NCBI GenBank assembly: GCA_964607285.1
Contig: CAZSJW010000008.1
Coordinates: forward strand, 1-63,375
DNA: 63,375 nucleotides
Reading direction: 5' to 3'
DNA from: an uncultured Pseudomonadales bacterium
GTDB taxonomy: Bacteria; Patescibacteriota; Microgenomatia; UBA1400; PJMF01
Under the pieces are notes generated by a model. It ran no database searches, was not told the DNA's origin, and saw only the letters and a program-made list of their open reading frames with translations. Made by a program: the position numbers and the translations under genes. This document shows, one piece after another, positions 1-63,375 of the stretch (the first letter of the stretch is position 1; each line of letters starts with the position of its first letter).

Positions 1-67
1 AACCAGATGTCAGCCAAATCGGAATGAGCGTGCATTCCCGCAACATCAACCTTGGAATCAAAGCATA

Positions 68-1312
68 ATGACAGACAGCATCCTCGAACAACAACTCCGT
101 AACCGCAAAAACCCAATCGAAGTCATCCAAGTAGGCTTGGGATTCATGGGCTTCGGATTTCTATCAAACAACCAATACACCAAGCATTTTCGCATCCCTC
201 TCGTCATCAGCCGCCGCCCTGAAGAATCCAAAAAGTTTCTTCTAGACCACGGCGTACTGGCTCTAGTCGAAGACAAACCCGCAGCCATCCGCGACAATGC
301 TGCTAAAAACATTATTTCCGTGAGTGACAACCTAGACCTCATCAAAGAGCTGGAAGCACCAGTCGTTTTCGAGGTTACAGGAACCGTAGATTATGGCACC
401 CAAGTTGCCCTCAAAACCCTGGAAGCAAAAAAACATCTGGTCACCATGAACCCAGAGCTGCAAGCCACAGTTGGCACCGAGCTCAAAAAACTCTTCGACA
501 AAGAAAATCGCATCATCACCGATGTAGTGGGAGATCAGCCAGGCAGTTTGGCTCGCCTGATTGCCTCTGCACACTACAAAGGCTTCAAAGTCCGCCTAGC
601 TGGCAACATGAAGCGCTACATGGATGTGCACGCTACCCAAGCCAAAATGAAACCTTGGGCAGAGGATAAAGGACTGGCGGTTCGTCAAACAGTTTCTTTT
701 ACTGACGGCACTAAGCAGTCTATCGAAATGAACCTAGTTTCCAACTACTACGGCATGACCATTTCCGAAGCCGGTATGCGAGGGCCAAAAGTCGATAAAT
801 TTGATGATGTGCTCAAAAGTTTTGACTGGAACGCAATTCCAGCCGAAGGCATTGTTGACTACATGATTGGCATCAACTTGTTTCCAGGAGTATTCGTAGT
901 TGCCGAACATACCGATCCACAACAGCAGAAATACCTTCGCTACCTCAACATGGGCGATGGTCCAAGATACGTCCTGTTTGACTCATACCATCTCTGTCAC
1001 CTCGAAGTAGGGGAGACAATTGCTCGCGTGGCGTTGTTTGCAGAAGAAACTATCAACAATGGCCTGAATCCAACTACCAAAACCATCACAATTGCCAAGC
1101 AAGACCTCAAGCAGGGACAAACTCTGGACGGCATTGGCGGCGACACGATTTATGGCAGTATCCGCAAAGCTGCAACCAACACCGACTACTTGCCAATTGG
1201 TGTGGCTGTTGGGTCTGTGCTGAAGCGAGATATCCCGCAGGATGCGCCTATTCGTATTGAAGATGTTGAGTTGCCTAACAATGCGGCGACGACGTTGCTT
1301 GGGTTGATGTAA
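68..1312 (+). CDS. NAD(P)-binding oxidoreductase with C-terminal SAF-like domain (COG4091-type 'predicted homoserine dehydrogenase')
   Basis: 414-aa ORF. N-terminal Rossmann-type glycine motif (IQVGLGFMGFG). C-terminal segment (IAKQDLKQGQTLDGIGGDTIYG) resembles the SAF beta-clip as I remember this family. The ATG overlaps the stop of an upstream partial ORF (TAATG). Confidence 0.55.
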   Translation: MTDSILEQQLRNRKNPIEVIQVGLGFMGFGFLSNNQYTKHFRIPLVISRRPEESKKFLLDHGVLALVEDKPAAIRDNAAKNIISVSDNLDLIKELEAPVVFEVTGTVDYGTQVALKTLEAKKHLVTMNPELQATVGTELKKLFDKENRIITDVVGDQPGSLARLIASAHYKGFKVRLAGNMKRYMDVHATQAKMKPWAEDKGLAVRQTVSFTDGTKQSIEMNLVSNYYGMTISEAGMRGPKVDKFDDVLKSFDWNAIPAEGIVDYMIGINLFPGVFVVAEHTDPQQQKYLRYLNMGDGPRYVLFDSYHLCHLEVGETIARVALFAEETINNGLNPTTKTITIAKQDLKQGQTLDGIGGDTIYGSIRKAATNTDYLPIGVAVGSVLKRDIPQDAPIRIEDVELPNNAATTLLGLM

Positions 1313-1314
1313 AG

Positions 1315-2103
1315 TTAGTCAATTACGGCGCGGGTGGTTTTGGCACACACCGGTTGTTGAGAATCATATCCCCTGGATTTACACAACAGTATTGCTCTGT
1401 GCTTAACTGCCCACCATTTGGAGCTGACTCCACAATCGATCCCATGTGCTCGTGATCCATTATTCTTCTGAACACTAGAAACTGAGTTCCCATCAATAAT
1501 CGCGGTACCACCAATAGCAATTATGCCAGACTCTTTTACATCTTTTATGGTTGATTTCTCAACCTTCAATGTTCCGTTTGAACTATGTGCTATCCCATTA
1601 TTACTGCCATTTTTAACGACAGAATTTTTAATTGTGAGATTTGAGTTTACAAGCGAAAGGGTTCCGTAGTGATGAAAATTAGTAATCGTTATACCTTCAA
1701 TTGTTAATGAACCAGCGGCAATTAAAATAGCTGCATCTAAATCTAAACCTGAATAGTACTTACCATCCATAACTACGTCACCTTCCCCAATAATTGAAAT
1801 TGTTTTATTTGAATTAAGAAGTAGACCGCTTTCAAAAATTTCATTCGTTCCATTCGCCTGATACAAAACTTTTTCAGTAAATTTATACACCCCTGGCTTC
1901 ATTAAAAAAGTCGAGTCAGAAGGCACCCGATCAATTCCTTGCTGCAAACCTGCTAATCCAACAAAGTCACAACCATTAGCACCAGGACTTCCCGAAGGAC
2001 AAACAATATACCGCTGACCCCCAGCTGCCTGGCTTCTGCTTTCCGTACTCCGCTGTGATACGTACTTTCCGGCAGTTAGAGCACCAGAAATGAGCAGCAG
2101 CAC
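1315..2103 (-). CDS. secreted right-handed parallel beta-helix repeat protein
   Basis: 262-aa ORF with a GTG start and a hydrophobic N-terminus. Repeated N/G/S/I-rich ~20-aa units (NSVVKNGSNNGIAHSSNGTLKVEKSTIKDVKESGIIAIGGTAIIDGNSV) are typical of pectin-lyase-fold repeats. Confidence 0.5.
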   Translation of the reverse strand: MLLLISGALTAGKYVSQRSTESRSQAAGGQRYIVCPSGSPGANGCDFVGLAGLQQGIDRVPSDSTFLMKPGVYKFTEKVLYQANGTNEIFESGLLLNSNKTISIIGEGDVVMDGKYYSGLDLDAAILIAAGSLTIEGITITNFHHYGTLSLVNSNLTIKNSVVKNGSNNGIAHSSNGTLKVEKSTIKDVKESGIIAIGGTAIIDGNSVSSVQKNNGSRAHGIDCGVSSKWWAVKHRAILLCKSRGYDSQQPVCAKTTRAVID

Positions 2104-2312
2104 GACAATGCCCAGTCCTACCTGAAGAGCACTCGGGTGTTTTTTACAGCTGGCTTATGAGAACTGGAATGTTGCATATAGCGTGCAGTCCTTAAAAATG
2201 GTTTTTTTAAGCAAACAGTACTTTTACGTCTGTGTCAATCTTTTTGATGCCAGTACTCAACTGTCAGAAAACTTTGTTTCCATAACAACTGAGTACGCAA
2301 AATCGTTACACA

Positions 2313-3482
2313 TTAATACGGGAAGAACTCTGCCTGGCGGCTATCGCTAAAGAAGCTTATGATCTTCCATCGCTTGTAATCCAAAACTCCAAGCTCATCC
2401 TTCGAGATGTTGTAAAGTCCCAGGTTTATAAACAATTGCTCGGGTGCTGCACCTGTGCCAGTACCTTGAAAGTCTTTAAAAACCACACGGACCTTGGCAG
2501 AATACACACCGTTGACCGTCCGAACATCTGTTTTAACTACTTCCCAAGAATATCGAGCAATATCTGGAACGCCGAGCATGCCTAAGAATTGACCATAATC
2601 AGTGGGCGTGACCTTAGCTTTAAACTCTGGCGAGAGCTGTTCAATCGCCTCAGCATAGTTACCAAATCGCATGCTTCCTATGTGCTGTTCGACTGCCACA
2701 CGAGCTGCGTTTTGGAAGCGCGTGTCGTAGACAGGCACAATTGCATACGACGAACCAGCTGGAGGAGCAGATACCTCTGACAATCGCTGCCAGCTAAGGT
2801 CGTTCTGCGCCGTTTGAGCTGGAGGTGCGGCAGCAGGTGGAGTTTGTACTACCGGCTGTTGAGGAGCAGGCTCATTCATAGCACCTGTATCAACAGCTGC
2901 TGGTGCAGTCTTTGGTGGAGCATCATAGTCCATACCAATTTGCGCACATGGCGAGTCTTCGCATGATGAATCGGAATCACCGACTACTTCGATTAATCTA
3001 ACCCGCCAGTTTCCATACTCGGTAGTCAAAGAAAATCGCATGTCCTGCGTTTCTCCAGTTTTTCCCGTCAAACGAATAACAAACATACCCTGATCAGTCA
3101 AGTCAGTATCCCGAACATATACGGATTTTTGAGTAACTTTGTATGGAATATCTGCGCTGACTAATCCCAAGTTTTCGGCAAATTCCTGATACTCCGCCTG
3201 AGTAGCGTCAGTTTTGAATCCCGCGGTGGTTTGAGCATATGCTCCTGTGAAATCTTGGCGGCGCAATGTAGCAATATGTTGCTTAAGGAACTGTGCTGCA
3301 ACATACCCAGGCGTAGTGGTATAGTAATATCCACCACCCACTGCTAGCAATAGTGCTACCAACATACCACCTAGTATAAGAGGTAGGGATTTTGTTGAAG
3401 ACTGGACTGGTCCAACTTGTGGTTGAGCTTGATCAAACCCTGCATCTGAACTCTGAGCATGTGGCGTTGTATGAGTATTCAT
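2313..3482 (-). CDS. membrane-anchored hypothetical protein with two tandem NTF2-like (DUF4864-like) modules joined by a Pro/Ala/Gln-rich linker
   Basis: 389-aa ORF with one TM helix (LPLILGGMLVALLLAVGGGYYY). The two halves share a pattern: ..AEYQEFAENLGLV.. versus ..TDYGQFLGMLGVP... Linker is PAPQQPVVQTPPAAAPPAQTAQ. Confidence 0.5.
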   Translation of the reverse strand: MNTHTTPHAQSSDAGFDQAQPQVGPVQSSTKSLPLILGGMLVALLLAVGGGYYYTTTPGYVAAQFLKQHIATLRRQDFTGAYAQTTAGFKTDATQAEYQEFAENLGLVSADIPYKVTQKSVYVRDTDLTDQGMFVIRLTGKTGETQDMRFSLTTEYGNWRVRLIEVVGDSDSSCEDSPCAQIGMDYDAPPKTAPAAVDTGAMNEPAPQQPVVQTPPAAAPPAQTAQNDLSWQRLSEVSAPPAGSSYAIVPVYDTRFQNAARVAVEQHIGSMRFGNYAEAIEQLSPEFKAKVTPTDYGQFLGMLGVPDIARYSWEVVKTDVRTVNGVYSAKVRVVFKDFQGTGTGAAPEQLFINLGLYNISKDELGVLDYKRWKIISFFSDSRQAEFFPY

Positions 3483-3530
3483 TTCTCCTTTTAGTACGCG
3501 TATACGATGAATAGTTTGTACAGTGTTACT

Positions 3531-4259
3531 TTATACATATACACCAAAAACTTGCAATATACCCAATACACCGTGAATAATTCCAAGTATGACCGTAACC
3601 CACACAAAATACTTATGGATTGCGGTCCATGGCAAATGCGTTCCTGCAGCATCAAGTGGATCACTTCCAATTTTTGATCCCGTCCATGGCAACCTAAGCT
3701 TTGCCCAAGGCATTGCAAAGCAGGTAGCAAATGTCAGCACAAAAAACACCCCCATAACTATGCCTGTCCAGCCAAGTATAGAAATGTCTAAAAATTGAAT
3801 TCTTCCTGTATACCATGGCTTTTGTGCTATCTGGGCTTCGTCCTCTGCTAATCCGGACCATGCAGCTTTTTCTGAGGCAGGTACCATAGCATCATCACCG
3901 AGTGGTGCTGCAACTTCAGCCGTTGGTTCGGCAGTGATACCCTCTAGCGTCCCAATTTGGGTAAACCCCGCAAACACCTCCGGCCCGTGTGGTGCTTCCG
4001 CCATGTTAGCGGTCAGATCAATACCAGCTTTCAGACCAAAGTGTTCACCCAGCTTCCAGAGTTTGCTATCGGTCACGTCGTACACTTTGCCCTCATACGC
4101 TGTGTAGGCTTTTCGGCCGTCTTTGCCGTCATATTTGTCTAGTTCCTCAACTGTGAAAACTGTACCCTGCGCAAATGCACTAGTGACTGCAAAAACTCCA
4201 AGCAGCACAAAGAGCACTAAACCACTAAGTAGTTTTTCAAACTGATTTCTTCTAAACAT
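3531..4259 (-). CDS. cytochrome b5-like heme/steroid-binding domain membrane protein
   Basis: 242-aa ORF with a signal-like N-terminus. The FTVEELDKYDGKDGRKAYTAYEGKVYDVTDSKLW..GEH motif is characteristic of the cyt-b5/PGRMC-type domain. The C-terminal half contains several hydrophobic helices. Confidence 0.6.
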   Translation of the reverse strand: MFRRNQFEKLLSGLVLFVLLGVFAVTSAFAQGTVFTVEELDKYDGKDGRKAYTAYEGKVYDVTDSKLWKLGEHFGLKAGIDLTANMAEAPHGPEVFAGFTQIGTLEGITAEPTAEVAAPLGDDAMVPASEKAAWSGLAEDEAQIAQKPWYTGRIQFLDISILGWTGIVMGVFFVLTFATCFAMPWAKLRLPWTGSKIGSDPLDAAGTHLPWTAIHKYFVWVTVILGIIHGVLGILQVFGVYV

Positions 4260-4277
4260 ACATGCCTTAGATGCTAC

Positions 4278-5255
4278 TTATTCTTCGACAGGTTCCACAC
4301 CTCGATCGCCAAAGGGAATTAAATACACAACGTCTTCATTGGGATCAAGTTGCAGTGCTGCACCAACTTTGACTGCGTCAAAGCCTGCAGTTACCACAGT
4401 GCCCATGCCCAGCGACTCAATTTGCAAATAAATATTTTGCCCGATATGTCCACCTTCCAATAACGTACCAGTCACTGGATCGGCAGGGGAGAGCTTAGCC
4501 ATCTTGGCATAACTTGCAGCCAAGGCTATTACTGCAGGAGCTTTTTGGGAGTTATCCTGGACACCTGCAGCTGTCAAAACATCTCCAGCATTTGCCACAC
4601 CGATATACTCAACGGAATGAGTTGACGGATTATAGCGATACAGTCCAGGTTCCAAACCCGTCACATTGCGAACTACCAAATATGCAGTGAATGGATACGC
4701 GCCTCGAGCAGATGGTGCGGTGCGGTGCCCTGCATCGTCAGTCACGCCTTGGGCTGACCAGAGTACCTGCGAGACTTGCTGCAGTGTCAATGGAGTTTCT
4801 GCATAGGCTCGACGACTCCTGCGAGTTGCCAGCGCTGCTTCGACCGAAAGTTTGCCTGCCAAGTTAGGCTGGGGGAGGGCTGTGGTTTTGAGAACGGTTT
4901 TTTCTGCTGGGAGTTGGTAGTCTAGGTTCTTGGTCGGCGCTTCTGCTTCACTTGTAGTCATTTCTGCACCACCCGCTTTGAGCGCATCACGCTCGCGCAT
5001 AGTGACTACCCAGAGCGCAAAAAATAGTGTAGATAAACCAATCAAAATTACAACTATGAAAGAAAGCGTTTCCTTCTTGAACGGCATGCCGCTTTTCACG
5101 CAGCTGTCACAGTTTTTGCCATCGCAACCAGGATGTTGCGGTGAGTAGGTGGTTTGAACCACCGGCTGTGGAGTAGGCGCAGGAGTGCCTCCAGTTGATT
5201 GCAATGCGTTTGCGAATGGTGATGAGGATTTAGGCATACCTCTATTGAACAGCAT
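4278..5255 (-). CDS. SagB-type dehydrogenase / nitroreductase-fold protein with N-terminal Cys-rich segment and TM anchor
   Basis: 325-aa ORF. RRSRRAY...LSQVLWSAQGVT..., ...GAYPFTAYLVV...GLYRY... and ...LLEGGHIGQNIYLQ... fit the SagB/ThcOx nitroreductase domain pattern. N-terminus has HPGCDGKNCDSC followed by one TM helix. Confidence 0.65.
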   Translation of the reverse strand: MLFNRGMPKSSSPFANALQSTGGTPAPTPQPVVQTTYSPQHPGCDGKNCDSCVKSGMPFKKETLSFIVVILIGLSTLFFALWVVTMRERDALKAGGAEMTTSEAEAPTKNLDYQLPAEKTVLKTTALPQPNLAGKLSVEAALATRRSRRAYAETPLTLQQVSQVLWSAQGVTDDAGHRTAPSARGAYPFTAYLVVRNVTGLEPGLYRYNPSTHSVEYIGVANAGDVLTAAGVQDNSQKAPAVIALAASYAKMAKLSPADPVTGTLLEGGHIGQNIYLQIESLGMGTVVTAGFDAVKVGAALQLDPNEDVVYLIPFGDRGVEPVEE

Positions 5256-5316
5256 TTCTGGTAGTTAGTCAATGAAATTATGCACTATATCGTACTTTTG
5301 TGATACAGTTCACAAA

Positions 5317-5916
5317 CTAGCCAGCTAGCTGCCACTCTGTGATAGCCGGGATAGGTTGAATCAGCAATATAATGTTTAATAACAAGCTATCTCTAATCCA
5401 CCAGAGCATGAGTAGTTCGGAAAGCACAAAAACTGCTAACAACCACGGACGACGCAGCTGCCATGCAACTGCAAATCCGATCACACAAAACAGCACATCA
5501 GACACCGAGTTAGCAATACTATCTCCAAAGTAATCGTAGGAAAACGTTGCCGTTCTATATCTATTAATTATCAAGCTAGTATTTTCTAACACTTCCCAAG
5601 CTGCTTCCAATACTACTGCAACTATAAAGACACGTCGAACGTGCCACTTGGGAAGAATTCTACGCAAAAATACGGCAAAAAGTATTCCGTGCAGGAAATG
5701 ACTTATAGAATATGGATCAAAGAGATGTTGGGAATTATGTGAACTTTTGTTTTCTAATGCAATCAAACTCCAGTCCCCGAGAGCGCACCACCAAACGCGT
5801 CCCATGCTTCGAAGCGCAACGATCATTACAGCTAGCGTTGCGCCTACTGCACTAACCGTTGATGCAGTTGAGAAATACAAAGGGTGCTTTGCATCAGACG
5901 TACGGTTTTGAGACAT
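5317..5916 (-). CDS. DUF2585 (UPF0314)-like integral membrane protein
   Basis: 199-aa multi-TM ORF. HLFDPYSISHFLHGILF, AAWEVLENTSLIINRYR and DYFGDSIANSVSDV match my recollection of UPF0314 family motifs. Confidence 0.5.
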   Translation of the reverse strand: MSQNRTSDAKHPLYFSTASTVSAVGATLAVMIVALRSMGRVWWCALGDWSLIALENKSSHNSQHLFDPYSISHFLHGILFAVFLRRILPKWHVRRVFIVAVVLEAAWEVLENTSLIINRYRTATFSYDYFGDSIANSVSDVLFCVIGFAVAWQLRRPWLLAVFVLSELLMLWWIRDSLLLNIILLIQPIPAITEWQLAG

Positions 5917-5967
5917 ACTGTGTTACTGCTGCGTTTTCTGTTATCCTCGTTTCAGTATAGCGCATTC

Positions 5968-7209
5968 ATGTTACCCAAAACTATGCTTACGAGTTTGAAT
6001 TTTCTTGCCGATACATGGTGGTTTGCCGCCACCCGCATGACGCCTCTGCAAGTTCAACAACTAGCAAAACAGCGAGCCAAACAAGGTTTTACCGCTATCC
6101 AATTGGTTGCAGCTTTTCCTCCCGAAGTAGCCCCAACCTCGGCACAAGCTGCCAACACTTCCGGCTGGCCACTTGATAACAATAATCAGATTAATCAGTC
6201 GTACTTTGCAGACCTAGACAAAAAAATTGCCGCCATCATAGACGCAAAACTCACGCCAATCATCTATGGCAGCTGGGGCAATCACATCGATAGCATTGGG
6301 GTGGAAACCATGTGCCACATTTGGCAAGAGCTGATTGATCGCTATAGTTCTCTTGAAGTTGTCTGGTGCGTGTGTGGCGAAGTGGATCTGCCCCCTGCAG
6401 CAACAACTTTGCAAGGTTTTCCTTTCAACACGGTCATAGGCTCAATGCTGCGCAAGCTACTTCGACCGTTTAAAAATATGGTTGTTCTATCCACACATTG
6501 GCAAACAATTCGACTCGAAGAATGGAATCGAGTAGGGGAGTACATCGCAGCTCACGATCCGCATCACAGACCAATAATCATTCACCCCCACATGAACTCC
6601 ACAGCCAGACAGCTTTTCCCCCAAGCCCAGTGGCTCAGTGCCAACAGCATGCAATCAGGCCACTCACGATCACGGTTAGCATGGCTTCACAGAACTGCAA
6701 CTGCCGCACAAACAACAAGCGACCCCACAATCAACCTCGAACCCTGGTACGAAGGCATTGGTGGGGACTTTGGCTCACAGTTGCAACGCCAGGCATTTTG
6801 GGTGAGTATGCTCAGCGGCTGCCTAAGCTATGCGTATGGGGCACAGGGACTTTGGAACATGAATAAACCAGGCGAGTCGTTTCTTGGTCACTGGGGGAGT
6901 ACAGACTGGCGGACAGCAGCGGCAGCACCAGGAGCGGAGCAAATTGGAAAGGCTGCGACTTGGCTGCGTGAACAAAATTGGTTTGGAACACTACAGCCTG
7001 TGCCCCTAACCGCAGCTCAACTGGAGACAATTCTTGAACAACCCATTACAGCAATAACCCCAACAGGTGAACAGCTGCTGTACCTTCCAACGCACAGCAA
7101 CTTCACAAAACCAAACGCACGATTCTTCGATCCTACCACTATGCAAGAACTCCCCCAAACCGAGCTCAAAACCCCAGACTGCATCGTACTCTTACCTGAC
7201 TCGGTTTGA
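5968..7209 (+). CDS. DUF4038 / GH140-like glycoside hydrolase
   Basis: The track ORF starts at 5884 but would overlap the divergent gene at 5317-5916. The in-frame ATG at 5968 (MLPKTMLTSLNF) avoids this. LADTWWFAA...GFTAIQLV...SWGNHID...VVWCVCGEVD resembles the DUF4038 TIM-barrel family. Confidence 0.5.
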   Translation: MLPKTMLTSLNFLADTWWFAATRMTPLQVQQLAKQRAKQGFTAIQLVAAFPPEVAPTSAQAANTSGWPLDNNNQINQSYFADLDKKIAAIIDAKLTPIIYGSWGNHIDSIGVETMCHIWQELIDRYSSLEVVWCVCGEVDLPPAATTLQGFPFNTVIGSMLRKLLRPFKNMVVLSTHWQTIRLEEWNRVGEYIAAHDPHHRPIIIHPHMNSTARQLFPQAQWLSANSMQSGHSRSRLAWLHRTATAAQTTSDPTINLEPWYEGIGGDFGSQLQRQAFWVSMLSGCLSYAYGAQGLWNMNKPGESFLGHWGSTDWRTAAAAPGAEQIGKAATWLREQNWFGTLQPVPLTAAQLETILEQPITAITPTGEQLLYLPTHSNFTKPNARFFDPTTMQELPQTELKTPDCIVLLPDSV

Positions 7210-7226
7210 GATAGTATAATTGCCTG

Positions 7227-8513
7227 ATGAATCCAGCCGCAAAAACTGTCACTATCGTTGCAATGATTGCAGTACTGTTGGGCACAGCAGTAGCTTTTGC
7301 GCTTGTCATGATGCTACAAGAAAAAGAATCAAGCTTTGAAAAACAAGTCGCTGCCAGACAGGAAAACCCGGGATTCTGGGAGTTCCAAGCCATCGATACC
7401 ATGAAGTATTCGCGTGATCCCAGCCGAGAGTTTCTGGGCAAAAAGGACAAAGCTGCAGAAATTGTCGAACAACAGGTCAGCAACATTGCAGGCACTGGCG
7501 CTACCCATATTGGCATTGCTACACCATACGACGAAGAGTTCATGCCGATCATGCACCTCTGGGTAGATGCCGCCCGCAGACATGGCTTGCACATTTGGTT
7601 CCGAGGTAATTGGTCAGGCTGGGAGCAGTGGTTTGGGTATCCAAGCATCACTAGAGCAGAGCATCTGAACAAGACTCGCTTATTCATCGAAACTCACCCA
7701 GATTTATTTGAAAATGGCGATATTTTCAGCCCCTGTCCCGAGTGTGAAAACGGCGGACCAGGCGATCCTCGCATGCACACCGACGCCAAAAGTCATACAA
7801 AATTTCTGATCGAGGAACACGAGATGATGCAGGAAGCATTCCGCTCGATTGGCAAAAATGTCACTATCAACTATAACTCCATGAATGGGGATGTTGCTCG
7901 CTTGATTATGACTGAAGCTACAACAACAGCACTTGGTGGCGTCATCGCAATTGATCACTATGTTCGCACGCCCGAAAAGCTTGTGGCTGATGCCAGAGAG
8001 TTAGCACTGCGCGCCAAAGGTAAGGTCGTCTTTGGAGAGTTCGGTAATCCAATTCCTGACATTCATGGAGCGCAAACCCCAGAGGAACAGGCTGAGTGGC
8101 TAGAATCAGCACTTAACCTCATGGCGCGAGAACCCACAATTTACGGCATGAGCTACTGGACAAATGTGGGTGGATCAACAGAAATTTGGAAATCTGATGG
8201 TACGGCTAAACCCGCAGTTGCTGTACTGACCAAGTACTTCACCCCGCAGTTGCTCCGCGGCAAAGTGCTAGATCCGAGAGGCAAACCTGTGGTAAACGCC
8301 AAGATAGTGACCCCACAAAAAACAGTGTACACCGATGAAGCAGGCGAGTTTGTTGTGCCGTACACGCATTTGGAAGGGGAGCTACGACTGGACGCTACTG
8401 GGTTTACATCGGAAACACGTATGATGGAGAGTGCTACTGCTAGTGAACTGGTTTTTGTGCTTGAGCGAACTAATCCAACCTTGTGGACGAGGTTGGGAGA
8501 TTGGCTTTGGTAG
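7227..8513 (+). CDS. membrane-anchored TIM-barrel glycoside hydrolase (clan GH-A-like) with C-terminal carboxypeptidase-regulatory-like domain
   Basis: 428-aa ORF with an N-terminal TM helix. Candidate acid/base (CPECENGGPG) and nucleophile (VVFGEFG) motifs have the spacing expected for clan GH-A. The C-terminal GKVLDPRGKPVVNAKIVTPQKTVYTDEAGEFVV is a typical CarboxypepD_reg-like beta-sandwich. Confidence 0.45.
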   Translation: MNPAAKTVTIVAMIAVLLGTAVAFALVMMLQEKESSFEKQVAARQENPGFWEFQAIDTMKYSRDPSREFLGKKDKAAEIVEQQVSNIAGTGATHIGIATPYDEEFMPIMHLWVDAARRHGLHIWFRGNWSGWEQWFGYPSITRAEHLNKTRLFIETHPDLFENGDIFSPCPECENGGPGDPRMHTDAKSHTKFLIEEHEMMQEAFRSIGKNVTINYNSMNGDVARLIMTEATTTALGGVIAIDHYVRTPEKLVADARELALRAKGKVVFGEFGNPIPDIHGAQTPEEQAEWLESALNLMAREPTIYGMSYWTNVGGSTEIWKSDGTAKPAVAVLTKYFTPQLLRGKVLDPRGKPVVNAKIVTPQKTVYTDEAGEFVVPYTHLEGELRLDATGFTSETRMMESATASELVFVLERTNPTLWTRLGDWLW

Positions 8514-8517
8514 GGGA

Positions 8518-9168
8518 TTAGCCGTACATATATTCAATCAATCCCTCAACACCAGCTCTGTGAAGAATACTTGCGGGCCCAGAAAGCAACTCAGCTATCA
8601 TAGCGACTAAAACAAGCTTTACGTTTTCTTTAGCAGGTTGGTGCAGAGTTTCTTCTCTGGAACTCTCAAATCCTCTTAGCTTTTCTGCAAGCAGAATATC
8701 TTTCAAGAAACGGTCTCTACCAGATACCATCTCCTGATACAAAACGTTGTACTCACGCATATGTTCGGAAAGTATTCTGCGTGGTGTATCATAATCCCGA
8801 GACAACCATCCGTACCCAGTGTAACCAATAAAATCAGCTTTAGGCCGTGGACCACTAAAGGAAGCTTCAACCGTTGCAAACTGTGATGGATCGGGTAACC
8901 CCAATGCTTTTGCTGCCTGGTGGGCATCCATAGCTGTAACCGATGCAAACGCTGAATGCACAAATTCTCTTGTCAACTCTTCTTCAGAGGCATACTCACC
9001 TCTATCTCTCTTCATGTTTCTATTAATAATTAAGCTCAAAACTAGCGCTTCAACCACATCAAACAAGCCTCTATTTTTTAGGTGGTCTATGAATGAATCT
9101 ACTATTTGGCCGATAGCCTCTTTAAGTGACAAACCCTCACGTTCCATTGTTCGCTTCAGTTTTACCAA
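8518..9168 (-). CDS. hypothetical protein; homolog of the C-terminal half of the 483-aa paralog at 9919-11370
   Basis: 216-aa ORF with a TTG start in the track. It aligns by eye with residues ~270-483 of the neighbour: LIINRNMKRD / AIVRRNMKKD and KENVKLVLVAMIAELL / EGNARLILAALVIQVI. It overlaps the upstream ORF by 7 nt in another frame. Confidence 0.5.
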   Translation of the reverse strand: MVKLKRTMEREGLSLKEAIGQIVDSFIDHLKNRGLFDVVEALVLSLIINRNMKRDRGEYASEEELTREFVHSAFASVTAMDAHQAAKALGLPDPSQFATVEASFSGPRPKADFIGYTGYGWLSRDYDTPRRILSEHMREYNVLYQEMVSGRDRFLKDILLAEKLRGFESSREETLHQPAKENVKLVLVAMIAELLSGPASILHRAGVEGLIEYMYG

Positions 9169-9857
9169 TGGCCCATCAGAAAGTGATTCCCACTCCCAAG
9201 AGTTGCCATACTTCTCAGGTAAACCTGGGAAAAACCCCCAGCTTCAGCCACTGCATACACAAGAGCTGTAGATACCGTGAAGTAACCTGCTGCATTAATT
9301 ATGTCGAGATTTTTTTTGTATTTTTCATTAAATGCAGGCTTGTATTCTTCAATGTGCACATCATCATTAGTGCTTTCCTCATGCGCCACGGGAAAACTGA
9401 CTGGAACCTGAGCTAGTGCATCAACTTTCTTGTTTCCAAAAAGTTTCACACTCTCATCCAAAACCTCGTTGTAACCTCCCATACCATATGGCTCGTGCCA
9501 ACCATCATCACTATCATGGTAAGAGCTTCTCCAGTTTCTTTGTAAATCTGAGAGTAGCTGATAAATAAGTTCTCTGCGTCCTGCTAATTCCTTCAATTGC
9601 TCTGTAAACCGCTGAAACGGAACAGTGTACTCAGGCCCAAGTGTTTCCGCCCGTACAGGATTGACCTTGTATAAAACAACTTCACCATCTGCAGGAAGTG
9701 CTTCGCCGTCTTTTCTTTGCGTCTCTAATGCCGCGGCAATCAGCGGCACTTTTAGTATCTGCTGCAGTCCTAGCATGGCGCCAACAGCAGTAAAATACTC
9801 CAGAAACTCACGCCTTGATACAGTACGTTTAGATTGAGGTTCTTTCCATTGTTCCAT
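9162..9857 (-). CDS. hypothetical exported protein with Tat-like signal; homolog of the N-terminal half of the 483-aa paralog
   Basis: ATG at 9857 chosen (MEQWKEPQSKRTVSRREFLEYFTAVGAMLGL). Matches to the neighbour include LYKVNPVRAE / LYRIHPKPAY, WHEPYGMGGYNEVL / WREPAGMSGYHGVI and VPVSFPVAHEES / IPLSYPVDHTES. Confidence 0.5.
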   Translation of the reverse strand: MEQWKEPQSKRTVSRREFLEYFTAVGAMLGLQQILKVPLIAAALETQRKDGEALPADGEVVLYKVNPVRAETLGPEYTVPFQRFTEQLKELAGRRELIYQLLSDLQRNWRSSYHDSDDGWHEPYGMGGYNEVLDESVKLFGNKKVDALAQVPVSFPVAHEESTNDDVHIEEYKPAFNEKYKKNLDIINAAGYFTVSTALVYAVAEAGGFSQVYLRSMATLGSGNHFLMGHW

Positions 9858-9918
9858 ACGATATAGTATGCCAACACTACTACTGCTCCACAAGTGGTAT
9901 ACATGAAATCACGCTCAA

Positions 9919-11370
9919 TTACATCCCTATGCTCTCCATCGCGGCATCAACAACATTCCTATGAAAACCAGAGAAGGGGATAGAGATAACTTGAATAACT
10001 AGTGCTGCCAAAATAAGCCGAGCATTACCCTCAGCTGGTTCGCGCAAATCATTTTTACGCTGGTTTTGAAACGCAGAAATTGCATCTGCCAACCAGATGT
10101 CACGTAGAATTCCATTATGTGCACTGAGGGTAGCTCCCAGTGTCTCAGCATACGACTGCATCAGGGTGCTAATGCGCGCACGACGTTCACCAAAATTTGG
10201 ATAGCCTGCATATCCTAAAGACGGTTGCGCAGCAGAGAAGTGTGAGCGTTTACTCTGTATTGACTGTTCACTAGACACTCCTAGTGTTTCACCTAATCCA
10301 GACGCAGTAAAAGCATTACCTCGCGTGTACCGATCATGCAAAAATGACCGAGTAAATGCCTCCTCATCTTCGTAAGCACCATTCCAATCTTTTTTCATAT
10401 TTCGCCGAACGATTGCAGCCAATAAAAACACTTGTATTGCATCGAAAATACCTGCATTTCGTAACCGCTCTGAAAGCGACTCAACCATGTTTCCAACCAG
10501 CTGCTCAGTGTACTCCTTTAAGCTAGCATCAGTGATTTCCTCTGTGCCTAGAGATGTCTTATAGCTAGAACGGTGATCACCAAACCTACCTGTATGTTTA
10601 TTATCCATTCTCAAAAAGGAGAGTGCACCTTTGTATTCCAGGACAGCATGGAGAAGTGAGGTAAAAAGTAGTGCCAAGGTGCGTCCATTTACTTTCTTTA
10701 CTTCCGTCAAGTAGTCCTCATAAAACTTGGGTACAAATGACTCAAGCTTAATATCATGACCTGCCCCACCTGATTCAGTGTGATCCACAGGGTAGCTTAG
10801 TGGGATTCTCGCCAATCGATCATTTTGCAGCATGCTGAACTCAGCAAGAACTTGCGAAATTACGCCGTGGTAACCACTCATCCCAGCGGGCTCTCTCCAT
10901 ACTGTTCGTGTTTTCTGTACTAGAACTGATTTGCAGTTATTATCAGAATCACACTCCATTTCAGTAGTATAGTAAGTCTCTTCCTCCTCATAAGCAGCTC
11001 TCCATGCAATGCCGAGTTGTTGCAGCTCTTGTACTATCTGTTGTTGCTTATGTGCCAGGTCTGCCATTTCAGGTAAAAATTGATTTTCAAACTGCACTTT
11101 AAACTCTGGACGCTCGTATGCAGGCTTAGGATGAATGCGATACAACGTAACTTCTTCTTCTGTGGGATGTTCATCTTTTTCTGCTTCCTGTGAGACTACA
11201 ACGCCTGCACTCAGCAACCATCGTAGCGAGCCTTTCATAGAGAGAGCACCAAACACCGCTGCCATTGTTCCTAAGCCCTTGACGAGAAAAGCACGCCTCC
11301 CTTGGTCTACTTCCCGAGGATTTTTTTCTTGCTCACTAACAATGGGATCAAAATCAAATCTACTAAACAT
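9919..11370 (-). CDS. hypothetical exported protein with Tat-like signal (full-length paralog)
   Basis: 483-aa ORF with an ATG start. It has a twin-arginine-like motif, QGRRAFLVKGLGTMAAVFGAL. It equals the 9162-9857 and 8518-9168 products joined end to end. Confidence 0.6.
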   Translation of the reverse strand: MFSRFDFDPIVSEQEKNPREVDQGRRAFLVKGLGTMAAVFGALSMKGSLRWLLSAGVVVSQEAEKDEHPTEEEVTLYRIHPKPAYERPEFKVQFENQFLPEMADLAHKQQQIVQELQQLGIAWRAAYEEEETYYTTEMECDSDNNCKSVLVQKTRTVWREPAGMSGYHGVISQVLAEFSMLQNDRLARIPLSYPVDHTESGGAGHDIKLESFVPKFYEDYLTEVKKVNGRTLALLFTSLLHAVLEYKGALSFLRMDNKHTGRFGDHRSSYKTSLGTEEITDASLKEYTEQLVGNMVESLSERLRNAGIFDAIQVFLLAAIVRRNMKKDWNGAYEDEEAFTRSFLHDRYTRGNAFTASGLGETLGVSSEQSIQSKRSHFSAAQPSLGYAGYPNFGERRARISTLMQSYAETLGATLSAHNGILRDIWLADAISAFQNQRKNDLREPAEGNARLILAALVIQVISIPFSGFHRNVVDAAMESIGM

Positions 11371-11448
11371 GCAAAAAGTATACTAAATTTCCCCAAAAAA
11401 AACATACTGAGGTAATTATTCACAAAACAGAATAACATCAAATTTCAT

Positions 11449-11478
11449 TTGATAATTACTTATTGGGTTTCTTATAAT
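11449..11478 (+). promoter_or_regulatory. candidate sigma70-type promoter (TTGATA-N18-TATAAT) upstream of the LAxTG protein/sortase operon
   Basis: TTGATA at 11449-11454 and TATAAT at 11473-11478, in an AT-rich intergenic region about 65 nt upstream of the ATG at 11543. Confidence 0.3.
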
Positions 11479-11542
11479 ATATTTTATTGTATCTATATGA
11501 TATACTATGATGCTTTTCAATTTGGATCGAAGGGTATCAATA

Positions 11543-12139
11543 ATGAAAAAAATAGTAATTTTGGCAGTCATTACACTTTTTTCTCTTGCAGCTCAGCCAA
11601 TACAAGCAGTCACGGTACCAACATTTCCAAGCTGTACCGCAACCCAGGGCAGTATCATTGCATACTACCCAAGTGGGACGCATGGCGTACCAGGTGACTC
11701 AACAACCTATACAGGATCTGATACTGTCTATGAAATTTCTGGAACACAGGTGTTGCAGTGTCTTTGCCCAGATAACGGTGAAGGTGTACAAACGCTTTGG
11801 TGGGAGTATAACGACCTTACTGAAGACGACTTAGCAATTTTACAGAACCAGGGTTGGGTATGGATTCCAAATGGTTCTGTCTGGGGCTTGCATGACGCAC
11901 CATACCTAACAAAGAACTCAAGTTTTTCGTGCGTGGCAAGAGGTGGTCAGGTTGCAGGTTCTAGTGCCTCCACAAGCAGTAGTTCTGGCGTTGGTGGTGC
12001 ATCAAGTCCACAGACGTACGGACAAGTGCTTGGAGCTCAATTAGCAGCAACTGGTACTGCCAAGTGGGGAACTGCCGCTGTTCTAGCAGGAATACTCTTC
12101 TGGATACTTGGTAAAAACAAAACTGTACAAAGCGCATGA
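11543..12139 (+). CDS. sortase-anchored surface protein with LAxTG-type sorting signal
   Basis: Start moved to the ATG at 11543, giving a clean signal peptide (MKKIVILAVITLFSLAAQPIQA). The C-terminus is LAATG, then a hydrophobic stretch (TAKWGTAAVLAGILFWILG), then a basic tail (KNK). The gene overlaps the sortase gene start by 4 nt. Confidence 0.65.
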   Translation: MKKIVILAVITLFSLAAQPIQAVTVPTFPSCTATQGSIIAYYPSGTHGVPGDSTTYTGSDTVYEISGTQVLQCLCPDNGEGVQTLWWEYNDLTEDDLAILQNQGWVWIPNGSVWGLHDAPYLTKNSSFSCVARGGQVAGSSASTSSSSGVGGASSPQTYGQVLGAQLAATGTAKWGTAAVLAGILFWILGKNKTVQSA

Positions 12140-12696
12140 CGCATAGACAAGCATGGCTAGTTAGCAGATCTTTCCGTCTTCTAGGAGCTTGTTCTATTTT
12201 AATTGGATGCTTTATTGTAAGTTTGCCATTTGTTCCAATCCTGTTGCCTATTCAACCGAAAGCAGCTAGCCCCCAAGTTGTCGAAGTATCTTCAAGTGCT
12301 ATTTCTGGATATCCTACTAGGATAATTATCCCTAAACTTGACCTTTCAGTTCCAGTATTCGCGGTTCCCTATGCAGAGGAGAGCTGGACAGTTCCTACTG
12401 GAGGAGCTGCCATTCTTACCAACCCCACAGCTGTAGGTGCACGAGGACAAGTCATATATGGCCATAATTGGCGAAGTGTGTTTGCCAGCCTCACAAAAGC
12501 CAATCCAGGTGATATCATCGCGACAGAGTATGCAAATGGACAGAGAAAACTCTACACAGTGACTGAAGTTTTCACCACTGACTCTACAGATCCATCTGCA
12601 TTAACTAGAGGCAGTGATACAAGTTTGAGTATTTATACCTGTACAGGTTGGCTTGACAGCAAGCGAATAGTTGTGGTGGCCGAACCACTAGAATAA
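12136..12696 (+). CDS. sortase (class E-like transpeptidase)
   Basis: 186-aa ORF with an N-terminal TM helix. Catalytic His context (VIYGHNW), TLxTC-type Cys motif (LSIYTCTG) and a downstream Arg (SKRIVVV). The neighbouring substrate carries LAATG, the motif type used by class E sortases. Confidence 0.75.
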   Translation: MTHRQAWLVSRSFRLLGACSILIGCFIVSLPFVPILLPIQPKAASPQVVEVSSSAISGYPTRIIIPKLDLSVPVFAVPYAEESWTVPTGGAAILTNPTAVGARGQVIYGHNWRSVFASLTKANPGDIIATEYANGQRKLYTVTEVFTTDSTDPSALTRGSDTSLSIYTCTGWLDSKRIVVVAEPLE

Positions 12697-12756
12697 ATAC
12701 AGAGGGGATGTATAAACAAAGAGGAATTACTAGCAAATCAGCCTGTATCAGAAACG

Positions 12757-13002
12757 ATGCAGCAGATCATTACGATGCGACATCACATACTTCTTGAGCA
12801 AGAACGGTTGAGAAAACCTGAAAATCTCCCTGCAAAACTTGCTCCGCTAGTAAATGAGATAGATACCATAGGTACAAAAATAGGCACAGCTCTACAGATA
12901 TTAGGCATGCCTGTAGTAGACCGCAAATTTGCTGTGGAGGTGCCTCACAGAGATAAATCAATAAAACCTATGATCTTGGAAATTCATGTTGAATCGTTAT
13001 GA
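12757..13002 (+). CDS. hypothetical small protein
   Basis: 81-aa ORF with no recognisable motif. Retained only because no better-supported gene competes for the interval. Confidence 0.3.
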   Translation: MQQIITMRHHILLEQERLRKPENLPAKLAPLVNEIDTIGTKIGTALQILGMPVVDRKFAVEVPHRDKSIKPMILEIHVESL

Positions 13003-13377
13003 GAAAAAACTCCACTGTTAACTTTGACGCTTGTACTACAACAGGGCTCGGATTGTTTTCAGTCAAGAAACTCACAAGGCTAGGAAAGTATTGTTAGCAG
13101 GAAAAAAGTGGAAGAGTCACTAACTGAGTTGCTGATACACAAACAAATATCTTCTGAGGAAGTGCTAGGATTTGCATTTGAGAACGTAAGTGAGCAACTG
13201 CTGTAAGTTCTCCGTCCTGAACTTACAGAATTTGCGATAACATTGTTGGCAAAAAGAGAGTTTTTCAACAATGAAGTCAAGAGTCTCGACTAAGACAGCT
13301 TGCTATCTCTGCACCGAAATAGCGTTTACATGATACAATACCCTCTATTGCAATTGATGCAGTAAAGAAGGAGCCCC

Positions 13378-13686
13378 ATGGGTGCATTACCAAAAAATAA
13401 AATTACTAGCGTAGAACGTGGCAAACGCCGTGCTGGCAACAGACCACAATTGAAGAAAGATAAAAACGCGACCATTCCTCTGCACAAGCAAGGTCTCGTT
13501 GCCCAAATTCTCAAGAGCGCTGGTATCCTCAAAGCAGGAAAAGATGACGACAAAGCTACAAAACGTGCTGCTACAAAAGCAGATCGCAGAGCTAACAGAG
13601 CAGTAGTCTCAGACAGTAAAACAGCCCAAAAAGCTGCATCCACTTCAGTCAAGAAGACCACCAGAACCACACAACATAAGGGCTAG
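13378..13686 (+). CDS. rpmF: ribosomal protein bL32-like with Lys/Ala-rich C-terminal extension
   Basis: The N-terminus MGALPKNKITSVERGKRRAGNRPQL resembles the bL32 signature (xVPKxKTSKxRRxxRRA). No zinc-ribbon cysteines. The remainder is a highly basic low-complexity tail. Confidence 0.45.
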   Translation: MGALPKNKITSVERGKRRAGNRPQLKKDKNATIPLHKQGLVAQILKSAGILKAGKDDDKATKRAATKADRRANRAVVSDSKTAQKAASTSVKKTTRTTQHKG

Positions 13687-13717
13687 TTCCTCTGTTGCTA
13701 GTCTGAAAGCAAAATTT

Positions 13718-14101
13718 GTGATGAACGATCGTATTGATGACCGCCACGTGCGGCGTATCCAGCTGATGCAAGCATTGTTTGCATCTACCTTCTCTGCAGA
13801 AAGTCTTGAGCTGGCATTGGCTAAACATAGCCCTGAGTCAGAACTAGGGATGATCCTCAATTCGCTGGATGAACTTGATGCAATCATCACCCAAGCAGCA
13901 CCTGAACGCCCACTAAAGGACATCAACAAAGTGGACCTTGCAATCCTACGGCTCAGTATGTTTGAATCAAAGCATAAGAAGACGCCTAAGAAAGTTCTCA
14001 TAGACGAGGCAATTGAGTTAGCAAAAGAGTTTGGTGCAGAACACTCCTCAAAATTTATAAACGGGGTACTTGCCAAGCTTCTCCTTGACCCAGTGGTCTA
14101 G
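13718..14101 (+). CDS. nusB: transcription antitermination factor NusB
   Basis: 127-aa ORF. RRIQLMQALF...DLAILRLSMFE...PKKVLIDEAIELAKEFG...SKFINGVLAKL is the classic NusB pattern. Confidence 0.8.
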   Translation: MMNDRIDDRHVRRIQLMQALFASTFSAESLELALAKHSPESELGMILNSLDELDAIITQAAPERPLKDINKVDLAILRLSMFESKHKKTPKKVLIDEAIELAKEFGAEHSSKFINGVLAKLLLDPVV

Positions 14102-14143
14102 AGCTTCTTGCATAGTAGATACATATCGTGTACAAAGGCAGCT

Positions 14144-14404
14144 ATGATACAAACAGGCATGCAAGAAACGCTTCGCGCGGTTCAAAATCTAGTAGCAGAG
14201 CTTACGGGCAACGACTTAGAAGAAGTGCACCCAGACGCTCAATTGGAAGATGAATTAAACATTTCTCTAACTGAGTTTGTGCAGATTGTGCGCAGAATCA
14301 ATCAACAGTTTGGTGTCTCTCTAAATGCAAAGGAGTTGCATGAGGAGATTGAAACAGTGATTGAACTAGCCACAGCTGTGCATGACGAGCTTGAACTAGG
14401 ATGA
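14144..14404 (+). CDS. acyl-carrier-protein-like protein
   Basis: ATG at 14144 chosen; the track uses TTG at 14108. QLEDELNISLTEFVQIVRRINQQFGV aligns with the ACP helix II region, with Ser in ISL at the position of the DSL phosphopantetheine serine. It sits directly upstream of rnc. Confidence 0.45.
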   Translation: MIQTGMQETLRAVQNLVAELTGNDLEEVHPDAQLEDELNISLTEFVQIVRRINQQFGVSLNAKELHEEIETVIELATAVHDELELG

Positions 14405-14408
14405 ACCT

Positions 14409-15080
14409 ATGTCTGATCTGAGCCTTTTGCCAATATTTAAAGATCCAGCACTACTCATAAATGCCCTTACTCACCGTAGTGCTCTCAACGAACGAGTATC
14501 AACGTCTACTGAATCAAATGAGAGACTCGAATTCCTCGGTGATGCAGTACTAGAGCTAGCCACAACTGAGTACTTGTACGCACGGTTTCCAGAAAAACCA
14601 GAGGGTGAGCTAACTGCATTTCGCAGCTCTTTAGTCAAAACCATTACGCTTTCGCAGGTTGCCGTTCGTCTAGGGTTGGGAGAGAAGCTGTACCTAAGTA
14701 AAGGTGAAGAAGCAACAGGCGGACGCAATAACACCAGTTTGCTAGCTGATACGTTTGAAGCCGTTGTTGGAGCCTTATACCTTGACCAAGGGTATGAAGC
14801 CGCTAAAACATTTTTGGCCCAGGCATTATTTGTCGAGTTCGACTCAATTCTAGAACAGAAACTGTATAAAGACTCCAAAAGTCAGTTGCAAGAAGTTGTG
14901 CAGTCTAAAGGCTTTGAGGCACCAACATACGAAGTCATTGCAGAGGATGGCCCTGATCATGACAAGCAGTTCACGGTCACGGTATCTGTAGGGGGCACGG
15001 TTCGTGGCACTGGGGTAGGGAAGAGCAAACAGTTGGCACAGCAGGAGGCAGCTTCACTGGCTTTAGCAAGTTTCACATAA
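14409..15080 (+). CDS. rnc: ribonuclease III
   Basis: 223-aa ORF with the RNase III signature ERLEFLGDAVLEL. The C-terminal dsRBD-like segment includes KSKQLAQQEAA. Confidence 0.9.
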   Translation: MSDLSLLPIFKDPALLINALTHRSALNERVSTSTESNERLEFLGDAVLELATTEYLYARFPEKPEGELTAFRSSLVKTITLSQVAVRLGLGEKLYLSKGEEATGGRNNTSLLADTFEAVVGALYLDQGYEAAKTFLAQALFVEFDSILEQKLYKDSKSQLQEVVQSKGFEAPTYEVIAEDGPDHDKQFTVTVSVGGTVRGTGVGKSKQLAQQEAASLALASFT

Positions 15081-15204
15081 GTAATCAAGTGTGGACTGCT
15101 CAAAGGCAGTATACAATTGAATCAGAATTTACCAAGTATAGAGCTGCGAAACAGGTATTTCACATACCCCAGACAACCTGTGCTAGTCTTAGAGAGACTC
15201 GCAC

Positions 15205-15233
15205 TTGAGAATCCCAGACTTATCCAGTATAAT
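15205..15233 (+). promoter_or_regulatory. candidate sigma70-type promoter (TTGAGA-N17-TATAAT) for rpsP
   Basis: TTGAGA at 15205-15210 and TATAAT at 15228-15233, about 50 nt upstream of the rpsP ATG at 15282. Confidence 0.35.
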
Positions 15234-15281
15234 CCATACTCTATCAGACCTGTATCAACCGTACTTAGATCAACACAAGCT

Positions 15282-15668
15282 ATGTTAAAAATAAAGCTCG
15301 CACGATTTGGCAAAAAAGGCCAACCACACTATCGTATTGTAGTTACTGAAGCACGCTCTAAGCGTGACGGTAAGTACTCAGCATTACTCGGACATTACGC
15401 GCCTACAATGAATCCAAAAATTCTGGACTTAAACATTGCAGAGTACCAAGCATGGCTCACTAAGGGTGCGCAACCAACTCCAACCGTTGCAAGTCTCTTT
15501 ACCCGAGTTTCTTCTGGCAATCCATTCCCAGTAAAGAAAGCACGACCATCAAAGAAATCAGTTGCAAAATCCAAATCAGCAAAAGCAGCAGCTGCAGAAG
15601 AAAAAGTAGCTCCAGCACCTGTTGAACCTGAGGCAGAGCAAGAAGCAGCAGTAGCAGTAACTGAGTAA
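15282..15668 (+). CDS. rpsP: 30S ribosomal protein S16 with Ala/Lys/Glu-rich C-terminal extension
   Basis: The internal ATG at 15282 gives the canonical bS16 N-terminus, MLKIKLARFGKKGQPHYRIVV. The 55 codons upstream in the track ORF have no S16 counterpart. Confidence 0.9.
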   Translation: MLKIKLARFGKKGQPHYRIVVTEARSKRDGKYSALLGHYAPTMNPKILDLNIAEYQAWLTKGAQPTPTVASLFTRVSSGNPFPVKKARPSKKSVAKSKSAKAAAAEEKVAPAPVEPEAEQEAAVAVTE

Positions 15669-15697
15669 TATACCTAGCGAACACAGAGGTTATCGTC

Positions 15698-15940
15698 ATG
15701 AAAAATCTTCTTGAATACATGCTTATTCACTTGGTGGACAATCCAGATTCAGTCCAAGTACAAGAAGAAGTCGAAGAAAACGGTGTTCATATTTACACAA
15801 TTTCTGTGCATCCAGATGACGTAGGTCGTGTTATCGGCAAAGGTGGATCAGTTATCCACGCTATCAGAAACATAGGAAAGATCCGCAGCATCAAAGAAGG
15901 TGTGCGAGCGATCATCAAACTCGCAGACGACAAACAATAG
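15698..15940 (+). CDS. KH-domain RNA-binding protein (YlqC/UPF0109 family)
   Basis: 80-aa ORF with the GxxG KH motif (VGRVIGKGGSVIHAIR). It occupies the conserved position downstream of rpsP. Confidence 0.8.
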   Translation: MKNLLEYMLIHLVDNPDSVQVQEEVEENGVHIYTISVHPDDVGRVIGKGGSVIHAIRNIGKIRSIKEGVRAIIKLADDKQ

Positions 15941-15956
15941 TACTGTTTGCTCAAAT

Positions 15957-16187
15957 ATGCCAGGTCATATTGAATCAAAACTTCCTGTACTTTTCACCAA
16001 AGATAGACTTCCGCCGAGAACTGCTGCAGTAGTTAAAATTGTTGCACCAGACACCCTTGAAGAAGTGCCAGGCACCAGAATGAAAACGTCAGACCTAGAA
16101 GTAGTTCTACCAATCATAACCCGAGAACTAGAGGACAGAGACCCAACACTTACGGACTACCTGCTTGTTGTCTGGGTTAGCCACTAA
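15957..16187 (+). CDS. hypothetical small protein
   Basis: ATG at 15957 avoids overlap with the KH gene. No recognisable motif. It sits where rimM is often found but does not resemble it. Confidence 0.25.
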   Translation: MPGHIESKLPVLFTKDRLPPRTAAVVKIVAPDTLEEVPGTRMKTSDLEVVLPIITRELEDRDPTLTDYLLVVWVSH

Positions 16188-16204
16188 TCACCATCATTAT
16201 TCTG

Positions 16205-17002
16205 TTAAAACTGTAGAGGATCCACCTGGAAGAGATCTTCAACCCCACCTTGTATATTGTTTTGTACAGGAATCTCTATTGCGGAGAATACGTTGAGCTC
16301 ACTGAGCACGGTTTGATCTTCAGCTGTGAGTTTGGGTAAAGGAGCTTCGACTGTTGCCTTGACTGATTGCGTAAAAAAGTACGTTCTAGTCTCGAGGGTT
16401 GCTTCCAATTGTCTGTCTGCAACCACTTCTTCAGATTCAGAATTAGCATCACCAAAACTCATAGTAAGTATGGAGGTGAAAGGTGAAACTTTCTCTACTG
16501 AAACCAAAAAGTTCGTCACTTGCTCAAAGGTTCCTGAAACCTTGATCTCCAAATCCATGTAATCCACATTTTCAGGTCCCCCAGATTTTTTTGAGGCTTT
16601 TTTGGCAACTGATGCCGCACTTGTGGCAATTTCTCCTGGGTTTATCTCGAAGTGATCAATAGATACCCCAGTAGTACTTGCCACTGAATTCAAACTCCCC
16701 AACAGTTCAATCAGCGGCTTGTACGAGGGGAGAGCTTGTTCTACGGTGGCCTTCTGAGCATACTCAGGGGCGAACTGCACGTTCTGCAGCTCTACTAACT
16801 TTGATTTCAATTTCTCTAACTTTGGTTTTTCAGCTTGCATTTGGTTGTATAAGTTCCAACTTGCATTTATCTGAGGAATAATTGCTGCGAGCAGCAACAC
16901 CAAAATAGTCAGGACTAATGCAGCAGTCGTCAGGAAGAACTGCCGAGTAGCAATAAAGACTTTCAAGTTCACTGGTTTTTTTTCTTCTTTTTTGACACTC
17001 AT
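16205..17002 (-). CDS. pilO: type IV pilus assembly protein PilO-like
   Basis: 265-aa ORF with a single TM helix, then a coiled-coil (KPKLEKLKSKLVELQ). It lies directly downstream of pilM and pilN, with 1-nt spacing. Confidence 0.5.
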   Translation of the reverse strand: MSVKKEEKKPVNLKVFIATRQFFLTTAALVLTILVLLLAAIIPQINASWNLYNQMQAEKPKLEKLKSKLVELQNVQFAPEYAQKATVEQALPSYKPLIELLGSLNSVASTTGVSIDHFEINPGEIATSAASVAKKASKKSGGPENVDYMDLEIKVSGTFEQVTNFLVSVEKVSPFTSILTMSFGDANSESEEVVADRQLEATLETRTYFFTQSVKATVEAPLPKLTAEDQTVLSELNVFSAIEIPVQNNIQGGVEDLFQVDPLQF

Positions 17003-17003
17003 C

Positions 17004-17552
17004 TTAACTCCCTACAGTCACTATCAAGGTCATAGTATAAAAACCACTCGGTGTGCGTCGTAGATTACTCCGACCCACCTTAGGATACGGCTCTCGAACA
17101 GCATCACTTTCTAACGTTGCAAATACATCATCTAGTACAAAGACATTTGGTACTTGGATGGTAAATGAAAGTATATCTTGTTCGCTTGCAGAGTAATCTA
17201 TACCACTCACAATAACATCTTCACCAAAAACATTGCTAAAAAACACAAATGCTTCCTGCTTATCTTTTCTTTTGCCAAATAACTCTGTCAAGCTGCGCAG
17301 CTTGTACGCAAAGATATTATAGTCACGCTCCACACTTTCCTGTGAAAGAATCAACTCACGGGTATTTTTCTGCTGGTCAGTCAATAGTTTGACTTGATAC
17401 ACAAAATAAAATCGTACTCCAAGCACCAGTAGAAAAACAACGAACACTCCAATAAATACGCGCAGCGCCCACTGAAAATGCTTACGATCTGCTTGCTGCT
17501 GGAATGTAAGCTTCTTCCTTCGTGCTGCAACAAAATTGATGGTCCTAGACAT
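17004..17552 (-). CDS. pilN: type IV pilus assembly protein PilN-like
   Basis: 182-aa ORF with a short cytoplasmic N-terminus (INFVAARRKK), one TM helix and a periplasmic-type domain. It abuts the pilM stop. Confidence 0.6.
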   Translation of the reverse strand: MSRTINFVAARRKKLTFQQQADRKHFQWALRVFIGVFVVFLLVLGVRFYFVYQVKLLTDQQKNTRELILSQESVERDYNIFAYKLRSLTELFGKRKDKQEAFVFFSNVFGEDVIVSGIDYSASEQDILSFTIQVPNVFVLDDVFATLESDAVREPYPKVGRSNLRRTPSGFYTMTLIVTVGS

Positions 17553-18560
17553 CTAGAGCTCCCGAGCCAGCAGACCTACACATACGGCCATAGCAGGCTG
17601 ATTAATGCTGTGTGGAATCTCACCATCAATTCCTAAGAATGGTGCAGCTACAAGTACTTCAGCGCCAAGCTCGCTGGTCACATGTTGGACCAGATCAGGA
17701 AGGAGGGCAGACCCCCCCGATATCACGACGCGCTGTATTGTCTCTTGTGAATGCTGATTTATGAAAAACTGAGCTGCCTTCCGAACTTCAGCAAGCAGTA
17801 ACTTGACTGCAGGGAGCAATGATTCCCGAACTTTACCTTGAAACTGTTTTGGGTCCAAGCCATAGGTGCGCTTGTATTGTTCAGCTTGATTTGTATCCAA
17901 GCCAATACCTTGTTCCAAGGCTCTCGTAAGCAACTGCCCACCATTCAAGTGGGTCAGAATAAACTCAGGCTCGGTGTGTCTGACCAACGCAAGCTGCATT
18001 GTAGTGTGTCCAATGTGTGCCAGCAAAGTTGTAGGATCTTCATGACTAAACTGCAACGAACGGATCACAGACAACATCTGGGTTTCGAGCAAGGTTGGCT
18101 CGATGCCCAAGTGATTAAACATATCTATATACCGCTCCACAACCTGCTTGCGAACACCTACGAGCAACACTCGCATGTTTTCTTTGTCTTTTTTATTTGG
18201 CCGATACAACACTTGGTATTCAAGTGAAAGTTCATCTGGTGGAATAGGGATATGTTGTTCCGCTTGCCAACCAATTGCTGAGGCAAGCTCTGCATCGGAT
18301 AGGGGAGGCATGCTGATAACTTTTATAGAAGCCACAGTATCAGGGAGTGAGAGACGAACGTCTTTGCGGGGCAAATCATTGTCTGAAAGAAAGGTCTCCA
18401 AGAAAAGACCAAGCTTTTCCAGACTTGTGTCATCTGTTGGCAAGGCAAGACCAGTACCGTTATACACTTCCACAGCTTTTTCCAACTGGATTTTTTTTCC
18501 TGGTTTACCAGAAACCGCTTTGACACTAAATGTACCAATATCTAGGGCAAGTGCAGACAT
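17553..18560 (-). CDS. pilM: type IV pilus assembly protein PilM (actin-like ATPase fold)
   Basis: 335-aa ORF. LALDIGTFSVKAV (phosphate-1 loop) and VISGGSALLPDL (adenosine motif) are typical of PilM/FtsA-like proteins. Confidence 0.8.
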   Translation of the reverse strand: MSALALDIGTFSVKAVSGKPGKKIQLEKAVEVYNGTGLALPTDDTSLEKLGLFLETFLSDNDLPRKDVRLSLPDTVASIKVISMPPLSDAELASAIGWQAEQHIPIPPDELSLEYQVLYRPNKKDKENMRVLLVGVRKQVVERYIDMFNHLGIEPTLLETQMLSVIRSLQFSHEDPTTLLAHIGHTTMQLALVRHTEPEFILTHLNGGQLLTRALEQGIGLDTNQAEQYKRTYGLDPKQFQGKVRESLLPAVKLLLAEVRKAAQFFINQHSQETIQRVVISGGSALLPDLVQHVTSELGAEVLVAAPFLGIDGEIPHSINQPAMAVCVGLLAREL

Positions 18561-18569
18561 AGGCAGGCC

Positions 18570-19412
18570 TTACTCGTTCTTTTGTATTGAGCCTCTAGTG
18601 TACAAACTATAATCCATAAAGGCAGGAGCAGAGGACACACCTCTAGAGACTTCTACTGTTCGCTGCTCTGTGCCGTCTGGATTACTTGCAGCTGATCGTA
18701 CCAAGTACTGTTGCGGCAAATTTAGTCCTGTAACCCTGAGACTCGTATCATTGTACACCGCTTTAATCCTGACAAACAAGACAGTATTATCTATATCTCC
18801 CACTTGAAAGCTGCTTTCATACGGAGAAGTTCCGCTAGTTGAGGTGTCAAAATTGTCATTTCTATTACATCCGTCTGGTGCAACTGCAAGGTGTCTAACT
18901 TTCGTTTGAGCACCTTCTACAAAGTAAGTAGAAATAATCAACGAGCTATCCAAGCATGAGCCCCGCTTTCCCCAATCCACAGTTATATTACCCAGCGGAG
19001 CATTATTAACAAAAACAGTAGCTGTATCACCTTCCTTTAGATCTCTCTCCAATACCTGGCTTGGAACAATGGTGTAGTTATAGGTTATGTCATTACCCAG
19101 CTGACCTGTACCTGACTGCGGTCCCGTAATTACAGAAAAGTCTTGGCTCAAAGCATCCTCAGCCCCAGACTCAGCAGCGTTAAAGACCCTTGCAGAGTCC
19201 GATTGTTGTTGAGTCAAAAAGATATCTTGAGTGACTCTAGATGCTAATGATAGACCAATGGTAAGTAGCACTACCATGAGTAGGAGGACTATGACGGCTA
19301 CTTGGCCGGATTGAGAAGATGTATATGTTTTTTTTGATAGAGAAAGGTCATCAAGAAGACCTTTCTTCAACGTGCTGAATATGCTGATCAAAGCTCTTAA
19401 ATTAATAATCAT
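18570..19412 (-). CDS. pilus-associated protein with PilX-N-like hydrophobic N-terminus
   Basis: ATG at 19412 chosen; the track uses GTG at 19448. QSGQVAVIVLLLMVVLLTIGLSLAS resembles the PilX_N segment. It lies upstream of, and on the same strand as, pilMNO. Confidence 0.4.
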   Translation of the reverse strand: MIINLRALISIFSTLKKGLLDDLSLSKKTYTSSQSGQVAVIVLLLMVVLLTIGLSLASRVTQDIFLTQQQSDSARVFNAAESGAEDALSQDFSVITGPQSGTGQLGNDITYNYTIVPSQVLERDLKEGDTATVFVNNAPLGNITVDWGKRGSCLDSSLIISTYFVEGAQTKVRHLAVAPDGCNRNDNFDTSTSGTSPYESSFQVGDIDNTVLFVRIKAVYNDTSLRVTGLNLPQQYLVRSAASNPDGTEQRTVEVSRGVSSAPAFMDYSLYTRGSIQKNE

Positions 19413-19562
19413 TTTTCGCCAATTAGTGATTGTGAGCCATCGATCCACTAACTAAAATGCAAGGATGACAATACAATCATATCCAAGAATGAAGATGAAA
19501 GCAAGCAATTAACAACTAAGCAGCTGAATTCTTGAATGAGGGTAAAGCAAACAAAAATTTGT

Positions 19563-20141
19563 TTAGAGGGTGAAGTCTTCCTGAAACTCAGAATTCATCT
19601 GCATATCATTATCGATAAGTCTTCGTAGATAAACTGATCTCGGGATTTTCTTTCTTCGTGAAATCCAATCTAAGTAATTACCAATTTTGGGAGAAATGAA
19701 GAAGTTAAATCTCACATCGGCACTATCACTTGCGTGTTCAAGTGCTAATTCTAGTATTTCTTCAAGTGTATGATTGTTATAACCCAAAACTTGTAGCTTC
19801 TCCAGGTTATACCCTTTTAGACTGTGCGGTGGTAAACCTAACTCTTCATTGTATAGAACAATCACGGGCTTCAACATATTTAGTGCTAAAGCAACTTCAT
19901 AACCAACACTCACGTCTGGTTTTGTCGTTTCAAATATAAGAATGTCTGCCTTCTTGATCCAAGACTGAGCCTTCTTTGCATATAGCTCAGATTCAGCAGG
20001 GGATTCTTTAATGATTTCATCTATCTTACGCTCCAGATAATGCTTTGTGACCAGCTCGTGACCTAATTTTTCAATTGTCGAAACAATCTTTTTGAAATCT
20101 TGTGAATTTCCATCGACCGCTGTCATGAAATGAACTTTCAT
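19563..20141 (-). CDS. DNPH1/Rcl-like (nucleoside 2-deoxyribosyltransferase-fold) domain fused to a C-terminal ribbon-helix-helix domain
   Basis: 192-aa ORF. MKVHF..., LVTKHY and WIKKADILIFETTKPDVSVGYEVALA..KPVIVLY parallel the DNPH1 motifs as I recall them. The C-terminal RFNFFISPKIGNYLDWISRRKKIPRSVYLRRLIDND is RHH-like. Confidence 0.55.
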   Translation of the reverse strand: MKVHFMTAVDGNSQDFKKIVSTIEKLGHELVTKHYLERKIDEIIKESPAESELYAKKAQSWIKKADILIFETTKPDVSVGYEVALALNMLKPVIVLYNEELGLPPHSLKGYNLEKLQVLGYNNHTLEEILELALEHASDSADVRFNFFISPKIGNYLDWISRRKKIPRSVYLRRLIDNDMQMNSEFQEDFTL

Positions 20142-20150
20142 TTTTGCCCC

Positions 20151-21317
20151 TTATCTTAGTTCTTCTATTGTTTGGTAAATTATTTTTTTCATCTTTACCT
20201 TCAACTTTTCTCTTTTATCCAATACGTGCTTTGTTCTCTCATTTGACAAATCTTCACTATACAACTTACTAAGCACATTCGATATGTAATGAAGATATCC
20301 AAACCTCATATTGTTTTCCTTTGCACCTTTCGCAAACTGACCTATTTCAGAATCAACAAAACTGAAATTTCTCATTCTTTCAAGCCACTCAGGAACCTCT
20401 AACATAACAGAGGCAGAGTTAACATGGTTCCCAGTGACAATATTGCACTTTTCAAGGTCAAAAATATTTTCCCACTCAATGCATTCACCATCCAAAAATG
20501 ACGTGTTACCAGAAACTACATCGACATTTGGCGTTAAATCTGCATCGATACCTCCAACTTTAGCTGTGAATATGATTGTTTCGAAGCCTTTAGAAGCAAG
20601 AACATTAACAATTCTTCTTAAAATATCCCCCCAGTAACTAAACTGAACAATTAAGAATGTTACCGATTTTGATCCAATCTTGCGTCTTGCCCAATACAAG
20701 CATTGATTTCCCTCCCATTTGTCAACTTCAGCAATTATTGGTAATCCGTAGCCAATGACTAAAACGTCTGACAAAGGAACATATCCTAGACCAATACTTT
20801 CAACTGCATCCCATGACTCACTATCATTTGGCAATGAATATGTTACATGTTCATAAGCTCGATCATTCATTGCAAGATATGATGCAACAAGAGAAGAGTA
20901 GTGCCTAACATAATCTGATCCAGGGAAACACTTAAGGTATAAAATATTATTTTCTATTTCAACTGTTGGCCTTTGCCAATTTGTTATTTTATCATTTTTC
21001 TCATTCTTCGATATTATGCAGTTTCTATCATAAGCTCCAACCACTCTTATTTCCTTGAAATTACATTCCTTAATTAAATGGTGGATTTTAATTTCAACGT
21101 ATCTTTCAAGTGACTGCCCCATGGTATGCATGGAATAGTTCCTCACAACGAAAGGTGAAAACTTGTGATAGTCATGGAAACGAATATGTAGGCTCTGCAT
21201 AAACAACAGCAACTCATCTATCTTAATTTCATACATCGGTATTATACCAGTATAGGATAGAAAATGGGAGAAAAACTCTCTCTTGAGAGATTCAAAACTT
21301 GGGATTATAATCCTCAC
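20151..21317 (-). CDS. two-domain protein: unknown N-terminal domain plus C-terminal PNP/UDP-phosphorylase (AMP-nucleosidase/MTAN)-fold domain
   Basis: 388-aa ORF. VTFLIVQFSYWGD..ASKGFETIIFTAKVGGID..VDVVSGNTSF..GNHVNSASVM..FVDSEIGQFA..FGYLHYISN follows the PNP_UDP_1 strand/loop order. The usual ME and SD motifs read SE and SN here. Confidence 0.5.
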   Translation of the reverse strand: MRIIIPSFESLKREFFSHFLSYTGIIPMYEIKIDELLLFMQSLHIRFHDYHKFSPFVVRNYSMHTMGQSLERYVEIKIHHLIKECNFKEIRVVGAYDRNCIISKNEKNDKITNWQRPTVEIENNILYLKCFPGSDYVRHYSSLVASYLAMNDRAYEHVTYSLPNDSESWDAVESIGLGYVPLSDVLVIGYGLPIIAEVDKWEGNQCLYWARRKIGSKSVTFLIVQFSYWGDILRRIVNVLASKGFETIIFTAKVGGIDADLTPNVDVVSGNTSFLDGECIEWENIFDLEKCNIVTGNHVNSASVMLEVPEWLERMRNFSFVDSEIGQFAKGAKENNMRFGYLHYISNVLSKLYSEDLSNERTKHVLDKREKLKVKMKKIIYQTIEELR

Positions 21318-21331
21318 AATTTATTTATACT

Positions 21332-21886
21332 ATGAATATTTACTTTACTGCTTCAGCTCGCAGCAAAATAAATTACTCACCAAATTTGACCCAAGTCTTC
21401 AGAAGCATTGAAAGATTAGGACATACAAATCTTGATGATTTCGTAATTAAGGTTGATGACAAGAAATTATATGACGGAAAATCATTCAAAATTGAAACAA
21501 TTTATAAAAACGCTATTAGACTTGTAACTTTGTCAGACATTATCATTCTAGAGGTATCTGAACCTAGTATATCAATGGGTTATGTGCTCAACACAGCATT
21601 AGAACTGGGTAAACCTGTAATTTTGCTTCATGTAAAAAATAAATACCCAATTTTCGTCTCTGGGATCACTAATCAAAATCTCCAAGTTATTGAATATTCT
21701 CTTAGTAACTTGCATATTCAACTTTCAACTGCTCTTTCTTGTGCCACGACAACAAAATTCACTCGATTTAATTTTTTTCTTTCCCCACTACATGATAATC
21801 ACTTGACTAAAATGGCTAGAATTCACCATGTACCTAAATCTGTATATTTGCGTGAACTTATAGAGAATGATATTAGCCATTGCTAA
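21332..21886 (+). CDS. DNPH1/Rcl-like domain fused to RHH domain (paralog of 19563-20141; predicted catalytic Glu replaced)
   Basis: 184-aa ORF. It has MNIYFTASA... and LSDIIILEVSEPSISMGYVLNTA..KPVILLH, so GYVL replaces GYEx. The C-terminal RFNFFLSPLHDNHLTKMARIHHVPKSVYLRELIEND is RHH-like. Its start is divergent from, and only 14 nt away from, the start of 20151-21317. Confidence 0.55.
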   Translation: MNIYFTASARSKINYSPNLTQVFRSIERLGHTNLDDFVIKVDDKKLYDGKSFKIETIYKNAIRLVTLSDIIILEVSEPSISMGYVLNTALELGKPVILLHVKNKYPIFVSGITNQNLQVIEYSLSNLHIQLSTALSCATTTKFTRFNFFLSPLHDNHLTKMARIHHVPKSVYLRELIENDISHC

Positions 21887-21989
21887 ACTTGCAGCTCAAC
21901 ATTCCTCTACATACTAGATACACATTGTATTATTATAAGACATAGATTATACTATTTCTAATTGTTTTTAAGAGTAATTTGTGCCTAAA

Positions 21990-23924
21990 ATGAAACCTGA
22001 AACACTACATATGTCTGGTAGTACACATTATAATTCTGAGTTTTTTAATCAAGGTGCCGTACTTCATGGCCGAAGGCGTGCTTTTCATGACCAAGCAAAA
22101 CTGAATGCAAGAATAAATCCTGAAGCTATGTTTTCAGTTTCTCAAGATTACGAAGGACAAGTTGTCACTATCGCTGACAGTTTAACTATCTTTGGTGACA
22201 TTAGTCCCGCTGTAGCTTGCCGCGTTTTACCTGGTTTGCAAACTGATTTAGTAGAAGCATATCGCAAAGCTCCACTGACCGAAAAACAGAGAAAAGAAAT
22301 TCCTAAAGCTGCTGTGGACATGGCAATTAAGTATGGAAAAAGAAGAGAGTTTTCTCCCTTGTTGATGCAGATCTTTGTGTTACTTATTATTGTCCAATTT
22401 ACAATTACCGCTTGCAGCGGTAGACCCACCCAAGTTAATGAGCCAGATTCAGAAAACTACGTTACAGAAGTAGCAGAAACACCTGAACCAACAAGTGAGT
22501 TGGTAGAACCACAGCCCAAAGTAACTACAGCAGTACAACCTCAATCCACTTCAACAGTACCTCTGATCGCCACAGCAGTCCCCAGCCCTGAAGCAACGCC
22601 CATTCCAATGGCAAATGGTGAAAGTTTGGCACTGGGTAGACCTGGATACGAGTTCGCGAAAGCCTTGGAGGCAGATGGAGTTATCAACGGCTTTGATTCT
22701 CTACAAGAACCAATTTACTCTGATCCTGTATCTAAGGTTTTTCTTGGCTTTAGAATTAATCCCGCTAAATATGAACCGCAGCTAGGTGGCAATGGTGGTA
22801 TGTTTCTGCTGCCAATGACTCGCCCAGTTACTGAGATGCAAGGTTTGACTGCTGAAGACTGGAAAGAGTGGTTTGCAGATACCAACACTAAATATGCAAT
22901 TCTAGGTAACCCTGACGGTTTACCTGAAGGAGAACCAACCATTCAACACGATGAGGTAAGAGTCTTTATAAACGAAGAAGGCTACATACGCGTTCAAGCA
23001 GTAGTCAATAACGAAGACGGAAGCACCACAATTGTAGGTGAGGTTCCCGTCACCGAGGAAGATGGTGTAGCCACTGGTAACTGGACACAGGTAGAGACAA
23101 ATTCAGAACACCCTTGGGCTATTACAAACCCAGAAACTGAATCTCCGCTTGATGCTTTGACTGAGGCTCCTGAAACTGCGATCCCAATTATCACGGCCCG
23201 AAATGTCGAAGGAGTACCACGAGAAACTATTCCACTACCCGTTGTAGAACAAATGACTGACATAGTAGCATTTTTGGAAACTTCTTATGGAACAGGTGCT
23301 ACTGGGCCAAATCCAAATTCTGATACTCAATATATCGATTATTCAAGGCTGCAGCTTTCTGGTCAGCAATTTAGGCAGCTACTGCTTCAAAATGGTTTTG
23401 ATGCAGAGTTATCTTCAGAAAACTATGAGAATAGCAGAGCACCCTTTGTAGATGTTGGTTTTATAGCAATCGGGTGGAGGAAAGTAGTGAATTTAAATGG
23501 AGACGAAAATACTATGGTTCTTTTAAGCACATGGGGTGTAGGACCAAATGGCGAACCACAGCTATTCCTAGTTGAAAAAATTATGAAACCTACCACTGTC
23601 ACTAAAGAGTGGGTTGGAGACTTGGGGAACTCAATAGTTGGGGGTATTACATTAAGTGATGCAAAAAGTGCATTGTTCGGAGAGAACTCAGATGGTTTAG
23701 TTTTTTATGGAATACCCACCAATAGCACAGGACAAGCTGGTGACCTAGTAAGAACAGAACTAACTTTTGCGCTCATGCCACTAAGTCAAGAATCCTCAGC
23801 AGATGAACGACCTTTTGACTTAAAAAGCCAAGAAAACATCTTAAATGAAATCCTTACAGGTGTTGCTCCTGTCAATGCTTTTGCAATAGAGTATTGGTCT
23901 ATACCAAAATATTCTGCCAACTGA
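21990..23924 (+). CDS. hypothetical membrane/lipoprotein-like protein
   Basis: ATG at 21990; the track uses GTG at 21981. An internal hydrophobic segment with a lipobox-like ITAC (LLMQIFVLLIIVQFTITACSG) lies ~125 aa in, so an alternative start at 22320 would make a classical lipoprotein. The rest is Thr/Pro/Glu-rich and then globular, with no recognisable motif. Confidence 0.4.
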   Translation: MKPETLHMSGSTHYNSEFFNQGAVLHGRRRAFHDQAKLNARINPEAMFSVSQDYEGQVVTIADSLTIFGDISPAVACRVLPGLQTDLVEAYRKAPLTEKQRKEIPKAAVDMAIKYGKRREFSPLLMQIFVLLIIVQFTITACSGRPTQVNEPDSENYVTEVAETPEPTSELVEPQPKVTTAVQPQSTSTVPLIATAVPSPEATPIPMANGESLALGRPGYEFAKALEADGVINGFDSLQEPIYSDPVSKVFLGFRINPAKYEPQLGGNGGMFLLPMTRPVTEMQGLTAEDWKEWFADTNTKYAILGNPDGLPEGEPTIQHDEVRVFINEEGYIRVQAVVNNEDGSTTIVGEVPVTEEDGVATGNWTQVETNSEHPWAITNPETESPLDALTEAPETAIPIITARNVEGVPRETIPLPVVEQMTDIVAFLETSYGTGATGPNPNSDTQYIDYSRLQLSGQQFRQLLLQNGFDAELSSENYENSRAPFVDVGFIAIGWRKVVNLNGDENTMVLLSTWGVGPNGEPQLFLVEKIMKPTTVTKEWVGDLGNSIVGGITLSDAKSALFGENSDGLVFYGIPTNSTGQAGDLVRTELTFALMPLSQESSADERPFDLKSQENILNEILTGVAPVNAFAIEYWSIPKYSAN

Positions 23925-23982
23925 GTTCATCTCAAATAGGATAGGAATTGCGTGTTAGTGTGAGTTGAGTTACACTGAATGC

Positions 23983-24552
23983 ATGTCACCCAATCGCCTG
24001 ATTGCATACGTGTTTGTTCTTACCCTGCTTGGCATCGGGTTTTATCTAATTTTTCAATCTCGAAAAAAGCAATTCTCAGAGTACCAAAGCCCATCTCCAG
24101 AGTTATTTGCAGAACGAACCTATACAAAACCAGTTGTACTGAGTGATAAAAAGTTGATCGCAGTTGAGGGAATTCTAGAGAAAGTTGAGAAAAGAACTAC
24201 TACTTTTACCACAAACCCTGAACAATATTTTTTATTACTCAGATCTGTCTCAGATCAGAACAAGACAATTGAGGTAGGACTCGGAGGAGAACAGCGAACC
24301 CTGGTATTGCAAGCACTCGGAAAAGAAACAGAGTCCAATGCCATCCTGCAACAAACACTAACCGTCACAGAAATACTCCCAAGACTTACAGTTGGTAAAA
24401 AAGTAACAGTGGAAGTTGACTTTACTACTCAGCCTGAAGCTGTCATCAATGAGTTCACCTCCAAGCTTAAAGCATTCGAGTCTGGTGAAGCATCTGAACT
24501 TAAAATCTTCTTTTTACTGCTTAGCAAGCTCTCACTTGAGACAACAATATGA
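23983..24552 (+). CDS. hypothetical membrane-anchored protein
   Basis: ATG at 23983 (MSPNRLIAYVFVLTLLGIGFYLIF) gives one TM helix. The stop overlaps the start of the giant downstream gene (ATATGA). Confidence 0.35.
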   Translation: MSPNRLIAYVFVLTLLGIGFYLIFQSRKKQFSEYQSPSPELFAERTYTKPVVLSDKKLIAVEGILEKVEKRTTTFTTNPEQYFLLLRSVSDQNKTIEVGLGGEQRTLVLQALGKETESNAILQQTLTVTEILPRLTVGKKVTVEVDFTTQPEAVINEFTSKLKAFESGEASELKIFFLLLSKLSLETTI

Positions 24553-27500
24553 GATCACTAATTGATTTTCTGAATATATCTGTTCTAAAGCAAGTCAGTA
24601 AAGCTTTGTTGATTATTGTTTGCTCTATTGCTGCAAGCGGTTTATTCATGAAACAAATCTCTGCCGCCCAATGCACAGAACCAGGCTGCTGTGGTTATAA
24701 CCTGAGAGTCTACCAATGGAGCTGTCAGCAAAGCACCACCCACTGTCAAAATTGGCAGGAGCCGGGGTGGCTGTGTCCAAATGGGGGACCATTATTTCCA
24801 GAGGATGAGGAATCTGAATGCAATGCCAACTGCCAAAATAGTACCTGCATCGAAGGCTGCGCAGGCGGCTGGGCAAATCAATGTGTCATTAGCCACTACG
24901 ACCAAGCCTGTACCGAAGACACAGCCGCAAACAGCTGTACAGCAGAGGTGAACCTCCAAACCTGCACCTCCCAAAACGGCGGCACCAGCTGCTCAGTGGC
25001 CACAACAGGTTCAGAAACCCGAGGGTGCTGGGTCACTAGCCCCCCAGATGCCACTCCAGACCCAAGTGCCCCCCCTCCAACAGGTGGTGGCACAACTTGT
25101 TGGCGCTGCTCAAACAACCAATGTGTAGAAAACACCACAAACGAACCCTGTGGCTGTGGTGCCTGTACCACTCTCACAGCTAGAAAAGCAATAATACTTT
25201 TTGAAGACACAAATGAAAATACAATCTGGGAACCAGACATAGGGGAGAAGCGTATTGTCTCAAACACCAATTGTCTTACGGGAAACACACAATATGTGCC
25301 AGGAGCAGAAATTAGAGTAGACGGCGAGGTGCTCCCACAAAATAACTGCGATATTATGGAAACTGAATATCCTGATGCATGTACAGACACCTATTCATGC
25401 ACATGGAATAGTGGGAGTTACTGGACTCCAAATGCCATTACAACCGTACTAAATCTTGAAGGTACTTGTTTTGATCAACAAAGTTGCAGCTGCGGTGGAG
25501 GATGTAACTGGCATTGGTATTGTCAATCTGAAAGTGCGGAGGGTGTTGTTTGTAGGCAAGATTCAAGATACTGTGAAAACTATGGTACATTCTCTCTCAG
25601 AAGTGGGCCAGTAAAAATTGCTTTAAAAGAAACAGGTCAACACAACGTCGTGCCGCAACTACCAGCAGGCTGGAGGCGTGCCGCTGGCAGTCCCACATAT
25701 GCCAACTGGACAACCACTAATGGCTCATGCGATGGCTTACTGCAAATTGGCATTGTCCCAGACAGAGAAAAGTGGTGTCGGATCGACCCACCCACTGCTG
25801 AAATGGCAAACACAGGTTCTGGTAACTCTACATCCTTCCGAGTAACTGGCTACTCAACACAGGCTGCTGAAAATGTTGGTGTGATTATTACCACAAAAAG
25901 TAGTACGGGAAATGCGCCTACCAGCCAAGCACTACCTTCCACTCCCCCAGGAATGGTTCACAACTCATACTTGGGCACCGATGGTATAACTCGTCACTAC
26001 TATCGCTTCAATAGTTCTGGATGTGTGACTGGAAGTGGAAATACCTGTCAATCGCATGTGGTGGCATCAGGACTACCTGTCGGACAATACTATGTCTTTT
26101 GTTCCCTAGATTCTCAGAACCCAATACGGTGCAGTGGCAACCCAAACTGTACCTATGAGGATCTGAATGGTCAAGTTAATTGTAATGCTAGTGGGTACCT
26201 CAGCTGTAGTGCCACAGGCGTATACAACGGCATCAACTACACCTATGACGACAATGCTGTACTAGATGTAGTCTGCGCACCATCCTGCACCCCAGCGTGT
26301 GGTCAACCCAATGGCTGCAATACAGGTGTAAACTGTGGTACCTCAAACACTGGTGCGCCACCCATTCCAGTACCAATGGCTAGCCAAAACATAACGGTAA
26401 ACATCAGTCAAGTAAAACACTTCGCCACCATTACCTGGACTGCAGGCACCTCAACCCCAACAAGTGGACCAACTTCCCAGTATGACTTAGTCATCGCACA
26501 ACAGGGTGGAGCGGTACAAACCCAAGCGCAAGCTGCCTTAGCCTTTGATTACTGTTTCAACACTGCCTGTCCAGCAGATGGTGCCACTACCTGTGACACA
26601 ACCTACAACGGCACCCCAATACGGTGCATGATTAATACAGCTACAGCTAACCCTAGCTTAAGTTACCAACCGCAAGCAACAATAGGAAATCGTATTCGCT
26701 TCTTTGCCCGTGCTACCAATCTTTCCTGCACAGCATTTACAGGAAGCTACATGAGCGCATTTAGCCTGGGTCGCGACTACACACTCGTTCAAAGTGTCAG
26801 TGGAAACTTCTACTCAGATGCAAATGCATCAGGCACACCGTTCTGTTCTGGAGTTGCAACTCCCACAACGCCACCTGGTGCAAACTCTGAGCTTGTTATT
26901 ACGCCACCAGTCTTAGGTTTCGGCACTGAGCTACAAGTCTCTGGGGACACCAACTACAGCATCAGCAACGTGCCATACAGCCCATCAAACTGGGTAGGCA
27001 ATAAATCCAGCCTTGAACTTGTCTTAGACAATGACCCAAGCATACCTCAAGCACAAGTTGTATGTTCGTGTCCAACAGACGGATCAAATGGTTGCACGTA
27101 TGTCGATTCTGTAAACTCACCACAGTCAAATCTGCACTTTTATCTGACTACTGTTGATCTTTCTACTGGACCTTGGTGGCAAACAGTCAACGGACTGCTG
27201 TATGCAGCACTTGGGGACATCATTTCAGTTATCCCTGAGGAATGTAAAGATGGCACCAGTATTGGAGCATGTGTACCGTATTTGATTACTCAAGATCCAA
27301 CCATAGTAAATGATTCCTTGCTTGAGCTCAGTGCGGGCATCCCAATGTCAGGTTCTGGAGATGTGGCGGGAGCTAGTAAAACAGTGTGGCTCACCCAGCG
27401 AAACCCACAAGCAAGAACTTCTGAAGCCACTGAACACACACAGCTTCCCAAAGAAGACTTTGCGTACTTCCAAAGCAAGGTTGATTATGCAAACTTGCAA

Positions 27501-28070
27501 ACACTGCCATCACTCATCGGACTCATTCAAGAACCTCCTGCAATCAAAACCTTCTACAAACATGCTGGTAATCTCCGTATCCAGCCTGGAGCTACACCAT
27601 GGCGTATAGCAGCAGGAGAGACTCTAGTCATCTTTGTCGAAGGTTCGCTCACCTTTGTGGGAGAGTTTTCAACTTCAGATATACTGACCCATGTAGAGCA
27701 GGGCGGTTTTCTAGCATTTATAGTTGATGATTCAATAATTTTTGACTCAAACGTTGGCAATGTTGACTCGTTCAATGCTAGCCCAACCATAGAGGGAGTG
27801 TACATCGCAGACAAAACGATCACTGTTGAAGCAGCCGCTGCAAGCAATGTCAGAGACAAGCACTTTGTGGGAGCAGGCACCTTCGTGGCATGGGTAGAGG
27901 ATGGGGTAGGGAACGGCTTTGTGTTCAATAGAAATTACGCAGATAGCAGTATTGGTGCACTAGAAAACAAGAGCTACCCAACGGAAACATTCATTTTCCG
28001 TCCTGACCTCACTAGTAACATGCCTGATGAACTAAAATCGACCAGTGTGTTCTGGCAAGAAGTGAATTAG
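24549..28070 (+). CDS. giant Cys-rich secreted protein, candidate pilus-associated adhesin
   Basis: 1173-aa uninterrupted ORF with a signal/anchor N-terminus (ALLIIVCSIAASGLF). There are dozens of Cys in CxxC-rich and T/N/G/S-rich context. The C-terminal ~300 aa is beta-rich (GETLVIFVEGSLTFVGEF..GGFLAFIVDDSIIF). Its stop lies 1 nt before a prepilin-like gene. Confidence 0.6.
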   Translation: MRSLIDFLNISVLKQVSKALLIIVCSIAASGLFMKQISAAQCTEPGCCGYNLRVYQWSCQQSTTHCQNWQEPGWLCPNGGPLFPEDEESECNANCQNSTCIEGCAGGWANQCVISHYDQACTEDTAANSCTAEVNLQTCTSQNGGTSCSVATTGSETRGCWVTSPPDATPDPSAPPPTGGGTTCWRCSNNQCVENTTNEPCGCGACTTLTARKAIILFEDTNENTIWEPDIGEKRIVSNTNCLTGNTQYVPGAEIRVDGEVLPQNNCDIMETEYPDACTDTYSCTWNSGSYWTPNAITTVLNLEGTCFDQQSCSCGGGCNWHWYCQSESAEGVVCRQDSRYCENYGTFSLRSGPVKIALKETGQHNVVPQLPAGWRRAAGSPTYANWTTTNGSCDGLLQIGIVPDREKWCRIDPPTAEMANTGSGNSTSFRVTGYSTQAAENVGVIITTKSSTGNAPTSQALPSTPPGMVHNSYLGTDGITRHYYRFNSSGCVTGSGNTCQSHVVASGLPVGQYYVFCSLDSQNPIRCSGNPNCTYEDLNGQVNCNASGYLSCSATGVYNGINYTYDDNAVLDVVCAPSCTPACGQPNGCNTGVNCGTSNTGAPPIPVPMASQNITVNISQVKHFATITWTAGTSTPTSGPTSQYDLVIAQQGGAVQTQAQAALAFDYCFNTACPADGATTCDTTYNGTPIRCMINTATANPSLSYQPQATIGNRIRFFARATNLSCTAFTGSYMSAFSLGRDYTLVQSVSGNFYSDANASGTPFCSGVATPTTPPGANSELVITPPVLGFGTELQVSGDTNYSISNVPYSPSNWVGNKSSLELVLDNDPSIPQAQVVCSCPTDGSNGCTYVDSVNSPQSNLHFYLTTVDLSTGPWWQTVNGLLYAALGDIISVIPEECKDGTSIGACVPYLITQDPTIVNDSLLELSAGIPMSGSGDVAGASKTVWLTQRNPQARTSEATEHTQLPKEDFAYFQSKVDYANLQTLPSLIGLIQEPPAIKTFYKHAGNLRIQPGATPWRIAAGETLVIFVEGSLTFVGEFSTSDILTHVEQGGFLAFIVDDSIIFDSNVGNVDSFNASPTIEGVYIADKTITVEAAAASNVRDKHFVGAGTFVAWVEDGVGNGFVFNRNYADSSIGALENKSYPTETFIFRPDLTSNMPDELKSTSVFWQEVN

Positions 28071-28071
28071 T

Positions 28072-28614
28072 ATGAGCACTCTCCGCAAGAATACACCCTC
28101 ACATGGCTTTACACTAATTGAGTTGCTAGTTACCACAGGCTTAACGGCATTCATTATTCTCACAGTTTCTTCGCTTTTTATGGTGTTCCTAATGGGAAAT
28201 GCACGAACCAACACTCGTTCTTTCGTAAAAAATGAAGGTATCTATACCCTAGGTAGAATTGAGTTTTTGCTCAGAAACTCGAAGCAGCTAGAAACTAATA
28301 CAGATGGTGATGTATGCGTAGACGAAATGCGAAGCATAGCATTTACTTCAGTAGATGACACGACAGGAGAAATACTTGTACTACAAGATGACGCTGATGA
28401 AAAGATTGCCTTGCAGATTGGGGCAAACAAACCACAGTATCTAACATCAGACGGAGTAGAGCTGGTAGATGGTTTGCACTTTAGCTGCTCAGATACAAAT
28501 GGTAAAAAAACAGTTGAGGTTCGCTTTACTTTGTCGAAACAGTCGCCAACCCTTTCTGAAAAGGGCACAGCAACAGTAGAAGAGTTCACCTCTGTGGTCT
28601 TCCTAAGAAATTGA
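28072..28614 (+). CDS. minor (pseudo)pilin with prepilin-type N-terminal cleavage/methylation motif
   Basis: 180-aa ORF. MSTLRKNTPSHG|FTLIELLVTTGLTAFIIL is a class III signal peptide with Glu at +5. Confidence 0.7.
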   Translation: MSTLRKNTPSHGFTLIELLVTTGLTAFIILTVSSLFMVFLMGNARTNTRSFVKNEGIYTLGRIEFLLRNSKQLETNTDGDVCVDEMRSIAFTSVDDTTGEILVLQDDADEKIALQIGANKPQYLTSDGVELVDGLHFSCSDTNGKKTVEVRFTLSKQSPTLSEKGTATVEEFTSVVFLRN

Positions 28615-28630
28615 TGCATTGGAATAAGAA

Positions 28631-29104
28631 TTAATCCCAGTCTCTGAGTTGCTGTACTGAACTGAGTGATTGAGCCAATCCATCATCTTCCCAGTCCATA
28701 TCTACAGTAATTTCCATAGTACCTGCATTGAGTGACACAGTTGCTTCTCGATAAAACACCACTGAACTACCACTCAGGGTAACAGGCTGCCCATCAGCGC
28801 AAGAACCCGCCATCGAAGCAAGTATTTCTTCTGTAAACTCACTAGGAATAGCATCGAAACAGAACTGAGTTTTGCCACCGAAAACACTCACAAACTGGCT
28901 CCACCCTAAGCGATTTCGCTCTCGTTTAAAACTCTCTTGAAGATCTTGCCCTAGTTTAATTGCCACTTCACGATATCTTGATTGAGCTGTGCTCCGTACA
29001 GATTGGCTCATTGCCACTGCAATTGCAGTCACCACAATAGCAACTACCACTGTAGCAATCAGAACCTCAATCAATGATGAGCCACGATTGAACGCTACTC
29101 GCAT
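28631..29104 (-). CDS. minor pilin (PilV-like) with prepilin-type N-terminus
   Basis: ATG at 29104 gives MRVAFNRG|SSLIEVLIATVVVAIVV, a short basic leader ending in Gly with Glu at +5. Confidence 0.6.
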   Translation of the reverse strand: MRVAFNRGSSLIEVLIATVVVAIVVTAIAVAMSQSVRSTAQSRYREVAIKLGQDLQESFKRERNRLGWSQFVSVFGGKTQFCFDAIPSEFTEEILASMAGSCADGQPVTLSGSSVVFYREATVSLNAGTMEITVDMDWEDDGLAQSLSSVQQLRDWD

Positions 29105-29640
29105 GTTTTTCCTTCCCAACATCCATCAGTAAGTTCACCACCAGGAGTGACAGTAAACTGGTATGTGCGCGTACCGTCCGTAAGTGCAATGACTGTATCA
29201 GAAGCCAGATTAGTTCCTCCATGCAATGTGTAGTACGTCACAGCAAATGTTTGACTCAGACTCACTCCAGATGGTAATACGAAAGAGTCTGATACAGTGG
29301 CATGAGCAGTTGCAGCGGCTTGCGAAGTACCACATGTTGCTCGTAATTCCACTACTGAACCAGGAGTGGTGGTCTCAGCAGATACAGAGTACCCATACAG
29401 TGCTGTTGCTGGTGGCCCTGCAGTAGCACACCCAGCGGGAGTATCTCGCACTTGTGCTTTAGCTCTCGCTGCCCGAAAAAGCGACTGCGTTCGTTTGGCA
29501 GACTCCAACACAACTTGTCGTTGGTTAAAACCAATATACCCTACTAGACCACCCCCCAACACCGTTATCATAATCGCTACTGTAACCAATAACTCAATGA
29601 GAGTGAATCCATGCGTATGTAAGGAAGAAGAAAACTGCAT
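29095..29640 (-). CDS. minor pilin (FimT/GspH-like) with prepilin-type N-terminus
   Basis: 181-aa ORF. MQFSSSLHTHG|FTLIELLVTVAIMITVLGG. Confidence 0.65.
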   Translation of the reverse strand: MQFSSSLHTHGFTLIELLVTVAIMITVLGGGLVGYIGFNQRQVVLESAKRTQSLFRAARAKAQVRDTPAGCATAGPPATALYGYSVSAETTTPGSVVELRATCGTSQAAATAHATVSDSFVLPSGVSLSQTFAVTYYTLHGGTNLASDTVIALTDGTRTYQFTVTPGGELTDGCWEGKTCE

Positions 29641-29649
29641 GACTTTACC

Positions 29650-30078
29650 TTAGGGATTTTTAGCACAGTAATAATCGCCTGCGCCAAAAACACACCCTGG
29701 GTCACTGTTACCTGGTGAACTGTCGCCTTCAAGTAGTGCGCATATACAAAAATCATTACCATCACTTGAGTAAGAGTAAGAACGGCGTCCACTTTTTGTT
29801 TCTGTTGGAGCAGGTGCACTGATGTAGCTATTTTGTACTAACTCATCTGCAACTGCGGTAATTGTGCCCTCAGGATATGAGCCAACGTCACTGCGAAACA
29901 GCACTAAGGCTTGCCTGTACGTTTCAATGTCTGCCTTACGCTTACCATTACGAGCATTTTGCCCAGCGTTCTGAAAAGAAACTAGTCCTATTGCAGAAAG
30001 TAAAATTATAATAGTAGTCACTACCAACAACTCGATCAGGGTAAAACCAGAGCTAGTTTTTTTTGTACGGCTAAACAT
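29650..30078 (-). CDS. type IV pilin
   Basis: 142-aa ORF. MFSRTKKTSSG|FTLIELLVVTTIIILLSAIG. The C-terminal Cys motif is CICALLEGDSSPGNSDPGC..GDYYCAKN. Confidence 0.75.
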   Translation of the reverse strand: MFSRTKKTSSGFTLIELLVVTTIIILLSAIGLVSFQNAGQNARNGKRKADIETYRQALVLFRSDVGSYPEGTITAVADELVQNSYISAPAPTETKSGRRSYSYSSDGNDFCICALLEGDSSPGNSDPGCVFGAGDYYCAKNP

Positions 30079-30094
30079 AGACTATCCTTCTTTC

Positions 30095-30529
30095 TTACTG
30101 CAAGTTCTTGACACAAAAGTATGAACCAGTGCCACCTAATCCCGTACAATCTGTGTCATCACTACTACTGTTACCTGCTTCTGAACCTTCTAACGAAGCA
30201 CAAGCACAGTACGCAGTTTCATTAGCAGTCACTTCACAAGTATAGTCAGGATTACTACTCTTTGGATCAGAAGGAAATGGCGTCAAGATCGCTCCCAAAC
30301 CATTACAAGAAGCTGGATATACAGAATCATTGAGAGAATAGTACTGCTCCATCGCTGTTTGAATAGACTTCATATCAGCACGACGACGAGCATTGCGACT
30401 TTTTTGCTGTGCATTAGTGAATGCCGCTGCACCCATAGCCACTAAAATACCAATTATCGATATCACAACTAGTAACTCGAGTAATGTAAAACCCAATCTG
30501 CTAGATCGGGAAGATGATAAAAGTTGCAT
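30095..30529 (-). CDS. type IV pilin (tandem paralog of 29650-30078)
   Basis: 144-aa ORF. ..SSRLG|FTLLELLVVISIIGILVAMG. The C-terminal Cys motif is CACASLEGSEAGNSSSDDTDC..GSYFCVKN. Confidence 0.75.
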   Translation of the reverse strand: MQLLSSSRSSRLGFTLLELLVVISIIGILVAMGAAAFTNAQQKSRNARRRADMKSIQTAMEQYYSLNDSVYPASCNGLGAILTPFPSDPKSSNPDYTCEVTANETAYCACASLEGSEAGNSSSDDTDCTGLGGTGSYFCVKNLQ

Positions 30530-30562
30530 AAGTCTCCTTACTGTATAACTGCCGTTAGTGTC

Positions 30563-31519
30563 CTATTTTCCTTGTACTACTATATTTATTTTGGTCACTG
30601 GTAATTCTGCTGAGTCCACACCCCACTTGTCAGTAAGTAATACTCGAGCTACATAGCTACAGCTTGCCGTAGCACAAGTATACGTGTGATCTGCCTGACC
30701 ACTTTCCTCAGTAATCGGCTCACTACCGCCATCACCAAACTCTAAGAAACCTGAAACAGTATCACTCTGACCGCCGTCACCCACATAAATAAACTCTACT
30801 GTTGTTCCCGTGGGAATTGTTACTGTTCTAGTTTGAATATCATAAAATGGGTTGGACGTAAACGATAATAACAGCGGACGACTCACACATTGCGAGTAGC
30901 AGCTTTGTTCACAATCAAAAAGACCAGCAATTCTGTCTCCAATACCCTTTTCTGCCTCATCACGGCAGCAGGTATATCCATACCCTGTGCAACTTGTAAT
31001 TGGACCATTACCAAGTACTGTCGGGTCAACCGTCTCAAGCAAGATGCCCTCTTCTAGTTGCAGTATTTTACTTTTGGTTATATATGTTGATGAAACTCGT
31101 AAAGCCTGTTCCAATTCATTTCCTAAGTCTTCAAACGCTGCCAATTCTATGCCACTGACTGAACCATTTGCTATAAATCCTGATTCACCTTGAACCTTTG
31201 TTACAAAGGGAGGCAAACTCTCCCTGCCTACAGATATTGGCAGTGTGCTTGCTTCATTACACAACGCTTCAGTAACATACTCCGTATCTGATAAAAAGCG
31301 CAACTGCATGATCACCCCATTTGGACCAATGGACCTACCTTCCTGGTGACATTGTGTTTGGTATGAACCTTGATTCTGCGCTTGAGCTAACGCTTTTACA
31401 GACTCTCTGAGAGTAGAGACACCCCAATACATGGCAACTTCACGGAAGATAAAGAATGCACTGATACCTATAATTGAAACCAGAAGAAGACCACTTAAAA
31501 AGTAACGTAGGATACGCAT
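30563..31519 (-). CDS. membrane-anchored hypothetical protein with C-terminal PKD/Ig-like domain
   Basis: 318-aa ORF with an N-terminal TM helix. The C-terminal TVEFIYVGDGG..FGDGGSEPITEESGQADHTYTC..YVARVLLTDKWG resembles a PKD domain. It is embedded between the pilin and pilD genes. Confidence 0.4.
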   Translation of the reverse strand: MRILRYFLSGLLLVSIIGISAFFIFREVAMYWGVSTLRESVKALAQAQNQGSYQTQCHQEGRSIGPNGVIMQLRFLSDTEYVTEALCNEASTLPISVGRESLPPFVTKVQGESGFIANGSVSGIELAAFEDLGNELEQALRVSSTYITKSKILQLEEGILLETVDPTVLGNGPITSCTGYGYTCCRDEAEKGIGDRIAGLFDCEQSCYSQCVSRPLLLSFTSNPFYDIQTRTVTIPTGTTVEFIYVGDGGQSDTVSGFLEFGDGGSEPITEESGQADHTYTCATASCSYVARVLLTDKWGVDSAELPVTKINIVVQGK

Positions 31520-31626
31520 AAGCCAATTTGATACCTATTGCTCTATCCATAGTAGCTGTTCTTGGCTTCTAGTACAACTATCAGACTTCTGCATACACCC
31601 AATCGCTACAAAAAACTAAACAACTA

Positions 31627-32445
31627 TCACCCAAATATCATTTGCATATACAATAAAAATACTTGATCACCCCAAATCAAACTCACCAGTGCGGCGGCAA
31701 TAAGAAAAGGTCCAAATGGTATAGGCTGCTTGAGTGATTTCTGGCGTGTAGCGAGCAAGTACGCTCCAACAACACCACCAGTAGTAAAAGCCAAAAAGAG
31801 ACAAACAATAGTACTCTGCCAACCTAGCAGTAACCCAATTGGCATCATCAGTTTGACATCTCCAAAACCCATACCACGTTTTTTAGTCGCAAACCATAAG
31901 AAATACAAGAATCCCACCCCACCAAACACACCAACCACCATTCGAGTTAAATCTTCAGGCCGCATTACTCCATAATTCACCAACGCGGCCCGATACACCA
32001 CTGCCAAGAGAGTTAAAAGAATTACAGCTGAATCAGGAATTAAGTAATACCAAAGATCTGCAAAAAAAATCAGAAGCAGTATCATTCCTACTAATAACCA
32101 AAATATCGGCTGCATGATAATAAAAGGCTGCTCTGCAAGTGAAAAAAAGAAAAATCCAAACCAGTACCACCAAACGAAAAGAGAGCCCGTCAATATTTCC
32201 ACAACAGGGTGATTGACAGCAATGGGTTTGCCACAATAGCGACAACGACCACGCAACAACCAAAAAGAGAGCAGTGGAATCATGTCAAACCACTGAAGCA
32301 CTGTTCCACAGTGGTCACACCGAGACCGACCTCGCACCCAATCTTCTTCAGCAGCCGAACGCATGATGACCACATTCAAGAAGCTGCCAACGGCAGCTCC
32401 AAGAATGAATAAGGCAGTGCTAATAAGTAGTATGCTAGCAACCAT
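31627..32445 (-). CDS. pilD: prepilin peptidase (A24 family)
   Basis: 272-aa multi-TM ORF with the Cys-rich N-methyltransferase-type segment (RCDHCGTVLQWFDMIPLLSFWLLRGRCRYCGKPI). The FGDVKLM and GPFL motifs contain the catalytic Asp contexts. Confidence 0.85.
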   Translation of the reverse strand: MVASILLISTALFILGAAVGSFLNVVIMRSAAEEDWVRGRSRCDHCGTVLQWFDMIPLLSFWLLRGRCRYCGKPIAVNHPVVEILTGSLFVWWYWFGFFFFSLAEQPFIIMQPIFWLLVGMILLLIFFADLWYYLIPDSAVILLTLLAVVYRAALVNYGVMRPEDLTRMVVGVFGGVGFLYFLWFATKKRGMGFGDVKLMMPIGLLLGWQSTIVCLFLAFTTGGVVGAYLLATRQKSLKQPIPFGPFLIAAALVSLIWGDQVFLLYMQMIFG

Positions 32446-32448
32446 CAG

Positions 32449-33087
32449 TTAGGGTAGACAAATCATTGCAGTATCTGGATATTCTCCACAGATTTCTGTC
32501 GCGGCACCAGATAGGTCGTCTGGTAGGCCAGCACCTCCTGCAGTTCCACAGCGAGCAAGTGCTTCAGTGTTGAATGCTTTAGATTTTGGCAAGAAGCAGA
32601 CGTAGGTACTTGCCCCTGGGTCAGCATCTCTGTACAAATAGAGCGGATTTGCTGTGGCACCAAATACTCGGTTGAAAAATGTTTGTTTGAGCTCATCAGT
32701 GCCAGTACAACCAACACCGGTACTATCTACAATCTCACTGAGCTTCTCATGAACTAGACAATCGTTTGAGTCAGCGAGCGAACCATCAAAGAATGGGTCT
32801 GAAAACGCGACTCCCAGATTGGTAATATCGGCTTGTCCAATCTGCCAAGGATAGTATCCCTGGAATGCATTATAGCGGTCGATTGCACTGAGCAGCTGCT
32901 CTGAGTCAGAGCGAGAACCAGTATCTCTACCACGATTAATCTGCTCCACTGGATTGATAGCAGACAACACAGCAACTGCCAAAATTCCTAGAATGGCAAT
33001 AACGATCAATAACTCAATCATGGTGAAACCAAGTTGAGAAAACTTATCGCGAATTGTTTGCGTTTTGGCAGTTTTCAGTGGCGACAT
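32449..33087 (-). CDS. type IV pilin (largest paralog; candidate major pilin)
   Basis: 212-aa ORF. ..KFSQLG|FTMIELLIVIAILGILAVAVLSAINP. It has several Cys in the C-terminal half, lies immediately upstream of pilD, and has its own upstream intergenic region. Confidence 0.75.
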   Translation of the reverse strand: MSPLKTAKTQTIRDKFSQLGFTMIELLIVIAILGILAVAVLSAINPVEQINRGRDTGSRSDSEQLLSAIDRYNAFQGYYPWQIGQADITNLGVAFSDPFFDGSLADSNDCLVHEKLSEIVDSTGVGCTGTDELKQTFFNRVFGATANPLYLYRDADPGASTYVCFLPKSKAFNTEALARCGTAGGAGLPDDLSGAATEICGEYPDTAMICLP

Positions 33088-33206
33088 ACGATTTCCTTTT
33101 GCTGCACTGGGCAGATTGCGAACAAATACTCAGGTGCATCTATTACTGTATACCAATTTCGCTAGTAAATGCAAGTACATTTTTATCAAGAAATAGCGGA
33201 CATCTA

Positions 33207-34409
33207 CTAGAATTGCGAAGTCAGGTTGTAAATTGGCATAATGATAGCAATGACCATGACACCAACACCAATGCCGAGAACAATCATAATAAGTGGCTCC
33301 ATAGCCGTTGTGAGGTTTTTTACGGCCTGTTCACTCTCTTGTTCAAAATATCGCGATAGTTTTAGTAGCACATCATCTAACCGACCGGTTTCCTCTCCCA
33401 CACCCATCATCTGATGCAAAATAGGGGGGAACTCATCATAGTTACCTAGTGCTTGAGACAGTGAGATGCCTTTCTCGACCTGCTTTGTCACATCTTTCAG
33501 GGCATCTCGATAAATGACATTGCTTACACCATCAGTAACTATTTCTAACGCTTGCAAGAGTGAAATACCTGCACCAAGCAGCAAAGACAGAGTACGGGAG
33601 AACTCGGTCAAAATTATCTTTTGTTTCAATTCTCCGAAAATAGGAATACGCAGCATAAGTCTATCAATCGCATGCTGGCCCTTACTAGTTTTATACCAGT
33701 TACGAAAAACGACAATCCCTCCGCCCACTGCTGCTATCATCAGCCACCAAAACTTAGCCATAAGACTGGATATACCCATCAAGATCCTAGTGGGAAGTGG
33801 TAAATCAGCACCAAAATCTTTGTACATTTCTGTCAATTTCGGAATAACAAAAATCATCATGACAAAACCAACAACTATCATAGCCACAACCACAATTATT
33901 GGATAAATCATCGCTCCACGTGTTTTTGAACGGAACTCTTTTTCTTTCTCCATGTTGTCAGCTAATCTTTGTAATACTTCATCAAGCACACCACCTGTTT
34001 CACCTGCATTAACTAACTGAATATAAATTCGTGAAAAAACATCCTGGTGTTTAGACAATGCTTTAGAAAAAGAGGTGCCGCCTTCAACTTCCTGTAGCAG
34101 CGTGGCTACCAACTTAGACATTTCGGCTTTGCTTTGCCGCACCAAAATGGAAAGTGAGTTGGCCAATGGTAACCCAGCAGTGATCATAGTAGAAAGCTGC
34201 CGCGTGAAGTTCACAACATCATTGTGTTTCACCCCAAACAAAGCAGCTCGTAAAAATGCAAAAGAGTCCTCGGTCAATGGTTTCACCGAAATTACCAATA
34301 ACTTCCGACTAGTCAGAAGTGCGGCAGCTTGTGAATGGTCTTTCGCCTCAACTTTTCCCTTAACTGTTTCACCAAACTGGTTTTTAGCGGTATATGTAAA
34401 ATATGGCAT
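33207..34409 (-). CDS. pilC: type IV pilus platform protein PilC (GspF family)
   Basis: 400-aa ORF with two GspF-type repeats (..FTRQLSTMITAGLPL.. and ..FSRTLSLLLGAGISL..) and three TM segments. Confidence 0.9.
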   Translation of the reverse strand: MPYFTYTAKNQFGETVKGKVEAKDHSQAAALLTSRKLLVISVKPLTEDSFAFLRAALFGVKHNDVVNFTRQLSTMITAGLPLANSLSILVRQSKAEMSKLVATLLQEVEGGTSFSKALSKHQDVFSRIYIQLVNAGETGGVLDEVLQRLADNMEKEKEFRSKTRGAMIYPIIVVVAMIVVGFVMMIFVIPKLTEMYKDFGADLPLPTRILMGISSLMAKFWWLMIAAVGGGIVVFRNWYKTSKGQHAIDRLMLRIPIFGELKQKIILTEFSRTLSLLLGAGISLLQALEIVTDGVSNVIYRDALKDVTKQVEKGISLSQALGNYDEFPPILHQMMGVGEETGRLDDVLLKLSRYFEQESEQAVKNLTTAMEPLIMIVLGIGVGVMVIAIIMPIYNLTSQF

Positions 34410-34431
34410 AACTGCTCACCATTTCCTCGCA

Positions 34432-35496
34432 CTAATGCGGAGTACTCCCCATAAGTCGTTCTAGATCAGCTGGCCGAAACGCATACTCCTGGGCAGTTTC
34501 GAGTGTGATCGCACCTTGTTGAATCAGTTTGTGCAAATGTGTTTCAATCAGAGTCATACCAGTATCAGCAGATGTTTGAATGACGTTATCGATCTGATGC
34601 GTCTTTGCTTCACGAACTAGGTTGCGAATGGCGGGATTAGCAATCATTATTTCCAAAGCAGCAACTCGACCACCATTTGTCTTTGGCAACAATCTCTGAG
34701 ACGCTACTACTTTTATTGTCGCAGCCAACTGTTGGCGAATTTGTCCCTGTTGATGGGCTGGAAACACGTCAATAATACGATCTATTGTTTGTGCCGCTGT
34801 TGCTGTGTGCAACGTCCCAAACACCAAATGTCCCGTTTCAGCAATAGTTATTGCTGAAGCAATTGTTTCATAGTCACGCATTTCACCAATCAGCACAATG
34901 TCTGGGTCTTCACGGAGCACTGATTTTAGAGCAATATCCCAACCATGTGTATCATGATTTACTTCTCGTTGCGAAATCACACTTTTTTTAGGTTGATAAA
35001 TAAATTCAACGGGGTCTTCAATGGTTACGATATGCTCGGCTCGAGTTGTGTTTATGGAGTCAATCATTGCTGCCAATGAAGTGGATTTTCCTTCACCTGT
35101 TGGCCCTGTAATGAGCACTAAACCTTGCTTAAAGCGAATAAACTCGTTAAAAATCGGAGGGAGACTTAATTCTTCTATTGATTTAATTTTACTTGGAATA
35201 AGGCGAAGTGCTGCTGCAATAGCATTTTTGGCATGATACACGTTTACCCGAAATCGCCCAACATCTCCGAACTGATACCCAAAGTCTAACTCTTTATTTA
35301 CCTTTACAAAATCTTTCTGCTCCTGAGTCATCAATGGGTTGATAAGTGCTTCAGCGTGCTTGGCTTCAAGAATCGGAGAACCATCTACTGGAATAAGCTT
35401 GCCATGAACGCGCACAGTGGCAGGAGAACCAACCACTATATGAATATCAGAACCCTCCTGATTAGCCAACTGCTGCATAATGTCATGAATATTCAT
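34432..35496 (-). CDS. pilT: type IV pilus retraction ATPase PilT
   Basis: 354-aa ORF with Walker A (GPTGEGKST), Asp box, Walker B (DPDIVLIGEMRD) and His box (TGHLVFGTLHT). The size is typical of PilT. Confidence 0.9.
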   Translation of the reverse strand: MNIHDIMQQLANQEGSDIHIVVGSPATVRVHGKLIPVDGSPILEAKHAEALINPLMTQEQKDFVKVNKELDFGYQFGDVGRFRVNVYHAKNAIAAALRLIPSKIKSIEELSLPPIFNEFIRFKQGLVLITGPTGEGKSTSLAAMIDSINTTRAEHIVTIEDPVEFIYQPKKSVISQREVNHDTHGWDIALKSVLREDPDIVLIGEMRDYETIASAITIAETGHLVFGTLHTATAAQTIDRIIDVFPAHQQGQIRQQLAATIKVVASQRLLPKTNGGRVAALEIMIANPAIRNLVREAKTHQIDNVIQTSADTGMTLIETHLHKLIQQGAITLETAQEYAFRPADLERLMGSTPH

Positions 35497-35519
35497 ATGT
35501 TCCTCGCTCTATGTTGAGC

Positions 35520-37592
35520 CTACACTTCGGCAACTCTGAGTACTTCTTCAATAGAAGTGATGCCTTCCAGTGCCTTCAAATATCCATCTTGTTTCATTAA
35601 AAGCATACCATTTTTGAGAGCTAATTGCTTCAAATCTGAAGCAGGTTTACGCTGCAGAATCAGCTTGCCAATTTCCTCAGTAATTGGCATAACTTCAAAA
35701 ATACCCACCCGTCCTTTATATTCTGGTTCTGTCTGCGGTCGGCTTGGGCTCGGTCGGTACAACTGTATCTTATCTGGGTTAATGTTCTTTTGTTTGCACC
35801 AGAGATCAAAATGCGGACCCAACACTGCTTGTATATCTTCAACTACTGCTGGCTCAGGTGTGTACGCTTCTGTAAATGAAGGATTGAGCAGCCGCACTAC
35901 GCGCTGTGCCATGATTAATGTCATTGACGAAGCAATCAAAAATGGCTCTGCACCCATGTCAATCATACGAGGAATAGCACCAGCTGCAGAAGAAGTATGT
36001 AGTGTTGAAAACACCAAGTGTCCAGTTAGTGATGCTTGAATAGCTAACTCCGCGGTCTCACTGTCACGAATTTCACCTACCATGATAATATTTGGATCTT
36101 GACGTAGGAACGAACGTAACCCCGATGCAAATGTCAAACCTGCCTGGGGATTAATTTGTACTTGGTTCACCCCAACCATCTGATACTCAACAGGATCTTC
36201 AAGCGTCATGATATTGACTCTCGGGGTATTGATAGTATGCAGAATAGAGTAGAGAGTGGTGGTTTTTCCAGATCCAGTCGGGCCAGTGACTAACACTATA
36301 CCGTGTGGGACTTTACTTGCATCCTGTACGTGCCGAAGTGCTACACCCGTAAGCCCTAGCTCAGCAAGTGCTGGAACTTGGGCATCTTTCTTAAGCAACC
36401 GCATAACAATTTTTTCACCATGAATTGTTGGCAACGTCGAAACACGTAAATCTACTTCCTGATTTTCATTGACAAAGTTAAACCGTCCATCCTGAGGAAC
36501 ACGCTTCTCATCAATTTTTAGTCCAGATAAAATTTTGATGCGTGATACAACAGCATCATGTACAGAGGAAGGTAGGATTAGTTTTTCTGCCAATATACCG
36601 TCAATACGGTATCGGACACGGGTTCTAGCCTCTTGTGGCTCAACATGAATATCCGAAGCTCGAGCTTTCATGGCAAATGCTACGATTGTTTGCACAATCT
36701 TAGTAATTGGTGCTTCTCTGATAGTTTCCTTGGACAACGCTGCTAAATCTCGCTGCTGAGATTTAGTTTCGATCACCTGACTTGTTTGCTCCAAAGCTGC
36801 AGTAACCTCAGAGGATAAACTCTGAGAATAATGTTCTGCAATTGATCGCTCTAACTCTGATGGGGTTGCATATCTCACTTGAATTCGTAGCCCAGATTTT
36901 TGCTGTGCAAAATCGATTGCCGCCAAATCCATTGGATTTTCCATGGCAACTACAAGCGAACCATCTTCTTTGTTGTACGACAGTGGCAACATTCGGTAGG
37001 TTCGTGCGACACCTTCAGGCAGGCGAGTCAGGGCTTGGGGATCAGTACCTGTCTCTGATATCTTGACGTATGGAATATCGTGCAGTTGAGCTTTTGCCTT
37101 GACCAAATCCTCTTCACCAACATAGTTTTTTTCTTTAAGAATATCTTCAAGCTGCTTCCCTGTACTGATGTGCTCAACATTGATCTCATTAGCTTGGTCA
37201 GGTTGCAGCGTGCCTAATTGGAGCAAAATATCAATTAATGACTTAGCGTGATTAGTGCCAAAAGCAGTCGTCTGTTGGGACGCCACCTGATCAGGTGCTG
37301 TTGAAGCTACTGGCGGAACAGTAGGAGGTGCTGGCTGCTGTACAGTAGGCTCAGGGGTAGTACTTTGGTTTTCAAGAGACTGCACCAATTGATCTGCTGC
37401 TGCAGCTGCCTCAGCAACCGCATCTGCAGGTGGTGGTATTACACCATCAACTGGCCGCTGTATCGTGCCAGTGCTTAGTAAAGTATCAGTTACTGCCTCA
37501 TCAGCAACAAATACTTGAGTAGGACTACTTAGTGAAACTGGTGTTTGCGGCGGCACAACTAGTTGTGCAACGTCGTCAGAATTGGCAGGCAT
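35520..37592 (-). CDS. pilB: type IV pilus extension ATPase PilB (GspE family) with low-complexity N-terminal extension
   Basis: 690-aa ORF with Walker A (GPTGSGKTTT), Walker B (DPNIIMVGEIRD), His box (TGHLVFSTLHT) and a GspII_E-N-like domain. The first ~110 aa are Pro/Ala/Thr/Gln-rich. Confidence 0.9.
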   Translation of the reverse strand: MPANSDDVAQLVVPPQTPVSLSSPTQVFVADEAVTDTLLSTGTIQRPVDGVIPPPADAVAEAAAAADQLVQSLENQSTTPEPTVQQPAPPTVPPVASTAPDQVASQQTTAFGTNHAKSLIDILLQLGTLQPDQANEINVEHISTGKQLEDILKEKNYVGEEDLVKAKAQLHDIPYVKISETGTDPQALTRLPEGVARTYRMLPLSYNKEDGSLVVAMENPMDLAAIDFAQQKSGLRIQVRYATPSELERSIAEHYSQSLSSEVTAALEQTSQVIETKSQQRDLAALSKETIREAPITKIVQTIVAFAMKARASDIHVEPQEARTRVRYRIDGILAEKLILPSSVHDAVVSRIKILSGLKIDEKRVPQDGRFNFVNENQEVDLRVSTLPTIHGEKIVMRLLKKDAQVPALAELGLTGVALRHVQDASKVPHGIVLVTGPTGSGKTTTLYSILHTINTPRVNIMTLEDPVEYQMVGVNQVQINPQAGLTFASGLRSFLRQDPNIIMVGEIRDSETAELAIQASLTGHLVFSTLHTSSAAGAIPRMIDMGAEPFLIASSMTLIMAQRVVRLLNPSFTEAYTPEPAVVEDIQAVLGPHFDLWCKQKNINPDKIQLYRPSPSRPQTEPEYKGRVGIFEVMPITEEIGKLILQRKPASDLKQLALKNGMLLMKQDGYLKALEGITSIEEVLRVAEV

Positions 37593-37668
37593 GCAAATAC
37601 TACTATAGCTGAAAAGAAATCACTCAGCAACGCCCTTTGTTGTATACTGAACCGAATACAGACTCCAC

Positions 37669-38424
37669 ATGCCACAATCTCTTCAGATATTACTCAATCA
37701 AATACTTTCGGTGCAAAGTGTACTCGTTTCCGCCAGTACTCAAACAAACCAACAAGCACTAGTCGAGGGCTTATTCAAAGCAATGGAGAAGTTTACCCCA
37801 GACTCACTCATTTCACTTGAATTGATAGCTCCAGAAAAAAGCTCGCTGGGTATAGAAATTGTACGTGATCTGCAAAAACAACTAAGTTATGCAGCAACAG
37901 CGCAACGACCGCGCTGGATCGCGCTACTACAGGCAGAAACCTTGACTACTACTGCCCAGAATGCACTGTTGAAAACACTGGAAGAGCCACCCCCGCACAC
38001 TTTTCTCATACTCTGTACTGCCTATCCAGATCAGCTACTGGAAACAATTCGCTCTCGTACACTTGAAGTAAAAGATCGAATACTAATGGAAGCTACTGGA
38101 GACAGAAGTAGTAGTAGTAGTAGTACTACCAACAACAGTACACATGATTCTGGGCCAGAATATGAAGACGCCTGCATGGGCAGCCTAGCTCAAGCATGTG
38201 AGCGAGCAGAGGAGTTTAAAGATAAAGAACAGGCTACACAGTACATTCACACCCTCCTGGCAGGTGCCTATAGTGAGCTAGAACAAGCAGCAAAAAATGA
38301 GAAAACAGAGGCAGTAGAAAAACATAGCCGGAATCTTCGATTGCTACTCACTACAGACAGTCAGCTACAGGCTAACTGTAATATCAAGTTAACGGTAGCT
38401 GAATTGTTTATGCAGCTTCAGTGA
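37669..38424 (+). CDS. holB: DNA polymerase III delta'-like subunit
   Basis: 251-aa ORF with the sensor motif region QNALLKTLEEPPPHTFLILCT...LLETIRSRT. No intact Walker A motif, as expected for delta'. It contains an (AGT)6 serine run. Confidence 0.6.
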   Translation: MPQSLQILLNQILSVQSVLVSASTQTNQQALVEGLFKAMEKFTPDSLISLELIAPEKSSLGIEIVRDLQKQLSYAATAQRPRWIALLQAETLTTTAQNALLKTLEEPPPHTFLILCTAYPDQLLETIRSRTLEVKDRILMEATGDRSSSSSSTTNNSTHDSGPEYEDACMGSLAQACERAEEFKDKEQATQYIHTLLAGAYSELEQAAKNEKTEAVEKHSRNLRLLLTTDSQLQANCNIKLTVAELFMQLQ

Positions 38425-38432
38425 AAGCGGGT

Positions 38433-39797
38433 TTACAAAAAATCCATATACAACTCCCAAAGGATGGCATCAGCAAAAACTATGTCACGTATCTTAGATT
38501 TCAGTTCACTTGACCTCTGAAGATACCCTAGTAAACTCAACCCAACTGGTATAGCTAAAAAACCAGGTACAAATGGGGATAATAAACCATATTCTAAAAC
38601 AAACGGAATACTAGCTACAGCAGATGCAGCAACTGCACTGAGCCCAACGCCTGAAGCCCATATTTTGTAGTCCGCTAATTCGGTTTCAAGCTTTTTCTGC
38701 TCATCTCTCAACAAAAAAACCAAACCTCTCAACATATTTTGTTTGTCTGTTTTAGTTATCAACTTCGAGTCAACTGGAACTCGGGCTCGTTTGCCTTCAC
38801 CTTCCACAGCAAACAACACTCGATGCCTATACGCTTCTGTATGTACAAAGCTCAATATATCTTCAAGTAGCTGTTGCCACTCATATTTGCTTGCAGAAGA
38901 CAAAAGTTCTGGAATTCGGCGAGTTTTAGCCTCAATCCCAACCTTAAATTTCTTGAAGGCAGCAGAATTAGTATCCACATCAGCTCTATCTGTTAAAAAC
39001 CGTTCAATAACTATGTTTGCATTGTGAATTACTCTGTCAACATCATCCTGCCTGAGTTGTTCAGCGAATGTTTTTTTCTCTCTTCGCTTAAACCATTGAG
39101 AAATGCCTCTGTTTTCCTTTGTATCTTTCTCATCTCTTTTTTTAAACAACTCACCCTGGTCTATGTCATCAACAGAAACAAGTATTCTTGGCTCTGTCTC
39201 CTCAGGACCGCCAATACCTTCTTGCCTTCCACCCAGTAAATAGTACTGCCTTGTAAAAAACGCTATTCCTTCTGGAGAAAATACTCGCTCAGCGACTTGT
39301 TGACGCAAAGTTTCGTCATTAGTTAATCGGTCAGTGCTTTTTCCAATATATGCCATTTCATCAAGGTCGGGACGTGACTCCCCAGATAATCGAGCTCTGA
39401 CCCGAGAAAGCACTCCAGTCGGAACATCACTGAACACCTGATCCAGCAGGGTATACAACTCACGATCACTTGCCACTAACCCTGAGCCATTGGTTCCATA
39501 AAGTCCTGATAATCGAAAATAGGCACGCTCAAGCTCTCTATGTACATCGTTGGTAATTCTAGGTAGATCATAATTCACATACGCTTCATACTTAGCACGC
39601 TGCCTTTCAGAAGTGGCTTGTGCACTTCCCAATAGTGACTTGATGGTTTGAATAACCGAAAGAACAGCAGCTCTTTCAGCCTCACTTCTTACTTCAACAT
39701 GAGAAAGACCCTCTTGTACATATGCTGCTATACGTTTCGCTTCAACATCAGCGAAAAGTGCATCTTCATTCTCATATTCAAATCTTTTTTCAGGCAT
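38433..39797 (-). CDS. hypothetical protein with C-terminal pair of TM helices
   Basis: 454-aa ORF, mostly charged and helical. The C-terminus has the hydrophobic segments GVGLSAVAASAVASIPFVL and FVPGFLAIPVGLSLLGYL. No motif recognised. Confidence 0.4.
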   Translation of the reverse strand: MPEKRFEYENEDALFADVEAKRIAAYVQEGLSHVEVRSEAERAAVLSVIQTIKSLLGSAQATSERQRAKYEAYVNYDLPRITNDVHRELERAYFRLSGLYGTNGSGLVASDRELYTLLDQVFSDVPTGVLSRVRARLSGESRPDLDEMAYIGKSTDRLTNDETLRQQVAERVFSPEGIAFFTRQYYLLGGRQEGIGGPEETEPRILVSVDDIDQGELFKKRDEKDTKENRGISQWFKRREKKTFAEQLRQDDVDRVIHNANIVIERFLTDRADVDTNSAAFKKFKVGIEAKTRRIPELLSSASKYEWQQLLEDILSFVHTEAYRHRVLFAVEGEGKRARVPVDSKLITKTDKQNMLRGLVFLLRDEQKKLETELADYKIWASGVGLSAVAASAVASIPFVLEYGLLSPFVPGFLAIPVGLSLLGYLQRSSELKSKIRDIVFADAILWELYMDFL

Positions 39798-39839
39798 AAA
39801 GCTACTTTATTCACCAAATGGCAATCTTTCTCTAGTATA

Positions 39840-40811
39840 CTATTGAGTTGATTGACCATTCAACGCTGCAGTTGCACACTTGTTTTTATACGCAATTTTC
39901 AGTAAATATTCCAGAACCGAATACTTTTGCATGGCAGTATAATAGTCTGCAAGCTCATCATTTGTTTCCTCTAACACATCTGGCCTGTCTTGGTTTGCAT
40001 CAATTTTAGACTTTAAGAAACCAATTCTCGAAATAATTTGTTGGTTTCCACTGCTGATTATTCCGTACAAAACTTCGAGGGCATGTTCGTCAAACGCTTC
40101 CTCAAGCATATCTAGCAAGTCATTTGTTGTATTTTTATGATCAAAATAAGCAGATAAACTTTTTAAAATTTCAGTAATATTTGAGGCATTTTGCCTGTTA
40201 GCACTAGTAACTGCTCCAATCCACCTATCTTTTTCAAAACCATCGAGGGCTGCAAAGTTGGTGGGAGTTTGAGGTCTCGAATCTGTACGATGTCGATGAA
40301 ATTTGTCCCAATTTGAATAGAACAAAATACGGTCACCACTTTTCGATTTTCGAGCCGCAGCTTTCAGTAGTATGTCCAATAATTCAGTTGACTCAAATTT
40401 AGAAATCAATGCCGAGATGGCAAGATCTGTAAGCTCGTCAATAGAGAGAGCAAAAGACGAGACATCAGCCCTTCCATCTGGAGATAATGAAATTTTGAGA
40501 CTTTGTTTTGTATCTTCACGTTGCGCGGTTAACTCACCGACTAGAGTTGCATCAGTGTTGTGTATGAGCTGATCAATAGATCTAAAAAATCCTACTCGTT
40601 CTAAATGCACCACTACGTCTCCCGTTTTCGATGGTAAAACTATAGTTGCGTTAAAAAAATGTTTATTTTCTGAATCAGTGTTTGCTTCAGACCCTGCAAC
40701 GGCCAGGCACGTCACCATCGCCAACTGATGCTCTTGCTGTGACTCCAAAGGATTCCTCTCAAGGTAGTTGAAACTCATAGGTGCTTTGTATGTAGGATTT
40801 AATCCTATCAT
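39840..40811 (-). CDS. hypothetical protein
   Basis: 323-aa ORF with no motif recognised. It is on the same strand as both neighbours and 42 nt upstream of the next gene. Confidence 0.4.
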   Translation of the reverse strand: MIGLNPTYKAPMSFNYLERNPLESQQEHQLAMVTCLAVAGSEANTDSENKHFFNATIVLPSKTGDVVVHLERVGFFRSIDQLIHNTDATLVGELTAQREDTKQSLKISLSPDGRADVSSFALSIDELTDLAISALISKFESTELLDILLKAAARKSKSGDRILFYSNWDKFHRHRTDSRPQTPTNFAALDGFEKDRWIGAVTSANRQNASNITEILKSLSAYFDHKNTTNDLLDMLEEAFDEHALEVLYGIISSGNQQIISRIGFLKSKIDANQDRPDVLEETNDELADYYTAMQKYSVLEYLLKIAYKNKCATAALNGQSTQ

Positions 40812-40985
40812 AAATGCAATAAGAAAGCTGTTATTTATTGACTTATTGAAAGGTGAAAATAACTATTTCATTCTTCATCAAACTATACAATTACCCAGTC
40901 AGTGAAAGAGCAGAGGAGTATGGAAGTAAGATCAGGCAAAAAAGTTAGAGTAGTGAACCTACTTTTAGATTTCTTTTCAACAGTA

Positions 40986-42404
40986 TTAATTCGGCAATTC
41001 AAGCTTCTTTATACTAAGATTTGCAATATCAACTTCACCCAACACAACAACCTCGTTATACTCCTTCTCGCCTTTACTACCTCTCTTAATCTCGTGCAAA
41101 TAGGAAAAAATCGCAGAAGGAAGTAGTGAATCTGCAAGTGTCATAATTCTCTCTGATACAGCTGCATTGTGTGAGGGCTGATCTATGTCCCCAACCATAA
41201 CCAAAGTACGTGCCGCCAACTTTTCTAAATCAAATACATAGCAAGTATCACCTGACCAACCAGTGCCTACTTGTTTTCCTGATTCACTTTCTGGATCAAG
41301 GACTGCACAAGGCAAATAGACCACATCTTCCTGCAAGCCTAGTAAAGAGATAAGCTCTCTAGATTTACCACCAGAAATAAGTCGCGGCTTCCCAACTTGA
41401 TTCCCAAATTTTTCGGTCCTATTGTGTCCAATCTGAACGCGGGCAATAAATTGCTTGACAAAACTCCGTAATTCTTGATCATGAATATCTAGACTTGGAT
41501 GCAGTTTAATTACAGTCGCTACTAGATTTAAACAATTCTGTCGCATTTGAGGATGCAGCTGTTTCCACTTTTCCGTATCCCAAAATTCTGATTCTGACTC
41601 GCCACTTTGCTCTGAATCTGTTAAAAGAGTAGGACGCTCTTCTTGAAGACATTCAAGAAAAAATGCATAGTACTCTTCTGCTTTAGCCAGATACTCGGCA
41701 AAAATAGCTTCTTGCCGTTTTTTCTCTGCTGCATTTCGCTCGTTACTAGCATGGATGGGGGCTCGAATCTCTGAGAGCGCGTATTGCCAAGCGTGCTCAG
41801 TTAACACTTCTTTTTGTTCGTCTTCTTCTGCAACACTATACTTTTTTAGTTCTACACCTAGGCCTTCAACAGCTTGTTGTATCAGTTGTGTTGTGCCGTC
41901 AGGATCGTCATACAAAAAATTAGTCAAATTGCTATTTTGAGTAAGCTCTGCTGATAGTACCGTAAGGTTGGATCCTTTCCAACCTAACAAAATTTCACCT
42001 TTTAGACCAAGTTTTTTTGACTGAAACAATACTTTACCAGGGACTTTTTTTTCCACAGGTTTATCACTGGATGAATAGAAAGGTGCGACAAATGGGTCTA
42101 GATCAATGTTAAAGCCTATATCCCCAACAGAAAATGAATCAGGTACTTTTGCAAAAAGTTCTTCAGCACACTGCTTGGTGAGTTCTCCCACATTAACGAT
42201 TGAAATTTCGCCGAATTCCACTTTAACCTCAGAAAGTTTTCGCTCCATGCCAGATCTACCTTCTCGTGCAGCATGCAGCTGCACCAGTTCTGTCGCCACT
42301 CGCAGTCGGGTGGTGGCATCCAGATCTGGAAGGTATTTTGTAAGCAAGTCCTGAATGACATCTCTCGGCACACTTTCATTGGCAATGTTCAATTCCCCAT
42401 TCAT
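40986..42404 (-). CDS. hypothetical protein
   Basis: 472-aa ORF with no P-loop or other motif recognised. It is the first gene of a same-strand trio, divergent from gyrB. Confidence 0.4.
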   Translation of the reverse strand: MNGELNIANESVPRDVIQDLLTKYLPDLDATTRLRVATELVQLHAAREGRSGMERKLSEVKVEFGEISIVNVGELTKQCAEELFAKVPDSFSVGDIGFNIDLDPFVAPFYSSSDKPVEKKVPGKVLFQSKKLGLKGEILLGWKGSNLTVLSAELTQNSNLTNFLYDDPDGTTQLIQQAVEGLGVELKKYSVAEEDEQKEVLTEHAWQYALSEIRAPIHASNERNAAEKKRQEAIFAEYLAKAEEYYAFFLECLQEERPTLLTDSEQSGESESEFWDTEKWKQLHPQMRQNCLNLVATVIKLHPSLDIHDQELRSFVKQFIARVQIGHNRTEKFGNQVGKPRLISGGKSRELISLLGLQEDVVYLPCAVLDPESESGKQVGTGWSGDTCYVFDLEKLAARTLVMVGDIDQPSHNAAVSERIMTLADSLLPSAIFSYLHEIKRGSKGEKEYNEVVVLGEVDIANLSIKKLELPN

Positions 42405-42559
42405 GCTTTGATTCTATCAAAGATCTCATTCTAATTGGCTATGCAAAAATTTCTTCTTACACTTCCCATTTCCCAAACCGATCATATGTGGTATAACTTA
42501 ACCCTCGCGTGAAATCTGCCGATTTTGGCACCTTTGAAGCGCTTTTCTAAAGTCAAGCT

Positions 42560-44998
42560 ATGGCAACAACCGTCACAAATCAATATCAAGCATCTCAAAT
42601 CAAGGTCTTAGAAGGCCTGGAACCTGTTCGCAAACGCCCAGGAATGTATATTGGTTCGACCGATGGTCGAGGTCTCCACCATCTAGCAAAAGAGATTTTG
42701 GATAATGCAGTGGACGAAGCGATTGCTGGTTACGGCAAACGCATCCAGCTATTCCGCACCACCGCCCGTCCTGCACAACAAAAACTGGTTGAGTCCGATT
42801 TAACAGGTCACGATGTAATCACTGTTGTCGATAATGGCCGCGGAATTCCAGTAGATATGCACGAAAGTGGTGTGTCTGCACTTGAGGTAGTTTTGACAAA
42901 ACTCCACGCTGGTGGAAAGTTTGAAGAAACTGCCTACCAGGCATCGGGTGGTCTGCACGGTGTGGGATCTTCCGCTGTTAATGCGCTATCTACGCTCTTG
43001 CAAGTGGTCGTCAAACGAGGCAAAGCATACCACTACCAGGCACATCACCAAGGTAAGCCGCTCTTTTCAGTCAAAAAAATCTCAGAAAAAGAGTTTGCCG
43101 AGCTGTTTCCAGTCGAGTCCCCAAGACTGATCGGCGCCGAAACAGGCACACTTTTAAGCTTCATTCCCGACCCCACAATTTTTTCCACCACCCAGTACGT
43201 CCACAAAACACTAATCTCGATTATCAAAGACCGAGCCTACCTCATGGCAGGTATTTACTTTGAGCTCCATGATGAAGTAGAGGGTACAACCCAGCACTAC
43301 TATTTCGAGAGTGGTATTAGATCGCTGGTCGAACACATCAACATGAGTCGCAAGCCGCTCCATGACGTGATGTACGTGGAAAACACCTGGACTGATCCAA
43401 ACTCTGGCAAAAAAATTGCCCTCGAAATTGCTATGCAGTTTAACGACTCATACAAAGAGCGCCTGGAATCTTACGTCAACGTTATTCACACCCCGGATGG
43501 TGGGACGCACGTTAACGGTTTTCGCATGGCTCTTGCTCGAGTGCTGCGTGATTATGGCGATAAATATAGTCTCATCAAGGAAAAAGAGGGATTCACAACG
43601 GATGACCTCCGAGAAGGGTTGGCAGCCGTTATTTTTGTGAAGATGCCCTCTAATGATTTACAGTTTGAGTCGCAGACGAAAACTAAATTGAACAACGCAG
43701 AAGCACAGCCAGCGGTTTACCAAATTTTCAAAGACGGTCTAACCACTTTCCTTGAGGAAAACCCAAAAGCTGGGCGAGCAATCATCGACAAAATTATGCT
43801 TTCGGCTCGTGCCCGCATGGCTGCCCGTGCTGCAAAGGATGCAGTAATCCGAAAGGGTGTATTGGAAGGAAGTTCGCTGCCTGGAAAGTTGGCGGACTGT
43901 CAGAGTAAGGTTGCAGCGGAGTCGGAGATTTATATCGTCGAGGGTGACTCAGCAGGTGGGTGTTTTTCTGGTGATACCAAAGTTGCATTGGTTGATGGTC
44001 GCAATTTGAGCTTTTTGGAATTGATTGAAGAGCAGAAGCAGGGTAGGGAGCATCTTTGCTACACGGTTGCTGCGGATGGAACTATTGGTTCTGGAAAAAT
44101 TGAGCATCCTCGTGTGACCAAACAACAGGTTGAGGTGATTGCAGTTACACTTGATTCAGGAGAAATAATCACTTGTACTCCAGATCATAAATTTATGTTG
44201 AGTGATATGAGTTTCAAACAAGCGGCTGATCTCGCACCTAGCGATCAATTGATGTCTCGAAGTAACGCAAAAACCATTACAATGATTAGCCCACTTACGG
44301 AAAAAATCGACGTCTACGACATCGAAGTCCCAGGTACACACAATTTCGCCTTAGCAAGTGGCGTTTTCGTCCACAACAGTGCAAAGCAAGGTCGCGACCG
44401 AAAGTTCCAAGCAATCTTCCCACTGCGCGGCAAAATCCTAAACACCGAACGTGCCCGATTAGACAAAATCGTAGCCTTTGAAGAATTAAAAAACCTAGTC
44501 ATTGCCCTGGGAGCAGGCATTGGTGAAACCTTTGATGAGAAAAAACTCCGTTACCACCGCATCATCCTCATGAATGACGCTGACGTAGACGGCGAGCATA
44601 TCACAACACTTGGTCTGACCTTTTTCTTCCGCCACTTACCAGAAATAGTAGAGCGCGGCTTCCTATATGTAGCTATGCCGCCACTCTTCAAAATCTCAAG
44701 CGGAAAAACAGAAGTGTACGCATACAGTGATGATGAACGGGATGAAGTCGTCAACAAAATCAAAGCCGAAAACCCCAAAGCCGTCATCGGCATCCAACGC
44801 TACAAAGGTCTGGGAGAAATGAACCCCGAACAGCTCTGGGACACCACTATGAATCCAAAAACCCGTATGCTGAAGCGCATCACCATCGGTGATGCCGACA
44901 GGGCAGACACCACCTTCAGCACGCTCATGGGCGACGATGTCGCACCACGCAAGCGATTTATACAAACGCACGCCAAGTTGGCGGAATTGGATGTGTAG
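42560..44998 (+). CDS. gyrB: DNA gyrase subunit B (intein-containing precursor)
   Basis: 812-aa ORF with the GHKL ATPase motifs (LEGLEPVRKRPGMYIGS, VVDNGRGIP, GGLHGVG). The TOPRIM motif EGDSAGG is interrupted and then resumes as SAKQGRDR..QAIFPLRGKILN. Confidence 0.95.
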   Translation: MATTVTNQYQASQIKVLEGLEPVRKRPGMYIGSTDGRGLHHLAKEILDNAVDEAIAGYGKRIQLFRTTARPAQQKLVESDLTGHDVITVVDNGRGIPVDMHESGVSALEVVLTKLHAGGKFEETAYQASGGLHGVGSSAVNALSTLLQVVVKRGKAYHYQAHHQGKPLFSVKKISEKEFAELFPVESPRLIGAETGTLLSFIPDPTIFSTTQYVHKTLISIIKDRAYLMAGIYFELHDEVEGTTQHYYFESGIRSLVEHINMSRKPLHDVMYVENTWTDPNSGKKIALEIAMQFNDSYKERLESYVNVIHTPDGGTHVNGFRMALARVLRDYGDKYSLIKEKEGFTTDDLREGLAAVIFVKMPSNDLQFESQTKTKLNNAEAQPAVYQIFKDGLTTFLEENPKAGRAIIDKIMLSARARMAARAAKDAVIRKGVLEGSSLPGKLADCQSKVAAESEIYIVEGDSAGGCFSGDTKVALVDGRNLSFLELIEEQKQGREHLCYTVAADGTIGSGKIEHPRVTKQQVEVIAVTLDSGEIITCTPDHKFMLSDMSFKQAADLAPSDQLMSRSNAKTITMISPLTEKIDVYDIEVPGTHNFALASGVFVHNSAKQGRDRKFQAIFPLRGKILNTERARLDKIVAFEELKNLVIALGAGIGETFDEKKLRYHRIILMNDADVDGEHITTLGLTFFFRHLPEIVERGFLYVAMPPLFKISSGKTEVYAYSDDERDEVVNKIKAENPKAVIGIQRYKGLGEMNPEQLWDTTMNPKTRMLKRITIGDADRADTTFSTLMGDDVAPRKRFIQTHAKLAELDV
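43961..44377 (+). mobile_element. mini-intein (139 aa, no homing-endonuclease domain) inside gyrB
   Basis: In-frame insertion between EGDSAGG and SAKQGRDR. It starts with Cys (CFSGDTKVAL, block A), contains TPDHKF (block B) and VYDIEV (block F), and ends VFVHN, followed by Ser at +1 (block G). Confidence 0.85.
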
Positions 44999-45000
44999 GT

Positions 45001-45333
45001 ATGATTGAACATAGTAGTGAACTAGCTCTTGAGGTGTATGCTCAATTGCAACATAAGACAGAAAAAGTAGAGACTGAAATTAAATCTGTATTAACAGAAC
45101 AGGAAGTGAAGTTGTTGCAACATGTGTATGAAAGAATGACAGTTAGTAAAGGCAAAGTTCTGTATAAGTCTGAAAACACAAAAGTTTCTGCAATATTGGC
45201 AACGATACTGAGTAATTATTATAATGTTTTACAACTTTACAATGAGGATACAGACACTAAAACTCAACTACTAACCATACTACTTAAACTAAAAAAACCA
45301 CAACATAAAGCAAAAAAAAGAAAGGTACTATGA
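45001..45333 (+). CDS. hypothetical small protein
   Basis: 110-aa AT-rich ORF between gyrB and ppa. Its stop overlaps the ppa start by 4 nt. No motif recognised. Confidence 0.3.
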   Translation: MIEHSSELALEVYAQLQHKTEKVETEIKSVLTEQEVKLLQHVYERMTVSKGKVLYKSENTKVSAILATILSNYYNVLQLYNEDTDTKTQLLTILLKLKKPQHKAKKRKVL

Positions 45334-45824
45334 GCGACACAACCCTAAAAGTCCTAATCGAAATCCCCGAAGGATCTCGAGTAAAGTACGAACTCGACGA
45401 AGAAACCGGCGAGATGTGTGTTGACCGCCTCATGCCAACAGCCATGAGCTACCCCGTCAACTACGGCCTCATCCACGACACCCACGGCGAAGACGGCGAT
45501 GCGCTCGATGCATTGGTGTTCATGTCCGAGCAAGTCGTCCCAAACGTAGTCGTCAAGTGCAAAGTCATCGGCCTCCTCGAGATGGAAGACGAAGAGGGCA
45601 TAGACCACAAGATCGTCTGCGTCCCTGCCAAAACCAAGATAGATCCAATCTGCGGTGCCTGGAGCAGCCTGGATGATGTCCCAGAAATCCGTAAAAAATC
45701 TATCCGTCACTTTTTCGAGCATTACAAAGACTTAGAAGAAGGCAAGTGGGTCAAGCTCAAAGAGTGGAAGGGCATTGACGCTGCTATGGAAGTAATTGCG
45801 GCGGCACAGAAACGCGCAAAGTAA
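45330..45824 (+). CDS. ppa: inorganic pyrophosphatase (family I)
   Basis: 164-aa ORF. IEIPEGSRVKYE...YPVNYGLI...GEDGDALDALV is the family I PPase signature region. Confidence 0.9.
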   Translation: MSDTTLKVLIEIPEGSRVKYELDEETGEMCVDRLMPTAMSYPVNYGLIHDTHGEDGDALDALVFMSEQVVPNVVVKCKVIGLLEMEDEEGIDHKIVCVPAKTKIDPICGAWSSLDDVPEIRKKSIRHFFEHYKDLEEGKWVKLKEWKGIDAAMEVIAAAQKRAK

Positions 45825-45850
45825 AAAGTACAAATTATTAGGAGAAATTT

Positions 45851-46174
45851 ATGCAAGATGAACAATTGCGAGAATATCAAAAGCATCTATCGGTTGAACG
45901 AGGAAATCAAAAAAGAATCAGTGCTGAATTGACACCAGATCAACGTGCCCATCATCTTATAAGTCTATTACTATTAAAGGGGACGGGCGAAAGATATAAA
46001 TATCTTGGTAGTATTGGCATGGAAATTGTTACGGGTCTTCTTGGATCGAATGCAACTCCAACTGAACGAGCAAAGTTTTATCTAATTCTTCGCGCTTATG
46101 TTGAAGAGGACTTAACTGCTGAAAGACTAATTAAAGAGGTACTCAGTTCATTTTTAGATTCCAAAATACGATAG
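45851..46174 (+). CDS. hypothetical small protein
   Basis: 107-aa AT-rich ORF between ppa and gyrA. No motif recognised. Confidence 0.3.
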   Translation: MQDEQLREYQKHLSVERGNQKRISAELTPDQRAHHLISLLLLKGTGERYKYLGSIGMEIVTGLLGSNATPTERAKFYLILRAYVEEDLTAERLIKEVLSSFLDSKIR

Positions 46175-46208
46175 TGAGCAACTCTAAATTATCATCTAAA
46201 CAAAATTA

Positions 46209-48977
46209 ATGACCGACAACGACACCACACCACCAGAAGAACTCGAGCCAGAAACCGAGCCAACCCCCGAGCAAGCAGTCGCAGCCCCAACCGAACGCTC
46301 CACCGCCATGTCCGAAGCCGCTGCCCTTATCGGCACGGTCCAGGAATCCGCCTACGGCAAAATCCGCTACCAGAGCATTCGGGTAGAAATGGAAAAAAGC
46401 TATCTTGATTACGCCATGAGCGTTATCGTTTCTCGTGCGTTGCCTGACGTTCGTGACGGTCTCAAGCCAGTGCATCGCCGCATTTTGTACTCGATGTACA
46501 AAAGTGGTATTCACCACTCAAGCAGTTACAAAAAGTCCGCTCGTATTGTTGGAGACGTGCTCGGTAAGTATCACCCACACGGTGACTCTTCCGTATACAT
46601 GGCGTTGGTTCGATTGGCACAAGATTTTGCCATGCGATACATGCTGGTAGATGGCCAGGGTAACTTTGGTTCGGTCGACGGTGATAGTCCTGCAGCTATG
46701 CGGTACACCGAGGCTAGACTAGCAAAAATTACCCGCGAACTTCTAGTAGATCTCGACAAAGAAACAGTGCCGTTCATCAATAATTTCGATGGATCTCTCC
46801 AAGAACCAACAGTCTTGCCAGCAAAGTTACCAAACTTACTCCTCATGGGAGCAGAAGGTATTGCGGTCGGTATGGCTACTAAAATCCCAACCCATAACTT
46901 AACCGAAGTCTGTAACGCCCTGATTGCAACAATAGAGCAGGGGAGTGCTACAAGACCAGTGGGAGTTGAGCTCAACTTACCCAAGCGCACTGACACCAAA
47001 ACCATCGATCAGAAAGGCATCGAAGAACTCAACGCAACCATAGACATGCTCCTTACCACTGACCAAAAAACCTTGGCAGGTGAGTTCCAGTCACCAATTA
47101 CCATTGACGAAATCATGACCCACATCCAGGGTCCCGACTTCCCAACCGGTGGCATCATCTACGACTACAAACAAATTGTCGAAAGCTATCGCACCGGACG
47201 AGGCAGAGTGGTCATCCGAGCCAAAACGGACATCGTGGAAACCAAAAAAGGTGGCTTCCAGATCCTCGTCACCGAACTGCCATACCAGGTCAACAAAGCA
47301 CGCCTCCTCATGAAGATAGCAGATCTGGTACGAGATAAAAAAATCGTCGGCATCCGTGACCTCAATGACGACTCAGACCGTAAAGGAATGCAGATCACGA
47401 TCGAACTCAAGCGTGATGCCAAGCCAAAAGTCGTCCTCAACAAACTCTACAAATACACAGAACTGCAAACCAGCTTCTCCATGAACATGGTCGCCCTCAC
47501 CAGCGAAGGCACGCCACAACTCATGCACATCAAGCAAATCTTGATGGAGTGGCTCGGACATCGCCAAATCATGGTGGTGCGCCGAAGTCAGTATGAACTT
47601 TCCGAAGCCCGGCAACGTGCCCACATCCTGGAAGGACTGCTCATCGCACTTGCCAATTTAGACGAAGTCATCGCCACCATCCGCAAGTCTCCAGACTCGG
47701 ACACCGCACGCGCAGCTTTGATGAGTAAGTTCAAGCTGTCTGAAGTTCAGTCAACCGCTATCCTGGAAATGCAGCTCAAACGCCTAGCTGCCCTCGAGCG
47801 CCTCAAGATCGAAGAAGAGTACAAAACCGTTCGAGACACCATGGAGCACTTGATCATTCTCCTCAGCACGCCAAAGGCTGTACTCGAGGTAATTGAGTCC
47901 GAAGTCAAACAGCTCATCACCGACTACGGCGACAACCGCCGCACTAAGCTCATTAAAGGCAAAATCGGCGAGTTCAGCGAAGAAGACCTCATTCCTAACG
48001 AAGAAGCAGTCATCACCCTCACAGAAACCGGCTACATCAAGCGCCTACACCCAGACGCATTCCGTTCGCAGAGCAGGGGAGGCAAAGGCAGCGTCGGCGT
48101 CAAGATGAAGGAAGAGGACATGGTTAAATCCCTTCTCACCGTCCAAACACACGATACGCTCCTGGTCTTCACCAACTTGGGCAAAGTCTTCAAACTCAAA
48201 GCCTTCGAAATTCCCGAAAGTTCTAGACAGGCCAAGGGCACAGCCATGGTCAACCTGATCAACTTGTCACAAGACGAAACTGTACAAGCTATCCTAGTCG
48301 TTGACGAGAAAACCGATAGCGACAAATTCATCGTCTTGGTAACTCACAAGGGACTTATCAAGAAAACAGCAGTCAAACTCTTCGAGAACATCCGCCAAAA
48401 CGGCATCATCGCCATGACCCTTAATGACGGCGATCAATTGGTGGGCAGCAAACTGACCTCAGGTAGTGACGACATCATGATCATCACGCACTTGGGCAAG
48501 TCAATTCGCTTCACCGAAAAAGAAGTCAAGTCTTCCAACCGAGACACTAAAGGCGTCAAGGGAATAACCCTCGGCAAAGCCGACTTCGTGGTTGGTTTCG
48601 AGGCACTCACCCCAGAAGATTTGGGCGAAGGTGCAGTCGAACACCGCCAACTCCTAGTGGTCACCGAAAAAGGCTTGGGTAAACGAACTGCGCTCGATCA
48701 ATACCCTGTTCAGAAACGCTCAGGCATGGGAGTCAAGGTTTCGGATATCACCAAGCGAACTGGTCCAGTGGCAGTTGCACTCAAAGTCATTACTGCGGAG
48801 CATAAAGAAATCGTGATTACTTCCAAAGAAGGCCAAACTATCAAGTTGCCGCTCAACAAGCAATCTATTCCTGTGCTCACCAGACCTACCCAAGGGGTGA
48901 TTCTGATGCGCCTCAAGTCCTCGGATAACGTTGTGGCTGTGGCATTGACGTTTAAGAAGGTTGAAGGGGAGGAGTAG
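46209..48977 (+). CDS. gyrA: DNA gyrase subunit A
   Basis: 922-aa [30 protein letters not shown], the [12 protein letters not shown] region and the active-site AMRYTE are present. The C-terminus has beta-pinwheel repeats. Confidence 0.95.
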
Positions 48978-49008
48978 ATCCGAACAATGAGTGTTATAGT
49001 TTATATGT

Positions 49009-49899
49009 ATGAATGAGACAAAGGGCGTGCCACAGAGAGTAAATCGAAGAGGTTTTCTTAAGTGGGCTGCGGCGTGGGGATTTGGCACAGCAGTTACTGC
49101 AGCTTGCGCACCATTTTTACCCGAGTACAAACCAGATCCGAATGCCGCCACGATTCCACCCGAACAAGATGTAGATATCAACGCGACACAAGTTGCTGCT
49201 ACAACAACAGCCCAATCTCCCGAACAGTATCAAGTGGAGATTGAAAAAATCCCTCGTCTTCTGTTCGACACTGCAGGAATGGTAAGGTGTCTTAATGCGA
49301 GTGGTTCTGCAACTGCTCTGGAGTATTCAAACGGCATTTTGTACTTGCTGACTGCCGGTCATGTTGTCCAAGGCATGGAGGTGTCAGGCCTCGGTTCTCA
49401 ATACGGATTCTCATTTTCCAGACCTCATGATTCCTTTGATGTGCAGTGGGGCCAATTTCAGGTTGGGTATGCAAGTACTCCACCCGAACAAACGAGCTTG
49501 CATGAATTTGGCATACTTGCAGTTCGCATATCTGATTGGCCACATCGCGTTTTTTCAATGGAAAATTTGGTAAATTCTTGGACACCAGGAACGGTAGAAC
49601 AACAGCTACACACTCTGTCTTTTCCGGACGCAGCTGCTAGTCAAACCAGTTTTCCCACAAGCTTTACAGCTTTTCCAGTGACATTTGAGAATAATAACCA
49701 AAGCATACCACTACTTGGTACAGCTCAAAATTTCTCAGGAGGAGCAAGTGGCAGCCTTGCTGTCACGAGTGATGGTAAAGGAGTCGCGATCATGGTCTCA
49801 GGTAGCGCTAGTGGAAACGCTTCATATTTTGCTCCATTGCACAAACCTACTATCACTATGCTGATGCAAGCAGCGAAAGATTTGATTCCTACACCATAA
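49009..49899 (+). CDS. exported trypsin-like serine protease with Tat-like signal
   Basis: 296-aa ORF with a twin-arginine-like N-terminus (VNRRGFLKWAAAWGFGTAVTAACA). His context is LLTAGHVV and Ser context is GGASGSL. Confidence 0.55.
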   Translation: MNETKGVPQRVNRRGFLKWAAAWGFGTAVTAACAPFLPEYKPDPNAATIPPEQDVDINATQVAATTTAQSPEQYQVEIEKIPRLLFDTAGMVRCLNASGSATALEYSNGILYLLTAGHVVQGMEVSGLGSQYGFSFSRPHDSFDVQWGQFQVGYASTPPEQTSLHEFGILAVRISDWPHRVFSMENLVNSWTPGTVEQQLHTLSFPDAAASQTSFPTSFTAFPVTFENNNQSIPLLGTAQNFSGGASGSLAVTSDGKGVAIMVSGSASGNASYFAPLHKPTITMLMQAAKDLIPTP

Positions 49900-50071
49900 A
49901 TTGATGTGGACCGACAAGTAGCCGCTCAACAAGCAATCCGTACCAGTTAGCGTAGCGGATGGGTATGCTACAATAAAAAAACTAGAACAAGCAGTTACTC
50001 CAACAGCTCAACTCGATGCAACCCACCTTTCTCCGGAGGAGAAATTAAAACAAGGATATATTCGAACTGAG

Positions 50072-50539
50072 ATGGGAACTCTCCGTTCTCCAGAGGAACA
50101 ACAGATCGTCGACTTACTTAAAGTCAACGAAACATTGAGACGCAGAATAACTGAGCTCAGTGGTAATATACAGTGGTTATTACCCGATGATATTGGTAGC
50201 AAAATCTGGAATACTGAATATGTCGCCCGCATAACCGCATACTTGGTAACTTTTTATGGAGAGCCCGATAGCCCTCAAACACTTGCAGAATCTCTGGGAC
50301 TAGAGCTGCCTGTCCAAGAGGGCACAAGTGATGAATTGAAAGCTAAATATGCTATCGAGCTGATAACTGAGGCACGCACGCATGGAAAAAGTGATGACCT
50401 TTTTCTCCTTGTCATGGACAAATTTCGCCCACTACTTTCAGGTGATGCCTCTCCCATACCCACTTTTCACCCTAAGGTTTTAGGGTCAAGTGGTTATTTG
50501 AGAGAGCTGAATTTTCAAAAGGGTTATAAACAACAATAA
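50072..50539 (+). CDS. hypothetical protein carrying one copy of a ~70-aa helical module shared with 50687-52223
   Basis: 155-aa ORF. The module is ITAYLVTFYGEPDSPQTLAESLGLELPVQEGTSDELKAKYAIELITEARTHGKSDDLFLLVMDKFRP. Confidence 0.4.
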   Translation: MGTLRSPEEQQIVDLLKVNETLRRRITELSGNIQWLLPDDIGSKIWNTEYVARITAYLVTFYGEPDSPQTLAESLGLELPVQEGTSDELKAKYAIELITEARTHGKSDDLFLLVMDKFRPLLSGDASPIPTFHPKVLGSSGYLRELNFQKGYKQQ

Positions 50540-50543
50540 TTTG

Positions 50544-50617
50544 TGGACCGAAGGGGGCTCGAACCCCTGACCTCCTGCATGCCATGCAGGCGCTCTAGCC
50601 AACTGAGCTACCGGCCC
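50544..50617 (-). tRNA. tRNA-Ala (anticodon GGC)
   Basis: The reverse complement folds by hand into a 74-nt cloverleaf: GGGCCGG-TA-GCTC-AGTTGGCTA-GAGC-G-CCTGC-ATGGCAT-GCAGG-AGGTC-AGGGG-TTCGAGC-CCCCT-TCGGTCC-A. It carries the G3:U70 alanine identity pair. CCA is not encoded. Confidence 0.9.
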
Positions 50618-50686
50618 TTGTTTCAGGGACAAACTCGTATTATACGCTAGACTTATACTACGGCCAAGTATGGTACGATTATTCTC

Positions 50687-52223
50687 ATGGAACACATACT
50701 GACTAATCCACCTGAAGATATTTCTGACTTGCTTGCAATAGTAGATACAACTCACTACAAACGATACGAATCACTTTCAGCTCAGGAACAATTACTTGTA
50801 CGAGTTATTCATCAAACATTTGATCGGCATGAGCTCATCCAGTTGAACTTCGAGATGAGATTCCCCCACACGCTAAACCCTGCAAATCAAATGCATGTCG
50901 AAAATACCATTGATACTGTTATGTATGCAAGCAAGCATGCATGGTGTGCTCAGTTACCTTATTCGCTACTTGATTGTAAAAAGACCACACAAGTTTGACG
51001 TTCCCCCAGCTAATCTAGTTAGGCTGACCAGAGAACATGAGGAGTCTAGAACTGACCTGCGTTTTCAACTGTTTGACACCCTTTATTTTCAATTCACTGC
51101 AGCAGAGTTAGATGCTTTTTTAAGTACTTATCTTAAACTGCCTAAGGATGAACTTTCTTCCCTACCAACTGACAAGCGCGATAAAATCATAGCGGTTATT
51201 ACACTGTTCTCTCTAGAAAACAGATTGCCAAAAATCAAACTTGCTCTTATTGAGTTAAAAGTACACCAGCAAAATGCCTATGAGGAGCATGCAGAAAAAA
51301 TACAAAAACTTGAAGCTCTAGCCAACCGTGTCATCGAAACGTTTTCTAAAGATGCCCAACGTGAACCAAGCACTGAAAAGTTTGCAAATCTTTGCCAAGA
51401 TCTTGGAGTAAACATCGGTGAAGTAACAGGATCAAACACACTGGCCAAGTTAATACAGCTGATGACTAAATTTCCAAACACAATTCCACAAGTCCAGTTA
51501 TTTGTTGAAGATCCGTCTAGCTTTGAAGAGAAAGTTTCTGGCCTGGGCGTAGCGCGTAGGTTACTCAGAGAAAAACTGAAAACTCTAGCTGACACACGAG
51601 TTTTTACTTATTTACACAATTTTGGCATAAAGGAGTTTGCAGCCCTAGAGTTTGTGTCATTAGACTTACCTCTTTCAAGTATTCACAGAGAGATAGTCGC
51701 GTACTGCTTTAGGCATAACCTACTTGCCGAGCTTATTGCAAAAATCAACAACCCTGCGATCGATAATCCAGAAGACATAGAGCATTCACAATCCGCACTC
51801 TACCTGAAGCTTTCAGAGAAATTGAACGAAGGTGATTTTGAAGCAAATCTGCAAGATCTCTGCCAAGATCTATCTATCATATACGAGGACCTACTTGGTA
51901 ATGACCCATCAGTTAGACTCACTGAGGTTATCAGAAAAACCAGCCAAGATCTGCTCCTAGTATTTTTGCGTAACCCTGCACGGTTCGAGCAGATCGCATC
52001 TTACAATGGCCAAGTCCGCAGAAAACTTACCAAAGTATTTCCTACTAACACAGAGCTACAACCTTTTCTACAATCACTTACCGTTGCAGGGCAACCAATT
52101 AATTTAAAGCACATTGGTACCTCATACCGAGATCATATCAGAGAGGTAATTGGCTACTGCGACCGAAGAGGTGCTCTGGGCTACTTTGTAAAACAAGTAT
52201 CTGAATATCAACGAAGTCACTAA
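50687..52223 (+). pseudogene. multi-repeat helical-module protein, apparently interrupted by a +1 frameshift near 50927-50944 (track ORFs 50687-50998 and 50895-52223)
   Basis: One repeat module begins in the frame of 50687-50998 (FDRHELIQLNFEMRF..VENTIDTVMYASKH) and finishes in the frame of 50895-52223 (GVLSYLIRYLIVKRP). The switch falls at a gcaagcaagcatgcatgg repeat. Five further modules follow. Confidence 0.45.
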
Positions 52224-52224
52224 T

Positions 52225-53169
52225 CTACAATTTGCTATGCCGCTCCGCATGAATTTTTCGCAACTGTGGCCGAGTCACATGTGTATAAATCTGAGTAGTA
52301 GCCACACTTTTGTGTCCTAGCATCTCTTGCACATCACGCAAACCCGCGCCGTTTGCCAGTAAATCAGTTGCAAAACTATGCCGCAAGCCATGGGGGCTTA
52401 TCTGTATCGGTAAATGGGCTTTCTTGCAATAAGCTGCAACGGTTCGCTGCACGCTCCGCGAGGTAAGCCGCATTTCCTCACCGTCACTAGTAATTGGGGC
52501 CTCATCACGTGATAATCGAATAAAGACAGGTCTCCACCGATCCTTACGGCTGTTCAACCATCTCTCAAGCCATAAAACTGCACGGTCACTTAAAAACACG
52601 ACCCTAGGGCGGCGTCCCTTACCAATCACTCCAAATTCTCTGGTATCGAAATTAATTTGATCTCTATTTAATCCCACCAACTCAGAAACACGCAAACCAG
52701 TGGAGAACAGCACTTCCAGCATTGCCTTATCCCGTAACCCTGTTTTAGATGATAACAGAGGCTGGCCAAGTAAAATCTCAACTTTATCTACGGGTAAAAA
52801 CTCCATATGCCGAGACTCGGCTTTAGGCAAATCTATCTTCTCAGGGTGTAACACAGCAACGTCATTTTTAACTAAAAATTTGAGGTACGAACGCAAAGCA
52901 ATTATGTAGTATGACTGCGTCTTTTTTGAGAGCGTTCTACCAAGATCATCACTGACTCGTGAGAGGTACACACGGTACTTTCGCACAGCATCTTGATCAA
53001 GCTCAGAGAGCTTTGTGTGGCCTTGTTTCTCGAACCAATCACAGAAGCGATGTAGGTAGTGAGAGTAGTTACGTATGGTAAGTTTAGAAACATTTCGTTC
53101 AACTTCTAAATGTTCCAAAAATGTTATTAAAGCGGGGCGGGGGAGAGTAAGTGAAGTTGGAGCAGTCAT
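52225..53169 (-). CDS. tyrosine recombinase XerC/XerD family
   Basis: 314-aa ORF with an N-terminal SAM-like core-binding domain and the catalytic residues in GLRVSEL (Arg), HGLRHSFAT (His-x-x-Arg) and LGHKSVATTQIYTH (His...Tyr). Confidence 0.85.
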   Translation of the reverse strand: MTAPTSLTLPRPALITFLEHLEVERNVSKLTIRNYSHYLHRFCDWFEKQGHTKLSELDQDAVRKYRVYLSRVSDDLGRTLSKKTQSYYIIALRSYLKFLVKNDVAVLHPEKIDLPKAESRHMEFLPVDKVEILLGQPLLSSKTGLRDKAMLEVLFSTGLRVSELVGLNRDQINFDTREFGVIGKGRRPRVVFLSDRAVLWLERWLNSRKDRWRPVFIRLSRDEAPITSDGEEMRLTSRSVQRTVAAYCKKAHLPIQISPHGLRHSFATDLLANGAGLRDVQEMLGHKSVATTQIYTHVTRPQLRKIHAERHSKL

Positions 53170-53357
53170 TAGAGAGTTATGGGATTTTAGCAGTCTATAA
53201 TTTTCTCTGCTAATATTTAGATAAGATATTTTTCAGCTATACATCAATATATTTTTACATACTTTGATTTAGATATATGTACTTTGATATGTTTAGCTCT
53301 ACTCTACAACTTTACAAAAGACACTACCTGACATGCGTTGCCTAGACAACTAAATCA

Positions 53358-53369
53358 ATTGTGCGACAT
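53358..53369. repeat. 12-nt direct repeat copy 1 (ATTGTGCGACAT)
   Basis: Exact match to 53857-53868. Its core is also present inverted at 53841-53848. Confidence 0.7.
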
Positions 53370-53560
53370 GTTCATGTAATTGTCAAATTATCAGGCGAAA
53401 GCTTGACTAGCTACTGGCCGCAGCATTCAGCATTTTCACTTTTTTGTAAAATCTACAGCTGCATACATACGTTCTTTACTTTGACACATTCACAAAGACT
53501 CAAATGTCGGTAATCGCACACAAACTTCTATGAATGTAGCATTCAAACAACGTCTCAAAA

Positions 53561-53573
53561 CACCAGGCTAAAT
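53561..53573. repeat. 13-nt direct repeat copy 1 (CACCAGGCTAAAT)
   Basis: Exact match to 54198-54210, located within the ORF-free region. Confidence 0.7.
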
Positions 53574-53856
53574 CGAGCCTCTGAGTGCCCCAAATTCGGC
53601 TGCAAATTACTAAGATGACTACTACATCATTACAAAAAATGAGGTAGTGAGGACTATCGATGAAATGATGCATGTAATAACTTAAAACTCACAAATGATA
53701 TAGAGCTGGCGAGGTGGGGAAAGAACTCGTTCAAACATGACAAATTAGAGATACCTGAGCGGCATACAGAAAGATATCACAAAAAATAAGGTACAAGCAA
53801 AACCTACAATTTACAATAGTGCGGCTGCAATCTCGATTGCATGTCGCAAAAGTAAT

Positions 53857-53868
53857 ATTGTGCGACAT
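53857..53868. repeat. 12-nt direct repeat copy 2 (ATTGTGCGACAT), also the right arm of an 8-bp inverted repeat
   Basis: Exact match to 53358-53369. ATGTCGCA (53841-53848) and TGCGACAT (53861-53868) form an inverted repeat with a 12-nt spacer. Confidence 0.7.
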
Positions 53869-54197
53869 AATACAAACTGACACCAACCACTCACCCGTCG
53901 GAGTAGAGCAAAAAAAAATAAGTCCGAGAGTATTTTTTTTAAAGCACGCTACGCTCTGTACCAATCACCAAGTTACTTCACCTCGACCACTCTTGTTGCC
54001 ACACCCTATGCAACTTGTTTTGACCTCTCTCGCAGAGAGTCATTTTTAAAGACATTTGCTCAATAAACGTCTTCGGGTATTTTCTGCCTGCACTCTGCAC
54101 CAGAGGTGATCACCAGATACATAGGCAGTTCTACTCGAGTAGTTTAAATAACTTTATTCTTGCAACATACCTGCTAAACTCTCTATTACACAGGTTT

Positions 54198-54210
54198 CAC
54201 CAGGCTAAAT
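54198..54210. repeat. 13-nt direct repeat copy 2 (CACCAGGCTAAAT)
   Basis: Exact match to 53561-53573. Confidence 0.7.
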
Positions 54211-54240
54211 TATTAAATTTAAGTCCTATAACTTTCATAG

Positions 54241-54249
54241 TTATCCACA
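54241..54249 (+). promoter_or_regulatory. perfect consensus DnaA box (TTATCCACA), isolated
   Basis: Read directly at 54241-54249 in the AT-rich ORF-free region. I found only this single perfect copy, and no dnaA or dnaN nearby. Confidence 0.25.
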
Positions 54250-54550
54250 CTTACCTATATGCATCAAACAATATCATCTCCTCTTTTCTATGCCTGGGTG
54301 TCTCAAATTTTTTTTCACCCTCTACTCTGAAAAAATTTTTATACTCCTCTGCTTTTTCGCTTTAGAAATTTTTTTTCCGTTTGAATATTTGATTACTTCA
54401 TCTCTCGTTTTAGCTTTTTTGTAACATGGTGCGTTTTTTCATTCTATTGTGATCAATATATGCATACACTACTGATCATACTCAAAAACTACCCACACTA
54501 CCCCATTCTCCCCTGGTTGAAGATATAAATTAGCATGATTTATCAATCTT

Positions 54551-55318
54551 TTATTTATATGGGAAAACCGTGACGAACAAAATCACCACAAAGAGAGCAA
54601 CTAATGAATACTCAGTAAGAGTTTGACTAAACAGTCTGCCACGAAGGTAGTTTTGCAAAATACCCAAACTGATATACAAGATAGACATCACAAACAACGC
54701 GCTGTACCACACTGAAAACGGAAAAAAACTCAGAGCCATTGTGAACTCAGCAACAACTAGAGTCAGCACGGCCGCTAAACCCACAATATGCTTTGGTATT
54801 TTATTTTCAAGCTGTACCGACCACAACGACATGAAGATTAACAAACTGTGTGAAATTGCTACTAAAAGTGTAGTAAAAACAACATGTAATCGTAAAGAAA
54901 AGATGGTGTTTGTGAGTAGCAAGGAAGTCAATAAAGTGAATAATAATCCCACAGCATGCGCTGCATGAACAAGCTGTATTGTTCTACCCTTTGCAACTGA
55001 CCAAATGTTGGCAGTCAAAAATAACGCATACATACCTACGCCAAACAAGGTTAAAACGCCAAGCTGACTTAAAAAGTGGGTAGGAAGTAAGAAGTAGAAT
55101 AAACTAACCGCTCCAGCATATACTGCTGGAAAAGGCACAACTGTGAGACGTTCATGTGTTTGCAAGTCATCGGCAAGTGCCCAAGTTGCTGCGCCATAGG
55201 TCACAAGCATAAACGCAGCCACAGCCAAGTAGCGTAATTCAAGTGGAACTTGGAGAACTCCGAATAATCCCACGCTAAGTAAAACTGCTGCTACTACAAA
55301 TTTTTCTCTTCGTCTCAT
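54551..55318 (-). CDS. polytopic integral membrane protein (function unknown)
   Basis: 255-aa ORF that is almost entirely hydrophobic, with about 8 predicted helices. Its start overlaps the yebC stop by 1 nt. Confidence 0.5.
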   Translation of the reverse strand: MRRREKFVVAAVLLSVGLFGVLQVPLELRYLAVAAFMLVTYGAATWALADDLQTHERLTVVPFPAVYAGAVSLFYFLLPTHFLSQLGVLTLFGVGMYALFLTANIWSVAKGRTIQLVHAAHAVGLLFTLLTSLLLTNTIFSLRLHVVFTTLLVAISHSLLIFMSLWSVQLENKIPKHIVGLAAVLTLVVAEFTMALSFFPFSVWYSALFVMSILYISLGILQNYLRGRLFSQTLTEYSLVALFVVILFVTVFPYK

Positions 55319-55890
55319 TACTCAGACTCCGCTTCTTCGGGCAATTCTGTTGCCACGATCACCTGCTCTATATCCTCATTGTCTTCCAAAGAAGTAATCA
55401 AATCTAGAAGTTTCTGCATCGATGACTCATCAACCACTATAGGCATCGTTGTTTTAAACTCACCAGTCTCTGAATTCCTCTCGAATAGATACATTGCGCT
55501 ACCAGGACTTCCCAGTGATCCTCCACCGCGAGAAAGAATGAACTTGATTTCAGAACTGGTACGATTTGGATTATCCGTGTGGGCAATAATAAGCATGCCA
55601 ACACCACCAGGACCAAATGCCTCGTAGATGATCTCTTGTATAGAAGTGCCAGCTGCAGTCTTGCCCAAACCACGCTCAATTGCCCTGTCAATATTAAATT
55701 TTGGCATATTGGCAGCTCTAGCCTTTTCAAGCATCAGCCTCAGTGATGGGTTACTTTTAGGATCTCCCGACTGCCCTTCCTTGACTGCTACACGAATCAG
55801 CTTAGCAATTTGCGTGAACACTTTTGCCCGTTTAGTATCTGCAGCACCTTTACGGTTTTTTATATTATTCCACTTGCTGTGTCCTGACAT
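55318..55890 (-). CDS. yebC: YebC/PmpR family DNA-binding regulator (short form)
   Basis: The internal ATG at 55890 gives the family-defining N-terminus, MSGHSKWNNIKNRKGAADTKRAKVFTQIAKLIRVAVKEG. The 47 codons upstream in the track ORF have no family counterpart. Confidence 0.85.
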   Translation of the reverse strand: MSGHSKWNNIKNRKGAADTKRAKVFTQIAKLIRVAVKEGQSGDPKSNPSLRLMLEKARAANMPKFNIDRAIERGLGKTAAGTSIQEIIYEAFGPGGVGMLIIAHTDNPNRTSSEIKFILSRGGGSLGSPGSAMYLFERNSETGEFKTTMPIVVDESSMQKLLDLITSLEDNEDIEQVIVATELPEEAESE

Positions 55891-56057
55891 GGTGACCTTT
55901 CTTTCAGAGAATAAACGAAACACTACTTGCAATACCTCAGTGTCCTCTTGCATTATACCCTCGAGTTGATTCTCATGCATCCATAAGTTTCTTGTGCTTG
56001 ACATGAAAGCACTGCAATTGTATCCTTCCACAGCGTGTTATAGCGCACATTGTATCG

Positions 56058-56804
56058 ATGCAACAAACTCCAAACCTCATTCAAGTTAAACAACTAGCCA
56101 TTGCCGCTGCTAAGCGTTCTGACTGGCAATCAGCTGTAGAGTTTAATTTGACACTCCTGCAACAAAACCCTAACGACGTCAGTGCGCTCAATAGGCTTGG
56201 AGTATCATATCTGCAACTACAAGACAAAAATTCGGCTAGAGAAGCATTCAACAAAGTTTTGGAAATTGAAAAACTTAACCCGATTGCTAAACGCAACTTA
56301 GCGCGATTAAAGGGTAATGGATCAGCGAACGTATCTTTTTCTACACAATATTTCATTGAAGAACCAGGTAAAACTAAAACTGTCGAATTACATCGCTTAG
56401 CAGGGAAAACTGTACTTGATAGCCTATCTGTTGGACAACAGTGTGAGCTTAAACTTAAAAATAGATACATTTCAGTGGAGTGTGTAGGTCAGTATGTAGG
56501 CGCGTTACCTGAGGATCTTTCATTCAGACTCACCAAACTTATAAACTGGGGAAATACCTACACTTGCATAATTCGCTCGTGTTCCAATAATGCTTGTAGT
56601 GTCTTTCTCAAAGAATCACATCGCTCCAAAAAGAACCAGGAAATTCATTCTTTTCCTCCAGGCAAACTCAACCATAGCTCAATTGCTGACATAGACGATC
56701 GCTTTTTGCTGGATGAGGATATTCCTGTCGAAATTGTTGAAACTGATCAAGATTATGAAAAATCGTTGGATGAAATTGATACTGACCAATCTATTGAAGA
56801 CTAA
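56058..56804 (+). CDS. TPR-repeat-containing protein
   Basis: 248-aa ORF. The N-terminal ~80 aa show TPR-like helices (WQSAVEFNLTLLQQNPNDVSALNRLGVSYLQLQDKNSAREAFNKVLEIE). The C-terminal part is unknown and has an acidic tail. Confidence 0.5.
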   Translation: MQQTPNLIQVKQLAIAAAKRSDWQSAVEFNLTLLQQNPNDVSALNRLGVSYLQLQDKNSAREAFNKVLEIEKLNPIAKRNLARLKGNGSANVSFSTQYFIEEPGKTKTVELHRLAGKTVLDSLSVGQQCELKLKNRYISVECVGQYVGALPEDLSFRLTKLINWGNTYTCIIRSCSNNACSVFLKESHRSKKNQEIHSFPPGKLNHSSIADIDDRFLLDEDIPVEIVETDQDYEKSLDEIDTDQSIED

Positions 56805-57718
56805 ATCTTCGTTTGCCAATCGCTACCTAATTCTAAAAGAATTTCTGCTCTGTACTGTTCAAACTCGATTTGAGATCCTTCACTAGTTTCTTGAACTTCC
56901 AATCCAAAAGCGTTCTGCAATTGATCAGCTACAACTAAACATTCGCTGGGCATTGATGCATGTATACGCAATCTAGTAGCAGGCACTTCCTCCCTACCCG
57001 ATGCCGTTCTGACAACTAACACTCCCGATCGTTCCAGCACTGCACTCAACTCTTCTGCCATACCCGCTATTGTAGTCGTATTCATGACTGCAACTGGGCA
57101 GCGTGCACCTAGCACAGGATCTACAATTGGTAGAACTGGTTTTGCTCGGAACTCACTACCAGAAATACTTCGTAGTGTACCAACCTGCTCTTTTGCCACC
57201 ATACGAAGCTGTTCAATCCTTCGTAAAGGCTGGTCTTGCGTGTTAAGAATTCGTTGTCCTATGGATTCAACTGGCAACTGTACGGTTGCGGCATCCGTTT
57301 TCACAGCAACTTGCACAACTTCATGCACCAGGAGCCCGAGCTGCAAGCTCAAAAACTTCTCAGACATACCAGATGCGGTATCTAGGTTGGTCAAGCGCAG
57401 GATCTCAGAATCTCGCCAATTAGGTTGTAAACGTAATAACCAACCCTGTGAAGTATCATGTTTCGAGAGATACGCAATCACTTGGCTATCACGTTTTGTA
57501 AAAACAAGGTGTGGTAAAACAACTATGGTAACTAACAACCATATCCCTACTCCAAGAACAAGCAGCGTTACACTAACTGTTAGAAATGCTTTTAGAACGC
57601 CCCACCATCGCTTAGGTTTGCGCGTAGACCTACGAACAGATCGCCGATTTATCACAGATTTTCTCGGGGAGATGCGCAGATACACTGTTCTTCTGGCTGA
57701 TGGACGGGCAGGTCTCAT
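56801..57718 (-). CDS. membrane-anchored protein with LytR_C-like C-terminal domain
   Basis: 305-aa ORF with a basic N-terminus, one TM helix and a C-terminal VAVMNTTTIAGMAEELSAVLERSGVLVV..ATRLRI, which resembles the LytR_C domain. Confidence 0.4.
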   Translation of the reverse strand: MRPARPSARRTVYLRISPRKSVINRRSVRRSTRKPKRWWGVLKAFLTVSVTLLVLGVGIWLLVTIVVLPHLVFTKRDSQVIAYLSKHDTSQGWLLRLQPNWRDSEILRLTNLDTASGMSEKFLSLQLGLLVHEVVQVAVKTDAATVQLPVESIGQRILNTQDQPLRRIEQLRMVAKEQVGTLRSISGSEFRAKPVLPIVDPVLGARCPVAVMNTTTIAGMAEELSAVLERSGVLVVRTASGREEVPATRLRIHASMPSECLVVADQLQNAFGLEVQETSEGSQIEFEQYRAEILLELGSDWQTKI

Positions 57719-57736
57719 ACAAATGCGTTTCTATAT

Positions 57737-58936
57737 TCAACGCAAAATCTCGGTGCGAAGTTGCTCAGTTAAGCGTATCATGCACCGAACATTATGAATT
57801 GAAGCTAATCTATAGTAACTCAATTCAGCTGACTTATACAAATGGTGCAAGTAAGCTCTCGAGTAACCAGATTGACAAGTATAGCAGTCACAGCCAGGTT
57901 GGATGATAGATTGATCAGTTTTATACTTGCTGGTACCGATACGCAGGCGTGATTTGTCGAAATCTGACACAAACGCAAGTTTGCCCGACACTGACACTAG
58001 CTCACCAACATACAATGCACCATTACGAGCTAACCGTGTAGGGTTTACGCAATCAAACATATCGAAGCCAAGTTGCACTGCGGTAACAACATCTTGTGGA
58101 TCGCTACCTAAACCCATGGCATAGCGTGGTTTGTCTTGTGGCAACAACTGCTCTATCCAACCCATAACCTCAGCTGTCCCTGGCATGTTGTACCCCACAG
58201 TCTCCCCACCCACTGCTATACCATCAAAATTCATACCAGCAATTATTCTTGCTGAGTGCTCTCTTAGTTCTTGATGCAATCCACCCTGAATAATGCCAAA
58301 TAGTGCTTGATACTTGCCGTGCACACTTTGCCTCCCCTGCTCCTCCCAATAATTGAAACACTGTGCCGCCCACCGATGCGTACGATCCACTGACTCCCTT
58401 GCTGTTTCCAGTGGAGCACTATCTGGCAAACATTCATCAAACGTCATCATGATGTCCGCACCAATGCTCCGCTGAATCTCGATCGCCTTCTCTGGAGTGA
58501 AAAGATGTTTGCTGCCATCAAGGTGCGAGGTAAACGTGACTCCATCAGCCGTGATTTTTGCAGGTTGAAGCTGCTGTCCATCTACTTCTAATGCTCGTTT
58601 CCCTGGCTGTCCCAGTTGGGCACCCAAAGAGAATACTTGAAATCCCCCAGAGTCCGTAAGAATTGGCTTGTTCCACCCCATCATGCCGTGCATACCACCA
58701 AGCTCTGTGAGGACCTCTGTCCCAGGGCGTAAATAAAGATGGTAAGTGTTACCAAGAATTATTTGTGCTTTGGTAGTCTCTAGGTCTGCGTTGTCCAAGG
58801 ACTTGACAGTAGCTGCTGTGCCAACTGGCATGAAAATTGGGGTTTGGATTTTGCCGTGGGGTGTGGTTATGGTTCCTGCACGCCCATGCCGTGAAATTTC
58901 CTCGAGGTTAAATGAAATTTTAGAACTAGTTATCAT
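57737..58936 (-). CDS. tgt: queuine tRNA-ribosyltransferase (tRNA-guanine transglycosylase)
   Basis: ATG at 58936 chosen; the track uses TTG at 58960. GRAGTITTPHGKIQTPIFMPVGT, ILTDSGGFQVFSL and the zinc site CDCYTC..Y..AYLHHL are diagnostic. Confidence 0.9.
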   Translation of the reverse strand: MITSSKISFNLEEISRHGRAGTITTPHGKIQTPIFMPVGTAATVKSLDNADLETTKAQIILGNTYHLYLRPGTEVLTELGGMHGMMGWNKPILTDSGGFQVFSLGAQLGQPGKRALEVDGQQLQPAKITADGVTFTSHLDGSKHLFTPEKAIEIQRSIGADIMMTFDECLPDSAPLETARESVDRTHRWAAQCFNYWEEQGRQSVHGKYQALFGIIQGGLHQELREHSARIIAGMNFDGIAVGGETVGYNMPGTAEVMGWIEQLLPQDKPRYAMGLGSDPQDVVTAVQLGFDMFDCVNPTRLARNGALYVGELVSVSGKLAFVSDFDKSRLRIGTSKYKTDQSIIQPGCDCYTCQSGYSRAYLHHLYKSAELSYYRLASIHNVRCMIRLTEQLRTEILR

Positions 58937-58963
58937 GTGCGTATTATATAATGCACCCAAACT

Positions 58964-60058
58964 ATGCTAACCACCAAAGACTTCAACTATCACCTCCCCC
59001 CAGAACTCATCGCTCAATCCCCCGCCCCCAAGCGTGACCACAGTCGCTTGTTAGTTGTAGATCGCAGAGATGGATCGCTATCTCACCATATTTTTTTTGA
59101 GCTGCCTGAGCTTTTGGATAGTGATACCGTGCTTGTTCGAAACAATAGCAAAGTCATCAAAGCTCGCCTATTTGGGCATAAACCAACTGGCAGCGTCGTA
59201 GAAATTCTACTCAACAAAAAAATCTCAAGCTCTGTTGAAACTGAAACCTGGGACTGTTTAACCAAACCAGGTATAAAACCAGGCACCTTGCTCTCCTTCC
59301 CCAATTCTGAACTACAAGCCGAATGCACTGGGTATGGTGCTGAGGACGACTACACACGAACACTTATCTTCAATAGATCGAGTGTACAACTGCTCAAAAT
59401 CCTTGATCAAATCGGTCACACTCCCCTACCCCCATATATCAATGCTGATGACACTAGTGCTGAAGTAGCAATACGATACCAAACCACCTACGCCCACACT
59501 CCAGGGTCGGTGGCTGCACCCACAGCGGGGTTGCACATTACGCCTGAAGTTGAGCTTGCGCTCCGCACTAAGGGCATAGAATTTCATGATCTAACACTGC
59601 ATGTAGGACTTGGAACGTTTCTGCCTGTCAAGACAGCGGCTATCACCGAACATCACATGCACGCTGAGTGGTTTGAAATGGACGAACAAACCGCCGCAGC
59701 ACTTACCACCTCGAAAGCTGCTGGCAAAAAAATTCTAGCTGTTGGCACTACAAGTGTGCGTACACTTGAAACCATAGCTGCTCAATCCACCAGTGACCAA
59801 CTTTTTACAGCACAATCGGGAGACACTAGCATTTTTATCTATCCGCCATATAAATTCCAAGCCGTTGATCAAATGATCACAAATTTTCACCTGTCAGAGT
59901 CTACGCTTCTGACGTTAGTCGGAGCATTTATTAGCTATCCACAAACAGATGAATCGTTCAAGACATTTTCAAGCAGTCTGCTTGGCAAGGCATATCAGAA
60001 AGCAATTGCACACAAGTATCGATTTTACTCATTTGGTGATGCCATGATAATTGTGTAA
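58964..60058 (+). CDS. queA: S-adenosylmethionine:tRNA ribosyltransferase-isomerase
   Basis: 364-aa ORF. FNYHLPPELIAQSPA..RDHSRLLV, GSVAAPTAGLHIT, AVGTTSVRTLE and RFYSFGDAM are typical QueA motifs. It is divergent from tgt. Confidence 0.9.
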   Translation: MLTTKDFNYHLPPELIAQSPAPKRDHSRLLVVDRRDGSLSHHIFFELPELLDSDTVLVRNNSKVIKARLFGHKPTGSVVEILLNKKISSSVETETWDCLTKPGIKPGTLLSFPNSELQAECTGYGAEDDYTRTLIFNRSSVQLLKILDQIGHTPLPPYINADDTSAEVAIRYQTTYAHTPGSVAAPTAGLHITPEVELALRTKGIEFHDLTLHVGLGTFLPVKTAAITEHHMHAEWFEMDEQTAAALTTSKAAGKKILAVGTTSVRTLETIAAQSTSDQLFTAQSGDTSIFIYPPYKFQAVDQMITNFHLSESTLLTLVGAFISYPQTDESFKTFSSSLLGKAYQKAIAHKYRFYSFGDAMIIV

Positions 60059-60079
60059 AATGTCGATGCATACATTGTC

Positions 60080-60667
60080 ATGCTAGAAACTATACCTTCG
60101 CCAGATACTCAAATCAAATCTGTTGAGTCATTGTTTGAGCAGCTTCTCAATATACCTTTTCCAAAAACCCCACTCAGTTACCAAACATTCTTCACATATC
60201 AGAAAAAGTCTATGATGGACTGATTGAAGCAGTACTAGCACAAGAGCTTGATGATCCTCATCAAAGCGACGGCAAACCAAAGGCAAGAAGCCAGTTTGTT
60301 GGTTTAATAGATCGTGCTGGAAAAGTTTCAAATAGTCCCGTCTATGTAGGGACAGTGATGAGAACTGGAGACGCTTGGGCAGAAACATATGCCGATCAGC
60401 ACCATGAAAAAAGGATTTAGCAGGTACGATGAACTTACAAGATTCTATGATAGCCAGCACGATACTCCACGCATTTCAGACCTTGCACAGCTATTAGAGA
60501 AATATGGATACTGCTTGTACATGTGGAAAAATCCACATGCTTCAATGACGGTTCGGCAAGCACATGAAAAAGGTTTCTTTGCAGATGGTATTCCACTCAC
60601 TCGGATTGGTCAACCACTTTGGTTGCGACAACTAAAAGAGCAATTTTCTGGACCTGCAACAGAGTAA
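60080..60667 (+). pseudogene. hypothetical gene apparently broken by two compensating frameshifts at poly-A tracts
   Basis: Three consecutive open, protein-like frames: 60080-60223, ~60139-60420 (no start codon) and 60389-60667. Adding one A to the A5 run at 60203-60207 and removing one A from the A6 run at 60407-60412 would fuse them into a single ~195-aa ORF. Confidence 0.4.
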
Positions 60668-60679
60668 AAGCATTACAAC

Positions 60680-61138
60680 TTACGCCTGGCCAACCTCAAA
60701 TCGCACAAAGCGATTGATCACAAACTTCTCACCAATCTTACCACTGAGTTCCTTGACCAATTCTTCAATTGTTTTAGAACCATCACGGATGAACTCTTGG
60801 CTGAGGAGGTCAGCAACGTCTGCTGGCTTCATAGCTGCAACGTGCATAGCTACATCGCGCGCCATAGTTTGGAACTCTGGGTTGCGTGCCACAAAGTCTG
60901 TTTCACACAAGATTTCCACTAGCACACCTATTTTGTTGGTAGCATGAGTGTAACTGGCAATGTAGCCTTCTTTTGTTTCGCGGTCTGCTTTTTTCTCAGC
61001 ACGCAGCATGCCTTTTTGACGAACTAGCTCCTTGGCTTTTTCGTAGTTACCGTTTGCTTCTTCCATAGCCTTTTTGCAGTCCATAATACCAGCACCGGTT
61101 TCTTCACGAAGTTTCTTGATATCAGTTGCGGATGACAT
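60680..61138 (-). CDS. tsf: elongation factor Ts (short form)
   Basis: The internal ATG at 61138 gives MSSATDIKKLREETGAGIMDCKKAMEEANGNYEKAKELVRQKG, the EF-Ts UBA-like N-terminus. It lies downstream of rpsB, as in the conserved rpsB-tsf operon. Confidence 0.85.
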   Translation of the reverse strand: MSSATDIKKLREETGAGIMDCKKAMEEANGNYEKAKELVRQKGMLRAEKKADRETKEGYIASYTHATNKIGVLVEILCETDFVARNPEFQTMARDVAMHVAAMKPADVADLLSQEFIRDGSKTIEELVKELSGKIGEKFVINRFVRFEVGQA

Positions 61139-61207
61139 ATATTCCTTTCTCAAATGAGAACTGTACACGTGGCTAGCACTCAGCAAACTAGCCTGTACTT
61201 AGAGTAA

Positions 61208-61930
61208 TTACTTTTTTGCTTGCTTACCTGCAGCATACCCACTGGTGACTGCTTTGACAACATACTCAATGCTTTTGACTGCATCATCGTTTGCAGGAAT
61301 TGGGATCAAAACATCACGAGGATCTGTATTCGAGTCAACCATTGCTAAAACAGGAACACTTTCACTAACTGCCTCTTTGAGGGCAATCTTTTCTCGTTTT
61401 GGGTCAATGATAAATAAACAATCTGGCTCTTGTCTAAGAGTGCGAATACCCTCAAAAAAGCGAGCTAACCGTAACTCCTCTTTCTCGAACTGCATGCGTT
61501 CATACTTAGTATATTTATCAAAACCTCCTGTTTTGAGACCAGTCTCCAGGTCTATCATTCGTTTGAGAGATTTTTTTACCTGATCCCAGTTAGTCAAAAG
61601 ACCACCAAGCCATCGACTAGTTATGTAATTCACACCCGTTTCTGCGGCAGCAGTCTTGATGATATCTCGAGCTTGCTTTTTAGTGCCCACAGCTACGAGC
61701 GTCTTGCCTGCTTTCCCAAGTTCATACGCATATTTGTATGCTGCTTGGAGTTGTTGTGCAGTCTTTTCTAGGTCAAAAATATGAACGCCATCTTTTTCCA
61801 TGTAAATCCACTCGTCCATATGTGGATTCCACTTTGATTTTTGGTGTCCGAAATGACATCCTGCCTCTAGAAGATCTCTGAGGTCAAACTCTGGTACTTG
61901 TACAGGTGTTGTTGCAGATGTTTCTGCCAT
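61208..61930 (-). CDS. rpsB: 30S ribosomal protein S2
   Basis: 240-aa ORF. LLEAGCHFGHQKSKWNPHM, ..FVGTKKQA.. and ..RWLGGLLTNW.. are uS2 signatures. Confidence 0.95.
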   Translation of the reverse strand: MAETSATTPVQVPEFDLRDLLEAGCHFGHQKSKWNPHMDEWIYMEKDGVHIFDLEKTAQQLQAAYKYAYELGKAGKTLVAVGTKKQARDIIKTAAAETGVNYITSRWLGGLLTNWDQVKKSLKRMIDLETGLKTGGFDKYTKYERMQFEKEELRLARFFEGIRTLRQEPDCLFIIDPKREKIALKEAVSESVPVLAMVDSNTDPRDVLIPIPANDDAVKSIEYVVKAVTSGYAAGKQAKK

Positions 61931-62052
61931 AGTGTCCTTTGTTTTTCCTCTGGTTTGCCAGAGTTATGAGGTGTCTCAGGTAGTGTCTTCTGGTAAACAG
62001 AAAACTCAGGACTAAGTGCCTGATGCACCTCGGGTGTTTTTACTAGGGGTGT

Positions 62053-62081
62053 ATTGTAACAAAGTTCTTCATGATTAACAA
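62053..62081 (-). promoter_or_regulatory. candidate sigma70-type promoter (TTGTTA-N17-TACAAT) for rpsB-tsf
   Basis: On the minus strand, the -35 box is at 62081-62076 and the -10 box at 62058-62053. This would give a 5' leader of roughly 115 nt before the rpsB ATG at 61930. Confidence 0.35.
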
Positions 62082-62165
62082 GATGAGCAAACTATTTTCT
62101 TACAGCTTATGAAGCCACTCCCACAACTTTAACACGGTCGGGGATTTGCGGGACAAAGGATAAAC

Positions 62166-62789
62166 TTAGTTCTGCACGCTTTCAGCGTGAGCATTATTGT
62201 GCCGAGATTCTTCGTCAAGCTGCTCAATAACAACCCATGAATTATCTTGAAATTTAGATTTTATTGTGACAAATTCTCCTGAGCCATCTACATATTCGTA
62301 TTGATTTCTTGAAATTTCATCTGGCTTTCCATCTACTTGCCGGGTTTCGAGTGCTGCTACAAGCCTACCAGTATCATCATATCTGAATTGGTTAATAATT
62401 TTCATTTCAGCTTCACGAGATTCATCCATAATGGTAAAAAGTTGTACTATTTTGGCAACTCTACCATCATCATCCCAATATTTCCATCTAGTTGGACGAC
62501 CAGCAATTGTTACGGCAACATCGAGACCTTCTCGTCCCAATACTGCACCAAGTAAGCCGTCAGGATCATCAAATCGCACTATGTTTAACATTTTCAATGC
62601 TTTATTTATATCCTCACGACGCCTTGCAGGAATTGACTCTCCTGGTTGAGGCCATCTGCCGAAACCACGCATTGATTCAGGTAAGCTGCCTCTCTCTATT
62701 GCATCTAAAAATTTTTGCTCATCTGCTTGACGTTTTTTATTGTTTTCAAAGTATTCTTGTTGACTAATTTCTCTATTACTTCCTGCCAT
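62166..62789 (-). CDS. hypothetical protein with YD/RHS-like repeat motifs
   Basis: 207-aa ORF. Three related segments (KYWDDDGRVAKIV, FRYDDTGRLVAAL and YEYVDGSGEFVTI) resemble YD-repeat or YwqK-like units. Confidence 0.4.
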   Translation of the reverse strand: MAGSNREISQQEYFENNKKRQADEQKFLDAIERGSLPESMRGFGRWPQPGESIPARRREDINKALKMLNIVRFDDPDGLLGAVLGREGLDVAVTIAGRPTRWKYWDDDGRVAKIVQLFTIMDESREAEMKIINQFRYDDTGRLVAALETRQVDGKPDEISRNQYEYVDGSGEFVTIKSKFQDNSWVVIEQLDEESRHNNAHAESVQN

Positions 62790-62925
62790 ATTTTCCTTTA
62801 ATTTTTCTATATAAGTCTTTTAATCATCTTTCTCCGACACCTTATCCTGTCTGAAATATTATGCTTTGTCATATCATACTACGAAACACCGACTTTAGAA
62901 ACTAATTCTTAAGATCGGTAGTGGG

Positions 62926-63123
62926 TCAATTTGAAGAATTTGAAGTTTCCTTCATATCAATTCGAGGGATTTCACGAATTTGAACAGTGCCAGATTCATC
63001 AGGTTTTGATATACGAACTTCATCACATTTCCATTTATCTTTATAGTGTTCAATCCACTTTTGACGATTCTCTTCAGAATCTACTTCATCAATTTTATGT
63101 AATGCGATTCCTAGACTGTTCAT
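62926..63123 (-). CDS. hypothetical small protein
   Basis: 65-aa ORF lying 1 nt downstream of the 69-aa ORF on the same strand. No motif recognised. Confidence 0.3.
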   Translation of the reverse strand: MNSLGIALHKIDEVDSEENRQKWIEHYKDKWKCDEVRISKPDESGTVQIREIPRIDMKETSNSSN

Positions 63124-63124
63124 A

Positions 63125-63334
63125 TTAAGTGTTTTTCTTCCATCGGGCTTTAGCAGCTATGTGTGCAATTTCACTTCTTCTTTCAGAATTGAGATTTTGG
63201 GCTCGAATTTTTCCACCTTTTAATCCGCCTAATCGCCCCAAGGCTACTGCAGCTGGGTTCTTCACATCCTTTTCCTCATCATCTTGAGTAGATAAGGAGA
63301 CAACATTGTAGGCTTTGACGTTTACATCTGACAT
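63125..63334 (-). CDS. small basic protein with GRLGGLKGGKxRA...AKARW motif
   Basis: 69-aa ORF. AAVALGRLGGLKGGKIRAQNLNSERRSEIAHIAAKARWKK matches a small-protein motif that I remember recurring in phage- and TA-associated contexts. Function unknown. Confidence 0.4.
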   Translation of the reverse strand: MSDVNVKAYNVVSLSTQDDEEKDVKNPAAVALGRLGGLKGGKIRAQNLNSERRSEIAHIAAKARWKKNT

Positions 63335-63375
63335 AGGTTCATTGTACCAGAACTGCGTAAGCGATCAAGCATGAC

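Follow-up and report, generated by a model that had tools for sequence, protein, structure and literature searches.

NDT-fold enzymes are base-exchange enzymes, an activity established for the Pfam family PF05014. Ribbon-helix-helix (RHH) domains are common in antitoxins. In PutA and NikR an RHH regulator is joined to a domain that binds a ligand or acts as an enzyme, and PurR and PyrR of B. subtilis are enzyme-fold nucleotide regulators. Tyr13 and Asp69 of DNPH1/Rcl belong to the catalytic triad, a role that fits the mutants Y24F, D80A and D69A/N deposited in the PDB. Ser87 of Rcl binds phosphate, in a 5'-phosphate pocket to which Ser117' also contributes, and Glu93 (rat numbering) is the nucleophile (residue roles from PMC3834327). 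ATP nucleosidases of the PNP fold are proven immune effectors (bioRxiv 10.1101/2023.01.24.525353). Phage pathways ending at CDG use a very divergent transglycosylase, DpdA3 (PMC10516641). CPR bacteria do not make nucleotides de novo, and one proposal is that they obtain them through pili and the Com system; a Tn-seq experiment in one Saccharibacterium gave no support to the idea that Com-mediated DNA uptake is needed for this supply (PMC10633639).

The locus described here brings an NDT/DNPH1-type domain, an RHH-like tail and a PNP/MTAN-type protein together in three genes, A, B and C, of a Microgenomates/Pacebacteria-type CPR bacterium. The window, the whole stretch of DNA that was analysed, is 63,375 nucleotides (63 kb) long. 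The features of the trio are as follows.

Gene A, 19563..20141, minus strand: 192 aa, NDT/DNPH1-fold domain with an RHH-like tail
Residues 1 to about 140 of A, 19722..20141, minus strand: DNPH1/Rcl-like Rossmann-type domain
Residues about 141-182 of A, 19596..19721, minus strand: RHH-like tail (RFNFFISP...PRSVYLRRLI)
Spacer between B and A, 20142..20150, minus strand: 9 nt
Gene B, 20151..21236, minus strand: divergent PNP/MTAN-fold protein, start uncertain (about 21200-21236)
Putative divergent B/C control region, 21237..21331, no strand: promoter-like sites and a short palindrome
Gene C, 21332..21886, plus strand: 184 aa, two-domain paralog of A

All three open reading frames are present at the coordinates given by a first-pass annotation of this DNA, which had described the trio as an AT-rich island interrupting a pilus locus. 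The trio is indeed AT-rich. Its GC content is 34.7% against a window mean of 43.8%, which puts it within the lowest 1.2% of equal-sized windows, and it is the most AT-rich region of the window. The contrast with the surroundings had been overstated, with about 60% quoted at 25.0 kb; measurement gave 31-37% inside the trio against 42-48% on either side of it, and the peak near 25 kb reached 54%. Low GC is common to the orthologs of the trio in relatives and is found mainly at codon positions 1-2. The dip is old and mainly due to amino-acid composition. The trio does lie within a type IV pilus locus, as annotated, but its position there is conserved in relatives and it is therefore not an interruption: it is a long-conserved part of the pilus locus in a group of ultrasmall (CPR) bacteria. 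The A/B(/C) set occupies the same place in at least five diverged CPR genomes, at 42-49% B identity. L001, L002, L084/L085 and L091 carry it in synteny within pilM/N/O, with A orthologs in the same locus position in L001, L002, L084 and L091. One A ortholog (P0081, an identical protein) is indexed in 101 collection blocks, and 22 places in the 24 contigs read share neighbours with L084.

The trio carries no tRNA or flanking repeat, the sole tRNA of the window lying at 50.5 kb, and among its annotated neighbours we recognised neither an integrase nor a gene of defence type. The A and B families were not found on viral contigs. We found no sensor domain or signalling partner (SAVED/TPALS, CD-NTase, histidine kinase or receiver) with B, whose neighbours are pilus genes and NDT-RHH paralogs. 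The PADLOC search that the first-pass annotation had proposed returned no model in PADLOC-DB v2 for B (E<=1) or C; a match of A to the E1-E2 model at E 0.017 was judged spurious. A mobile defence or genomic island is not supported: the synteny is conserved, the GC dip is shared by orthologs, tRNA and repeats are missing and there are no viral relatives. The same observations, with the PADLOC result, tell against the original idea of an inserted AT-rich module targeting nucleotides in conflict. The more sober possibility raised alongside it, an RHH-regulated salvage cassette, is the better fit.

The N-terminal 140 or so residues of A and C had been assigned to the DNPH1/Rcl branch, and sequence and structure searches with A agreed. 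A matched rat and human DNPH1/Rcl chains in the PDB at E 4.5e-11 over residues 3-127 (phmmer). When its AlphaFold model (pLDDT 89.5) was searched with Foldseek, the 50 matches listed were DNPH1 entries only, with TM-scores on the target of 0.70-0.87 and an rmsd mostly of about 2-3 Å, rising to 5.2 Å. The score against PF05014 was 24.3 bits, under the 28.8 cut-off. A and C align as paralogs over their full length, at 31% identity (E 6e-27), and share one two-domain build, as the annotation had said. A belongs to what we call the 'HDE' subtype, with His4, Asp76 and Glu82 at the positions of Rcl Tyr13, Ser87 and Glu93, and has Ala58 at the Asp69 position. Asp occupies the Ser87 position in every pilus- or B-associated A ortholog. 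C has Val85 in place of the nucleophile Glu and retains the Tyr13 and Ser87 equivalents. The catalytic Glu was absent from all 14 aligned C-type proteins, which read GYV, GFV, GYL, GFL or GYR. C, in which the rest of the pocket is kept, is a predicted non-catalytic, ligand-binding RHH protein and most likely serves as a ligand sensor. With its nucleophile Glu retained, A may still act on a deoxyribosyl group, by cleavage or by transfer, and the Asp in place of the phosphate-binding Ser suggests that its ligand is a nucleoside rather than a 5'-nucleotide. The equivalents of Tyr13 and Asp69 are missing, so A too may be inactive.

The C-terminal tail is the most conserved portion of the A family. 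R144, F145 and F147 never vary, and N146 is conserved at 90% or more. In the model of A, two helices (151-163 and 168-182) come after a predicted extended segment. The tail fits its description as RHH-like, at scores under the thresholds: of 21 isolated tails, RHH_3 matched eight, with a best E of 2.5e-4 and a score short of the 21.6-bit cut-off, and RHH_1 matched two; whole A gave E 0.012 with RHH_3. All of these RHH matches fall below the Pfam curated cut-offs. The sole PDB profile match was the CopG regulator 7by2, a weak one (E 0.64). The predicted strand, with its R-x-N, and the helix PRSVYLR..LI fitted RHH models repeatedly. No description of an NDT-RHH fusion was found in the literature searched.

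A profile of A recovered 264 clusters at E<=1e-30, nearly all of 185-195 aa and matching end to end, and the predicted NDT-RHH architecture is that of a large, uniform CPR family. Its members lie mostly between recR and cysS, beside thymidine kinase or thymidylate synthase and without B. Among 39 informative metagenomic loci, recR was a neighbour in 20, cysS in 17, thymidine kinase in five and thyA in three; single A-family loci had neighbours that included SHMT, DHFR, ThyA, TK, a PRTase and a PfkB kinase. The position of Glu93 is Glu in 224 of 294 family members and hydrophobic or another residue in about 70. At the Ser87 position 160 of the 294 have Ser and 69 have Asp, the Glu-less copies nearly always retaining Ser, and the Asp69 column is conserved nowhere. 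Paralog arrays recur in which active-looking, Glu-retaining copies are mixed with Glu-less ones, and the predicted DNA-reading strand diversifies among the paralogs within them. This is the pattern that would be expected of paralogous regulators. Many A-family genes are internal to operons and lack an intergenic region of their own upstream, which weighs against simple autoregulation. Co-localisation of the genes in other genomes had been set as a check on the trio. It held in the near lineage, where B and A occur together in 3 of the 39 informative metagenomic A-family loci, and failed in reference genomes (0 of 80 B loci). The A/C-type (NDT-RHH) and B families are both undescribed.

B had been read as 388 aa, from a GTG at 21317 that opens the longest reading frame. 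Other candidate starts are M28 (21236), M40 (21200) and the database call, M63 (21131), which gives 326 aa; homologs are about 345 aa. They have in common a 'PFVV..H[ST]MG' motif that puts the start at M28 or M40, and the best promoter-like site for C falls within the extended frame. The GTG start is probably an over-extension. With B starting at M28 or M40, the gap between the divergent B and C genes is about 95-131 nt, not 14.

The PNP fold suggested for B was recovered, and it spans most of the protein rather than the C-terminal 190 or so residues alone. The model (pLDDT 92.8, pTM 0.91) aligned with PNP, MTAP and MTAN structures across about 240 columns (Foldseek; E ~4e-11, identity 13-16%), and TM-scores on the target were 0.62-0.68 for PfPNP, MTAP, MTAN and PNPs. 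By sequence B matched no PDB chain. It scored 13 bits against PF01048 (PNP_UDP_1; cut-off 25.1, E 0.069), and only 4 of 64 B homologs have a precomputed match to that model. The motifs of B are EKNDK-NWQRPT, CFPG-DY-RHY, FVDSEIG, LHYISN and EDLSNER. A local hhalign comparison with an approximate MTAN sequence set FVDSEIG against AVEMEAT and LHYISN against VRAISD at a weak E of 0.36; in it the ribose-binding Glu is kept in B and the catalytic Asp becomes Asn. The B position aligned with the MTAN/PNP catalytic Asp is Asn in 79 of 86 members, in an alignment that is statistically weak. B is most likely an enzyme that cleaves or forms the N-glycosidic bond of a purine-type nucleoside or nucleotide.

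B and A very probably share one transcript. The 9-nt spacer between them, 'ACTAAGATAAGGGGCAAAAATGAAAG', contains the Shine-Dalgarno-like AAGGGG, and no terminator-like site was found between the two genes. In the divergent region, C has a promoter-like TTGAGA-17-TATAAT at 21283-21311 on the plus strand and B an extended -10-like TGgTATAAT at 21249-21241 on the minus strand. A short palindrome, CTCTC-n-GAGAG (21276-21289), overlaps the -35 of C. As no operator shared with relatives was found, despite the invariant beta-strand of the A-type tail, we only infer a regulatory role for this region.

B is patchily distributed across phyla at about 40% identity, and in one actinomycete a phage-type integrase lies near it. 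Its partners elsewhere are all nucleotide enzymes: dTMP-kinase-like proteins, dUTPase/dCTP-deaminase, NUDIX, CYTH and FolE/QueD/QueE. In about 70 actinomycete loci B is part of FolE-QueD-QueE-u275-B-kinase-DUF2797-MTase-NUDIX clusters that lack QueC, and u275 and B are fused in four DPANN genomes. A PDB profile search of u275 for likeness to TGT/DpdA was negative, and its only matches were PHROGs of unknown function. These partners point to 7-deazaguanine chemistry, which sits uneasily with a cassette for nucleoside handling; FolE, QueD, QueE, u275, the kinase, CYTH and NUDIX were all undetectable within the 63-kb window.

We tentatively favour the view that the trio is a lineage-conserved cassette for nucleoside or nucleotide handling, housed in the type IV pilus locus of this CPR bacterium, and not a mobile defence island. 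With moderate confidence we divide it into a nucleos(t)ide-processing pair, B and A, and enzyme-derived RHH regulators, C and perhaps A. Scavenged (deoxy)nucleosides or nucleotides would be converted by B and A to free bases and sugar phosphates. C, and possibly A, would act as dimers whose RHH tails bind DNA in the divergent B/C promoter region, and perhaps at other sites, so that expression would be adjusted to the nucleos(t)ide bound in the NDT pocket. The folds, residue states, operon spacing, conserved synteny and contexts across the family are observations; the substrates, DNA binding, regulation and any link to pilus-mediated DNA uptake are inferred.

It is unlikely that the trio is a conflict or toxin-antitoxin-like module in which A and/or B are nucleotide-depleting effectors, C is a dead paralog restraining A by heterodimerising or an RHH repressor of the operon, and phage infection releases the activity. 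The proven immune role of PNP-fold ATP nucleosidases and the frequency of RHH domains in antitoxins would suit such a module, as would the recurrent, diversifying pairs and arrays of Glu-retaining and Glu-less paralogs, the patchiness of B with its one neighbouring integrase, and the AT-richness of the region. However, the pilus-locus position is fixed across genomes even at 42-49% B identity, island hallmarks and viral relatives are absent, the GC dip is an old, composition-driven feature, and the A family is mostly found in recR/cysS/TK/thyA contexts. B also lacks a sensor domain or signalling partner, no PADLOC model matches B or C and the weak match of A is spurious, and PNP_UDP_1, with which the Cap17 clade was collected, reaches just E 0.069 with B. 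We also doubt that all three proteins are simply salvage enzymes or their subunits, with the tail an oligomerisation or partner-binding element and not a DNA-binding RHH. The sub-threshold RHH matches, the lack of an operator and the many operon-internal A genes would be natural on that account, and a tail as nearly invariant as the A-type one is unusual for a DNA-reading element with differing operators. Against it, the strand-helix-helix pattern with R-x-N and PRSVYLR..LI fits RHH models and its sole PDB match is CopG, the strand residues diversify between array paralogs, and C-type copies are conserved though their nucleophile is lost, which speaks against a purely catalytic role.

B might instead be the centre of a modified-base pathway, in which it and a partner that exchanges bases would handle modified purines, whether of the 7-deazaguanine type or not, for salvage or installation, such as queuosine/preQ-type salvage or DNA modification; A would replace u275 in CPR bacteria. 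We regard this as decidedly unlikely. It draws on the actinomycete clusters without QueC, the u275-B fusions, the base exchange known for NDT-fold enzymes and the precedent of the divergent DpdA3 in phages. However, the partner genes are undetectable in the window, a likeness of u275 to TGT/DpdA could not be shown, A-family genes mostly occur without B, and 7-deazapurines are poor substrates for PNP chemistry that protonates N7. A bolder version seems very improbable to us. Here the B family would form the shared core of a hitherto undescribed nucleobase-exchange system, always paired with a transglycosylase-type partner: u275, beside 7-deazaguanine synthesis genes, in Actinomycetota and DPANN archaea, and A in CPR bacteria, its RHH tail tethering a deoxyribosyl-transferase-type site to DNA. 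The trio would swap or remove bases on the cell's own or pilus-imported DNA, with C as a specificity or inhibitory subunit.

The nucleoside- and nucleotide-handling cassette that we favour resembles several described systems in part. In actinomycetes and DPANN, B keeps company with FolE, QueD and QueE but not QueC, and with an unannotated partner of DpdA-like size, which recalls DpdA3-type 7-deazaguanine DNA modification (Cui et al. 2023, PMC10516641); the genes of those pathways are absent from the window, and a PNP-fold component is unmentioned in that paper. Cap17 of CBASS and DtcC of Detocs have the PNP/MTAN fold in common with B and, as immune ATP nucleosidases, act on nucleotide N-glycosidic bonds (bioRxiv 10.1101/2023.01.24.525353). 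Unlike them, B has no sensor or receiver domain, signalling partner or PADLOC match, it is barely recognised by PF01048, its locus is fixed and non-defence, and its partners elsewhere are biosynthetic or nucleotide-handling. The best structural matches of B are housekeeping NP-I enzymes (MTA/SAH nucleosidase, hexameric PNP/MTAP and AMP nucleosidase), and its FVD[PS]EIG and H-x-IS[ND] motifs align locally, if weakly, with the E174 and D197 motifs of MTAN. At 13-16% identity, however, the B family has an invariant stretch of its own in the N-terminal part, with EKNDK-NWQRPT and CFPG-DY-RHY, and an EDLSNER motif in the C-terminal part, and most members have Asn for the catalytic Asp. A and C share the fold of DNPH1/Rcl and NDT (PF05014) enzymes in their N-terminal 140 aa. 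A keeps the Glu of the G-Y-E motif and differs by His, Ala and Asp at the Tyr13, Asp69 and Ser87 positions; C keeps Tyr13 and Ser87 equivalents and has Val for the nucleophile. The known enzymes lack the RHH-like tail, and the Pfam scores here are under the gathering threshold. PutA, NikR, PurR and PyrR differ from A and C in their sensor fold, which here is NDT/DNPH1, and in that the RHH of A and C is C-terminal, their DNA binding is predicted and no operator was found. The logic is nevertheless alike: an enzyme-derived domain that binds a small molecule is joined to a putative DNA-binding module for the control of nucleotides or metabolites, in A and C with some copies that look catalytically competent and others that look dead.

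Genes A, B and C were found exactly where the first-pass annotation had placed them, within a type IV pilus locus. The features discussed here are:

19563-20141, minus strand: gene A, 192 aa, DNPH1/NDT fold with a ribbon-helix-helix (RHH)-like tail
20151-21317, minus strand: gene B, 388 aa as the longest ORF, PNP/MTAN fold
21332-21886, plus strand: gene C, 184 aa, of the same build as A
21283-21311: best promoter-like site for C, TTGAGA-17-TATAAT, inside the extended B ORF
directly upstream of B's M28 ATG, minus strand: TGgTATAAT

A and C align over their full length (31% identity, E 6e-27), which bears out their proposed paralogy, and the spacing of 9 nt between B and A also stands, with a Shine-Dalgarno-like AAGGGG inside the spacer. 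The 388-aa form of B, read from a GTG start, is probably wrong. The gene call in the database is 326 aa, homologues are about 345 aa, and the segment PFVV..H[ST]MG common to B homologues sets the start at M28 (21236) or M40 (21200). The promoter-like site for C also falls inside the extended ORF. On these grounds the divergent gap between B and C is about 95-131 nt instead of the 14 nt proposed earlier.

Direct annotation of the neighbourhood in the window, together with the annotations of its relatives, showed PilM/N/O-like genes on one side of the trio, with pilins, a prepilin peptidase, PilC and PilT/PilB-type ATPases on the other. Four more loci, from diverged genomes, show the same order: PilO-PilN-PilM, a 265-295-aa gene, A, B, usually a C-type gene, and finally large proteins. 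The relatives compared were:

L001: B 49% identical; C', B and A present
L002: A divergent from B; without C
L084/L085, Ca. Pacebacteria: identical A orthologue, indexed in 101 collection blocks
L091: B 42% identical; two NDT-type genes flank B

Immediately to the right of the trio (window:21981-28070) come genes for three proteins, two of 647 aa and 195 aa that match nothing in Pfam and a Cys-rich one of 1173 aa. Since L001, L002 and L091 have large unannotated proteins at the equivalent position, these are probably pilus-associated surface proteins. On the other side, a PilX_N-like gene precedes pilM and borders the gap after A. This gap (window:19449-19562, minus strand) holds the promoter-like motif TATGATTGTATT, which is kept in L002:7074-7217 (minus strand). 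The conservation of the motif in L002 suggests a separate promoter for pilM/N/O, located downstream of A. We considered co-transcription of A with pilM/N/O, but it is not required, because the gap has this promoter-like TATGAT, conserved in L002, of its own.

The trio had been described as an AT-rich inserted island and a candidate nucleotide-targeting conflict module. It is AT-rich, at 34.7% GC where the window averages 43.8% (standard deviation 3%), and ranks among the lowest 1.2% of stretches of its size, but the contrast is smaller than hand counts had indicated; the flanks are 42-48% GC, with a peak of 54% near 25 kb (24.8-25.2 kb). Most of the dip falls at codon positions 1 and 2, with GC3 only modestly lower, and it thus reflects amino-acid composition. 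It is shared by orthologues (34.2 versus 43.1% in L001, 32.4 versus 41.7% in L084). We found no tRNA or flanking direct repeats near the trio. With the same pilus-locus position in diverged genomes, a common GC dip and neither of these island hallmarks, the trio is not an inserted island. PADLOC models did not match B or C, and matched A only spuriously (E1-E2, E 0.017); no relatives of the A or B families were found in the IMG/VR viral contigs scanned, and BFVD returned only generic giant-virus PNPs. Given these negatives and the fixed synteny, a defence module is not supported. A defence island cannot be called from 'effector-like' folds in an AT-rich pair or trio alone, and here positional conservation across relatives decided the question.

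The DNPH1/Rcl-like fold proposed for A was supported by a plain sequence search, which matched the rat and human DNPH1/Rcl chains (E 4.5e-11). An AlphaFold model built with 43 homologues as input (pLDDT 89.5) found only DNPH1 structures among the 50 Foldseek matches listed, with TM scores on the target of 0.70-0.87 and an rmsd mostly of about 2-3 Å (maximum 5.2 Å). The C-terminal ~50 residues were predicted to form an extended stretch and, after it, two helices. Pfam RHH_3 matched 8 of 21 isolated tails (best E 2.5e-4) and RHH_1 matched 2 of 21, all sub-threshold, and the sole PDB profile match of the tail was a weak one to a CopG regulator (E 0.64). Calling the tail RHH is therefore reasonable, if below curated thresholds. 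NCBIfam gave no family for B or C, and A only a chance-level ElaB match (E 0.086, far below cut-off), while a PHROGs search matched none of the three.

We mapped the residues of rat Rcl onto A and C through a HMMER alignment, with the numbering confirmed by the PDB variants D69A and D69N. Glu93 of rat DNPH1 we take to be the nucleophile. It engages the sugar hydroxyls, and the 5'-phosphate is bound by Ser87 and Ser117' (PMC3834327). The equivalent positions are:

Tyr13: His4 in A; Tyr kept in C
Asp69: Ala58 in A; column not conserved in the NDT-RHH family
Ser87: Asp76 in A; Ser kept in C
Glu93: Glu82 in A (kept); Val85 in C (lost)

The Glu was absent from all 14 C-type proteins collected, which read GYV, GFV, GYL, GFL or GYR at this point. 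Across 294 members of the NDT-RHH family (the A-type and C-type proteins together) it is Glu in 224 and hydrophobic or another residue in about 70; the Ser87 position is Ser in 160 and Asp in 69, and the Glu-less copies nearly always retain the Ser. Every A orthologue adjoining B or lying in the pilus locus belongs to the 'His-Asp-Glu' subtype. Asp in the phosphate pocket, which echoes the true deoxyribosyltransferases, suggests that A may bind a nucleoside rather than a 5'-nucleotide. With these residue states at the Tyr13, Asp69 and Ser87 positions, A cannot be classed as a DNPH1 orthologue, and C is best read as a predicted non-catalytic paralogue.

An exhaustive profile search with A recovered 2667 proteins at E<=1e-3; at the stricter E<=1e-30 there were 264 clusters. 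Almost all members are 185-195 aa long and match end to end, and their database names point to Microgenomates, Pacebacteria, other Patescibacteria and a few archaea. Distant members have neither B nor pilus genes nearby; their neighbourhoods include:

L086, L087: recR-methyltransferase-A...cysS
L088: SHMT-DHFR-thyA-recR-methyltransferase-NDT-thymidine kinase-A...cysS
L089, L090: PRTase-PfkB kinase-AdoHcyase-recR-radical SAM-A-cysS-NUDIX

In the last pair the A-family gene is directly preceded by a MoaA-like radical SAM gene (L089:3810-4775, L090:1027-1992), whose score of 144 bits falls short of the equivalog cut-offs and which has weak viperin-like similarity as well. One of these two loci is labelled Bathyarchaeia, yet its context looks CPR-like. 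Among 39 informative metagenomic loci we counted recR in 20, cysS in 17, thymidine kinase in 5, PilM in 5, thyA in 3 and B in 3, the last being the closest relatives. The A family as a whole thus sits in nucleotide-salvage and housekeeping neighbourhoods. No NDT-RHH gene occurred within 8 kb in any of 80 B-family loci from reference genomes, mostly actinomycetes, collected with a peptide pattern that missed known CPR B genes. The conserved neighbourhood expected for the trio therefore holds for A and B in the near lineage and not beyond it; their pairing is specific to one CPR sub-lineage.

At least two NDT-RHH paralogues were present in 15 of the 39 loci, with up to six in tandem. The arrays typically mix Glu-retaining and Glu-less copies, and the predicted DNA-reading strand varies among the copies (RFNFFIS, RFNMMLS, RFTMILP, RMTVIMP). 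In the tandem arrays of four to six paralogues, listed here, the Glu is replaced by L, M, I or Q in some copies and kept in others:

L114:1724-6570
L123:3291-7115
L112:5082-7635
L099:3968-7774

Inverted repeats of 10 nt or more were absent from the divergent regions of the window, L001 and L084, and the repeats present in L002 bear no relation to those in L091. In the intergenic DNA of 58 A-family loci (69 kb), enumeration of palindromes gave only A/T runs and a few motifs in 3-4 loci. CACTGT-N3-ACAGTG (with overlapping forms) and TCCGCC-N4-GGCGGA each occurred in 4 loci against at most 3 in shuffled controls, though some of these loci may be near-duplicates and the sites may be terminators.

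B had no sequence match in the PDB, and its fold was recognised by structure search alone. The model (pLDDT 92.8, pTM 0.91) matches purine nucleoside phosphorylases, MTA phosphorylase and MTA/SAH nucleosidases (E ~4e-11, ~240 columns, 13-16% identity). The PNP fold proposed earlier was thus recovered, although it spans most of B rather than its C-terminal half. In 79 of 86 members the column of the catalytic Asp holds Asn, in a weak alignment. Family members, where named, are 'hypothetical protein', and share the invariant motifs EKNDK-NWQRPT, CFPG-DY-RHY, FVD[PS]EIG, H-x-IS[ND]NL and EDLSNER. At ~40% identity the distribution is patchy: CPR, DPANN archaea, Actinomycetota, Verrucomicrobiia, Cyanobacteriota and others. 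One homologue, P0052 (485 aa), is fused to a NUDIX domain, and another, P0062, is annotated from the assembly of a lichen fungus (Caloplaca ligustica), and may be contamination or a eukaryotic member.

About 70 actinomycete loci (among L008-L082, with L083 in addition) carry B in a conserved cluster whose order is GTP cyclohydrolase I, QueD (PTPS), QueE-like radical SAM, u275 (an unannotated partner of ~275 aa), B, dTMP-kinase-like, DUF2797, SAM methyltransferase and NUDIX, with QueC missing. An example is L083:7233-14506 (Spirillospora sp. NBC_00431), where, in this one case, a phage-type integrase lies nearby (L083:3048-4520). The cluster looks like an undescribed 7-deazaguanine (CDG-level) nucleotide or DNA-modification pathway. 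Four DPANN genomes (Woese-/Pacearchaeota and another archaeon) encode a 605-aa u275-B fusion:

L003:7200-9017
L004:7203-9020
L011:7194-9011
L016:7200-9014

In L003, L004 and L016 the fusion follows a dTMP-kinase-like gene and precedes a CYTH-domain gene, and in one Komeilibacteria genome a CYTH gene follows B. At L092:6354-8557 a B homologue shares an apparent operon with two flanking genes, an unannotated one of 221 aa that overlaps the homologue's start and one for a dUTPase/dCTP deaminase of archaeal type. Searching the 63-kb window for FolE, QueD, QueE, u275, the kinase, DUF2797, NUDIX and CYTH found none of them. The motifs of u275 may resemble those of TGT/DpdA. A TGT/DpdA-type assignment was not upheld by a PDB profile search, which gave only noise, by Pfam, which gave nothing, or by PHROGs, where the only matches (phrog_20335, phrog_19058) are families of unknown function. 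The enzyme set of the B clusters resembles that of phage pathways which end at 7-carboxy-7-deazaguanine and employ a very divergent transglycosylase, DpdA3 (PMC10516641); possible kinship of u275 to TGT/DpdA is a lead. A phosphorylase-type component goes unmentioned in a 2026 genome-mining preprint on deazapurine clusters. The cluster links and the fusion in DPANN archaea make the B family a concrete target in the search for a step missing from the metabolism of deazapurines or modified nucleotides.

CPR bacteria have no nucleotide synthesis of their own, and we know of very few regulators in them. Our preferred explanation, held tentatively and at a little under an even chance, is that the trio is a lineage-fixed cassette for nucleos(t)ide processing and regulation. 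B and A would be co-transcribed and act on the N-glycosidic bonds of scavenged nucleosides or nucleotides. In C, and possibly A, the NDT pocket would sense a ligand while DNA is bound through the RHH tail, in the manner of PutA, NikR, PurR or PyrR. The folds, residue states, gene spacing, synteny and family contexts come directly from the analyses; we infer these substrates, the DNA binding, the regulatory targets and any tie to pilus-mediated DNA uptake; for the trio that tie is only positional. Pili and the Com system have been proposed to supply nucleotides to CPR cells, a need that Tn-seq in one Saccharibacterium did not support (PMC10633639).

Several features weaken the cassette reading: the sub-threshold RHH scores, the lack of a conserved operator in the divergent regions and the 69 kb of intergenic DNA, the many A genes internal to operons, and the Asn in B's catalytic-Asp column, weakly aligned as it is. 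If the tail were purely structural, the trio would be plain enzymes, which we think improbable. A conflict or toxin-antitoxin-like module is unlikely: it has precedents in Cap17 and DtcC, and active/dead paralogue pairs and the patchy spread of B would suit it, but the synteny, GC, tRNA and repeat, PADLOC and viral-contig results all oppose it, and it has no sensor or signalling partner. The contexts of B elsewhere would fit a modified-base pathway centred on B, with A as its base-exchanging partner; as the deazapurine genes are absent from the window and A is independent of B in most genomes, we give this a small chance.

What remains noteworthy is the size of the NDT-RHH family and the behaviour of its paralogues in CPR, the conserved pseudo-enzyme partner, and the link of B to 7-deazaguanine clusters. 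Large and uniform, with catalytic-looking and dead copies in pairs or arrays, the NDT-RHH family is a candidate for sensing and managing scavenged nucleosides, and would be a new example of evolution from enzyme to regulator. Compared with known systems, A is without the Ser87, Tyr13 and Asp69 that help define DNPH1, and C is without its Glu93. B scores below the Pfam PF01048 threshold and fell outside the Cap17-type family in every membership test run, and no description of an NDT-RHH fusion turned up in the literature searched. The folds of the trio are already known, and on these comparisons we rate it not as a new kind of system, but as an undescribed enzyme-plus-RHH family and an undescribed branch of the PNP fold.
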